A program made the translations under genes and the position numbers. A stretch of 64,000 nucleotides of DNA from NCBI GenBank assembly GCA_010015585.1, contig ML975149.1; one strand, given 5' to 3'. The notes below the pieces were generated by a model. That model did not search any database. It was given only the letters and a program-made list of their open reading frames with translations, and was not told the origin of the DNA. The DNA comes from Eremomyces bilateralis CBS 781.70 (Eukaryota). This document shows, in pieces, positions 1-64,000 of this stretch; the first letter of the stretch is position 1, and the number at the start of each line of letters is the position of its first letter.

Positions 1-54
1 CCCGGGGTGGGCGTGGTACCCGGGGTGGGCGTGGTGCCTGGGTTGGAATGGGGA
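1..54. repeat. Degenerate 18-bp tandem repeat (cccggggtgggcgtggta), about 3 copies, truncated by the window edge
   Basis: cccggggtgggcgtggta / cccggggtgggcgtggtg / cctgggttggaatgggga read directly; may be a Pro-rich coding repeat on the minus strand. Confidence 0.7.
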
Positions 55-471
55 CTGGAGACGTGCCTGGGGATACACGGAGGACCTCAGGAGGGGCGAT
101 ATTTATGACGCTCGATCTCTGATTAGTATCTACTCTTTTTTTGCCTGTTTTGCGCGAATCTCACGTCTTGATGTCGATATCTTGGTGGTGGCAGGAATCC
201 CTCTAGAAATATACGCTAAACCATTTATGGATACGTGTAGGTCTAGCAATACGGGACGTGTAGGCGGAGCAAACGTTACGTGTAGACATAGCCTTACCCA
301 AAATTTGAAGAGCTCCAAAGTACTCAACCAAAGGTTGCACTAATTAGTACGGGGTGTCTTGGTACGAGAATGAAAGCGCTGAGGGAAAATAACTTTTAAA
401 ACCCCCCCTAACTAGAAGCCTGAGAATTCCCAGGACGCTTTACCAGCATCTTTAGTTATTGGGAGATTGGA

Positions 472-1437
472 CTTCGAATTATAGCTTGCTGGATTGCAAG
501 GTCGCCGCAGCGGAAGCTGCAGTGGAAACTTCTCTGTCAGACCCATCGATTGAATGACAAGTTCATCGAGTACGACGTCGATACGCGTTGGAATTCGACC
601 CGACGAATGCTGAGAGATGGACTGGGTGCAAAGCAACAGATTCAAAAGTGGACCGACCATGAAAAACGTCTTCCACCTTTTACGATCGAAGATTGGGATT
701 TTCTTGAGCAAATTGAGAGCATCCTTGCAAAGTTTGACGAGTGTACTCTGGTTGTTTCGGAGCGTCCGCCGCGGATCAGTTTGGCGATATCGATCTACTA
801 TAAGCTGCACGACATTTTACATGATGTCGCTTCTAGAGAAGGAGAGTTTTCAGGTCTTCATCCGGATATTGTGGCAGCTATGTCCCCAGATCTACAGAAG
901 TTCCAGGAGTATTGTGATCTCATGGATGGGCAGGATACGTACTCGGTCGCTCAAGTGCTTGATCGGCGGTTCAAAACACTACTACTTGAAAATGAGTTAG
1001 GAGAAGCAACGGCTTAGGATGTAGTTAAGAACATAGAAGGCTTGTTACATGAGTAATATTCATCAACAGCAGAGCAGCCCGTATCCGCTGAGGGTAATAG
1101 AAGGAAGGCAAAGAGTGTTGAAGCTCGAGTGTTACAGAAGTTGCAACCACAAAAGCAATGCTTGTCTGATATCGATCGGTACTTTCAAGATGGAGCTGTG
1201 ATAGTGGATAACTCGACGACGAAAGAGAAGGACTGGTTGCTCTCTTGGTGGAGGTCTCATTACCATGAGTACCCACGTATGGCTGCAGCTGCCAGAGATT
1301 ATTTGGCTATACCAGCCTCTGGGGTATCAGTCGAAAGACTGTTAAGTGGGGGAAGAGATCTCTTGGGAGTGCGGAGGAGCTCAATGAGTGCAGAGACTAT
1401 GAGGCGTCTGATGATGCTGCAAGATACATGGAAATAG
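472..1437 (+). mobile_element. Degenerate hAT-superfamily DNA transposase (C-terminal part)
   Basis: One frame gives LRIIACWIARSPQRK..DVDTRWNST.. and the hAT dimerisation region WWRS..EYPRMAAAARDYLAIPASGVSVERLLS. In-frame stops TAG 1015-1017 and TAA 1054-1056. N-terminus and TIRs not found. Confidence 0.9.
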
Positions 1438-1643
1438 CTTCAGATATATAGGAATAATTAGCATGAATTGGAATTGTTACAGTAGTAAAAGCAGGATAAA
1501 TTTCAAATTACCTTCCTAAACGCCTTGCGGTGACAATTTAGAACCCTTATAATCCCATTGACAAAGGAAACATTTAGCGAACAGCTGTATCAACGTTGGA
1601 AATTCGGTCTAAAGGGTTAGTAGAGTGTCATGAACGATGTAGT

Positions 1644-2387
1644 TCAAAGCAACTTCTTCAGCCACCTGGTGAACTTACGACGAATCGACTGCTTCTTCGG
1701 CTTCGTCCGTGGGTTCTTCTGCACGAAGTTCTGATTCGCGATGTGCCGCGCTCTTTCCGCCGCACGATGCCGGGCAATCGACTGCCTCCAAAGTCTCTTC
1801 GCCCGAGGGTCGTTGATCTCGTAGACCGAGCCCGTATCAGAAACAGACGAGGAAGAGTCGGAGGAGAATGCAGATGTAACGCCGCCGGGAGTGCTGCGAA
1901 TATATCGGTAGTCGGCAGCGTAATCGTGACGCGCGGGAGTCCGAAGCGGTAGGCGGGGTGGAGCTCGCCGAACGGTTCGATAACGGGTCTCGGTTCGCGG
2001 CTTGGATCTGGTAGCGGGATTGCGGGTCGGGGTGGCGCCAGTTGCCCTGGACGACCGGGAGTAGTACCAAGGGCTCACAGGGCGTCGACGCTCGTAGTAT
2101 TCGGCCTTCATGGTCGTGTACGGTTGCTGAAGCTGCTGACGCTGCTGAAGCTGCTTGGGCTTCAGGTCCTGTTTTACCTTCCAATAAGGGGTTGGGGGAA
2201 CTAGATGGGTGCGGTTAACATTAGGAGGAGCAGCAGCAGAATAACCAACAGGATGCGGCTCGTCACAGTGAGGACCAGACACAACTATCTCCGGGATAGG
2301 TGGTGTCGGGGCCTTATTGAGATCGGAGGGGCTCTTACGCATGGTCTTGTGGGATCTGCGCTCAACATTCGACGAACAGTTTCCCAT
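1644..2387 (-). CDS. Hypothetical 247-aa protein with N-terminal MGNCSS lipidation-type motif
   Basis: Uninterrupted ATG ORF; Gly2/Cys4/Ser6; Q-rich and Ser-rich tracts; basic C-terminus; CT-rich leader upstream. Confidence 0.6.
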   Translation of the reverse strand: MGNCSSNVERRSHKTMRKSPSDLNKAPTPPIPEIVVSGPHCDEPHPVGYSAAAPPNVNRTHLVPPTPYWKVKQDLKPKQLQQRQQLQQPYTTMKAEYYERRRPVSPWYYSRSSRATGATPTRNPATRSKPRTETRYRTVRRAPPRLPLRTPARHDYAADYRYIRSTPGGVTSAFSSDSSSSVSDTGSVYEINDPRAKRLWRQSIARHRAAERARHIANQNFVQKNPRTKPKKQSIRRKFTRWLKKLL

Positions 2388-4001
2388 TTAGCACGAAGAG
2401 TTCATCGAAGTGTTGAGCCTGCTTGGGTTCTGAGGAAAGAAGAAAGCTGGTAGAGATGGAAGGGCTCAGAGATATATATATATGGTAGAGAAGAGAAAAT
2501 ATATACAAAGACATTGTGATCGGTACCAGACAAAGCAACAAAGGCAAGCACAGCGTATTGATACACTCATTGGGCGGTGTTACAAAGCAGAGCATGCGAG
2601 TCAGCGGTTCTAGCGAAGGTGATGAGATTCAGTTTTCGTGATATCTAGTTGAATCAGTGATCATTTGCCAGATCGCCTGCCTCGTCAACACGATGATCGA
2701 GCGGTGTAGAGAGGCTTAGGTAGTAACGCCTTTGTGTTAGCTCTGCTGTTATCGCATTGTCTCTCGCTAGGTGCTCATCAACACTGCTGCTTAGGAGGCT
2801 GGTATCGAACCCAGGGATGGCGATGACATACTTACCTACAATTATGTAAAAGCCATATCCGTTCAGCGATCTGCTTTGAAGTTCCTTCCTGTAGTTTCGG
2901 GCACATGATCGCATCCTCTTTTCTTGCTGAAGTGGAATAAGACTTCATATGCTCCCACGGGGACAGCTGGCCAAGGGGGTGAATGTCAATGATGCTGGCC
3001 AGATAGGATTGATATGTTGATGAGACGGTGTAGACATCATCAGTAGAGCGGGGGAAATCTAGTAAGCTGATGCTTGAACAATAAATTGGATATATATGGA
3101 AGGCGAATCTTTAATGAATAGTACTGTGTAACACAAGTTCGTAACATACCATCAAACAAAGGCTGGTTATATGGTGCAAAGATGCAGGCGTATGAAGCCA
3201 GGCATCGGCAGTATGCAGACCCTGGATCCTCAACAAAAACTGCGGTTGATAGAATAATGGATAGTAGCATTGACAAAGAAGATCTAAAAAATTCAAACCT
3301 ATACAACCTCATAAGACTAAATTGAGACGTAGCATACGCTTGACAGGTAGTACAGACAATGGGTCGAGATATTATTTCAGGGTGGTCTTCCAGTGCTGCT
3401 AAATGAACAGATTACTAACTAAGTTGAACGCTATGAAAGGCATCTTCTGACTTCTGTAGTTTAACGTTGTTCGACTTGAAATCTCCGGTCTCTGGAGATA
3501 AACTTGGATCTGTCGTATGTGAACGGGATGAGAATTGGTTGATGAAAGAATGTCACCGACCACCATAAGGAGTCAAGGAAGGCAGTGACGTCAAAATTAG
3601 GCCCATCAGGGACGCCGCCTGCGTGACCGACGGTTTGAGGGGCGTTCTTGTTGTTAAGTCCGTGCTGCGCCATATGTATTGAAAGTTTGAAAGTTGAAAC
3701 TAGCTGAAAGTTGAACAGCCAAACTAATAAATTACTAAGGCTTACTAAGCACTGCGGAGTGCGGGCTGCTGGAGGCCTGGAGGGCGGAGGCTGGAGCACC
3801 CTGGTGGCCGCATGCGGTGGCCGGGCCAATTATCTCCGCTGGGTAACGTTAATATGCCTTTGCATCACAGCATTTAATATTGCCTCATTCCTGTCCATTG
3901 AAAGGCTCAGTGCAATTCAACCGAAAGAGAATAACCAGACACTTGTGATTGAAATTCCACGCCATTCAGGATCACCCCAAGCAGTCCAACCACTCGACAC
4001 C

Positions 4002-4758
4002 ATGACGACCACAGTTCTCGCAGGAAGCACAGGGCTGGTCGTATGCATATTTCCACCAGTAACCCCTCCGTCAATAGAATACGCACTAACTTCCATCTTC
4101 TCAGGGCTCCTTCATCCTTGATACTCTCACCAGCCTCCCCGCCATCAAGCAAATCTATGCCTACACCCGCCGCGACCTCCCCACCTCATCCCCCAACGTC
4201 ACTTCCCTCACCTCCAGCGACCCCTCCACCTGGCCCTCCTCCTTCCCTACCACCCCCGTCCCCCAACTCTTCCTCTCTGGCCTCGGCACCACCCGCGCCG
4301 CTGCCGGCAGTCTCGAGAACCAGCGAAAAATCGACCTGGACCTGAACCTCGCGCTCGCGAAGGCGGCGAAGGCCGCGGGGGTGGACACGTATGTGCTGAT
4401 TTCGTCGACTGGGGCGAACGCGAGCTCGCGGTTTCCTTACATAAAGATGAAGGGGGAGTTGGAGGAGGCGGTGATGGGGTTGGGGTTTAAGCATGTGGTG
4501 TTGGTAAAGCCGGGGATGATTCTGGGGGACCGGAAGGAGACGCGGGTGGTGGAGTGGGTGATCCGGACGTTCGGGAGGGGGTTGGGGAGCGTGAGTACGG
4601 CGTTGACGGATTCGTGGGCGGCGGAGGCGAGGGTGATTGGAAGGGCGGCGGTGAGGGCTGGGTTGGATTGTGTGGAGGGGAAGAGGGAGGAGGGGGTGTG
4701 GGAGTTGGGGCAGAGTGATATTATCAGGTTGGGGAGGACGGAGTGGAAGGAGACGTAG
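4002..4758 (+). CDS. FMP52: NAD(P)-binding Rossmann protein, FMP52/TIP30-like
   Basis: MTTTVLAGSTGLV|GSFIL (intron 4041-4104, GTATGC..CTAAC..CAG); LGTTRAAAGSLENQRKIDLDLN; YIKMKGELE; KPGMILGDR. Confidence 0.88.
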
Positions 4759-5069
4759 TTGGAGGATGTTTCGAAATGGTCGGGGGACGTGAACGATGAT
4801 TCGAGCTCAACCGGAGACTGTAGGACTGTACGATTTGATTTTAGGTCGTTGGTGCAATAATGTAGCTCATGCCACAATCATAATGCTTAATAAAATGTAC
4901 GATATAAACAACGCTTCAAGGTACTATATACAATCATCCCTGAACGAACGCTAGACACCCGTGATGTCCACAAATCCAAGTGCATGCGTAAGATCGTCAG
5001 AAGTTCGTGGCCCAGATGGCCTATATACTCTAGTATGTCTATTCCAGACTCAGAACCTAGTCGCTGAGT

Positions 5070-6938
5070 TCAGGAGTTAGCCAGAAGCTCGTCGTTTTCC
5101 CTGTAATCGTCATCATGATACTCTTCTTGCTCGGGGAGATACACTACACATATTCAATTAGTCCCATGTATTTCATCATTCAGGATACTCAAGACTCACC
5201 GTTCGGTCTGATGAATAAAGCGCACGCGAACGCCAAAAAGAACGTCGCGGTCAGACATATAAACACCGTTGGAGAATACTTCCCCACCGTTGCACTATAG
5301 ATGCCGTTGAAGATCGTCGGACTGATCACTCTTGCCAGAGCATGCAACAGTCCCAGCGCTCCAAGCAATTGCCCCGTCTTATCTGGTGGGACATGCTTCG
5401 TCAAGACGCTCTGCAACGTCGGCGCCCCCATACCGCCAAAGCTCGCGACGATGCCGCTGAGGGTGAACAGCTTCCCATCCCTGGCAAAGCTGTATCCCAG
5501 AAATCCTAGGGTGTCAATCATGACCGCCACACGGATGATGTTCAATTCGAAAGTGTCCGAACCACTCCGCGACACGTGGGTAGTGCCCGTGAGCCACCTG
5601 CGGCCGTAGCCGTTGAGCAGTGGAAGGATGACGAGCAACCCGAAGACGCGGCAGGTGTTGACGATGGAGATGAACAAGGACTGCGTGTATGTGTCCCAGC
5701 CGAACATGAAGTTGCTATAAATGACGATGATCTGGAAGGCTCCCATGGCGACGCCGAACCCAAGGGTATCAACGGCGGCAAGCACGAGGAGGTTGCTACG
5801 GAGCGCGGAAGAGGATCCGGGGCCAGTTGGGTAGAGGATGCGGAGGGGTTCGAAGAAGTTGGCGGGGCGGAGGGAGGAGAGAAAGGAGGGAGGCCCGGAG
5901 GCGAGGTGTTTGACGCGGTATTTTTCCCGCGCGAGCAGCTGGCGGGATTTGCTGAGGGACTCGGGGATAACGAAGGCGAGTAAGGCGATGAAGAGAATGT
6001 GTGCCGCGATGCCGTAGTAGAAGACCGGCAGGACGGTCCCGGTCTTCTTGACGATGTAGCCTGCAACGATGGGTCCGATAGCAATTCCCGTGAAAAGGCA
6101 GCCATGGAAGTATCCAAACGCCACGTTCCGCTTCGATGGAGGCGTACAGTCCGTTGCATACGAATGCGCAAGAGCCATGGACGTGATGAACGAGCCGCAC
6201 ATTCCATCGAAGACGAACCCAACTAGAATCCAATATACGGAGATGATATCGGGATATTTGGCGGCAAATATAGTAATAATCTCGCCGCTGAACATCCCGA
6301 AGTTCGTGAGCACGATGATCAGCTTCCGCCCGTATCGGTCGGACAGTGCGCCCAGTTTCGGGCTCACAAGAGCTGCGAGGAGGCCCGAGATAACGGTTCC
6401 TGCAAGGTTGAATTGTGCAACACGCGATTGCACCCCCGCGTCACGGCACTGCTCGTTCTCTTCTCCAAAGACGACCGGGAGGTATGTGAAGGTAGGGTCG
6501 GCCAACGCTTGGTCGGCGAAATATTCTCGACAGATCAGGGTAAGGATGAGGTTCAATTTCGGGACCATGACACCGCCAAATGCCATCGTGGATAGGAGGT
6601 ATGGAGGAAGCATCCAGAATATCTGCAGCGGTCAACGTCTATGCGTTTGATCTGTTGGATCGTATACTCACGGATGGTTTCTTGTACCATGGCAAGCCAT
6701 CGAAATCTCCGCGCTCTTCAGACTCTTCCCCCAGCAGTGTTGTAGAAGTCGTTTTCCTTATCAGAGGCGTCTCCTCGTCTGTATCCTGCACCTGTTTGGA
6801 ACCCATGACTCCTCCCTCGGCCGCCGGAACAATGTCCTCTTCTTGCAGCGTGATATCGCCGGTACTTCCACTTCGAGTATTGGATGCGCCGACCACCTCG
6901 TCGGCGCCCAGCCATGCTGGCTGTCGTTCGGCGCTCAT
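5070..6938 (-). CDS. MFS transporter (tetracycline-efflux / SLC46 / YJL163C-like)
   Basis: About 12 TM segments; motif A GALSDRYGRK; N-terminal EETPLI sorting motif; introns 6623-6671 and ~5144-5200; last exon ends ..ELLANS*. Confidence 0.9.
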
Positions 6939-6980
6939 CTTGTCCCTGTGTCGTCCAGTCTGGTGGACTTGGACCCTTCG

Positions 6981-7013
6981 ATCTGATAACTGATCTGATA
7001 ATTGATCAGATAT
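6981..7013 (+). promoter_or_regulatory. Triple tandem ATCWGATAW (SreA/Fep1-type iron-responsive GATA boxes)
   Basis: ATCTGATAA 6981-6989, ATCTGATAA 6993-7001 and ATCAGATAT 7005-7013, 12-bp period, 43-75 nt upstream of the MFS ATG. Confidence 0.6.
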
Positions 7014-8306
7014 CTTGCGAGATGGACCCGTAAATTGTCCTAGTGGGCCGAGACTGCGACCGCGGAAGCACACGTCGGCCACTAAAGAATGCGAGAGTGG
7101 AGAACGAATGAACCAATTCGAGCCGGTTGTTGCAACATCGCGATGAATCGCTAGTGACTATTACAGAGCAACTCTGTCCAGAGACCACGGCCTAGGAAAA
7201 ATGGGAAAATGAAGATACAAGAGAGTGTAGGGGGTAGATAGCTAGATATCGTATCCAAGGTGCTTCGAAACAGGGACGTGACGTGACCGTACAGCGAGGC
7301 TTCAGCCGCCAGGGCTGGCATTCAGATTGTCCCGCGGTGTATCTTGAGGGGAGATAACGTCAAGGGGGGTATTGGTAATCCATGTTGGACGGCAATTTAT
7401 ATGCCGACATCAGGATCTCTGATCTCGGCCACATCATCCACAAGGGCTTGATTCGCTGTCTCGAATCTCGATGACCCAGGCTTTAATTACCATAGCATGC
7501 ATGATGCGGCCAAATGATGCGATTAGGTGTGCGACATTGCGACTTCGTCCATAGTCGTGAAATTCCCTTCAACGGCTCGGAACAAATATGCACATTGACT
7601 GTTTCGCAATTCTCATGAACTCCGTGACTCCATCCATCAAGTTCACATCTTGCAGAGGTAACTAGTATCTTCAGCTACTCAGAGGAGGGGTTTCAAATCG
7701 CGTCGAACAAAATGTACATTTTCCTATTTTTGAGCCTATCTGCTGCCACCAGCCATTTACAGAGTCCTCATTCTTCCAAGTCGCTGGAAATTCTCCGCAA
7801 CGTGGCAAGCCACCAGCTACGTGTCCTCCAGGAAACAATGCAATTCAGCTTTCGAGTATTCATTTCAATCAGAAAGGAGAGTGCACATTGGTTATATCGT
7901 TACTCCAGGACAACCTTGGAGCCGGAGGTGCTATGGTGCCATGTCCGGAGGAGACCCATATTGTCGGCAGTCTCGACGTATTCTATTATCTTCAGGAGCT
8001 TGTTCTTGAACAACAACGAAAAGGTCAATGATGAATCGTCCAACCGAACGCGTATGAAATCAATATTAGTTTCGCAGAACTGCTTTGTCTAATAACACTG
8101 CATTCCTCTGCCGGTCACTACCCGCGTCACTTTCTTTGATCAGTCTACTATGAAGTCGTCTTGTCCCTCGAGTCTCTGCTTCATCATGGGTCTAATTAAT
8201 GTTCCGTACGTTATGAACTCGTCGCCAGTGTCGTCCAGTATTTTTCTTCAAGCATCCGTTCTATTGATAGCAGGTCCTATTGTGACTTGGCCACTCGAAG
8301 TTAGCC

Positions 8307-9741
8307 ATGGCGACAGGCACCCAGTATGATAACACTATAAACGTGGATGAATTGTTGTTGCCAGCTACCCAAAAAGAGAAGGATGGATGGACTGGATGGG
8401 TCAAATTACAAGGTGAACCGGTGAGTGCTTCACAGAGGAACATTAGACATCAGTGTTCAAAGTCCGACCACTAATTCATCATTGAAAAGTGGGCGTTCAA
8501 CGCGTTGATGAGGCACTTCGGCCTTGCCAACCTTCGGTGGATACAGGCAACAGCTCTGGATTATAACGGCTTTATAGACTCCCAGGCGTGAGTTGGGGTC
8601 GTTCTCTACAAAGTTGTTGGGATGCTGACAAAGCGGTAGCCTCCCCGATGGCACCAGACTATACGCCATGATTGTCGTCGGACGCCCCTACTGGGCACTA
8701 GATAAAGGGCAGCGACCCTACCATCGACCAGGAATCTGGTTTGCGAATCAACTAATCACAGATGCATGCGGGACCATCGCGTTGATGAAAGTCCTCGGCA
8801 ACCTTCCTGATGGATTGATCGATAGCGAGCAAATGGCGGAGTTTTTCGCCACTACCGAAAGCCATAATCAAGTTCAACGAGGGGAAGACATCACCGGATT
8901 TGAGGATTTGAGAAGCGCTCACAACGCGTGCGCGAGGAAGATGGAAATGTTCATGCAAGACGCCAAAGTCATCACAGGCTACACCCCAAACGCCCGCAAG
9001 GGGCGACCAGGGCCAAAATCTCTTGGGGAAACTTCAAACGTACCACCAGGTGAAATTAATCTCACCCAGGGCACGCTTGAACATTTTGTTGCATATTCAC
9101 CTATCGGGAACCAGTTGTGGTATTTGAACGGCCTGGATGAGTGGCCCAGATAGCTCCACGACTACGAAGAACTCCCCTTAAACTGGTTAGACTGGGCGTC
9201 GGAGGATTTGGCCGACTTGTTTGAGCCAGACGGCGCTGCGCATGCTATGCTTGTCCTAGTGGAGGATACACAGGTAAATACTTTGGAAAGTTGTATTGCG
9301 GCGATCCGGGCTATCGAGCGACGTTTGGACGAAATTTATCTAGCGCACCCCAAGGTAAAGGACGAGGCCTGGCGAAACCTAGTCGCGCGAAACCTATTCG
9401 TTCTTATGCCCGTCGATGGGGAAGAACCATACTTCATAGGGCCACCACCTAGATACTATGGGGTCACACAAGGTCTAATCGATGCAAGCCCGCCGATACC
9501 AGAATACCAATTGCCCGCACAAGACCAGAATCCGGGTGGGGAAGTCGATAGGCTGATTACCCTCTTTGATGCCATCGCACAGCACCAGGTAAACATTCTT
9601 CCTGGGATTCGCGACAGGCACCAGTCAGGCGACACAGCAAGGAACATGTTCTATTATCAGTACGTTATTCTCAAATGGTTGAAAATGTTACATATCAATG
9701 GCAGATTGGACGAGGTACAGAAGGCGGCACAAGGAAATTAG
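8307..9741 (+). pseudogene. Divergent UCH37/BAP1-like ubiquitin C-terminal hydrolase (peptidase C12) with an in-frame stop
   Basis: Exons 8307-8420, 8490-8587 and 8640-9741 splice in frame; WTGWVKLQGEP|WAFNALMRHFG, WFANQLITDACGTIAL, EHFVAYSPIGNQLWYLNGL; TAG at 9151-9153 with the frame continuing to 9741. Confidence 0.8.
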
Positions 9742-10061
9742 GAAAGTAGTGGATAGGCAAGATCCAGTCATAAGATAACCGTCCGCATGTACCGAATATA
9801 GAACCGCAATAAGGTCTATTTAGAAACTCTGGTTTAAGAATAGAAGCGTAGAATTCGTTCTCCGTACGCATCACTATAAATACTATACCCCTAAACTAAC
9901 GATTTATTGTGACATATCTACGGAGTAGGTAACTACCATATTTCTGAGATTCGCTACTCCTGCTGGCACTTCAACCTTCATGAACCTCTAGAATTTCGTA
10001 TCCTCTGGATAGTTGAATCAGAAATGGTAAAAAGATATCCCGCCCAAAAAAAAAAATATAT

Positions 10062-10160
10062 CGACACGGACAGGATTTGAACCTGCGCACGCGAACGTAT
10101 CAGATAGCTCAAACAAATTTTGGTTCAAGTCTGACTCCTTAACCACTCGGACACCGTGTC
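10062..10160 (-). tRNA. tRNA-Ser(UGA) with ~18-nt intron
   Basis: GACACGG acceptor stem; TGTCCGAGTGGTTAAGG A-box; TCAGA-CT-TGA-A anticodon arm; intron; long variable arm; GGTTCAAATCC B-box; downstream T-run (A-run 10046-10056 on +). Confidence 0.95.
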
Positions 10161-10716
10161 ATGTAGATAGAGAATTACTTTTCAATGGCGGAAAGAGATA
10201 TATAAAGTAAATTAGAATTTACCGATTACGGAAATCTATATTGAATTTTCTCTCATGCTTCGTTCGCATTTCATTTCATGGTCACGGCACGTCACGTGGG
10301 CAAGGGTAATTGAATGAATTATTGACGAGTCTTGATGACTAGATCACAGACCCTGATGGTCTGCAAAGCCAACCAGCTAACCTAGCCTAAAGAAAGGACA
10401 ACACATGAAGCCCATCATAACCACCACGCAGAAAAAACGAACCGCAAATTCAAACTCCTCCCACATGGTTTACAAACGCCTGGATGTCCATGCCACACCC
10501 CTAATGGATCGCAGAGGCGCCCGATGAAGAGAGAGAAAAAAATCACACCACAATCCTAGGCCTGCATCAGCACCAGTGTTTCCCGAATGCCTCGACTTTC
10601 CAACGGATCTATCGACAAATAGCCGGGATAATATGCCGTTCCACCGCTCTGATGTTCAGGATACCTCTAGAAAAGCTCTATGCACCCCGGCTGACTCTTT
10701 TGCCTTCCGCGCCCAC

Positions 10717-12995
10717 CTATCTATCCTTCCGCGCCTTCACCGCAAACTCCGCCAAGAGCGCAAGATGATCACTCGGGAAATGATAGTTCGGGAAACCAGG
10801 AACGCACGCCAGATAGTCCTTATCCACTTCACCCAAAAGGCCCGTGACTTGGAACGCATTGGCGGAGTACCAGATGTAGTCGATGACGCCGGTGAACGTT
10901 GGAGTGTAGTTGGTGAAGGACAGCTCCCCGATGTTGCTGTAGCTGCTCTTCAGCTTGAACGGGTGACTCATGCCGACGCCTTCCTTAGTAAAGTTGCCGT
11001 ACTTGCGGTTCATGAGGTCGCTGTGCGCGTGGGAGAGGTTACCGTGCGCGATGAGGTCGTAGACGCCGGATCCGGGCATGCTGTTGAAATCACCGCACAT
11101 GATCACCGGAATATCGGTCCCGGAGGAATATTTCTTCGATGGTGCGGGATTGGGTTGCTCTTCCGGCGGTGCGGCAGCCTCGTCCTGATCGCTGTTCGCG
11201 AATTTGAACAGGACTTTGTCCTTCTCACTGCAAGGTGCGACCTTCGTGAATTTCTCGGCGAGAACCCCAAGCTGTTCCAGGAGAATCGCGACTTGAATGA
11301 CTTTGACATCCTTGAACACCGGGTTCCAGAAGATATGGGCGTTCACGACCATGAGTCGGGCGCCAGTCATGCGGTTTTCCAGAAACGACACGGTTGCGAT
11401 ATCGTCTCTCGGCATGACACGGTTGAAGATATCATGTTCGCCTTTCATGTCCGGTCGGTTAATGGCTTGATTCGCAAAATCGATCACCTCTTTCTGGAGG
11501 AGAATGAATTTGCTGTTCTTGTAGAACGTCGCACAGCCATCGACGAGCTCGGCATCCTTGTCGCCCATGGTTTTCGCGCGGCCCTTCGGCCAGTAGACCC
11601 CCTTGTAGTCATTGTGCGCGAGCGAGGGTCGGAAGAATTCGTTGTAGCTCCTCTGATCGATTTCTTGAAGACATACAATGTCCGAGTCGCGACCACGGAT
11701 TTCTTCGAGAACCAGGTCCCGGCGGTGTGTCCACAACAATGCGGCGGAAGGAGTATAACCATACTGAGATTGTGTCGCGTACTTGTCACAAAGGGTGTTG
11801 TAGGTCATCACGGTGATCTTCTCATTGGCGGTGACGGGAGTGTCATCCAAAACGATCCAATCTCGCTCGACAGGGGGTGGAGGCACTGTGTTTTGTTAGT
11901 TGGCAATGTAACAAGTTCGAGTCATTTCTACTCACCCGGTGCTTGCTCACGCAAGAATTTGATGAGTGGTCCGGTACCCTCGTCCTTGAGGATTGTTGTG
12001 ACCTCATCTGGAAGTTGATTGCCGATGACACCCAGCATTTCCAGCTGATACAGACATCCCAGCTCCGGTGGTAAGACTTCGAGATAGTTTCGGAATAGGA
12101 GCAGTTCGCGCAGGTTGGTCAGCATTCCAATCTCCGGAGGTAACTCTCGTAGATGGTTGAATGATACATCAAGCTGGATGAGCCCTCTCAAACGGCCGAT
12201 TTGCGAGGGGAGGTATTGCAGGCTGTTGTGGTTGAGGATGAGTCGCGTGAGGAACGTATAATTGAACAGAGAAGGAGAAAGGTTTCGGATCTTGTGGCCG
12301 CCAACGTCGATAGCATCGAAGTAGAGTTTTGACCCATTAACCTCCACGCTGATATGACTGCCACGGTTGCGCTCCTCCTTATCCCTCTCTTTGGTGAGAC
12401 CATTCGTTGCCGCTGCAATCATGCTCCTCTGTCCTCCGTGACTTCTCGCGTGGGCATTCGGACCGCTCATCTCCGCGGATTGCTGGTATGCCTGAAGTTG
12501 CATGGTATAATTCTCACCGTAGTTTTTCGCCATTTCTGTGCTAACATACTGAGCGATTCCGTGCGGCTGTTGCGCGTGAGGTTGAGCTTCGCTGCCAGAG
12601 AGGTTATGTTGATGGTTCGGAAAGTTGTGTCGAGAATTCGGCGTCGCGTGGTCCTGGTGTTGGGCGTGTGGTGTATGCGCTTGTTGACCATGGCCCTGGA
12701 AGCCTCTGGTGGAGTTCATATGAAGGGCATATTGCGCCGCTCCCATGCCATTTTGGAGAATGTTGCGCTGGTTGGCATTGTGGCCCCCACCGAACATCCC
12801 GAATCGATTGTGCGCTCCAGCGTGCGGGCCAGGAGATCGAGAGGGGGATGGAGTGTCGTTTGCGTAAAGGCCTCGGCCGGTACTGACTGGGGATGCAGCC
12901 CGTTGATTATGCGCTCTGTAAAAACCCCCCTCTAACGAGGGGTTCCAGAGACTGTGGCCAGCTCCCTGCTGGTATCGCTGATAACCATCAGCCAT
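10717..12995 (-). CDS. CCR4: CCR4-NOT deadenylase Ccr4 (LRR + EEP nuclease)
   Basis: MADG start; Q/H-rich N-terminus; LRRs; intron 11886-11935; [35 protein letters not shown]. Confidence 0.97.
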
Positions 12996-14972
12996 CTAAC
13001 GCTATCGTAAAGTCCAATATGGCCACCACTCCGTGCTAGCCGGGTATTGATGATCTCGTGAAATCGAGATCGGATGAAGTTAAGTTGGAGGTAGGGATTG
13101 GGGTCGTTGTTTTCTTCGTCTTAGCATCGGCGAAAGGAGATGTGTTGAGCAGCAAGTGTCTAAGAAACCACTTTGACTTGGGAATCGTAGCCTGTGCCTG
13201 TTGTTCGTGGCCTGGTGACAAGGTCAGTAGCTGAATCGCGGGGACCTCATCCTTTCCGTCAGTGTGAATGAACCCACAATAGAGATCTCCTGCAAATGGC
13301 AGTATTATAGGTACATCAGTAGTAGCCTGAGTCAACAGGATTGACTTAAGTCAACAAGACCAGCAGCCCGTGAAGGTTGGAGATAGACTTTGCGATGGTG
13401 GTTCTGGAAGTGGAGGTCGCGACAGGTCGGAATTGTGCAAAGAGCGTGGGATGGTAGGGTTTCAAAGCGTGCTCGATGTGTCTGTTTACGTGAAACTTCT
13501 CTCTGTAAAGATAAATAGGTCGAGTACACAGGATTCCGTGTTCGATTTGCGCGGTTCGTAGGTGGTGGTACTAGTTACAGAGTCACGATCCTGTGAAGTG
13601 CTTCGTTGTGAATGCACGTGACCTAAGATAGCCACCGTTTCGGCCTCATTGCCTGGTGAAAGTTCTTTCGCCACAGGGACTGGGGAGATCAGATAGTAGT
13701 GCTCCAGACTCCAGAAAGTCGATCAATCATCATCATCACCTAATTTATTTCACATGGTTTTAATCAATACCTGTTAATATTACTACAGCAGGTCCAGCTG
13801 CTATTGAGTCTCGCCATTAGCAGGAACTCAAATGACTGGTCGGTATTGCTATTTTCGTGCAGCATGAGCAAAAGAGACTCAGGACTTGTTTCTCAAAGGA
13901 CGCTCTACATTCCCGATCAAAGCAAATGATAAGCCAAGATGTCATTTTTCCCAGACCTCCCGTTATTATATTCTTTTGATGTATTCAGTATGGACAGTTC
14001 TGGATCTAAAGAGGTTGTTCGTACCCAATTAATATCATTACGCCTGTTCTGAAAGACATATCTCCGTTACCAGTCTCTTGTAGCCTTTCGGATGACTGGT
14101 ATTGCAACGTCGCAACATTGATATGTATTGCCGATTACGTGCCTACGATGTGGATGATGCTTGAATTTTAGTACAAGCTCCCCTTAAGAGCCTTAAGAAT
14201 GTATTTCGGTCGTCTTCTCGGAGCAAAGTGTTTCATATCTCCAACTAAGCACGATCCTGGACAATAGATCTTCCCAGCCAGGAGACAACTTTAGCTGATC
14301 CATGCTTGGCTGTCAGCATGAGGAACGTTTCAGTCCAGATACAAAACCCGACAGGCTGCTTCATTGTCCGGGTTCATCAGAAAATCCCTGGATCATCCTG
14401 TCCTCAGGATTACTGGCGGCCTTCGCGAGACCATAGGGTTATCAGCAGCTCAGCACAGGCAGAGTCCACGGCATTCTGGAACTCCTACCGAAATTGGCTC
14501 TGCACATCACCGTTGAATCTTTGGGCGACCAGCTGAATGGTGCGCCCTCTACTAATTAACCTAATCTGCCTTAAAACTGCATATGTGTATATGACCGACG
14601 ACTACCGAATACTAAAAACATCCACTCCATCATTACTCAATGCTTCTACTTTCTGTTCGGATTTCCTATCATTCCTGTTTATTTAAGTCCAGTTTCTTTT
14701 GATCTCCATAATTCTACACGGTGCTGGTCACTCGGTGTTTCAGATTCCTCCGAGTTTTGCTCCCGAAGTTGGCCAGGTAGATGCTTGTCTCAGGACCGGT
14801 CGCAAGTGCTTCGTCCGCTGCTCAACCCGGCTACGCATCACAGCCGCATTCCGGCGGATTGGGTCTCCTGGGTCTTTGAAGTGGGGACAATTAAACATGA
14901 AAACCTGCAATGAAAGGCACCATGACTTCGTGGACACTGTCAGTGAACCTTCCTGTTCCTATAATAGCAGGC

Positions 14973-16356
14973 ATGTCCGCTGGCGTTCCCCAACATAGGA
15001 ATAACAGTATGTATTTCAAACAGGTATCGATATCAGAGTATAGACGGCGTACCGATCTTCCACCCGGGTACCCAGACAGAATGTCCTGACTCAGGAGCCA
15101 AACACCAGCCTCCTCAACGGGCCAAGTCTACGAGATCGTCTACATCGAGGAACACGTTGAGAAATCGGCGATCCCAAAGCATGGATGTCTCGAGAACCCA
15201 CGCCGTTTCTATCGCGAGTTCCTCATCAACACAGAGCGTCAACGTCCTACCTCCGCCGGCGCCATTCTTTGTCCGGAATGGACGGCGGTATCCGCGCGAT
15301 CGCCCGAATCCACTGCCATGCGACTTGGCCGAGCTTCAGCGGCAGAACTTGCGAACCATGCTGGTCTCTTCGGTTTTGGGGAAGCCAATTTGCTGCCCAC
15401 CGCGATTCCTTCCGAAGACACATCAACTGCGAATCCTGGACATCGGATGCGGTACGGGTTATTGGAGCTATTTGATACACCAGCACCTCGTCTCCTCTGG
15501 ATGGAAAGCGCCGTCATTCATCGGCCTTGACACGGCCCAGTCCGCGCCGGATCTTGGCAAGCAAGGCATGGACTGGAGATTCGTGGCGCACGATCTTCGC
15601 CGTCCGTTGCCGTTTTCCGACTCCCAATTCGACTTAGTAATCATGAAGGACATGTCGTTAGTCACCCCCGTCGGTGAAGGCACGCAGCAACTCCTCGACG
15701 AAACTATCCGCGTCCTCAAGCGCGGCGGCGCGTTGGAGATTTGGGAATGTGACCACGCGATCCGGTGCCTTCAACTGGACCACTCCGCTTCGTTCTCTCG
15801 TACCAGCGAGGAGGAGCTCACGCAAGCGAAGAAAACCGCGACGTATCCCATCAACTCGGCAACAGTTTTCGGGGAGCCACAGAACACATATCTCCACCAA
15901 GCCAGCGCTTGGATCGAAAATATCTTGGACGCGCGAGGGCTCTCGGCAACGCCCGGATCGCGAATGACAGCCGCCCTTCTCCAAGAGCCGGACGATCTCT
16001 GCGAGATAGGGTTCCGGCGCGTGGCCGTGCCGTTGACGGAAACGAGATGGGAGCGAGAATCCGGTATCGACTGGGAATCGAAGATATTCCCAGACCAAGA
16101 GCAACCCACCAAGGACCAAGGAGATGAAGTGCAGAGTGTCTTGACGGACGAACAAGCCGCACTGCGAGCCACGGCGTTGATGACGGTGGTGCAGATACTG
16201 GAAGGGCTGGAGCCGCTGCTTACGGATCTTAGCCGAAAGAACGCGGAGGAATGGGCGCGGTGGTGGTCGGGGATGAAGGGAAATCTCCTGCAGGGACGCG
16301 GTGCGGAACATGGGGAATGTCTGGAGATTGGGGCTTGGTGGGCCAGGAAGCGATGA
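14973..16356 (+). CDS. SAM-dependent methyltransferase, LaeA/UMTA-like
   Basis: PLPCDLAELQRQ, ILDIGCGTGYW, LPFSDSQFDLV, IRVLKRGG. Probable first exon 14973-15006 with phase-matched intron 15007-15094; start uncertain (14922, 14973 or 15181). Confidence 0.85.
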
Positions 16357-16431
16357 TGATTTACGTGACAAGAGACGAAAGGGATGACGGCATTTCGCAG
16401 TTTCTAAACACCCCGACCAGGGCTGTACGGT

Positions 16432-16913
16432 TCATTTTTCTTGGGTTGCGTGGTCTTCGATAGAATGCAACGGATCGGGGGTGGGGGTTTCATAGCGTTG
16501 CCGCAAGGTTCGGTATCGCTTCAAATAGTACCTAGATGAAAACGACAATGTTAGCTTCAATGGCATCCCTTGACAGGAGATTATGATGGCATACAGCGCC
16601 TCGATTTCTACATAGCAATGAATCAGCCCAGCCCATACACGGCCGAATCAAACGGATCGGCGAACGTACCCTTCTTCACGAACTCCGCTCTTTCGATCCC
16701 TTTCTTGATTTTTTCTTCATCCTCCAGGTGGACTTGACTCGCGAATGCTTTTTTCAATCGAGGTCGGTAATAGTCGAATCCAAGGGGGTATTCTCGACCA
16801 AGGTACAATAGCTCTAGTGGATGTCAACGCGGTCCTCGCAACTGGGTTCGTACCGACCAACCTTTGTAGATTTTGATTACTTGGTGCCTCAGGGCAGGAT
16901 TTGGGGCACTCAT
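16432..16913 (-). CDS. LYR-motif protein, LYRM5/ETFRF1-like
   Basis: Spliced [69 protein letters not shown]; 3 introns; 13-nt exon 16595-16607. Confidence 0.88.
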
Positions 16914-17201
16914 ATTCCGTTTTCAGTAGGCTCAGGCTCAATTGCGACGACTGTGTCGAGTGGAATTGGAGAATGGTGTTTTGAAAGTTCATGCTGACGA
17001 GAGATGACGTTAATTCTCCCGCCCCACTTCCTGGCAGCGGTAAACAGGAACATCGTGACTTCGCGAGGCCTCGGCCTACCAGACGAGCCATCTTTCAAGC
17101 CTTGAAGCATTTCTTGAATGGAATTGGAAGTTGATACCCCCTGAATTTAGTTCCCCATCGAGTCTATATGCCAATTGATTTTCGAAGTCTTTGATACAAC
17201 C

Positions 17202-18369
17202 ATGAAGTCTCTCCTGCAGCTCCGAGCCATACCGCCAGTCCTTGCCTCACCCCTCCCCCGCCAACCTGTCCCCCTTTATATCAATGGTTTATCTAGCGCT
17301 CAGAACTCTTTAAATATATTAAGGCCTTTGACCACGTCCTCACCAAATCGTTCTTCCGCTCCCTCCCCAGCCGAATCCCAGGCGTTGACCGCTCACCATC
17401 CGCGATGGCTCTCCGCGCTCAAGGAACGGATAGGAACGTGCATCTGCTTCGGCATGAACACGGCGCAGGTAGGCGAGGCATCCGAGATACTAAAAGAGCT
17501 GAGTCGGGATTGGCGGGAACTGGTGGCTGGGAGTGAAGGGTATTTGACGGCGGAGGATCGGAGAGGGCTGTGGAGGCATCGGGTGGTGTGGGGAGAGATG
17601 GTATGTTGAGATTCCGATTGATGGAGTTGGTTCAAGCCGTGTTAATGTTTGATTAGGACAGTATGGTAAGTCGCGTCGACTACAGCATATATCTCCTGGA
17701 CTACTGACCAACTGAAGGGTATGTATTCATAGCATCTGAGATTGGGCATCCGAGATTCCTTACTGGTACTCTAGGCCATGTGAACAACGTGATGTATACC
17801 AGGTATGCCGAATCCGCCCGAATAGAATGGGCGCAGAAGATCGCAACTTTTGTCGACCCTGCCCATGGCGATGAATGGAGAGAGCTGTGGACGCCGCGAA
17901 GTGTAGGCTTGATATTACGGAGTATCAAGACAGACTACAAATTTGTATGTGTTCCGAAGCCCCATTCGCAACTTTAGCGACGAGGTGCGATATATGGATT
18001 GTTGATATTAACCTGTGGCAGCCTATGACATATCCCGACCATGTTACTGTCCTTCACAAGCTCCGCAACGCACCGGATGGGCGAATGGACCATTTCATCC
18101 TCGACGTGATCATCCTCTCCGAGCTGCATCAACGGCCCGCGGCACGCTGCGTGGAGGACATCGTGGTATATGACTACCAGCAGGGGAAGAAGGTGCCGCT
18201 GAAGCCGTTCATGGTTGATATGTTCCACGAGACGTTCCGACTGCAGGAAGCAGCTAAGAAGTCGAACGGCGAAAATATCAGGAGACTTCATGAGCGGGTG
18301 GAGGTGCTGGAGAAGGAAACGTGGGATAGACCGGATGCGAAAGAAGATCTCGGGTCTGCTGCTCCATGA
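17202..18369 (+). CDS. Hotdog-fold (4HBT-like) thioesterase, probably mitochondrial
   Basis: Predicted exons 17202-17600, 17657-17665, 17718, 17775-17944 and 18022-18369 give VVWGEMDSMGHVNNVMYTRYAESAR..GLILRSIKTDYKFPMTYPD..VVYDY. Confidence 0.88.
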
Positions 18370-20358
18370 TCCGGAAATGCTTGAGGATAGATGGATCGGC
18401 AAAGTGTGATTCATGTGGATGTCAAAGGTTATTGGTCGACTGACACTATGTTGATACTTTGATGACGATACATGCATGAAACGGGTAGGGACCACGAAAC
18501 CAAGTTCTCCAATGCGGAGTTTCGAGCATGTCAATAGTACTTAAGAAACCAATGCTTGACTTGCCAATGCATGATAGGTACAGCGTCGGGTGTTCTTATA
18601 CTGCAATAGGCGAACGTGTACGAAGTATTCCGTAGGATATCCTGGTTGAATCCCCCGACTTGTATGAGATCAGGAGCATGTCAAACCGTCTATTCCCGCA
18701 TCGAGAGTCTCGGGTATAAACCATTCCATTGACGTCGGACAAGTTCAAGTCGTGAGACATTTGGAAGCATTGTTGAATGTTGATGCATTTCCCCTCCTGA
18801 ACCGGAAGCCTAAAATGGACGATTCGATGATCTTACATCTCATTCGGAAAAGTCGGCTTCAGCGTGAATTGTCCAATGTCCATGTGCCAGCAGAACGATC
18901 ATCGAAATTCGCTCAAACCGGCCCCGCATGGACGATGATTCGCAAGTCGTGGCTGCAGTGCCCATCAGGATATGCAGCCACACCGAACGAGAGTCCAGAA
19001 TGCAGAAACGCTGGCCTGTGACTGCAGGGCTGAAGACCAGTCATGCCGGTTCCCAGACGGCCATTTAGATCAGACGAGCTAGGAATCCCGTCTATCCAGG
19101 GCCATCCATGAAACCGAAGTTTTCGAAACCGAACAGCAGCAGCGGCGTGGACCAGGCATGGGGTGGTGCAGCGAATCAGTCTGGCGCTGGATGGGGGCTG
19201 CTTCATCAGGGGCGGCCTGGGCGGAGGGGCACTCTAGATGACAATGCTTGGATTTCGCCATCAGTCCGAATTCTGTCCATGAACAAATTTAAGCGGTGAG
19301 TGACTATATTGCTTTCGCAATGGAGAGCACTGCGTCGCTCCATTCCTTTGTTCGCCGCGATCAAACACCTTGGGGGCTACTTCTCGACAGGACCCTGTTA
19401 TCCCAGATCATGGGATTGATATTACGGGTATGTAATCCTGCTGACCATTGATAGTTTAATTATTAGCGATGACGGATGAGAGGAAACGGGAACGATAAGC
19501 ATGCGCTAGACTTCGATTTGGAGGGCGTCCCACTAGGATCGACGGCGCCAGGCCATTAATGGGCGAAGAGGCTGCTGCAGCGACGGGTGCTTACTGCTGT
19601 CACTCCTTAGGGTGTTGGCGGTTTAGCTTACGTAGAGCGACTGGCCGCTGGGGGCGCCTGTAGGTACATCGGAAGCTTTGTGTAGCCGGAGCTTTCATGC
19701 AGTGTGCCTGGGCCCTGGACTCTCTACTGCCTGGACTGGCCCCCGCCGGCTCTTCTCGTGGATGTTTCGTGTGGTGGATAAGTTGGCTGTGGAGTTGAAT
19801 GGGGCGACGTGATACAAATGCCCATTTTCATGCAATGCACCATTTCACATTTGGTTTGGCGAACGAACTGACCAGTATTCTTCAAAATTGAGGGCATGGT
19901 TTTCTTCTTTGTCCACCGTGAATGAATAATACGCTCTTCAAAGAACTGAAACGTCTCCTAATAAGTTACGGCCTTATGAGCACAATAGACTTCGCGCACG
20001 TTGGACTAAAAGCCTAAAAACCCGAAAAACAGCCGAGTTCCATTGTGCACCTAAGAGAGTTAATCGTTCCGACTAATTAATACTGAGGCTGCTGAGGCTG
20101 CAGTGCTCACTTGGCGATTTGCTTCATCTGAACAAGGACCTTACTTTGTCCCTCTCTCTAAACCTTCGATTATACTTCTTCTGGTTTCACCTCCTCCAAT
20201 CCTACGCCACTACTCCTCTCGGATAACCACTCCTCTTCACCCTTCTCATCTCGTCCTTTCTCATCTCGTCCCTTCATCCTGCAGATTTTCCTTACCGTGG
20301 CTCGTCTCGTGGAAACAGTCGAGCCAGATCGGTAGAGGACGTTGTCGGCGCTGCGTTG

Positions 20359-23300
20359 ATGCCAAAAGGCAAGAAACCCAACGCACACGACAAACGGCAC
20401 GAGAACGGTCTTGCTCCTCCAGCGAAACGGGTCGTGAAGCAGAAGTCGTCCAATTCGCTTCATGAGAACTACCATGCCAATGGATTTGCTCACTCCGCGA
20501 CGCCGGCATTGCCCTCGGTCGCTGTAGATTCACCATCCGGTTCGCACAACCAGCTGCACGCTTCCCCGAACGGCTTCGCTGTCCCTTCGACGGCTACAAA
20601 TGGAACGATCCTTGATCCGGAAATGGGTATCGCGCAGTCTCACGCCTACGATGATGCTTCCTATCACGCCTTCCCTCTGCAACACAAACTCGGTCATGGA
20701 AAACTGCACCGCGCATCCTCCGCCTCCCCCCTCCGAATCGACGTCGATGCCGATGCACTTAAAAATGCCAAGGCTTACAAGAGCAATATCATTACTATGG
20801 CCGCTACGGTTATCAGCTCCTGCCCGATCACGGATGTCATTACTATCCTCATCTTACTCCTCTCGCTACCCACCGGCGTCGCAAACTGCGCTCACCTGCT
20901 CTACGCCTTCTTGGAGTTTATAAGATCGGGGGAAGTGTACTATGGAGGCTCGATAACGAACAGCCTCCCGAGTGTACATGACGTCTTTCATAGCACCCCC
21001 GGAAAGCCATCGCTCCTCACCATCGCCGTTTCCGATCTAGCCTCTCTTGGTTTCTATCTTGTCCTTTGGAGACCCTTCCAAAATCTAATCGTGGACTTCG
21101 CCCCCGCCGTTATCGCAATTTATGTCGGCGGAGCCGCAGCGATGGATCCAGGACACCGTCGAACCACCATGCGAAGTGTCCTGGCCTGTTTTGCAACCAT
21201 TCTTGCGTTCCATATGACCAAGTGGAGATCGACACGTCAATTCGGCTTCCAGATTCCATGGACGGACAATGGCACCTTTCGAGTCCCGTCGCTTTCCTTC
21301 GAAGTACCAGAGGCGCTGTGGCGGCATCGGAGCCAATTCGAAAGTTTTCTTGGGGTTCATATCGTTACACAAGGCATCGTTCGCCTGATTCGCCGAAAGC
21401 TATCCCAGGCTCGCGAGCAACAGTCCTTGCCCTCACCGCATCCAACCAAAAAGAACGATACCGAAATGATCGTCCCTCCGATTACCCCTCGGAGAAACTC
21501 CGGTGCGGTCGACATCAGAATAGACGGAGGAACCGGTTCGAGTTCAGACGGACGACCTCCGGGCCCATATCCTAGCGACGGTCCTCGGGAAGGCGAACGT
21601 ATTTCTACTTCGAAACAACAGCGACGGCGACAGGCAAACTATGCTCGAAGCCACCAACCGTTTTGGGCTGCGATTGCTGGATCAAAAGTATCTTCTTTGA
21701 AGGCGGCGTCGGAAGAACGTCTCGCGTCGTTGGATGCGAGCGAGGCGAAAAGCATGGAGATTTGTCATTCCGACAGCACGGATGTTACGTTGGGCACTAA
21801 TATGGGGACAGTTTGGATTGGGGAAGTGAAGTCGACGGAGATTGATTTTTGGGTGCTGGTTTCTTCGGCTCATCTATCGGATGATGACGATGATAAAGAT
21901 CCGCCGATGACGCCGAACATTGACAAGACGAAGCCGTTCTATATTCGTGTCAATGGGGCCGACTGGACGTCCACGCGAATCATTTGCGAAGGCGCTGGTG
22001 ACGACGAGGGTGACCAAGGCTCCGTTCTCTGGTCTGGTGCAATCTATGGGCTCACACCGATGTCAAGCTACAACTGTGAATTCATAAGTATGTACGACAG
22101 ATCATTGGTATACTCGGTTAGTCTAGTCACCCAGTCGGCCCCTATGACCGATCTTGGTAAGTTCTACCGGTTCCAAAATCTCCTGAGACAGATGTTGACA
22201 ATATATAGCATCGATGGCAACTGCTCCTCAACAACCGCCACTTAGACCTCAATCTCCGACAACAACACTCAAGAATTCCATCGCAGCGGCCGATTCCAAG
22301 CTGAACGAATCGAGGAATAAGATCAAAAAGAATCGAAAGGATCATAGCAAAGCTCAAACCGGGCTGCGCAAAGAGATCAACGATCTGACTACTCGCCGAG
22401 CTGCCACTACCGACGACGCAAGAACTCGTCAGAAAGTACAGCAATTGCAACAGAATGTTCAACAAGCACGGTCGGCCGCCGAAAGCCTCGAAGCGCAGAG
22501 AAAAGAGATGGGAGACATTCCAGCCAATGTTGTCAAGGGCCACGAGCAAGCAAGGAAGCGGTGGGAAGAGGCACAGGAACAGCGGTCGAACACGAAAAGG
22601 GACCTCAATCTCGCCCAGCAAGAGAGGAATAAGGCGAAAGCGGATCAAGCGGCTGCGCTGGACCAAACCTCGCAAAGACGGGAGAGACTTCACGCCCGCG
22701 AGAATAAGCTCAAGGAGCAACTCGCTAAAGCGCAGGCCGAGAAAGCCCAAAGTACCGCCGAACGGAAGCGTAAAACCAACGTCCGTCTCGCGACCGCCGC
22801 GACCCGTGCGCAAGAAGAGGCCCGGTGGATCGAAGGCATCCAAGGTTGGGAACAGAAGGAGTCCGACGAACTTCAGCGTACCCAGGGGGTCATGCAAGAG
22901 TATCGTCGACTCGAGACTCACCTGCTCCAGCAGATGCATGCCTCGCAGCCACCGCTCACCCCCGAAGGACCTCTCCCCGGCACCTCTGGGGCCTCCCCGC
23001 CTCCCGCGCCGACCTTCTCCGCCATCCCCGGTCCCCTCCCCACGACATCCGGATCCGGCAGCTTCGGCAGCACGCGCGACGCCTTTGCCTCGTTCCAATT
23101 CCCTACCTCCGCACCAACCTACTCCCTCAGCCCCACCAGCACCGGCCTCCCCACCTCTGCCTTCTCCTCCTCCCTCGCCCCCGGCTTCCCCCACCTCGCC
23201 CACGACCGCCCTACTCCCTCCCCCGGCGCCATCGGCTCCGGCGCCTACTCCCTCGTCCCCCGTGACCGCAGCTCCTCCCTCGCCAGCAACATCAGCAGCT

Positions 23301-23713
23301 TTTCCGATGACCTGCACGAGATGTACGCGCACACCTCCTCGCCCTCGCCGCACCCGCCCGCCCCGTCGTTCTACACCTCCAACCCGTCCACCCGCCCCAA
23401 CTCGTACATCCAAACGTCCGCCTCCCCCTCCATGTGGCTATCGTCCAATGGCCCGCTGCAGCAGCACGTGAATGCCTGGTCGGGTGGCCCGTTCGGCGGG
23501 TTTCCCAGCATCGCGCTGGAGGGGCTGGGACGTGCGCGGAAGGGGAGTAAGGCGAGTCAGGGGAGTGGGGGCACGGGGAATAAGAGTCAGGGGAGGAGTA
23601 GTGGGAGCGCGGGTGGTGGGAGTGGGTTGGCGGGGAGTCCGTTGCAGACGGAGGCGGTGTTGGATGAGAATGAGGATGAGGATAGGGATGAGGGGGATGA
23701 GAAGAAGGGGTAG
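20359..23713 (+). CDS. acrB: Ubiquitination network signalling protein AcrB-like (TM segments + coiled coil)
   Basis: MPKGKK..RHENGLAPPAKRV, ILLLSLP, QPFWAAIA, IRVNGADWTS, GAIYGLTPMSSYNC; intron 22157-22208; long coiled coil and low-complexity tail. Confidence 0.8.
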
Positions 23714-24688
23714 GATATGGATGGTTGGTTGGAGTACATGTAGGTAGCTGTCTGTGCTGAGTACGTCTGTGCCGGAAAAATGAGATTCTTCGTGCTTTGG
23801 ATATATTACATATCTCGCCCTTATTTCTGATGAGTGATGAATGGTGACTGATGTTTAACTTTGTCGTGCTCCATCCCATCCCATCCTCTATCAAGAAGCA
23901 CTTGTCCTTATCCTTTGCTCCGAAGAGAACGGTAATATCGAATCCGGTACGTATTTTGCGATACCTAACTAACCGTTGTTCAGAAATCTTGACATCTCCA
24001 GTTCCCGCGGACCACCGACTGTGACCGTCAGATCCGAGATCATCGATGACAGATCCGCCTACAGCCTTGGGAGAGCTTGGACCATCGATTAGTAGCATCC
24101 CCTTGCCGGAATACGGATGGTCAAACTTTAAAGGCGCGTCATTGGCGTTTTTCCTATTTCCACCTCCACCTCCAGCCTCCATTCGGCATTCATCCATAGT
24201 TACTCGACACCGTAGCTTGCCCATTGAGTCATTTAGGAAGTCAAAGAAGATCGTAATACTTTTACATTGCTAGACTCTGCTCTTCGGTAGAACATCTGCC
24301 TCGATTCCAAGGTTCTCCCTTCATAGACGACCGATCACGGGCGAAGGGGCAAATCGGCTCCTCCAATCAACCCACCGTATACGAATCGTTACCCGGCACC
24401 GCGCGGATATCGGCCACCAGAGAATTGCGGCTTTTTCTTCCGAGTTGGCTCACTCACTAAGAAAATCGCAGAATACTGGATCGGCCCCCTGGGCTTAAGT
24501 ATGGGTCGTTGAACCGTTAATCGGCAGCTTGGCGGTTCCTCATTTTCGTGATTCCTTTCGAGTCGAGATAAAACTTTAGGGCTTTGTTCAGCCTTTCAGG
24601 TCGCCCTCAGCGCTGCCTCACCATCTTTTCTCTCTTTCTCTTCTCTCTCCCGCTCTCCCCTCCTCGCCGTCGCCCCTCCAACCTCGCA

Positions 24689-26332
24689 ATGCCGCTCATC
24701 AACCTCCGGGACCTCATCGCCTGGCCTAATAACCCCGACAATGCCTCTGACACTGTCATCAATGGCATCCACTTCAACAAGACCGCCCTCGAACACTGGA
24801 ACTACACCTACTACAGCAACAACACCATCTCCAACGACTCCAATTGCTTCGTCATCTTCGACGCCTACCGCCCCACGTTCCTCTCCAACGGCTCCTGGAT
24901 CAACGGCACCACATGTTACTACCCCCTCAACTCCATCTCCACCCGCGGCTCCATTGGCATTGCCTTCGTTGCCATGTACGGCCTCGCACTGGTCTTCTCC
25001 CTCGTCGTGCTCCGCAAGCACGGGCAGCTCTACCTGCAGGAGACGAAGCGCTTCCGGGCGGTCGGGCGCCGCTGGACGTGGTATTGGATGTGCTTCACCT
25101 GCGCGTGCGCGCTGATCAGCACCGTCTCGAGCATCGATGTCGACCGGAACTATCTGCCGAAGATGCCTATCATCCTGCAGAGTTTCTTCTTCATGCTGAT
25201 GGTGCCGGGGAGTTTGGCCATGGTGTGGGAGGCAACGAGGCATTGGGGTTCTTGGCAGGAGCGGCAGGTCGTGGATCCGGATCCGTTTGCGCTTGGGCAG
25301 GATGATCGGAGGAGTAGAACAGAGTTCTACCTGCCGCTGATCTTCTACCTGTTTGCATGGCTGGTGAGTTTCCATCCCCCCCATCCCCCCCGATCTAATT
25401 CCAGACACTAATCCTGGTTGCAGAACTTCTTCATGACCATCCCCCGCTCCTGGAGCGCCATCGAAAAACAGCGCTCCGCTGACCAAACCCTTGCCGTCGC
25501 CGCCCCCTCCGGCACCGACAGCCGCTTCAAAGCCGGCTCCATCCTCGGCGGCGTCGCCTACTTCATCATCATCTACAGCCTCCACCACAGCCTCAAGCAC
25601 TACAAACCGCGCCCACCGACCCCGACCCGCTCCTTCGCCCCCTTCAAATCCATCGCCCACTTTATCGCCGCCTGCCCTACCAAGATCTTCCTCGCCCTCG
25701 TCATCCTCGCCGTCCGCATGGCCTACATCGTCGCGCAGGCCTGGGAATGGGAAATCAGCGTCTTCAACCTCTCCGTCAACCCCGCGTGGCCCTACGCGCT
25801 GGGATACGCCCCCGTGCTGCTGATCATGTTCATCTTGATCGTCGCGGGGCTGATCGAGCGGAACGAGGACGTCGTGCTGATCGAGCAGCGGCGCCGGCGC
25901 GGACGCGAGACGAACGCGATGGTGGGATATACCCCGAAGCCGCAGTGGTGGCGGTTTGGGAAGGAGAACCAGTTCATGACGGCGGAGGAGCAGCTGCGGC
26001 ATATGACGACGGAGGTGGGCGGAAGGGCGCCGACGGCGAACCGGCTCTCGCGGACGATGGAGTTGCGGAATATGCAGGGAGGGAACTTCTCGGATGGGGA
26101 TGCGAATGGGATGGAGATGGGGGTGACGGGGGGTAGTGGGATGCGGAATCGGAGTCGGAGTCGGGTGGAGGATCCATTTAGCGATCCGAGTCCTGGGACG
26201 GGGTTAACGCCGGAGCGGACGAGGAGTAATGATGCGTCGAGCGTGAGGACGGGCCAGAGTGGGATATCGGGGACGACGTTGGCAAGTGGGAACGTGAAGC
26301 CGGTGCAAGTCAGGAGTATGTTGGACATATAA
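24689..26332 (+). CDS. DUF2434-family fungal membrane protein
   Basis: DTVINGIHFNKTALEHWNYTYYSNNTISNDSNC, VGRRWTWYW, IDVDRNYL, HWGSWQERQ; intron 25364-25423; multiple TMs. Confidence 0.8.
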
Positions 26333-26521
26333 GCCATCATCCAGAGGGGCGGGAAAAAGTTATATGAAAAGTTCATGGGATATAAATAGATCTTGATGAA
26401 ATGTATGAATTTTATGTATATCAAGTACAGTCCAATGATACACATAATCAAAAGCCACATTCGGCACGCTCGAACCAATATCATCGATATCCAACGCCTT
26501 GCAATGCACCGCCATCTCCAG

Positions 26522-27254
26522 TTATGTCCCCGTCCCCGAACCCCCCATCCCCACCATCTCATACTCCCCCGCCCCATCCCTCCCCCTCCCCCTCCCCAGA
26601 AGCCCCTCCTCCACATCCACCTCCGCCGCGGCATTCTGCTCCTCCGGCCGCCGATTCGCCCCGCCGAACATGATCGGCTTTAGCTCGCGCCACTGGCAGG
26701 TCCAGATGCCTAGCCACGTCATCAAAGCGGCCGAGCAGATCTGCAGGGCCCACCAGAAGGGGGACAGCGGGATCGAGTGCGAGTAGAGAGAAGTCGCGAG
26801 GAAGTGGAGGGCGTGGAGAGTAAGGGCGAAATCGAGGATGAGTTTCGAGCGCGCTACGAGGATGAGGAGGTATATCACACTAATCTCATACGTTAGCCAT
26901 CGTTTCCGATCAACGCACCACCATCCATCCAAATAAATGCGCCAAGGCACCAGCACCAGCGCCTTCCCCCTCGCTATATCCCCGATTCCATGCACTTCAA
27001 ACTCACCTAATCAAACTATTTAGCACCCACACCAGCGCATACATCCACCCCACCGTATTATCCGCCCGCACCGTCCGCCAGTTCAGCAGCAGCTCCAACC
27101 GCAGCGGCGTCCCCGCCACCAGCGCCGTGAACACAATCAGCACCGCCGCCGACGCGTAGTAGGCGGCCTGCAGGATCACGATCTGCGTGAAGATGCGGAG
27201 GGGCGAGACGTCGGCGAGGGCGCCGGGGCGAGGGGGTCGGCGGCGGCGGGCCAT
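26522..27254 (-). CDS. SYS1: Golgi integral membrane protein Sys1
   Basis: MARRRRPPRPGALAD..PLRIFTQIVILQAAYY; VARSKLILDFALTLHALH; WTCQWRELKPI; one intron ~26881-27006. Confidence 0.9.
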
Positions 27255-27729
27255 TTTGGGGGTGGGTGTGGTGAGGTAGGTCGGTAAGTGTGTGGAGAGG
27301 TGGCTACATAGGTGAGCGGGAGAGGCGGTAGTGGTGGAGGTGGTCGAGTTGGGTGGTTGGAGTTGGTTCGAGGCTATCAAGACAGATGGGTTGTCATGGC
27401 TTCCTGGTGATCAGGTCGGCATCGGGTCGGGTCGTGTCGTGTCGGTCGTTGTATAACTCAGTATAAGGGATAAATAATCGGTAATATAAAAGAAGACAAA
27501 GGCGTTTGGGGTTCAAATTATTGGCATCGATGCAGGGGCTGCGCCACGTGACCACCAGCTATGTCATCGTCCCATTTGATATTCGAAGCTTGGGAACTTT
27601 TCCGGACCTTGAACACCCGCAAGTACGGCGATGATCTAACCCCAAGGTATAGAGACCCAATTGATGATTAATCGCCCAGGGTTTGCTAACCTCGTCCGCC
27701 CAGTTCATCCTCTTTCCACCGATCTCACC

Positions 27730-28161
27730 ATGGGCTGGTTCTCCTCCGACCCCAAAGCGAAAGACGCCGCATATGTTCCGCCCGACCGCGAGGCGCGCAA
27801 CCGCTGCTGGGAGGCCCGCGACACCTTCTACGACTGCTTGGATAAGCACAGCATCGTCAATCCGCTGGAAGATGACCGGACGAAGAATGCATGCCCGAAG
27901 GAGCTGGCGGGGTTTGAGAAGAATTGCGCGTCGAGTTGGGTTTGTCGTCCATCCAATATATCATATCTCTTCAGCTCAAATCCATGAGAACGGGGAGAAA
28001 GAGGTGAAGGGGGGCGAGAGTTTGAGGCTGACTGTATGTGCCAGGTGAAATACTTCCAGCAGAAGAGATACGCGGATTTCAGGAAAGAGGAGTCGTTGAG
28101 GAAGTTGAAGGAGCAGGGTGCGGAGTTTGTTGGAGAGTTGAGTGGGGGGCCTGGGAAGTGA
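27730..28161 (+). CDS. COA6: Cytochrome c oxidase assembly factor Coa6 (COX6B-like twin-Cys)
   Basis: MGWFSS..PDREARNRCWEARDTFYDCLDK..C..FEKNCASSW|VKYF; intron 27940-28044. Confidence 0.9.
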
Positions 28162-28532
28162 GTTGTGTAGAGGATAGTACCTGGTATCCTGTGATATGCT
28201 AACCTGGTCCAGATGATCATCCTCGGCTGGTATATACAGTTGAAGTGCTCCGATGCATGGGACGGCGTACTTGGTGATAATGTCTCAGGACGAGGATCCT
28301 TTGACGGTTTTGGCTTATTGCATACTAGGTGTACAATTTCAACTCATTTTGGTCACTTCAGTTTCACATTTCTCCCTACCGCCGGTTTGGTGATTGATCG
28401 GTGTCATTGTGGTACAAACCACGGACTGCTTCAAAGACACTATGCCTAACAATATGCGATGCAACATATCCATGCTCGTTCTAGTCCTCTCTTGTCCTCT
28501 AGTCGTTTTAATTTTTGAGCTTGCCATATTCG

Positions 28533-29478
28533 TCACCGGTAGCTCGTCGGATGCGTCCGTTCAGGAGCCAGCTCCTTCTCAAACACCGCCAAATCCGACA
28601 ACCCCCCTTTCCTCTCCTTCACCGCGTCCTCATTGTCGATGGCGAACACGATATTATCAAACACCCCGTCGAATTCCTCGTCGTTGAACAACAGCTGCTT
28701 CCACATCCGGGCCAGCTCCTCCACCGGGTTCCGGAACGTCGCGCCCGCGCCAAACGTCCCCAGGCAGATGTCCTTGTGCCCGTAGTGCGCCGCGATGCGT
28801 AGCACCGTGCGCATCTTCTCCAGCATGAGGTCTTTCTCTTGCTCAAAGGAGTACTGCGTGCCGGTCTCGTCCAGCCGGGGACGGCGAACCGGGGCGACGG
28901 AGATGACTGGCAGCATCTGGGGGTGGGACCAGGGGGTGTACTGATCCGGGCCGTTGCGGAATACCACTGACATGGTTAGCGGGCCTGTTGCGGGTTGGGG
29001 AAGTCCGTCCGATGCACTCACTGATAGATGGGCTGTATAGCCCTCCTCGGGGCGGTATGGGGTAGTGTTTCGATTCGGCGCCATGACCCGACCACGCTGT
29101 CACCAGGGCCTTCACCAGATTACTCCGTCTCGCCAAGCACTCCTCCGGCGCCATGATTCCGCTCTCCCAATCTCCGCCGGGCCGTCTCTCGTTGGCAGTA
29201 TTTATCACCGGGATCAGACTGGCCTGCTTGCCTTTGAGCGCTTCTTGGGCGGCATTATGTTGATACAGCACCAGTGCTGCGTCAACCGGGTCGCCATCGA
29301 CCACCGCGATGGAAAGGTTCCAGTGATTCCGCTTGCTGGGCGACACGGCGAAGGTCGCGCCGTCGGAGATGAAAAAGGAACGTGCAGGGTATTGGTCAAA
29401 GTGGGCGTTGAGCCAAGGAATGTAATGCTTCTTCGCTTCGGCCGCGATTTCGGACGGCTTGGGGCGTGAGTGAGGCAT
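28533..29478 (-). CDS. DUF2263/TIGR02452 microbial-type PARG-like macrodomain protein
   Basis: NTANERRPGGDWESGIMAPEECLARRSNL, GLYSP..VFR, ISVAPV, KMRTVLRIAA, LGTFGAG..FRNP, IVFAI; intron 28969-29021. Confidence 0.82.
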
Positions 29479-30829
29479 TTTGGAGAAGAAGGGAAAAATG
29501 TGGTCCAGTCAACTCAATTGACTAAAGGGGACACCGGGTCGTGGAGACAGGAAGGGAACAATCATCGATCAACTTGGACTGGTAAATGATCGCCGAATCA
29601 ATCGGGATAAGCGATCGACATTTATATCTGAGACTCGATCTCAAACAATGTACGACGGACTGCATCATCTACTGCTCTACGATCTCCTAGCACAACTCGA
29701 GGAAGCAAGGACTCTAAAAATCTCGCGGGATCCACGCTGCGGTGTTCCTACATATCGGTATACGGTATGCGGTATCGATCGGCCCCCCGCATCCGATCAG
29801 GTTTTGAAACGGACCTGTCGTTTGACTGTGGGGCATTGTTGCTCTTAGGATTGTGGTCGTGAGGTTAGAGGACGAGAACTCGATAAGCGCATAACGCCAT
29901 GCTGTTAAGTGTCGAGCCTGTGACTAGAAAGCGATGGCAAATAGCACACGTACCTGGTTTCTCAGTCCTCACCTCTCACCCCGACGAGAGTCGACGAGAG
30001 CTTTGAGTTTCAGGTTCCATGGGCGAGGAGTGGTCCGATGAGGAATTCCGGATACCAGCTGGGATGAAACAAAAGCGATTGATCTCGACGACGGCACGCA
30101 GGGTATACACACGAAGTACTTCACAGGGCGTCGCGTTACACACGATGTGACGCTAGGCATTTCGCGATCACATCGACGGTCGACTCCGATGAGCGCCCAC
30201 ACGCGTGTGTAGCATTCCACAGTCTCATCTGGTTCCCAGCTCTTGACGTAAAGGTACCCCTCTTAAGCTCTCGCGGAATTGGAGTCCGAAGGGGTCGTTT
30301 ACGGTGTCATTTACGGTGTCATTAAGAAGGTCACGTACAGTTCAAGCAGTCGGACATGTACTCGCATTCTGTGGAAATCTATGAGAGGGGGAGAGGGGAG
30401 AAAGGTCACGATCGAATTAAAGTGGCGTATCGATCGTGCGGCTAAGCGGTGGATAGCAGATGGGTAATAGGGTATACCACGGTGGGATACCAGCTGCGAG
30501 CATGTGTAGCCATCTGAATCAAAGGGTCGTGTAAGGACTTGATAGTTGGATTTCGAAAAAGAATCTTCTTTGCTTTCATTCGAACGACGTGCATCTCCAG
30601 TGTAACGGCCAAGGCGGGCCGACGATCCCATAGAATCCTTTGGATGACTCCGATCCCTGCGCCGATATTCAACTTCATGTCTTCAACTTCTTAGAGTATT
30701 ACAATTTATTTGCACTGTGGTCCTTCTTGAAATCCATACTCTCGCTTTGTACCTGGACTCGGTACAGGTACGGTACCTTACTTTGCTCTCCATATTTGTG
30801 TTTCCCCTTGCGGCCTCTTGTCCTCCATT

Positions 30830-32633
30830 ATGCGACCATGGAGACTATGTCGCCAGTCCATCCGACATGACAGCTCACCCTCCACGAACCTGCGCCGTTC
30901 CCGATCCTTCTATCATCATAACATCCCCGTCTCTCTACCGAGATCCTCGTCCAGGGCTACCTCGACCACGCCCCTTCCCCAATTGCGATCGGTCCTGCGC
31001 GCGTCGACCGCTTCCACCAGCTCCACAACAGCGCCCACCCCCGGCTCGATCGTGACCATCCATGGCTTTGTCCGATCGGTGCGCCGACAGAAGCGCATCG
31101 CCTTTGCGGCCATTGGCGATGGATCGTCGCTCGAACCGTTGCAAGTGGTCCTACAGCCTGAACATGCGGAAGAGTAAGCCCAGGGAATGACGACAGCTCC
31201 GAAATCATGCAGTATTTGTAACGACGGGCTTGTGATAGGCTTTCGAATGGGACAGCCGTTACCGTGACTGGCAAGTGGGAGGCGTGCCCGCCTGGGAAGA
31301 AGCAGTCCTATGAGCTACATGCGACGCATTTGAAGGTGCTGGGGCAGAATGATGCGACGGTTGGTGATTCCGGACTTCTGTTTGCGCGACAACTTGCTGA
31401 TTGACGCCCGTTCCGGAAATCCAGGCATCCCCCATTCAGAAGAAATATCAGACGTCGGAGTTCCTCCGCACACTACCACATCTACGCCCTCGTATCCCAT
31501 TCAACTCGATACTGTTGCACCTCCGATCGCAAGCGATCTCCTCCATTACCACCTACTTCAACCGCCACGGTTTCGTCCAGACGCACACTCCCCTGATCAC
31601 CTCGTCCGACTGCGAAGGCGCCGGCGAAGCTTTCACCGTGACCACTGAACCCCCACCCCCCGCACTCTCGTCCTCCCCCCCTCACCCCACCCCGCCTCCC
31701 GACCCCTTCTTCCGCACCCCCAAGTACCTCACCGTCTCCTCCCAACTCCACCTCGAAGCCTACGCCCAAGCCGTTGGCCGCGCCTGGACCCTCTCCCCCG
31801 CCTTCCGCGCCGAAAAAAGCGATACCCCCCGACATCTTAGCGAATTCTACATGCTCGAAGCCGAGCTCTGCTTCGTTGATGACCTCTCCCAGATTATGGA
31901 CGTCGTCGAGCACCTGCTGCGCGACCTCGCACGCACCCTTCTCGCCTCAGATCTGGCGCACGACTTGATCGAGGGCGCACGCATCCGTGCGCAGGAGCAC
32001 GGGGATGCCGGGCCGAGCGCCCACGACGCGAAAGTGGTGGGGGCGACGGCGTTACGTGCGCGGTGGGACGGGCTGGTCGCCGCGGACTGGCCGCGCATCA
32101 CGTACGCGGAGGCGGTCGAGCACCTTCGATCGGCAGTGGCGGAGGGCGCGGTGGAATTCGAGCATGCACCGGAGTTTGAGGGGGGGTTGCAGGCGGAGCA
32201 TGAGCGGTACGTCGCGAGCTCGATTGGGCGAGGGGGCCCGGTGTTCGTGACGGACTATCCGCGGGCGATGAAGCCGTTCTACATGGCGCCGAGTGAGGGC
32301 GGCGAGCAGGAGCTGGGCAGAGAGGGGAGGGAGACGGTGGCGTGCTTTGATTTGCTGGTGCCGGATATCTGTGAGTTGGTGGGGGGGTCGATGAGGGAGC
32401 ATCGGCTAGAGCCGTTGTTGGAGAATATGCGGAGGCAGGGATTGATGCCGGCGGGTGGCGAGCCGGGGGAGGGAAATGCGTTGGATTGGTATGTGGATTT
32501 GCGGCAGTATGGGAGTTTGCCGCATGGTGGGTTTGGGTTGGGGTTTGATAGACTCCTAGGCTATTTGGCTGGGGTCTCTAATATTCGAGACGTGGTGGGA
32601 TTCCCGAGATGGTACGGTAGGTGTGACTGTTAG
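30830..32633 (+). CDS. SLM5: Mitochondrial asparaginyl-tRNA synthetase
   Basis: Arg/Ser-rich presequence; OB fold; TPLITSSDCEGAGE, YLTVSSQLHLE, FRAEKS, MKPFYM, ELVGGSMRE, PHGGFGLGFDRL; 2 introns. Confidence 0.95.
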
Positions 32634-32753
32634 GTCATGTACACATGAATTGTAGACATATAGACTGTACTTCTAGGCTGTATGATAGATGACTCAACTG
32701 AAGGCTGAGCTAGTTGGATGTATGAACTCCCAATGGTCCACATTATGCTTGAG

Positions 32754-34372
32754 TTATGAACCTTCAGCATTTTGCCACGCCTGGTACACCTCCTCCAAGG
32801 CCTCTGCAATAACATTCGCATCCCTCTCTTCGTCCGCCTGCCAATTCGACACCGCAATCCGCGACGCCGGCTGACCCTCCCACACGGTCCCCGAAACATA
32901 GATCTTCTTCCGCCGGTTGATCGCTTTCACCAGCGACGCATTCAGCACCTCGTCTTTCGCCCGGAACAGCACCACCATGTACGTGTGCTGATCGATGTGG
33001 TCTTGGTGCCAATCCGGGAGCAACTCATACCCCGGATGTTGGCGAATATAATGCGCGGTCCTTCTTGCCAGGCGGATTTGCTGCTGCAGAAACGTCCGGA
33101 AACCATCGCGGCCGTATGCGATTAAATTCGCGTACATTGGCAACGCACGGAATCGTCGAGAGTTCTCGATCCCGATGTTCAAAGGGGACGGGATGTCGGA
33201 CGCATCGGTTTGGAGGTAGGCGGCCCCGGCGTTCTGGAACACGTCCATGCCTTCGGCTTTCCGGGACAAGAAGATGCCACAGTCATAAGGCTACGAAGTG
33301 TTAACCCTCGCTCCAGGTTGAGTAAGCTGGATATGACTTACTACGTTCAGCAGCTTGTGTCCATCGCCAGTGATGGAATGGGCGTGTTCAAGGCCATCAC
33401 TCCCGTCGATGATGCTCTTGAACTCCCCGTTGGTGTCAGGGGCTAATATCCTTGCCATGAAGCCAAAGGCTACAGGAAGTCAGCTCGATTCGTCGCCTAT
33501 CAGTGATACCACTCACCCGCGTCAACATGGATCCATGCCTTATACCTCCTACACAACCCCGCCAGCCGCTCCATATCGCCCCTCCCGGCAGCGAAGAACC
33601 CCGTATTCACTTCTGAACAAGACACCGCAACAATCGAGCCCACTCCCGGTCTTTTGAGCTCTTCTTCCAGCTTCTCGAAATCGATCAAGTGCGGCCGATC
33701 GGACCGGTTCACGAGCGTCACTGAATCTCGTCCTAGCCCGACAATACTCGCCGCTTTCCCCAGCGACGAATGCGGCACGGTCGTCAAGACCTGGATCTCA
33801 TCCAGCCCGGCAGCGTTCATCGCTCGCACAAGCCCCATCTTCGCTACGGAAGTCGTCGTCCCTGCAGTCGCCTTGCCATGCCAGCGAACGACACCCTCCC
33901 GCCCACACGCGAGCCCCATCACATTACTCGCCGTCGCCCCCGTCGTGAACGTCCGATGCGCCCAGTCCCTCTCCTCCAAGTCGAGCAGCTGACATAGCAT
34001 CCGCAGCGCCCGGTCCTCGATCTCAGTGACGATGGATTCGTTGGGCAGATGGACCTGGACGGAGTTGTCGAAGGCCGAGACGACATTGTCGGCGACGGCG
34101 GCGATGGGGGTGCTGCCGCCGGTGACGAAACCGTAGTAGTGAGGGGAGAGGCTGGCGAGGTTGAGGCCTGGGATGACGGCGTGCTCGAGGTGGGAAACGG
34201 TGGCGGGGAAGCCGAGGCCGGTGGTGGGGAGGGTGGCGATGCGGTTGTTGCGGGTTTGGAGGAGAGATACTTCGCTTGGAAGTGTGTTGGTCTCCTCCTG
34301 TCGTCGAGTGTCATAATACGCCCTAGTCGCTGCATCGAGCTTGATGCTCTGCTCGAGGATGTTGTGTGCCAT
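32754..34372 (-). CDS. Group II PLP-dependent decarboxylase
   Basis: YYGFVTGG, FTTGATASN, HSSLGKAA, WIHVDA|AFG, SITGDGHKLLNV|PYDCG (PLP lysine), ENSRRFRALP; 2 introns. Confidence 0.92.
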
Positions 34373-35025
34373 TTTCTGTTCAATTCTTCGCTCTTTCTCT
34401 ATAATGATCCGACAATGCGGAATGAACCAGAGGAATTGTTTAATCTTGCATTGCAAATGGCGTGACAGAGGACTAAATGGAGTAGCATTGCTGTGGAGTC
34501 ATATGCCTGGTTATGTTACATACCTTAATGGCGCTGGTCTTCAACTAGCCTTTGAGAAGCGAAGCGCCCGATCAGTAAAGGGAGGGAGACTTAGACTTAC
34601 TATTCGAATATTACATCTCTCATATCTATAATTTTAGCTTTCTGAATGATCGAGATAGAACACGAAGAGGGGTGCAATATAAATTTAAGGACAAGATAGT
34701 TCCACACCGGAAGCTTAATGCGGACAAGGGGTGAGACAGGACGAAATACGCCGATTGGGATGCTTACTGACTTTGCATTCAATACATAAACCAGCCATTT
34801 AACTCAACAATTTCCCCTCCGCCATACAAGAGTCGGTCTACCAAGTTCAAAACCCCAATTGACCTCGAACTCCTAACCGCGGGTCCGGGATTCATTTCGT
34901 GGAACGAGACCAAACTCAGAGAGCCGAGACCCTTTCGACCACCACCGTACCGCGGGGCGCTTACTCCCACCCCACCCATACCCTGACGACCGCGATTCGG
35001 CACTTCGACAGCGTGATTCCTCACC

Positions 35026-36375
35026 ATGTCCTGGGGGGATGACCGGAATGGCCAGGGGCCGATGAAATCGTCTCCGCAGGCGCAGATTCAACCGTGCCGA
35101 TACAAGACGGGGAAGACGCTGGGGGCGGGGTCGTATTCGGTGGTGAAAGAGTGCGTGCACATCGATACGGGACGATACTATGCGGCAAAGGTGATCAATA
35201 AGAGGTTGATGGCGGGGCGAGAACATATGGTAGGTTCGCTGCTACTCAGGAAGGATGGGGAATTGACCAGAGGCTAGGTGAGGAACGAGATTGCGGTGCT
35301 CAAACGCGTATCGATGGGCCACAGGAACATTTTGACGCTGGTGGATTACTTTGAGACGATGAACAACCGTATGGATGTCCTGAACTACTATAGAAATTTT
35401 TGCTGACAGTGCATGCGTAGTATATCTCGTAACAGATCTCGCGCTCGGAGGCGAGCTATTCGATCGCATCTGTCGGAAAGGAAGCTACTACGAATCGGAC
35501 GCCGCCGATCTGATGCGGGCAACCTTGTCGGCCGTCGCATACCTTCATGACCATGGGATCGTACATCGAGACCTGAAGCCGGAGAACTTACTCTTCCGAA
35601 CGCCCGAGGACAATGCAGATTTGCTAATTGCGGACTTTGGGCTTTCGCGGATCATGGACGAGGAGCAGTTCCATGTCCTGACCACCACGTGCGGTACACC
35701 TGGATATATGGCACCGGAAATCTTCATGAAGACCGGCCATGGAAAACCAGTGTAAGTTACCGCCTCCATAGCCAACTTTCAAGCCCCACTAACAACCCCA
35801 GCGATATCTGGGCCATCGGCGTCATCTCTTACTTCCTCCTCTGCGGCTACACCCCCTTCGACCGCGACTCCAACCTCGAAGAAATGCAAGCCATCCTCGC
35901 CGCCGACTTCTCCTTCGAGCCCATCGAGCACTGGCGCGGCGTTTCCGAGACCGCCCGCAGCTTCATCCGCCGCTGCCTCACCGTCGACCCCAGCAAACGC
36001 ATGACCGCGCAGGAGGCGCTCTCCCACCCATGGATCTCGGGCGACGCACGGCAAACGGACACGGACCTGCTGCCGGTGGTCAAGAAGAACTTCAATGCGC
36101 GGCGCACGCTGCACGCGGCGATCGACACGATCCGGGCAATCAATCAGCTACGGGCGGGCCAGGGGGCGGCGATGATGGACGGGGCGTTGAGCAAGGATCC
36201 GACGCCGGCGGCAAAGGTGCCGATGCCGCAGGAGGAGGAGGTGAATGCGGAGGAGGCGGTGATGGATAGTCGGGGGAATGCGCGGGGACAGACGGAGGAG
36301 ATGATTCGGGAGCAGGAGAGGAGGATTAGGGAGACGCAGGTGGGATTGTGGGGTCGGACGGGGGGAGGTACTTGA
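35026..36375 (+). CDS. cmkB: Ca2+/calmodulin-dependent protein kinase, CmkB-type
   Basis: QPCRYKTGKTLGAGSYSVVKEC, HRDLKPEN, DFGL, TTCGTPGYMAPE, CaM-binding FNARRTLHAAIDTIRAIN; 3 introns; start 35026 or 35062. Confidence 0.93.
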
Positions 36376-37214
36376 GGATGGGGGGTGGCAGGATGATGAT
36401 TGGAATTAGCATTGGCAGTGGGATCATGGTTGATTGAGCGATGGAATTGGCTCGTTATGCATATGCGAAGCAATGTGGTGGGATAGGGAAATGGCTTTCA
36501 TCAGTTTCATGAGAATGGACAGTATTTATATGGCTTCAGTCGTGACGTCACCCGATATGTGATATATGTGATGCCCAACTTCCCGCAGATCGTATACAAG
36601 CAAATAATAATGATAATGATTGAAATGTGATATCACGTTAGGCTACCGACAGTTGAGATTCCAAGAACACGAATTAGTAGTAAAAATGAAGTCATGCACT
36701 ACCAAGCTCCGATCGATCTCACTTGTCACTTCAGCCTTCCCCAGCTTTCTCCAGCTCCACGATGACCTCTCTCCACTCTCCAGCTTGAGCTGTACATAAA
36801 CAGGTTCAACTGCAGACAGAAGATCATCCCAATTAACCTCCCTGTACACAACCTACCCCTCCACCATCTGTTCATCCCTCAGGTTTCATAACACCAACCA
36901 TCGGTTTGCATGTAAGATACCCGTTATCCGTATCAACCTGGTCCAACGACAGAGGCAGTGCACTTAACACAACCATCTCCCCCCAGCCATTAGCATCTTC
37001 ACCATGAAGCTGCCCGCGCCTTAGCGTTATATTCCAGGCTCTTATCACAGCCCTGATCACGGCCGATCAAGCCCTACGGACGGGCATAATAACTTCCCCT
37101 CTCGAGCTACTTCCATAAGTATTATTCGCCCCCAACTGACCACCTGCTTCCTGGACTCGTTGGTAATCGATGAAGTAAACAAAAGTGCCTCCCTCTCTCC
37201 CTCCCGACGACATC

Positions 37215-38417
37215 ATGGTCAGCCGCAGACTTAACCACCTCTCCCGCTATGAGGCCTTGCTACTGATAGCTACCTGCCCCATCTGGTGCCCGATCGCCTG
37301 CTTCATCATCCTGCTCGATCGAGACCCCCCCGCTGAAGCCATGGAAGATAAGCTGGAGCTGGTAAGGCAGAAGCGATGCGGGACACGGACGCCCAAGAAG
37401 CTTCCGCCGAGGAGGAAACGAGAGCTATCGCAGCCTCCACCTTTGCAGAGGGAGTATCTGAGCGAAGAGCAGGTTGACGAGCCCGTTCAGGTGGTCAATG
37501 AGAAGACTGGGGTAAAAGAGGAAGGAATCGAAGTGAAGTTAACTCAACTGGTATCCAAGATTCATCCCAAGAAAAAGCCGGATCTGGCGATGTCTAGCCA
37601 ACAGCAGTCCATGCTGCTCTCGAAGCTGCCAGCCGAGTTACGGGAGATGATCTGGAACGAGGTGATAGGAGACCATGTCCTGCACATCAACCACGACTGG
37701 CTTAAATCGACCAGAAGGTTCGAACCATTGCGCACGCGAGATAAGAAGCGACTGTTCTATGGCACCTGGCATGATCACGACTCCTTAAGATTCCCTGCCG
37801 GCTATCGCCAGCGTTTCTGGCTCCATGGATTTCTCTCCCTAAATGAGGTCATCTTATCCTTCAGCTCGGCACGGATCCTCTCACTCCCACTAACCTGCCG
37901 ACAAATGTAAGCTCTGATCCTCCCCATATCCTTCCGCCGCGGTTGGCTAACCACTCACAGCTACATGGAATGCATCCACCTCCTCTACCAACGCAACTTC
38001 TTCTCCTTCCGCCACCTCTTCCAACTCACCTACTTCAAATCCGCTGTTCTTCCCCACCGCCTCTCCCAAATCCGCTACCTCCGCCTCCAATGGCGCATTC
38101 CCGTCAACATCTTCCAAGACTATGTCCCTACCAAATGGCAGCGCCCCCCCTGGAACCGCCGCACCTGGGAGAAGGCCATCGACACCCTCGTCGCCATGAA
38201 GGGACTACGCGAGTTGATTGTCATCATCAGTTGCACATTCGACGACGAGGCATCCACGGGGGAGCTGTTGACGAGTTTGAGTCGCGTGCGGTTGGGCGAG
38301 AGGGGGAAGTATACGGTGGGTGTGTCGTGGAAGGAAAACGCTATGGATCGGCATCTGCTGTATCACGGTCTCCCGTTCAGGCTGGTGAGAAAGGGGGATG
38401 CGGACTGGGATGCGTGA
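37215..38417 (+). CDS. Hypothetical protein with F-box-like motif (DUF7730-like)
   Basis: QQQSMLLSKLPAELREMIWNEVIG; LSLPLTCRQI|YMECIHLLYQRNFF; intron ~37907-37960. Confidence 0.7.
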
Positions 38418-38908
38418 AGGGCTGGGATCGATAGGTGGTCGTTCGGCTGGGTAGATGCTTGGGAATGGATGCGCATGGTCGTATCAGAAGCATATAGTCC
38501 TGATCATGGTACACAATCATCAGATGCGGGGCAATGAACAGTGCCAACGCCTTGGTTTGGCGGCTCAGTCGTCTTTGAGGTTCGGCGTTTCGCGTCACTG
38601 ATATCAGAAGGCTAAGGCCTAGAGATGCCCTAGATGCGATATGGTCCTGGGCAATAGTAGGTCGAAGTAAAGGCAAGCGATGGAAAACAGCAGTGAATTC
38701 ATGAAACTTCTCTAATCAATCTGCATGTTCCAAACTAGCTCCTAGTTTACGGGAAGTGGAAATATCGTGACACTGCTTGCCGGCGCGGTTCATTCTAGTG
38801 GTATGTGGCATTTCCCGTATTGCCGTTCAGATCGCTCCAGATCGCTCCAGATCGCTCCTCTGTCACGATCTATGTATCCAGCTCCGACGATCTAACGCCC
38901 ATCTTCCC

Positions 38909-39484
38909 TTAAACTCTAATAAACTCCCACGTCATCCCCCCCTCCTCCCCCTCCCCTACCTTCTCCAATCTTTCAATCCCATTCTCCACCTTCATCCCCA
39001 CGTACCACAAACCCCCATCATGCTCCGCCAGCAACACAAACCCCCCATCTGGCCTCACCTTCACCTTAAACCCCTCCCACACCCCCTGCCACTCCGCTGC
39101 GCACCGCAGGAAATAACCCTCATCATGCCCCAGAAACCACCCGCTCACCTCATTCCGAAACCCCAGCCACCCTTTCGTCTCCACGCACGTCCAGTGGAAC
39201 GACCGGTCGCTCTTGTCCGGGGGCGAGAGGAGCGGCTCGCCATCGATGAGGGTGAGTGCGTGGCCAGAGTCGGCGTCGCGGATGAGGAAGGTGGCGTTGG
39301 GGTGGGGGCCGAGGTGCCTGCTGTGGGTGACGCGACCCATGTGGTCAATGTCGGCGAGGCGGTCGATGTCGGCGAGGCGGTCGGTGGGGGAGGAGGGAGG
39401 GGGGCGGGCGCCGAAGGAGGTGGGGTTGATGATTTCGGGTTTAGGGATGGGGGAAGGAGAGAGGGCGGTTTGGGTGAGGTCCAT
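38909..39484 (-). CDS. Hypothetical protein, possible beta-trefoil (ricin/fascin-like) domain
   Basis: Single-exon 191-aa ORF; WTCVETKGWLGFRNEVSGWFLGHD..WEFIRV; gene-like C-to-G skew. Confidence 0.65.
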   Translation of the reverse strand: MDLTQTALSPSPIPKPEIINPTSFGARPPPSSPTDRLADIDRLADIDHMGRVTHSRHLGPHPNATFLIRDADSGHALTLIDGEPLLSPPDKSDRSFHWTCVETKGWLGFRNEVSGWFLGHDEGYFLRCAAEWQGVWEGFKVKVRPDGGFVLLAEHDGGLWYVGMKVENGIERLEKVGEGEEGGMTWEFIRV

Positions 39485-40666
39485 GGTGGTGGGGGGGTTT
39501 TATAGAGATGTTGAGCGGGTTCGGGGTGGAAGATAGGCTGAATTGTTGAGAGTAGTCGACTGAGGAGTGCACATCGGATTATCCAGGCTCGTTTCTTTGG
39601 TGATCATGCATTCCATCGCAAGTATATGAATGCGTTGTTTGAATCAAAGACACGAGGGACCATTTGACGCCGGCTTCTGTGTATTCAGTCATCTGACAAG
39701 CCTTCCCATACGATGATATCCATATCCATATCAGGATTGTATTCTAACCCGTTGATTAGTGCAGAATGAATGAAATTCAGATAGCGACTGGTTAATCATC
39801 AGGGAATTCGAGAACGCGAAAAGTCTGATTGGCAGTGTTCTGTCTGCGAAATATCGAATGATCTCATAATTGATCATGGTGAGTTTCGGTCATCGCTTTT
39901 TCAGGGATTATGGATATGGTCCAAGAACATCTCCGAGATCATGCGGAAAGATTACCTTACGGTAACTAGTTATCAACAAAACGAAGAGCCGCTCTACTTG
40001 GTGAACTACAACGTTGGAATTCCTAGGCCGGTTATTATTAGCGGTGCTGAGATTATGGATCAGTGGAGAAGTTCCGACGATTCAATGTATCGCGGTCACC
40101 CCCCACCTACGCTACGTGAGAAGTCATTTCGAACTCGCATCCTATGCTCAGGTTAAATGCGATGGAGTGAGGCTAATTCTCTAAAGTATCTTGTTAACCT
40201 AAAGCCAGAGCCGATTATTTGGAGGAACAGAAAGTACTAGTGAGAGTTCAAAAATCAACACGTCCTATAGGGGAGAGAAGTGCTGAGGAATGGGAACAAT
40301 CCAAGCACTTGTCCGGGCTGTGCTCGTCTGCGTACGCTGATGAACCTACAAGAGACGCGCATGGAGAAGGGAATACCCAAGGGGTATCGAAATGAGGGAA
40401 AAGACCTTGATTTTGCTGGAAGTCCTTCCCTGTCCATCTCTAATATACAATGTTGTCTTCCATCCCTCCAGGGGTATCATTTCCTAAACACGGAAGAGAC
40501 GGTCCAGAGTTCCCTTCCCTTCACAACTACCAAAAGCAGCAACTTCGGTTCCTGGGAACCCCATGGCGGGCCGTCTTTCCATGACCAAACTGCAATTTCA
40601 TAATCATACACGCTGAAGCAAAGGGGTGGGTTCGTATCGGTGGAAGTAGCGCAAATGAGAAGGCGT

Positions 40667-43600
40667 CTAGAAAAACTCCGGCGCTTCCACCGGCTTCGCT
40701 CGATCGATCGAGTGGATGCTGGCAAGATCATCGCCCATGTCCATCGTGTCATCGCTCGATAGGCCATGTTCGTTGTCGGAGGTGACCAGGTCCTGCAAGA
40801 GCTTTTGCGGAGCCAGCGTCAGTGGTGCACCGAATTGTTAACGGTTGTTGTCGAAATTTGGCGGATAGGAGCGTGAGCGACCTGGGGATGGGCGCTGCGT
40901 CGCGAAGGGAATTTTAGAGAGTACAAAAGGAAAGGTCGAGCTGAGGACATTGAGTTCTGAAATAATCGCGAGCCAGCGCGTCCATATGAAAGGTAGGAAA
41001 CGGTAGACTCGGAGTTGTTGTTGGTAGTTTATTGAGGTCGGCGTTTGCTCCTTACCTCCTCGTCATCGTATTCGTCATTCAACATCGTCATTCCGTATTT
41101 ATGGATGATGTCGGAGCTCTCACTATCCATCGTCCCCGCTCTGGAGAGGTCTTTCATCTCGATATCGCTACGGATTTCTGGAATGTCTCGGTCAGCGAGA
41201 CGACTAGTCTTCTCAACCGACTGACGGGGCGGATCCAACATCTGTGTATCTCGTCCGTCATCCTTGACCCACTTCGGAATTCCACCCTCGCGCTCCGGAG
41301 ATGAATTGGAAGGACTGGGATAGACAGGAGCAGTCTTATCGAGAGTTGGCTGCTCGGTAACAATCTCAGGTTCGGGAATGTCGCGATAGAGCGGTTGGGT
41401 GTGGCTGAAGATATTCTCCTCCCGGACGTAGACGATGTGGTAGGGCGTCGCGGGGTGTTGCTCCTCCTGGTCGAAAACTTCCTTCTTCCAATCCGCAATC
41501 TCACGGACGCTCTCGTCGTTATATTTTCGCCAGCAGGCGTTGGCATCGTCGAGACCTCGGGAGAAGTCGCGGATATTGATCCAGTAGTGCCCGCCATGGG
41601 CTCCACCTCGGTGCATGAAGACAGCAAAGAGACGATATTTGTGTTGTTTGTATGTCTCGTCATCGAACAATTGCTCCAGGCGATTCTCGGCAGCCTTGAT
41701 ACCCTCATCGATTCCATTCTTGTCCTTGCCGAACTCGAGGGCGGTCTGCGTCAGCTTCTGCGAGAGAGCCATTGCTCCTGACGGTATAGACGTAGAGTTG
41801 GATCTCGCTCTCTTCAACGCTGGTGGAGATTCCGTCTGCTCGGCGGTGCTTCTGCGCTTGGCTGCATTGTCATCGTTCACCTTGACGCTGTCAGTAACGG
41901 TGTCAATTGCGATATTGGTAGGGCCAGATAATTCTTCTGCTTCAAAATATTCGGCGAGTGTGGTGAGGGCATCGGGGAGGGTTTTGAGTGACTCTACGCT
42001 CTCTTGGGCCTTGGCCGTTTCCTTGAGTTCTTCAATCTCGTTGCGAAGCTTCCATGACTGTTCGCGCTTCCTCAAGAGGTCTTGATCGTCCGATGCAATG
42101 TAACGGTCCAAGTAGAGCGTGTCGACCAGTTCCAACTTGTGTTCAATTTTCTCGGCCCGGTTCGTCTCGTAGTTCATCACGGCGCGAGCAACCGACACTT
42201 GAAAGAACGGAGAGGGGTCGTCGATGGCTGCATATCGAGTATACATGACTCGAGTGTGCGAGGGGTCGTGCACGGGTTCAAGACCAAATTCGCCATCCAG
42301 CACGTCGTAGATATGCCGGGGACCTTCGTGGAGGTATGCAGTGATTTCAGTCTGGAGCTGGGAATGGTATGCTTTCATTTCGCCAGGTTTGAAGTTCAAC
42401 ATCTTCCAGTAGAAGAGATCCTGGATTGGGTCGCCTGGCTTCTCGAACCCTTGACCGCTCCTTTGCTTGATGGCCCACTGGACTTTGAGATTGATGAATC
42501 CCATCACTTCATTGACGTCTTGCTGCTGGGAGGCGGCCTCTGCTTCATGGAACCTCTCCTCGTCAGCGTTGGGGCGAGGTGGGATGGGTGGAGGTCGATT
42601 GGGTTTGGGAGGAGCTGCTTCGGTTCTTGTGGTTTTGGGATCGGTTTGTGTTTCGTCAGGAGACTCTTTTCCAGTGGTTGAGCCTTCAGCTGCATTGGAT
42701 TTTTGTTGGTCGTTGGTTTCGACCAGCGAGGTCGTCTTCTTCGCCACCGAGCCACTAGCGTTCTCTGGTTTGGTCTGTCTATCACCCTCCATCCCAACAG
42801 CCTTGTGTTGTTCATCGGGTTTTTCTTGTTCAGCCTCTTCTGCCAGGAGGGCTTCAAGCGTTGCTCCACCCTTCTCTCCCGCCTTCGACTTGGGGCTTGC
42901 TTCAGGGAGATCCACATCCATGGCATCGGTATGACGAGGTGCTTTGTCTGACTCGCCAATCAGAGTGTCCTGGTCGCTTTCCTCTTGTGTTGCCGGGATG
43001 GTAAGACGGCGCATGAGAGTCGGCGATTGCGGGAGACTAGGGCCTTGAACGGCGAGCCCATCGATTACCCCAAGTCCCACCGGGTGTGCCACGCCGCTGA
43101 GAGTTGACCGACGGCGCATTGCCGGACTGCTGGGATGATTGTACTGGGCGCCGGTGAGCAACGTGAGAATCGCAAGGTTTCGTGACGGTTCCACCACTCT
43201 GACTTGGGAGGTAGACATCTCCATGAAGAGCTTTTTCAACTCCTTAACGAACGCTCGGCCAAGAGCGACCTCGTTGCTTCCGTACATAGTGCCGTTGATC
43301 AATTTACCATTTACATTATCGTCCACGTTTCCAGGGAATGTCAGGATAACATCTCTGAAAGGTCGAATGGAGTACAAAAACTGCAGGACGCTTGCCAGGT
43401 AGCAGGTATTGCCGATATTCCTCAAGCCCACGGGATGATCCTTCGGATCGCTTTCGGGGGAGTGTGATTGCAGGTAAGAATACCTTCGCCCACTCGGGAA
43501 TTTTCGCGCAATGTGTCGGACCAACGATTTGCGGTGGCGCTCGATCTCGTTCCAGTTGAATGGGTTGTCTTGCTGATGGGTGAGTGCATACATATCGATC

Positions 43601-45728
43601 ATTTCCGGATCGATGTACCCGTCACGTTCCTTGATATTGAAGAAGTTGAAGGCTTGGGTGACATCGTCATCGTCGATCTCGGCCGTGACGAATGCCATGA
43701 GGGCATCGGAGTGTCGCCGCTCTGCTATGATTTTGAGAGCATGTCGGGCGCGGGTTACCTCTCGATCAGCTTCCCCCTTGCGGTCCTTTCGTATTGTTAG
43801 TTCAAGAACAATCAAAATCACGTGGGTGTTTTACGCATATCGTGAGTAGAGGATTATGTGCATTGTTCGCGGCGAAATAGCCAGAAGGTTGGAAGAATAA
43901 TCAGGAATATGACTTACCTCACTGCTATCTCTGGTCTTCACCTTGGTTTGATACGCCACCTGAATAAACTCATCGCTATAGGAATCATCAGCCTCTAAAA
44001 ACCGAAGGCAGGCTTCGTAGGTATCCAACAACTCTAAACACCGTGAGCAACAACCTAAGCACAAAGGACTAAAACACATACCATCCGAACTGTCAGAGAG
44101 GCATTGAAGGTCAAAGACATGGGCAAGGATCTTTCTCATCTCCCTCATATCCATCCTGGTCCTTTCACCAACGTCTTGGTAGCGAACGTTGTAGTGATTG
44201 AGGATTTGTTCTCCCGTGAGGGTGGGGCCTTTCTGAGGATCGATACCGAGACAACGAAAAGCGTTGTCGATAGTCTTGCGATCATATACCCCTCGTGAGT
44301 CTGCGAGTGCCACCTCCACGGAAAGGGCTTCACTTCCACGACCTTGGGCAATTCCCCGTAAACAATCAAGGTAATAAGCGTGGTCGAGTTTGTCAAAGAA
44401 TGACTGCGTTTTCCATGCGAAAAGAATCAAGTTGTCAGAGAAGTCGGCGACGGCACCGAGTGAAGCGTAATGTCTAGGTGAAGTGTAAGCGACACATGCG
44501 ATGTAAACGAACCCCTAAGTGCGGAAACTCACGGATGGTCTTCCTCGTCGGATCGTGTTGAACGTGTTGCCCTCGCCCCTGGCTTTTTCTCGTCTGAACA
44601 AACGTTAGAACGCACACAGCGTTGAGGGTATGCCAACGATTACTCACATCCTGCACAGCTCAGAATGCTCTCTATACTAGAGACTGCATTGACCTTTGTG
44701 ACAAGCGGATAAATCTCCATTCTTGACGCAACCTCTTCCCTTTCATGAGGTTTACAGTCCCAAAGAACAATGCCGAGTTCCTGATAGACATCCTGCAGGT
44801 ATGTACGCTTGTCCGGTCTTCTCCATACATCCTCACTGTCAGTAGGAATCGGTGGGATCCACCTCCCAAGCCCATCCGGATGGTCTTCTGCCGTGGGGGT
44901 AAACCCAAGTCGATGCAGGAATGTCTGAGTATCCGTTCCAAACAAGGCCAAGAACGTCTTATGGGTGAACGGGATTGTCCTCGGCAACCAGTCCGGATTT
45001 AGAGCATTGCCAATATACACCCGAAGGGTGGCAAGAACCATAGCTGGGATCGGTTGTGGTTTTACATCTCTATGCTCCTTCAGAACGGCCCGATGTCTTG
45101 CGTCTAGCCGATCTCCGTCCATGAGGAGCCGATAATCCTCAGGCAGAATTGCTGGTGGACGGGACAACACCTTCAGAACCATTTGGCACTGCTCGAACTG
45201 GCATATAAAGTCGAAAGTCGAGGAGGACGGCGTTCTCGGATCCGCAGTGAGGTCGGTGGGATCAATATATTCCCCATGCGATATGCCACGGCAAGCGAAA
45301 TGGTGCAACGGCTCCCCTTTCCCAGTCCCACATGGCTGTCCTACACCTTGACGTTTATGCTGGACAAACAAGTCAAAATGGTATCTGCACCGAGAACATA
45401 TCGTCGCGACCTTCAGTCTGGTGCCTTCCTCCCATGCGACCGTATCTGTGTTTGGCAGGACGCTTTCATCCGCTTTGAGGATGAGAATATGGGAACAGCT
45501 CCCCTGAGGGATCGCTGGTTTCCGAGTACTCGCCTGGGGATCGAATCGGTGGGGCAAAGAAGCCAAAATATTCCGCTCGGCTCGCTCCTCCAACCTTGGA
45601 TCATAACGGAGAAGATCTTCGAGTATCCGGGGGGAAGTCTTTCCCGCTGTGAGAACATGAGTATATGCGGCCCTGTGGATTGTTTTTTAGATTCGCCTAC
45701 CGGTACTCATTACAAGGGGTTGCGCCAT
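40667..45728 (-). CDS. UBP2: Ubiquitin-specific protease Ubp2
   Basis: MAQPLVMST|AGKTSPRILEDLLRYDP; Cys box GLRNIGNTCYLASVLQ; QQQDVNE; His box HRGGAHGGHYW; KYND; multiple introns; 3' end either stop 41029 or spliced last exon 40667-40801. Confidence 0.92.
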
Positions 45729-47003
45729 ATCCAATACTTCGAGTAAGCTCACTCGAGGCGATTTACCCAAGATGAACTCGTACTCATACAGGCATAGGCG
45801 GGTGACCGCGCTCTCTCCTGAAGGCCACACCCAACAAGGCCCTCACCAGTCACGCCAGCTGATGGTGTGAATGTATATGTCGGGAGGAAGATTTCGGCCA
45901 ATATCGAGTAAGGGGATGTCCTCCTTCAACAACCACTTCACACAAAGCGTGAAGCTAGTGACAGACTCTTATTTCAATTGCGACGGATTCGGAGAGGAGG
46001 TGAGGTATGTGGTAGTATCGGACGGATGTTGGTTCGGGATGACGGTGTCGCAGATTCTAGGTGAGAAATGGAACAAGAAACACTAGACAAGCGGCAGGGT
46101 ATTCATGAGGATGTGTGTCGTCTCAATGGAGAGAAAAAGAAGAAATGCGACTGAGACCACGATGCGGCAGTGGAGAGTTGTGTCGAATTCGATGGACGCG
46201 GAGAGACGGCGGGGGACGGAGCGGAAGGAGCGGAATACTCAACACAACCACGAAGGAATAATATCACCTAGGCAAGTTGATGATCAGCAGAGAATTTCTC
46301 ATCTATTCGAATGGACTTGAAGTAAACACCACTGTCTTGGAAATGAGGCGCCTAGGCAGAAATGCCGTCTCGGAGGCGGTGACGCGTGCGAATTCGATGT
46401 GACGATGGTCACAAGGACGTGCGCAGACGGATGGGGGCAAATGGACAGGATTGCAGCGTCCTTAAGGCAGAAGGAGATTCGACGGGCTCACTTTTAACTA
46501 CACAACGCTACTAACGGGTCTCTGTTTGTTCTTCTGAGCAACTTGAAGGGTTTTCTAAGCTGCATCCGATATACCAGTCGAGAGGCGCGTCGAGGCGGGG
46601 AACAAAGGGATGAGGCTCGCAGCAGATCTACCAGTGGTTCTGCACAGGAAATAATAGGGATCAGAAGCTCAGAGAGGATCGGTTGAGCAAACAACCTTCC
46701 ATCCCGAGCTGGTTATAGGAAATACAGTCCCATCTACAGTTGGCCCAGTTTGTCCTGCACCTTCAGGCTATCGACACCCGACGTTGAGGCTCATCTGCGT
46801 GGATTCTATTGGTAGGGATGAAATCTATTGCTGTATGATACGAACTAGTCTTTATTTGGCGTATATTATGTTTGGTGCGCGATGCTAGTGTGACTAATCA
46901 ACCCTCACCACCATCAGCTTCAACTTCAGTTGCTCTTCCGTGATACTTGAGCTTGAATGAACCACCTTGCCAATTCCCTCCATTCCTGCCATTCAAGGCC
47001 ATA

Positions 47004-47774
47004 ATGGCTCCATCAAATCATGGCTCGGACGGCCATTATGAGCCGGAAGATGCGATTGGTGCCACCATCAAAACCACCGCCATAACCTTCGGTGCTGGAG
47101 GTCTCCTGGCCGCCGCCCAAACATCCCTTACGAAGCAGAATATCGGCGCGTTCGGTATCTTCACACGATACGGCAACACCGTTGCCATGTTCAGTACGTC
47201 GCCTTTCAATTGGAGCCATGAAGCGGCACGGTCAATTGCTAACGGAACGCTCAGCTGTCGGTGGAGCGTCATATCAATTCGTCAAATCCGTCTCCGCCAA
47301 CCTACGACAGAAGAAAGATCATTGGAACAACGCACTGGGAGGATTCGCTGCTGGTGCTGCTGTCGGTGCTTTCAGTAAGTAGAGCAGGGTTTGTGTAAGC
47401 ACACTGGCTCATTCTATAAACAGGGAGAACCATCCCCGCCATTATCGGAAGCGCCACCGCTTCCGCAGTCTGGATGGGCGGGTACGAGTATCTGACAGGA
47501 GGGAACCTTTTCAATCCACAACCCCTCGGCGAGGCGATCGATCGAGAGGAAGATCAGGTTGAGAAATACAACAAGATCATGAACAATTACCGGAGGCCGA
47601 TTGAGGAGACGATCTCCGAGCTGGGAGAGGGTAGAGGTACGTTCCACAGGCATCTGGAGGCTGGCCATTGAGCTAATTTCTGCAGGTATCAAAGCTCCCG
47701 GGTATGAGGAGCGAAGACGACAGAGGATAAAGGAGCGGTACGGCGTGGACATCGACCCGGTTCCTGTACAATAG
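47004..47774 (+). CDS. Complex I 21.3 kDa subunit (NDUFA11, Tim17 family)
   Basis: HYEPEDAIGATIK..QNIGAFGIFTRYG, SANLRQKKDHWNNALGGF, RRPIEETISELGEGR|GIKAPGYEERR; 3 introns. Confidence 0.92.
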
Positions 47775-48926
47775 ATCGCTCAATGAATGGAATATTGGCA
47801 GACTCCTGCCGATATGAGAGCCTTTCATGGCCTCACGCTGGGCATTGCTGAATTGCCCGGTTGTACGAGCTGATCGGCCCTAAGCCGAGCCTTTTGGGTG
47901 CTGCAGGTAGCGGCCAGGCCTCGGAACATGGCATGGCGTCTTGGGACCTGGCATATGAATTGTACATACAGAGTTAAGAACATGCAGATTCGAAGTCTTG
48001 TTCGTGATGCCAAACTACATCGTTGCCATCTTCTTCGGCGAAAGTATACCCAGGATGCAATGTTGTTCGTACTAGCCATTTGTGCCATTCTTTGTAAAGA
48101 TCCAAATGCAGCTCCTTCTCACGATGAATATTGCAACCAACGCCCTCTACCATCTTAAAACTGTGCATTTATTTCATCCCGGAAGCCTTGCAATGCCTGA
48201 AGCGAAACCTATATAATCGCGAATCACTCAAATGCAATAATATTCGCCGGGCATTCGGCGCCAACAGCGGCTGGTTCGCTGATATCGCATATCCGGCCGT
48301 TCCCCCACAAAACCGCTGCAAACCGCTGCAAACCGCAAGGATGTGAAGGTGGTGGTCAGGGACGAAGTAGCGTCTCTCACATTTTATATAACTCCAAGCC
48401 TTGTATAGCTCACGCGACACTCAATTCAGTTGTACGGGGTTCATTTGTAAATTTTCGACTTTCTAAGGTTGGAAGAGAGAGCGTGCGGTGATCCCACGAT
48501 ATCATTTCACGGCTTTTCTTCCCCTCCACGAGAATGCTGAAGACACTTTAAGAAGCTCTTGACGTTAATCATAAACCTTTGAGACTCATATTTTCTTCAA
48601 GTCTGGGGTCATTTGCTCTATGAGCCATTGTTACGTACATGTGCCTGGAGCTGTTTACCTCATACGTCACTGCATGGGGTGCATGGTGGGAGCTGCTGGA
48701 CTGCGATATAGCACACGACTCATTACTAGAGTGGCATTAACGCCTGATACACCTCCTGGATACCCGGAAGAGTTACTTAGAACCCACCTTAATAACTTAT
48801 AGAGTCACCCAATTCCCAAACCGGCCTGTGAGTGCCCCCATGTTCCCTTCTATCCACTCCTAGCAGATCCTAACCATTACCAGAGAACCCCCCCAACATC
48901 TCGAACATCCCCATCCCCCTTCCAAA

Positions 48927-49984
48927 ATGTCCACCGAACCCACCCAGCCCTCTCTCCCCTCCCCCTCTTCACCTAGCCCCACCCCCACCCCCCTCACCAC
49001 CACCTTCTACCACCACTTCCACCACCACCTTACCGCCCTCCAATCCCAACTCACCCTCCTTCCCACCCTCCCCCCCACCGAGCGCCCTGACGCCCTCGCC
49101 CACCTCCTCGCCGGCGTCGCCCGCCTCCGCCATGAGGTCGCCGACGCCGCATCCTACGTCCCCGCGTACGATCAGCGCACCTACGCCGAAGCGCTGAAGG
49201 CGCTGGCGGGGCAGTTGGAAAGGGTGAGGGTGGAAGGGGGGAGGGGCGGTGGGCGGTTTGCGTTCCGAAGGGGGGTGGGGGTGAGGGAGGGGAGGGTGAG
49301 CGCGGCGGCGATGGAGCCGAGTCTGCAGAAGGACATAGAAGCGCCGACCGCTCCCTTAGAGCCGCCACCTCCCCCACGGCACAACACCTTCATCACCCTT
49401 CCACCCTCCCCCTCCACTGCCCCGCACATCACCACCGCCACCTCCTCCCTCCTCCATTTCCCCGCTCCCCTCTCCTCCCTGCACCTCTCCCACCTCTCCC
49501 GCTGCCTCATCCTCATCGGCCCCGTCGCTGGCCCCGTGCACGCCACTCACCTGCGCGACTGCGTGCTCCTCCTGCAGCACGCGGGGCAGCTGCGGTTGCA
49601 TGATTGGAAGGGGGGGGCTGTGTATTTGCGGTGCGGGTCAAGGCCGATTGTGGAGGATGTGGAAGGGTTGGGGTTTGCGCCCTATCCTGCTGAACTATCA
49701 GAACCGGTGAGTGTCCTTGTTTCGTGAAAGAAAGCGGGAGAGAAGAATGCTAATGGGGGAATGGATAGATCGGTGACGATACGACCGCCTCCACACCCGC
49801 CCGAGACCTCTGGGACCAAGTCGACGACTTCAAATGGCTGAAAGCCACGCCGAGCCCGAATTGGCGGGTGGTGCCAGAGGGGGAGCGGGTGGGGGTGGAG
49901 ACGTGGCGGGAGGTGATGCGGGCGGCGGGGGAGGCGAGGGTGGCGGAGGGGTTGGCGTTGGTGGGTTTGGGAAGGGAGGAGTGA
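48927..49984 (+). CDS. CIN2: Tubulin-binding cofactor C
   Basis: DAASYVPAYDQRTY, QLRLH, SRPIVED, WDQVDDFKWLKATPSPNW; intron 49707-49768. Confidence 0.9.
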
Positions 49985-50784
49985 AGGGGTTGGCGAGCGA
50001 GGAGTGAAGGGGGTTCGATAGACGGGGATATCATGGTCCAAATCAGCAGGCTACGAGCCTATTAATTGAGCGTCACGCATTCATAGCCTTGAGTCCATGA
50101 TTATAATTTTTGCGGCATAGATCCCATACCGTATGGATAATGGATCGCCACTATACACACACCTGTTCCCTCTCCCTTTTATCACCCTCATCATACCCTC
50201 ATACCTTGTCCCCTCTGTCATACTCATACAAGAACCCCTAACGCGTCACGCAAGCCCCTCGGCTGCCTGCCATTGCGTCTGGCCCTGCCTCCGCAACAGC
50301 TCGCCTCAGTAAGTGTCATAACCCTAATGCCAACCCCGCACATCGCGCACCACTGGCGAGAATAAAAACCGAGGAACTCCGAACCGGATGGTACCCGCGA
50401 GAAAGTCTCATGCCGTGACATCTCGGAAGGATGTCAGATAAGACGCATTGATTAGAACGCCGGAATGCAGATGATGATGACTGATGATGGGACGCCGTCC
50501 GTCCAGGGAATCGTTCGCGTACGGAAGAATGGAGGGGGGAAGGGTAGGGTATAAACGCTGTTGGATAGGGAGGGGGGGGGGAAGGAGTTGAGGGTGAGGA
50601 TGTCGGATGGATAGGGCATTCGGTTCGTCCTATTAATGCGCTGTAAAGGTTTTCCATCTCGGGATGTTGTTCGTCGTTCATTTGGAAATCGTCGTGTGTG
50701 AGGTCGCTCAGTGAAAGATCGTCCACACTGCAATGTGTCGACCGCCGGACATGATTCGCAGGTTGCAACTGTGCCGAAGGTCGA

Positions 50785-53071
50785 TCAATGCCCCGGCCCC
50801 GGATACGCCGCCTGCATCGTCAACCCCGTCGGCACCCCCAACACCGGCACCGCCGTCTTCCCCGCCCCTCCCCCTCCCATTTCCCCCTGCCCCAACCCCA
50901 CTCCCCCATGATTCCCCACCCCATGATGTCCGCCCCTCAAACCCGCCCCTACCCTCTCCCTCTCCCTCTTCTCCTCATCCATCCTCGCCCTCTCCGCCTT
51001 CGTCACGCGCGGCTTCCTCACCGTCGTCCCTCCCCGCGCGCGACTGCCCCGCCCACCACGGCTCCCCGGCCCGGACGTCGGCAGCCCGTCGGCTCGCAGC
51101 GCCACCGTGCCGTGCGGATTGGCCGGCGGTGCGTTGATCGGGAGCGAGTGCGCGGGCACGCTGCCTGAGCGGGCGGCGCCCGGCGCTGGCGCGATTTGCG
51201 CGTGTGCGGCGGCGAGGTCCGCGTGTGTGACGCCATGGGTGTGGGTGGCCGAGCGGCGGCCGCGGCCGCGACCGCGGGTAGAGGGGGGTTTTGAAGTGGA
51301 GCCGTCGGCGCTGGGATAGAATATTAGCGATGAGTTTAGAGAGGAGAAGAATAGGTACACACCGCTCGACTTGTTTATCCCCCTCGACGACGAGTGGGCC
51401 GGAGTAGACGAAGAAGCCGTCTTTCGCCATGAGCGCCTGCTCCTGCCACGCCATCTCGGTGTCGTCGATGAAGTCGTCGTTACGATCGTAGTCCTCCGTC
51501 TTCCGCTTCCGTCGACGGATCAGCCGCCCGTCTTTCCCGACGTAATACAGCTCCGGATCGAGCCCCATCTCCTTGATCATCGGATGCGGCTCGCTTCCTT
51601 TCGATTTCTTCGCCGCCTGCCCTTCGAGGCCGCTCATCTCATTCTCTGCTTCGTCAACCGACACCGCCTCCTCGTCGGACAAATCTACGCTCATGTCGTC
51701 GCCGCTGCCTTTCGGCTTCTTCGCGTTGATCTCTCGCTCCAGATCCGCACCGGCCGCGGCGATCAGGCGCTTCCGCTCGTTGCGCGCGGCTAAGCGGGGA
51801 TGCAGGGCGGCGAAGCCGTATTTTTGCTCGACCTCGCGTGCATAGTTGATGGTTACGTTGGTGCGGCCCTTGAGCGGGAAGGTGAGCCAGATGTTGGCGC
51901 CGAATTTGCCGTTGGTGCTGGTGCCGTTGGTGGAGGATGGGCCACCGATGGAAGGAAGGAGGCCGGAGCCAGGAAGGGGCGGGGGCGCTTCTTTGGCGCG
52001 TGCAGGTTTCGTGGGTGGGGTGGGAGCGTTCGAGGGGGTTGCGGACTTGCTGGGTGGTGCTGTGGTTGCGGGGCGGCTTGAAGGTTGGTCAACTTCCATT
52101 TCTGTCGGGAAGTTGGATGGGGGAGGGACGGTGCCGAGGAGAGCGGTGGGAGGCGGCGGGACAAGTGGTTGGTTGATGGTCGATCCATTGCTTTGGATCG
52201 GTGCCGGCCGGCTTATCGATGCGTGCGGTGACACGGGAACGGACGGCGCAGACGTCGAACCGATGCGCGATGCATGCGGAGCTGGAGCAACGGGGGGATC
52301 GATCAGCGAAGTGATCGAAGGTGATGCGCTCGCTCGATTCACATGTGGATGCGATGGAGAAACCGGAGCGTTCTGGGACGCGGTATTCTCACGAGCGGCA
52401 CCACGGATCGGGTCGAAGATTTGACCTCGCGATGCCGGTCGAGGGGTGGATGGAGCGGCAATGTGACTGAGGTTCGGATTGGTGTACACGTTTTGATGCG
52501 GCTCTCCTCGGGATTGCATCGGAGGCGACGGCATGGAGGAAGCGGAGGGGTGCGGATTCGGCGGTGACTGATGCATGATCACGGGATCATGGACGGGTGA
52601 TGGACTCCGTGGCATCTGTGGGAACATGAGCGGTGGTCGCGGTTTGCGTTCGGTCCATGAAGGGATGGTGGCCGGTGGAGCTGCAGCTGTAGCTGCAGGC
52701 TGTTGCGTTCGTGATAATTCTTTTGCGACGGATTGTTTGGTTGCACGGGGTTTGCGCGGTTTCTTCTCCTTGCTCTTTTCTTTTTCATCGGCGGGTGCAG
52801 CGGCCTCTCGCTTTTTTCTGGTTCGTTTAGCCGGTGCAGTAACGGTTGTCAATGCGGATGCAGCGGTATTGGAGGTTGACGTAGCGGAGGTCTTGGCAGT
52901 GGCAACATCGTGATTATTTTGGAATTGCGAGTTCATCCCAAAAGCTTCATGGGGATGATGCGACGCGTTGGGTGGCGGGCCGAGTAACGGCGGCGGCGTG
53001 AATTGCGGGTTTTCGGGGGTGGGTGGTGCCGAACTCAAAGCCGGAGAGGAACTTTGCTGGTCGACGTCCAT
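50785..53071 (-). CDS. HPC2: HIR complex subunit Hpc2 (HUN domain)
   Basis: INYAREVEQKYGFAALHPR; EDYDRNDDFIDDTEMAWQEQALMAKDGFFVYSGPL; intron 51311-51362; basic C-terminus. Confidence 0.88.
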
Positions 53072-55151
53072 TCTGGTGGATTATCGTGGAAGGGATGCAG
53101 TCCGGGAATTATCCATGCAACGCTAATCGAATGCGGGAAAAGTCTCGATACGAGTAAATGAGCGAGAAGGAAAAGCCTCAACACCAACAATCGGGTGGTG
53201 ATGGGGAATCTTGGTGGAGGAACAGGAACGTGTGGTGGCCGAAAGAGGAAATGGCCAGGAACGCTGATTCGCGGGATGGGGGATGGATGACTTGGGGGAG
53301 CAGCTGGTGTACAAGGTGTTTCAGATCGGGAAATGCTCCCAAGTTGAAACCAGGAACCTCAACGCGCGCCTGAGTCTCTCTCACACGATCCCCCAGCGCG
53401 ATAACACGGAGCAAATGGCCTCCACTCAACTCCTCTCTCACCACCTCGAAGAGAACGGAAATCGTATCGGACCGTCGGTGCATGCAGTGCCGGTTAAGTG
53501 ATGATCTGGTATCGAATACTGAATGCAGAAGGTTGAGGGAATTCGGGTCTGATGAAAGTAGAATCGAAAGCGATGGCGCGGAATGGTTTGGGACGGTTGA
53601 AAGTTGAGAAAGGGTAAGTTGGTGATGTTGAGAAGAAAAAAAGGAGGAGAAAGGGAAGAGAGGGAAAGGGAGAAAAGTGGGAGATGTATCGGATATGAAG
53701 ATGGTGAAGGGAACGAACGAAACGATTGGAACCTCTGGAACAAATTAGGAACAGCAGAGCAAAGCCAGCAAAGGGAAAGCAAAGGGAACGGGAGTGAGGG
53801 GGCGTGTGCGGATGGTCAGGCAACATGAGATTAGCAGATTGTATTTACTTGTTCATTCGCATGGAATGGAATGGACTTGGGCCTTGGGGGAGCCAAACTC
53901 TATGAACCGTCAATAGAATTACGAGCATCAACACTGCGACCGAGCAGCCAAATCAGCCGACGGAGCGCCTACAGAGCGGGTGGATTTAGGGGGGAACGGG
54001 CCAGTATTGGGAACACATCAGCCTCGCACCCGAATCACTAAATGGCCATGAGCATGACCACTGGGCCGACCAGAGCAGCAGGCAACGGGAACTCCAAAAA
54101 CCTCCACATCACGCAACAGGAACATGAGAGCGGAACGGGGAAGTCCAGCGTTGAGCATCAAAGGGAAATCAGCCGGGGGTAGTGTTAGAACTTCCATCTG
54201 ATTGGTCCAGACGTCCATTTAACGCATCAATTTCCCAGCCCAGGCAGGTCATACGCTTGTGGCTCAACACCTGTGGCTGGGGTTTCCATTTGGCTTCCTC
54301 GGCGCGCCACCCGCAACTGGAGGTGCAGCGCCAGACATCTCACTTGCTTCCCGCCCAATCCCAGCGTTTGGTCGGTTCCCTTCCACCGGGTCGACATCTA
54401 TTCACTATACTAAATTCTGTTTATCAAGCGTATATGTCGAGATAAGGGTAGAAGCATAGACCGTATCAACCTTCAATCTGACCGTTCAGCCTCTTGAGAG
54501 TTGAGAACAGGTATATCGTATCTGTTGTCTAGCTCCCGACTCCTGCTTTGAGTCTGTGACTGCCTGGTGAGTGGTGACTCGCACGCCTGATGCTGAATAC
54601 AGGGATATAGAGCAGGGATGTTCGGCCAACCTGCGCATCACCGACCAGGGTCCCCACTACTACGTCCCGACCATCATGAAGTCGCAAACCATCTCCACGC
54701 ACGACTCAAACCCCGGGTTCGTTGACAAGTTTCGAATTGATTGTAGGGTTCCCATCTCATCATTCAAGGCGATGCAGCTGTGAACCCTCTACCGTTGCAT
54801 CGTTCATCACGGATCTCAGGTAATCGTGATTCCTCGTTCCCATCAGCAAGTCGCACCTGATCCGCCAAGGCTGAAGCCTCCCCAGTCTGGATCAGGCCCG
54901 TGCGCAAAGCGGTGGACGCTGGGGAAAGGGCGATGCCCGTCATTGCAGGGTCTTGGCATGGTCTTGGCAGGGTCGCCTCCCCGATCCGGGAACCCGAGCA
55001 GTCGATTTGAGATGGGACAAATCACGTGCACATCCCCATCCCGGTCGCTGTTGCCCGATCGGAATTCTTGAGATTTGAGCCTCATATCCATCCTTACCTC
55101 CCGGCGCATCAGCAACACCCGAATCACCAATATCCCTGGATTATCGTCAAC

Positions 55152-56764
55152 ATGGCCCACGCCTTTCAAATACGCGGTGAACGATTCCATATCCCTCTGG
55201 ACTCCGATGACGAGGAAGATCCCGTCCCTTCGCCGCCCGTCAAGCAGGCCGTCGGCTTTTCATTCGTGAACGATGTCCTAGAACGTTCGTCAACCACCCC
55301 GAAAGCGCCCGCGCCTCCGACGGTCAAGAACGCGGCGGGGTTTCCGGCGCATAGGAAACGGAATCGCACGTCGGCGTTTAAGAAGGCTCGCGGTCATGGT
55401 GATGGGACTGCGGCGACGACGCAGTCGACAATACCAGAACGGAGTGATAGGGTGGCGGAGAAGGGAGTTGCAAAACCAGAGAAGATACTGTCGGAGAGAG
55501 AGCGGATCGATCGGGATAATCAGCAACGGATAGCGCAGATGTCGCCCGAAGAAATCGAGGCAGAGCGGCGAGAGTTGTTCGCAGGGTTGAGTCCCGCGCT
55601 CGTTCAACGACTGCTTCAACGCTCGACGATTGACGACGAACCTCCGCCAGCGCAAGACTTAGAGACAGGTACAGATGACCTAGAAGCGTCAGAGGATCCA
55701 CCAACGACGTTGCAGGGCAAAAATGTCGCATTCGAAACGAACGACACGATCATTCCGTCTACTCACTCGACAGAACACAATCAAACCGACCCTCCCCACG
55801 ACCGACCCACTCCGAAACCTCTATCCACACCCACCCCACAACCTCACGATCCAGAAACGATNNNNNNNNNNNNNNNNNNNNNNNNNNNNNNNNNNNNNNN
55901 NNNNNNNNNNNNNNNNNNNNNNNNNNNNNNNNNNNNNNNNNNNNNNNNNNNNNNNNNNNNNNNNNNNNNNNNNNNNNNNNNNNNNNNNNNNNNNNNCTTC
56001 CCGCACCCCCTCCCTCATCCATCTCCTGGCTCCAGCCCCTCCCCTCCGACCCCTCCACCTACTCCCCCTCCAACCCCTCCCTCTCCCTCACCTCCCTCCG
56101 TTTCTCCTTCTCCGGCGCCCTTCTCCCCCCCAAAACCGCCTTCCTCCTCCCCTCCAACCTCGGCCTCCACCACCACGGCGACGCCCCCGACGCCGCCGGA
56201 TACACCATCCCCGAGCTAGCGCTGCTCGCAAGAAGTAGCTATCCGGCGCAGCGGTGCGTCGCGTATCGGAGTCTAGGCGCGCTGTTGGGGCGGTTGGGGC
56301 GGGGAGAGTTCGGGGTGTTGGATGGAGTGGATCTAGTAGGCGCAGGGGGAAAAGGGCCATTGGAGGGGGTGCCCGGGCAGATTCCGGGACCGGAGCGGGA
56401 AGAGTCACAGGAGGAGGGGGATGAGGAGGAGCAGATCAACGAAGCGGACCGGGTGAAGGTGCTCGGACAGGATGGGAAAGTGTATGAAGGGGTGGACGAG
56501 GCGCGGAAGCTGGCGAGAGGGTTGTGGACCGTGATGACGCGAGAGCGGGTGCTGGAGACGATTAAGGAGGAGGTGGCGAGGGAGAGCGGACATCGGAGTG
56601 CGAGGGAGTATGCGCGGGAGGCGCTGGAGGCGTGGGAGGGGGGGTTGAGGGAGGGAAAGGGCAGTGGGAGGAGGAAAGTGATTAGGGAGGAGGAGGCGGA
56701 GGTGCGGGTTGTGAGGAGAGATATGGTTGATAAGAAGGTGGATCAGGCGACGGAGGGTGGATAG
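55152..56764 (+). CDS. RBA50: RNA polymerase II assembly factor Rba50/RPAP1 (interrupted by assembly gap)
   Basis: GFPAHRKR; IDRDNQQRIAQMSPEEIEAERREL; after the gap LRFSFSG..GLHHHGDAPDAAGYTIPELALLARSSYPAQR. Confidence 0.9.
55862..55996. other. Assembly gap (135 N)
   Basis: Run of N within RBA50, flanked by very C-rich sequence. Confidence 1.
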
Positions 56765-57061
56765 ATAGACGTGGATGATTGAGTGACATAGGAATATATG
56801 GATTCATGACCACTGGGGATCCGCCCGTTTCGGACCTGCTACATACTACGTGCAATGCTGTACGGTGGTGCGATCTGATCTGCTCGGCCTCGAAGACTCT
56901 GAATAAGGTAAAAAGGGATCGGAGATTTACTCTCCATGCAGCAAAGAAACCCCGGAATAACGCCTAATCCATAATCCCAATAGGTATGAGACCCTGACAC
57001 CCCCCAACCCTCATCGAGTCAAAAAAATTCCGTAATCCACGCCCCGTCCCATCTTCCCCCG

Positions 57062-58346
57062 CTACACGCTCGTCTCCGGCCTCTCCCCCTCTGCCACCAC
57101 TGGCACCCCCAACCCCCGCTCCGGACTCTGCAACACCAATTGCTCATGCCGCCTCGCCCTGAGATAATCACTCACGCTGCGGATCAGGATAAACCACCCC
57201 ACGATCATCAGCACGTACGCCATCCAATCCGCCATGCTCAGCCCGCCGACCCCGCCCACGTCGCCCGGCACCCCCGGGTTCACGTCGTCGTCCATCGTCT
57301 CCGGATCGAAGTCGTGTGCATCCGGATCCGCCGGCCCGCCGAATTCCCCCCCTCCGCCGACCGGATCCGAGAACGGTGGGGCACCCTTCATCGCGAAGCC
57401 ATACTGCACCATCGTAATCCCCAGGCCGGCCTTGGAGCCGTTCTTCGCCGCGTGCGTGGTGTGCAGGAGGTAGGTGAGCAAGAAGCCGATGACCTGGAAG
57501 GAGACAGAGATCATGGCGTTCCAGACGAAGGAGAAGAGCGAGCCGACGGGGAGCCCGTCGATGAATACGTCGTCGGAGAGTGTGCCGGGGGCGAGGATGG
57601 TGGTTTCCCAGTAGGGCGGGGTGGCGTCTGCCGCGGCTTGTTCGTAGGACTGTTTCATCATATTAGCATCGTTATTGAGCAGCATAGGGGTGTTGAGATG
57701 GATGGGATGGGATGGAATGTCATGTACGTACCGGTGGCTTCTCATCCAGCTCCTCCCCCGGCGTCGGCTTCGCGCTCAGGTTCGCAAACACCCCATCATT
57801 CGCCGAATACCCTCTCCCCGCCGCATTCCGCCTCGGCGTCGATGACGCGGCCGCGGAGAACGTCGGCACCTCCGTCATCCGCCTTTGCAGTCCCTCGCTC
57901 GCATTTGTCGCCGCCTGCGCATCGCCATCCGCGCTCGTCCGTCGTACTAGGCGCTGGCGCGCATCGTCGGAGCCGCGGCGGCCGGAGTCGGAGTCACTAT
58001 CGGAGTCGGAGGGGTCGAAGGTATCGGCGAGGGTGCGGTCGGCGGAGGTGGTGAGGGGGTCGTGGGAGAGGAGGCGGGAGGTGGGGGAGGAGGCGCGAGA
58101 GCGGAATGAGGGGGGAGGGGAGTTGGGAATGGGGCGTTGAGGGAAACGGTGCGCGGAGGAAGGTTGGTGGGGGCTTATGGGAGAGGAGGAGTCGTCTTCT
58201 TCATCGTGGGGGGATACCTGGGGGTTGTTAGATGGTGGGTGAGGGGAGGTGAGAGTGGTGAGATGACGCTGGGAGTGTCGAGGGACTGGGGATAAAGGGG
58301 AAGATGTCTGAAGAGTACTCACTCTTTCGTATCGTTGTGAACTCAT
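57062..58346 (-). CDS. BSD2: Metal homeostasis Rsp5 adaptor Bsd2
   Basis: MSSQRYER|V, NDGVFANLSAKP, PP|SYEQAAADATPPYWETT, FLLTYLLHTTHAAKNGS; 2 introns. Confidence 0.93.
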
Positions 58347-58560
58347 CTCGCCGAGTCGATTAGCGTGGTTGATCCCACGCGCGCCTGCGGTCCGTCGTGA
58401 GGCGACCCTGATCAGTGATCAAGCCGGAGGAAGAATGGTGGGTGGATTCCCGAGAGTGGGAGGTATAGATAAAGAAACTCGCTGTCACAGGTGGAGAAGG
58501 GTATCTAGTTGATGGGTGGAATGGAGTAAGAGAGTGAAAAGGACGGATGATGATGGGGAT

Positions 58561-58754
58561 TTATCAGATGTGTGTTGCAGTGATCCTTTAGACTCCGGAG
58601 TCGATGGAGATGGAGTCGTCAGTCGCTTTGCCTGTCGCTTGGCCGGAACTGAACCCCGTGGCGATGTTACGTGTATGCCTGAATGCCTGTATGCCTGATT
58701 CGTGGCGTTTTGTCTAGAGTCACGTGCGCCACTGCCCTCTCAAATAGTCACGTG
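58561..58754. promoter_or_regulatory. BSD2/CBP6 divergent promoter with an ATCTGATAA box and two GTCACGTG (Cbf1-type) boxes
   Basis: TTATCAGAT 58561-58569; GTCACGTG 58719-58726 and 58747-58754. Confidence 0.4.
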
Positions 58755-58968
58755 CTCATGAAATGATCATTCGCTCTGGTTGGCAACAGAGACCACGAAT
58801 GAACATTCGACTTCCATCTGGACTTTTTATACTGTTGGTGTTGTTGCTGTTCAACTGCTCAACGCTGCTGTGCCACACGTATGACTTGCTGGTCATTCTG
58901 ATATTTAGAATGACTTCGCAGTTATTATAGTCCCTCCTTAATCTACCGTTTCCCGTACCTCACCCGCC

Positions 58969-59465
58969 ATGTCTCGACAGGTAATCTATCCATCAGAAAC
59001 TCTGTCAACAACCTTCAACATACTCACAAGTACACCAGGCGATCGCGAGGCATTATGCCCGAATCTCCAGCCTCTGGCCCACCGATCCTCTCCGACCCCA
59101 AATCACCTTCCAATCCGCCATCCAATTCCGCGAATCCCTCGCATCCCCCCAACCCGCGGCCGAAAGCGTCCAGTCATCCACACCCGCCGCGCCCCTAGAC
59201 GGACAGCGGGAATTAAGAAACGCTAATGCGTTATACTCACTACTTGATAACCGGTATATGAAGAAGGTGTGTAGCATTACGCGATGGATGCTGAAGTAGG
59301 CCGGCTAACATTACGCGGTAGTACCCAATCTCGAAAGACGTCCTGAAACCAAAGTCGAACGTTACGTATTACGATGATCTCATAAAGGAATTGGAGATGG
59401 CGCCGAGGCGGAATTGGTGGGAGAACTTCGTTACGAACCTTCGCGGGAAGATTAGGTTTTCGTGA
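58969..59465 (+). CDS. CBP6: Cytochrome b synthesis/assembly factor Cbp6/UQCC2-like
   Basis: Spliced MSRQ|AIARHYARISSLWPTDPLRP..NANALYSLLDNRYMKK|YPISKDVLKPKSNVTYYDDL..APRRNWW; 2 introns; missed by the ORF track. Confidence 0.78.
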
Positions 59466-59527
59466 GGGAGGGATGATGATTTGCTGCTCGCTGTTAAACT
59501 ACTCTGAGACTATGGCCATGCCTGGGG

Positions 59528-60960
59528 TCAGAGCAACCTATCCCACACAGCATCTGAGCTATCTACTTTATGTGAGGCATCTAATCCATGACTGTAGACG
59601 AATCTTTCAAACAATGTTTTCAGTCTGACTGAATACTCATGGCCTTCTCCTTTACGAGTTGTAGCAGTATGCTTGGACTGTTCATCTTCTGGGCATGGTG
59701 CAGAAGGATGCTGCAGGGCCGCCGGCGATGAACTTGGAATCGACATTGCCGATGAAATGCCTTCCAAGAACAAATCCGGAACCTCTGCCTATTCTGCATC
59801 CAATTCGTCCTCCGTATACGAATCCCACCCATCCTCAGTGCTATTGGGATGTCGCCATCGTCATCGCCGCCAAAGTCGTCTCGGGGTTCAGCAGCTCCGC
59901 TCATTGCTGCCACGTGGTGTAAAAGCCATTGCATCTCCAATATCCCTAAGTCAGGCAGCGGCCGTGCTACTGGGTCATCGGTTTCAAGGGAATTTTTGTC
60001 TCCGGAACAGATTTTCTCCTCAGTCTCGTAATGGAATAGCTTGACTAAGTTTGGACCTTGGTCCAAGTCCGCTGGCAAGGAAGGACGTTGGAGAACGTCG
60101 ACTTGAGGGGTGTAATTGCGTGGTGGTAGCCAGGAAAACTGTACGTCCAGACGTTTCTTGTCATCTGAAAGCCTGATTAATTTGAGGGCGAAATATGCTC
60201 TTCCCCAATATGCATGCGCGTTCGGACTGAGACACATAAGGTTATGAGAAGCCTCAGTCCCCGTGGGGAATATGGCTGTTTCCATATATCCACACGCTCC
60301 CCAGGCCAAAACGCACGTAAGATGCCCCAGAAGGAGGACCGAGGTCCTCCACTAGAGTCATCCTCATGTCGCATTGAAAACGGATAGATATGTGCCACAT
60401 CGATTGGCTCGCCTACCTTCGTGAGTACACATTTGAGTTGGTCTCTCTCACGACACTGAATGCTACTAGCAGGAACTTAATTAACCACTCCAGATGGACT
60501 AACCAGATCTCGCTGAGATTTTGAGTTAGAAGCGCCCAGCTGAGTATCACCCAGCTTTCGCTTCTTTCTACTAGGATTATCTCGTGACGAAGGTGGTGGC
60601 GGTGACGAGGATGGTAGTGAGGGAGTAGAAGCGGTAGAAGACGTGCGATGTCGTTGAGTCCCTACATAACATTCGCAATCCATACTAACATATAAGATGA
60701 ATTTGTAAACCTACATTTTGGAACTAATTTCACAAACTGTTCTACGTCTCCAACCTCGGCCAAATAGAGACGCGGCCCTTCAGGCTGCTGGGTAGCCAAG
60801 TCTACAATGCGCTGTAGGCGATCAATGTCGCCGAGCCACAGGCACGCCCAAGCTGTTGGGCCTTGTATTTCATCGGCACGTAGGGCGGTTTTCAAGGTTT
60901 CGAGGAGGTTATGCGCTCTGGGTCATCAAATTCCCCCTCCGGTCCGCCTTGAGATGCCAT
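59528..60960 (-). pseudogene. Frameshifted HNH_2-type endonuclease gene
   Basis: CRERDQLKCVLT..DVAHIYPF, NLMCLSPNAHAYWGRAYFAL, PLPDLGILEMQW; frameshifts near 60908, 60275 and ~59835 plus a stop; two intact-looking introns. Confidence 0.8.
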
Positions 60961-61683
60961 AGTGGTTGGTTCTGTTGACAGACTCCGAGGGGATGGAGGT
61001 CCGAGGGAGGAGGGAGGATCAATGGGGTAGGTGTGGCCTGGATGGTCCTCGAAATGGTACGACGTCAGACATTGAGAGTGGAAATGCTTCAATCGAAGCT
61101 AAAGCAGCAGAAAGGAAAGGAAGGATCGTGTACAGAAGTACAGAGGTGAAGAAGTAAAGAAGTGAAGAGGTGAGGTGAAGTGGTGGAATGAGCCATATCG
61201 TGGGCTCCCGCAATGTGATCAAGGTTCGCGAGATCAGATGCTGCCTCCCCGAAAAGAAATCTCTATCTTTACTATAACAGCGAAGAGGAGGAGCGCAAGA
61301 AGTCAGAGGGCCGGGGGCCAGGTGCAGGTGGAAATGATAGGATGGGAGGGAATCCGGGGGGGGGAATCCGGGGAGCAGCGGCGAGTGTTCGGGTGTCACC
61401 GTAAAAGATAGGAAAGGGAAACATGAAAGAGCAGAAAGGGAAGATGAATATAAAACGATAATTAGAACGAGGGGGGGTGGGACCCATGTAAAGCTCCCCG
61501 CGCTCAGTTAATACGAGTAAGGTCTGTTCGAGTATTAAGGCCAGATCGAGTCAGGTCAGCTCGGGATATCCCAATTCCCATCTCATCACCCACCGTTGAC
61601 CTCACTTCTCCGCAATTAACCTCCGATTCTTTGCCAAGATCATAGAAATCAAGATCGTAGAAATCACAATCATATAAACCAAC

Positions 61684-62213
61684 ATGTCTTCGGTAGCGTG
61701 TATCTTCTGCAGGATTATCAAAGGTATCATCTCTCCACATGGCACCTTGTCAACCCTAGCTCACTACTCCAGGCGAGATCCCAAGCATCAAGCTCTTCGA
61801 GAGCGAGAAGACGCTCGCCTTCCTCGATATCAACCCTCTCAGCAAGGGCCATTCCGTACGTATACCCTTCCTAACCCCCAACCATCCGCGCCCCCCTCCG
61901 ATCCGCCATCTAACGCGCCCTGCTCCAGCTCATTATCCCCAAATACCACGGCAAGCACATCACCGATATCCCCGACGACCACCTCCTCGAGGTCCTCTCC
62001 GTCACCAAACGCATTGCCCGCGCCGTCGGCGCCGAGAACTTCAACGTGCTGCAGAACAACGGCCGGATCGCGCATCAGATGGTCGATCATGTGCATTTCC
62101 ACATGATCCCGAAGCCGAACGAGGAGGAGGGGTTGGGAATCGGGTGGCCAATGCAGGAGCCGGGGACGGAAAAGCTGAAGGCATTGGGGGAGGAGATTAA
62201 GGCGAAGATGTGA
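61684..62213 (+). CDS. HNT1: HIT-family adenosine monophosphoramidase Hnt1
   Basis: CIFCRIIK|GEIPS, AFLDINPLSKGH, LQNNGRIAHQMVDHVHFHMIPKP; 2 introns. Confidence 0.96.
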
Positions 62214-62299
62214 GGAGCATGCGATAGGTGGGACATGGGGTGGTGGGACATTGCATGGCATGATGTATATGATGCTACGTTTGATATATAATAACAGAG

Positions 62300-63384
62300 C
62301 TATCTCCAGCTCCATAAAGATGCCTTAGACTCAGAATTCGCGTAGCAGCGGAACTCATTGCCTAGTTCCTTCGCGTGCTTCGGCTCAAACGACGTGGTTC
62401 GGACGCCGGATGCGCTGTAGAGCTTGAGGATGAGTTGCTCCATCCGTTCCCCCGTACAGATGATCAACTCCGGTTTCCACGCCTCACTGGCCGGTAGACC
62501 TCTTCCAGGCTCCGGCGAAGTGCTTGAGAGCCACCGAGCGGTAATGGCAGCTGGATGACCGTGTCAGCGTCGCCTTTTAGTCGTAAGTAAAAACGTACTC
62601 CGTGTTTGACAATCATCGCTGAGGAAGGGGGGATCGCATATAATGCGGTGGTATTTCCCTTTCATCTCCGCTGCATTGAATTAGATTGAGGGATCATGAA
62701 TGGGATCTCTAGGATCCGCGAACCTGGTAACACGAAAGGATACTTGAAGTCGTATTGAACGAACTCCTTGAACACAGCAAATCTGTCGTCATACTCGAGG
62801 AGGGAGATTGTCGGATGGGTGTTGGCATATTCCGTAGCCTTAAAACCCACATTAGATAGTCCAACAAGAAATATTCATGATTCGCCAAATTTGAAGGCTG
62901 TTTATGACCCCTAGATTCGTTTCAATCAGTATGGAGAGAACTACGTTACCTGCAGATTCTTGAGCTGGATAAACACACTTGGCGCAGATACGACCGCAAT
63001 GCAAGTCTCATCTGTCGCATCCTCCAGGAGTTCCCTCGCTAAGGCTGTAGCGGTAGGATCATCGTACTACAGTAAGTCGTAAGTTGCTGGACTTCAACCA
63101 AAGACAGTCGATTCAGTCGCCACCGTACCCAGAATTGACTGGCATTCCAATCTTCCGTAAAGAGTTCCATTGACAAAGGGTTATCCTTGTCAAATTTCAA
63201 CTCCGATTTGGTTTTTAGGTCTTCGAATCGAGCTTCTTGGGCTTCGCGATCGTCGTAGAACTGTTCCAGAAGCGCGAGCGTGGCGGCAGGGAGCCGTCTA
63301 TGCTTGGTTAGAACGGGAAATCTGACGATAGTACTGAACATAAACGTACAGGACATCTTCTTCATCCTCGCCATGTGAGGCCAT
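62300..63384 (-). CDS. EFM5: eEF1A lysine methyltransferase Efm5 (N6AMT2 family)
   Basis: FTEDWNASQFW|Y, VVSAPSVF, LLEYDDRF, FVQYDF, ICDPPFLS, CTGERM, NEFRCYAN; 5 introns. Confidence 0.92.
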
Positions 63385-63709
63385 GAAGGTCTCGGATCTC
63401 GAATAGTAAGATCTTTGAACTTTTCAAGTCATATAAAGATGGTAGGGCTGAGTCCTTTTTTTGTCAGCCAAGTGAGCCACCAACGAAATCTCCAATTCTC
63501 CATATCGGACCCACTAGACCCGATTCGGACGTGGGGTAGATCTCGGCATCCCCCACTTGACCCTTCGCCCAACCGCAACGTTCCCGTTACCAACCCCGGT
63601 CCTCTATTCCGTACCTCGGATATAAATTATGAAGGCGTGCTATAATGTTTCCATGGCTCAAAGGTCTTGCACTTATCATGACGTGAATTGAAGGATACAT
63701 CGCTTAAAC

Positions 63710-64000
63710 ATGAATGCAGCTTGGCCACATATTCCGGAGGTCGAAAGACTGAGCGCGAGAGTCATCCGCATACTGGGAGGTAACCCGGGCAAGGTGAGCA
63801 CGCAATCTAGATGAATCACTAGATATGGACTGACTGTGATAGTTCACGCTACAAGGTAATTGCTCCTGTGAATAGCCGGCGAGACTCGAAACTCAGACAA
63901 CCAGGCACGAACACATACCTCATCGGTCAAGGACCTCGCCGTATCCTCATCGACTCCGCCCAGGGCATCCCCTCCTGGATCCACGCGTTGAAGAATGTCC
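63710..64000 (+). CDS. Metallo-beta-lactamase fold protein, LACTB2-like (5' part; runs off the window)
   Basis: VERLSARVIRILGGNPGK|FTLQ|GTNTYLIGQGPRRILIDS; 13-nt exon 63843-63855. Confidence 0.88.

Follow-up and report, generated by a model that had tools for sequence, protein, structure and literature searches.

The window, i.e. the whole stretch of 64,000 nucleotides of contig ML975149.1 of Eremomyces bilateralis CBS 781.70 that was analysed, contains a gene that is predicted to encode a hotdog thioesterase of the 4HBT_2 family and whose parts are listed in Table 1. The spliced coding sequence comprises 927 nt and specifies 308 amino acids without internal stops, with WGEMDSMGHVNN as residues 130-141. 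The gene is unusual in that two of its exons are extremely short, namely an exon of nine nucleotides and, downstream of it, an exon that very probably consists of a single G. The coordinates that an earlier note on this DNA had given for the 9-nt exon, the introns and the lone G proved correct to the base.

Table 1. Coordinates of the predicted thioesterase gene and its parts in the window.
Feature	Position	Strand	Description
Predicted thioesterase gene	ATG 17202, stop TGA 18367-18369	+	five exons, four introns
5' UTR	17136..17201	+	transcript contig begins at 17136
Exon 1 (CDS)	17202..17600	+	133 codons, ends ..VVWGEM (TGG GGA GAG ATG)
Intron 1	17601..17656	+	56 nt, GTATGT..TAG, phase 0; missing from the transcript contig
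Exon 2 (micro-exon)	17657..17665	+	9 nt, GACAGTATG, Asp-Ser-Met; in the contig as 8 letters plus a flanking G
Intron 2a	17666..17717	+	52 nt, GTAAGT..ACTGAC (17703-17708)..AAG, phase 0
Exon 3 (putative)	17718..17718	+	single G, first base of the Gly codon GGC in DSMG-HVNN
Intron 2b	17719..17774	+	56 nt, GTATGT..CTTAC (17759-17763)..TAG, phase 1
Exon 4	17775..17944	+	170 nt, GC + HVNNVMYTRYAESAR..DYKF, first half of 4HBT_2
Intron 3	17945..18021	+	77 nt, GT..AG; contig joins 17944 to 18022
Exon 5 (CDS)	18022..18369	+	115 codons plus TGA 18367-18369, second half of 4HBT_2
3' UTR	continues past 18600	+	transcript contig extends further

Some features around the coding region can be mentioned here. 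The 5' UTR holds a short upstream open reading frame (17168-17194; ATG, seven codons and TGA) that lies in a different frame from the main coding sequence and ends 7 nt upstream of the main ATG at 17202. Past the stop codon the transcript contig continues for at least 231 nt within 18370-18600 and for some 233 nt more beyond 18600, which represents either a long 3' UTR or an overlap with a neighbouring transcript. The upstream neighbour on the same (+) strand is a long open reading frame (14968-16356) with class I SAM-methyltransferase domains (Methyltransf_25/31/11). Another neighbouring open reading frame, with a UCH domain, had best database matches of only 28-31% identity, and these were spread over several fungal classes.

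The assignment to the 4HBT_2 family is a prediction from profile matches: exons 4 and 5 score 29.2 and 28.1 bits, respectively, against Pfam PF13279 (cut-off 25.5) and cover positions 11-56 (exon 4) and 58-119 (exon 5) of a profile length of 122. The product of 308 amino acids aligns without gaps with the orthologs P0016 (258 aa) and P0019 (248 aa). A search with the last exon as protein query recovered 147 homologs from the Pezizomycotina, the best 120 of which were listed; these homologs carry a precomputed PF13279 annotation and the closest of those listed is 73% identical to the last exon. The consensus of the 120 listed homologs (best of 147) reads VVWGEMDSMGHVNN. The D-x-x-G-H-V-N-N signature that the earlier note gave for 4HBT-type thioesterases is indeed there: DSMGHVNN is found in 35 of these best 120 homologs and the solved bacterial thioesterases 5byu and 2fuj carry W-x-D-M-D-A/S-L/M-G-H-V-N-N. 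The fungal protein and these bacterial relatives therefore have the motif W-x-D/E-M-D-S/A-M/L-G-H-V-N-N in common, whereas the fungal protein adds an N-terminal extension of about 100 residues and a C-terminal tail. The Asp encoded by exon 2 we take to be the catalytic Asp of the hotdog motif. The first 60 residues include only one acidic residue (D+E), five basic ones (R+K) and 13 Ser or Thr residues, so that the N-terminus looks like a mitochondrial presequence.

Transcript evidence came from one public run stored as contigs, in which 74% of the words sampled from the gene were present. A contig of 1457 nt aligned at an identity of at least 99% on 17000-18600, and it differs from the genome by one letter over 1224 aligned bases that include both UTRs. 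Since all four introns are absent from it, the contig was taken to stem from spliced RNA and the run, whose RNA label is a guess, was read as cDNA. The aligned pieces are 17136-17601, eight letters that match 17658-17665, 17774-17944 and 18022-18600; in this alignment, G17601 accounts for the opening G of the 9-nt exon and G17774 for the extra G. In the contig, ten bases separate the ATG at the end of exon 1 from GCCAT, i.e. the 9-nt exon and one G, which is the mRNA junction that had been predicted. The mRNA thus has exactly one base beyond what the neighbouring exons supply. When G17718 was left out of a script-built coding sequence, the frame shifted and a stop appeared at codon 139, in agreement with the earlier claim that skipping of this base frameshifts the gene. 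That its inclusion yields DSMGHVNN, as had also been claimed, stands in so far as the extra G is present in the mRNA, but the contig alone cannot say which G it is: because every GT-AG intron starts and ends with a G, the mRNA reads the same with G17718, G17666 or G17774. The retained base would be G17718, a point decided by the comparative data given below and not by the transcript. The RNA support consists of this one contig from one run, and contigs drop rare isoforms; the one-nucleotide exon may be used constitutively.

Within the locus itself, the signals point to G17718. It is the only one of the 23 internal Gs of 17667-17773 that allows a GT-AG intron on both sides, and the introns that flank it, of 52 and 56 nt, each have their own donor and branch-like element. 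Dinucleotide-preserving shuffles (n=20000) of the 109-nt stretch gave an AGGGT with a distance of 40 nt or more to either end in 453 cases, and one that also has a CTRAY ahead of it and a G at +5 of the new donor in 13 of the 20000. A chance origin of the AG-G-GT layout is unlikely. Readings of 17666-17774 as one intron would require TA..AG or GT..TA ends.

For the comparative analysis, metagenome contigs were scanned, which yielded 176 related stretches, and 80 loci were retained. In each of them, the stretch from the WGEM codons to the His codon was parsed for all GT..AG solutions that leave 12 exonic bases, giving 81 rows in the strict parse (the 80 loci and the window). A one-nucleotide exon was needed in 38 of the 81 rows, and in another 7 an exon of two nucleotides, GG, in the arrangement AAG-GG-GTGAGT..CAG-C or -T. 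Sixteen rows have a phase-0 intron alone after D-x-M/F, with the next codon whole, and six are intronless in the region; in 13 the WGEM anchor was not found within 520 nt, and one (L044) had no solution. Looser anchoring rescued 8 of the 13 anchor-less rows; five loci (L009, L018, L042, L063 and L079) come with too little upstream DNA for a full classification. With the looser anchoring, AG-G-GT is present in 46 rows that represent 32 distinct sequences, i.e. in 45 of the 80 loci and in the window, so that the conserved AG-G-GT that had been expected at orthologous loci was found. The neighbouring elements recur as well: the position of intron 1 is also occupied by an intron in many orthologous loci according to the GT-AG parse, D-x-M exons of nine nucleotides are found in orthologs, and the position of intron 2a is common to the loci that have this intron alone.

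The intron bodies around AG-G-GT diverge among the orthologs, yet the core is kept. An A follows the GT (position +3) in all 32 distinct sequences, even though the search pattern left this position free, while the positions farther out from AG-G-GTA vary freely. The upstream acceptor is AAG, with A at -3, in 27 of the 32. The donors of intron 2b always start with GTA (GTAC 16, GTAT 9, GTAA 6 and GTAG 1 among the 32 distinct sequences); a G at +5 is present in 4 and missing from 28 of them (the donor in the window is GTATGT), and most of the 2a donors have the usual G at +5. The AG-G-GT sits 48-96 nt upstream of the last acceptor, with a median length of 54 nt for the orthologous intron 2b, and intron 2a measures 49-192 nt in the AG-G-GT rows and about 344 nt in L012. 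For five loci (L022, L023, L029, L024 and L028) an ad hoc score preferred another one-nucleotide exon, C (giving DSMR), over the G, and L015 has two candidate AGGGT sites, of which the strict and the looser parse each chose a different one.

The presence of the core follows the reading frame. Where the last AG leaves two nucleotides before the His codon, an internal AGGGT is found in 37 of 38 distinct sequences (the exception is L044), and where it leaves a whole codon, in 1 of 13 (L071/L074, in which the AGGGT is a chance match); the rows are kin by descent, so that these counts measure conservation and not independent events. In this count L033 was wrongly anchored inside intron 2b; the GT-AG parse shows its GG exon.

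Two further observations concern single loci. In L047 and L049, a divergent pair that is about 48% identical to the rest of the family, AG-G-GTAAGC holds a one-base exon, and the codon begun by this base becomes GTC (Val) or GCC (Ala) in place of a Gly codon. In L044 only 34 nt lie between WGEQ and the His codon, and the one-nucleotide exon is gone; what is left are ~13 nt from the start of 2a and ~10 nt from the end of 2b, a remnant of 23 nt (25 nt including the exon bases GT) that is too short to splice and breaks the frame. A pseudogene, a deletion allele and a misassembly are all conceivable here. L042 encodes the same protein as L044, but has only 12 nt of upstream DNA, and L017, a relative of L044, has the full layout.

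The one-nucleotide state is distributed by lineage. One of the loci with this exon (L010) is 88.7% identical to a protein of Pleopsidium flavum (Lecanoromycetes), another (L026) 89.3% identical to a Melanomma protein (Pleosporales), and three (L051, L052 and L054) share 95.8% identity with a protein of Alternaria alternata. Judged by protein identity, the loci with a one-nucleotide exon are nearest to named Lecanoromycetes and Dothideomycetes proteins, Alternaria being counted among the latter. The 12 rows on the opposite side of the tree all lack the exon, and in another tree these rows group with named Sordariomycetes and Leotiomycetes proteins.

Natural variants occur in several branches. 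In L055, L068 and L075, intron 1, the 9-nt exon and intron 2a are kept and exactly intron 2b is missing, with the G and the rest of its codon fused (..AG-GGN); their nearest proteins are from Didymellaceae (94.5% identity over 55 aa, 82% and 89%, respectively), and L068 and L075 are nested in a group of 12 one-nucleotide rows (SH-aLRT 86). L038, L039, L041 and L043 have no introns in the region, not even one separating the two domain exons; their sister group (support 80) consists of the one-nucleotide loci L040 and L046. Such a pattern resembles a wholesale loss of introns mediated by a reverse transcript. The seven loci with a GG exon (L033, L050, L053, L056, L057, L058 and L059) form one branch (support 98) and are 92-96% identical to Aureobasidium proteins. 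Their exon lies between the codons for D-S-M and that for His, and the intron after it is displaced downstream by one base, to phase 2 as against phase 1. Parsimony required seven changes for the four states, which is compatible with one origin of the one-nucleotide state; the order of gains and losses that we infer is to be read in view of the weak deep forks, many of which have a support below 80.

Taken together, we consider it very probable that G17718 is a genuine one-nucleotide exon of a nuclear 4HBT_2 thioesterase gene in a filamentous ascomycete. The obvious rival is a single intron of 108 nt with non-canonical ends (17667-17774 with TA..AG or 17666-17773 with GT..TA), for which the internal AG-G-GT would be irrelevant. 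It predicts the same mRNA as the contig, and the aligner indeed drew the joint in this way, as a combined skip with 'TA..TA' ends. Nevertheless it needs dinucleotides that U2 spliceosomes hardly use, and it leaves unexplained why AG-G-GTA is constant in 32 of 32 distinct sequences with differing intron bodies, why AGGGT goes with the missing base (37 of 38 versus 1 of 13) and why there are lineages that miss exactly the 2b segment; we regard it as improbable. That the copy in the window is a frameshifted pseudogene and the transcript derives from another, intron-poor copy (a paralog or retrocopy) deserves hardly any credence, given that the contig equals the window but for one letter over 1224 bases including both UTRs, that the same layout recurs in 45 further loci and that the five-exon coding sequence is intact.

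An alternative donor at 17661 (exon GACA), spliced to the acceptor at 17774, would make a product with DSHVNN that lacks Met-Gly, either as the main or as a regulated form. The earlier note had raised this form, and it was right that it is in frame: GTATGG is a possible donor and the product would count 306 aa. The form is nevertheless absent from the one transcript contig (contigs do drop rare forms), a GT at this place is confined to 4 of the 20 distinct 9-nt exon versions (18 of 76 rows), and D-S-H-V-N-N occurs in none of the best 120 of the 147 homologs, all of which makes it highly improbable. A stwintron-like route, also proposed earlier, is not needed and was rejected: introns 2a and 2b have complete signals of their own, each with its GT and AG uninterrupted in the unspliced sequence, the excision of either makes no new splice site, and one extra G is retained in the mRNA.

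With G17718 as an exon, two ordinary U2-type introns, each with a donor, a branch-like element and an AG, would abut on this base. Because the splice sites around it physically overlap, introns 2a and 2b would have to be excised in succession; with the 2a acceptor and the 2b donor inside one splicing-factor footprint, simultaneous assembly is implausible. Sequential removal could proceed by intron definition, much as in a recursive-splicing ratchet but with one base left over, and either order of removal would give the identical mRNA. Four exons, contributing WGEM, DSM, G and GC-HVNN..., would then jointly build the catalytic motif WGEMDSMGHVNN.

The arrangement is most probably inherited and not accidental: a phase-0 intron after D-x-M is widespread, and a phase-1 intron one base downstream is common to the lineages nearest to Dothideomycetes and Lecanoromycetes. 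Later, 2b would have been precisely lost in some lineages, and a one-base shift would have produced the GG exon in an Aureobasidium-like lineage. As to how 2b arose, an insertion, a duplication and the rescue of a 1-nt deletion were considered. A more far-reaching proposal, which we put forward tentatively and regard as rather doubtful, is that AAG-G-GTA is ancient and constitutive, older than the split between Dothideomycetes and Lecanoromycetes, and kept for hundreds of millions of years, with a splice signature that is conserved and unusual. The splice signature hints at a special hand-over between two spliceosomes, and the enzyme might be switched off through skipping of the one-nucleotide exon, which brings the stop at codon 139.

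The exons concerned are also a source of error in public gene models. Among the best 120 of the 147 homologs, the motif WG[ED][MQ]-D-x-x-x-H[VI]NN is intact in 59 models, in 48 HVNN is kept and the sequence ahead of it garbled, and in 13 HVNN is absent. The claim that annotation pipelines miss the exon consequently holds for the 61 of these listed models that are wrong at the motif, but not for the 59 intact ones. Since the presumed catalytic Asp and the Gly after it come from the micro-exons, roughly every second listed model lacks an intact active-site motif. The Aureobasidium models P0026, P0030 and P0031 are garbled exactly at the point of the GG exon. The Alternaria model P0050 reads WGEMSRLCVGQHGHVNN; from a comparison with the near-identical locus L051, its ..QHG-H tail would arise if the 9-nt exon were read in a frame shifted by one base and spliced straight to the exon after 2b, in which case the one-nucleotide exon was probably skipped and the frame rescued through another upstream acceptor.

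To our knowledge, few single-nucleotide exons have been documented gene by gene. A full-text literature search with wordings for one-base exons found no report on this thioesterase. One of the closest known cases is that of the CYP621A P450 genes of Fusarium, where a one-nucleotide exon with an AGGGT core was inferred with RNA reads (Nelson & Syed 2026, PMC12940212). According to the relevant passages of that report, the two cases have in common a fungal nuclear gene, an AG-G-GT core and a single G in the Gly codon of a conserved motif; they were both recognized from out-of-phase boundaries, orthologs and RNA, and both were missed by annotation (PMC12940212). They differ in the gene family and in the place of the G, which is the middle base of the Gly codon in CYP621A and the first base here. 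As the same passages have it, the CYP621A exon occurs only in Fusarium and Nectria, whereas the thioesterase loci are nearest to two classes, and the thioesterase, unlike CYP621A, has a 9-nt exon directly upstream as well as loss and two-nucleotide variants (PMC12940212). There, the one-nucleotide exon was proposed to be the rescue of a 1-nt deletion (PMC12940212).

In the APC11 gene of Arabidopsis, a single-nucleotide exon (A333) was proven by base substitution and deletion combined with cDNA sequencing (Guo & Liu 2015, PMC4674806). In the part of that report concerned, this constitutive exon lies between two GT-AG introns, as does the one described here, and sequential removal by intron definition and recursive splicing was proposed, a mode that by analogy is likely for the thioesterase as well (PMC4674806). 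It differs in being a plant gene with the base A, proven by substitution (PMC4674806), where the case for the G of the thioesterase comes from comparison and the contig.

At the genome scale, the long-read annotation of the basidiomycete Coprinopsis cinerea lists 13 one-nucleotide and 57 two-nucleotide exons, on account of which ultra-short exons can be seen as a known, rare class in fungi; the passages in question give a genome-wide list, with no per-gene comparison or mention of a thioesterase (PMC12230235). That one-nucleotide exons are very rare, as the earlier note had it, agrees with these cases (APC11, CYP621A and the 13 in Coprinopsis): they are a known but rare kind.

The stwintrons of the Pezizomycotina are related in another way. 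They are spliced consecutively, and the precise loss of a constituent at the DNA level has left introns one base apart (Fekete et al. 2017, PMC5587772). As described in the passages at hand, they have abutting or nested U2 introns and consecutive splicing in common with the thioesterase gene, and their loss and shift parallel the lineages with one nucleotide, with two nucleotides and without 2b (PMC5587772). In a stwintron, however, the internal intron splits the donor, branch point or acceptor of the external one, which comes into being only once the first has been excised, with no exonic base in between (PMC5587772), whereas here one base is kept.

The thioesterase is thus an addition to the known, rare set of one-nucleotide exons, and it stands out by the breadth of its conservation, the adjoining 9-nt exon, its place inside a catalytic motif and the natural variants in which it is lost or shifted. 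Wrong models of this kind affect function prediction, orthology tables and structure models of the thioesterase family. The comparative series, from one nucleotide and two nucleotides to the loss of one flanking intron and the loss of all introns, indicates that a one-nucleotide exon can persist over long evolution, and the natural variants form controls for splicing experiments. If the reading as an ancient and constitutive exon is true, the gene would provide a ready-made system for the study of the intron-defined processing of abutting introns.
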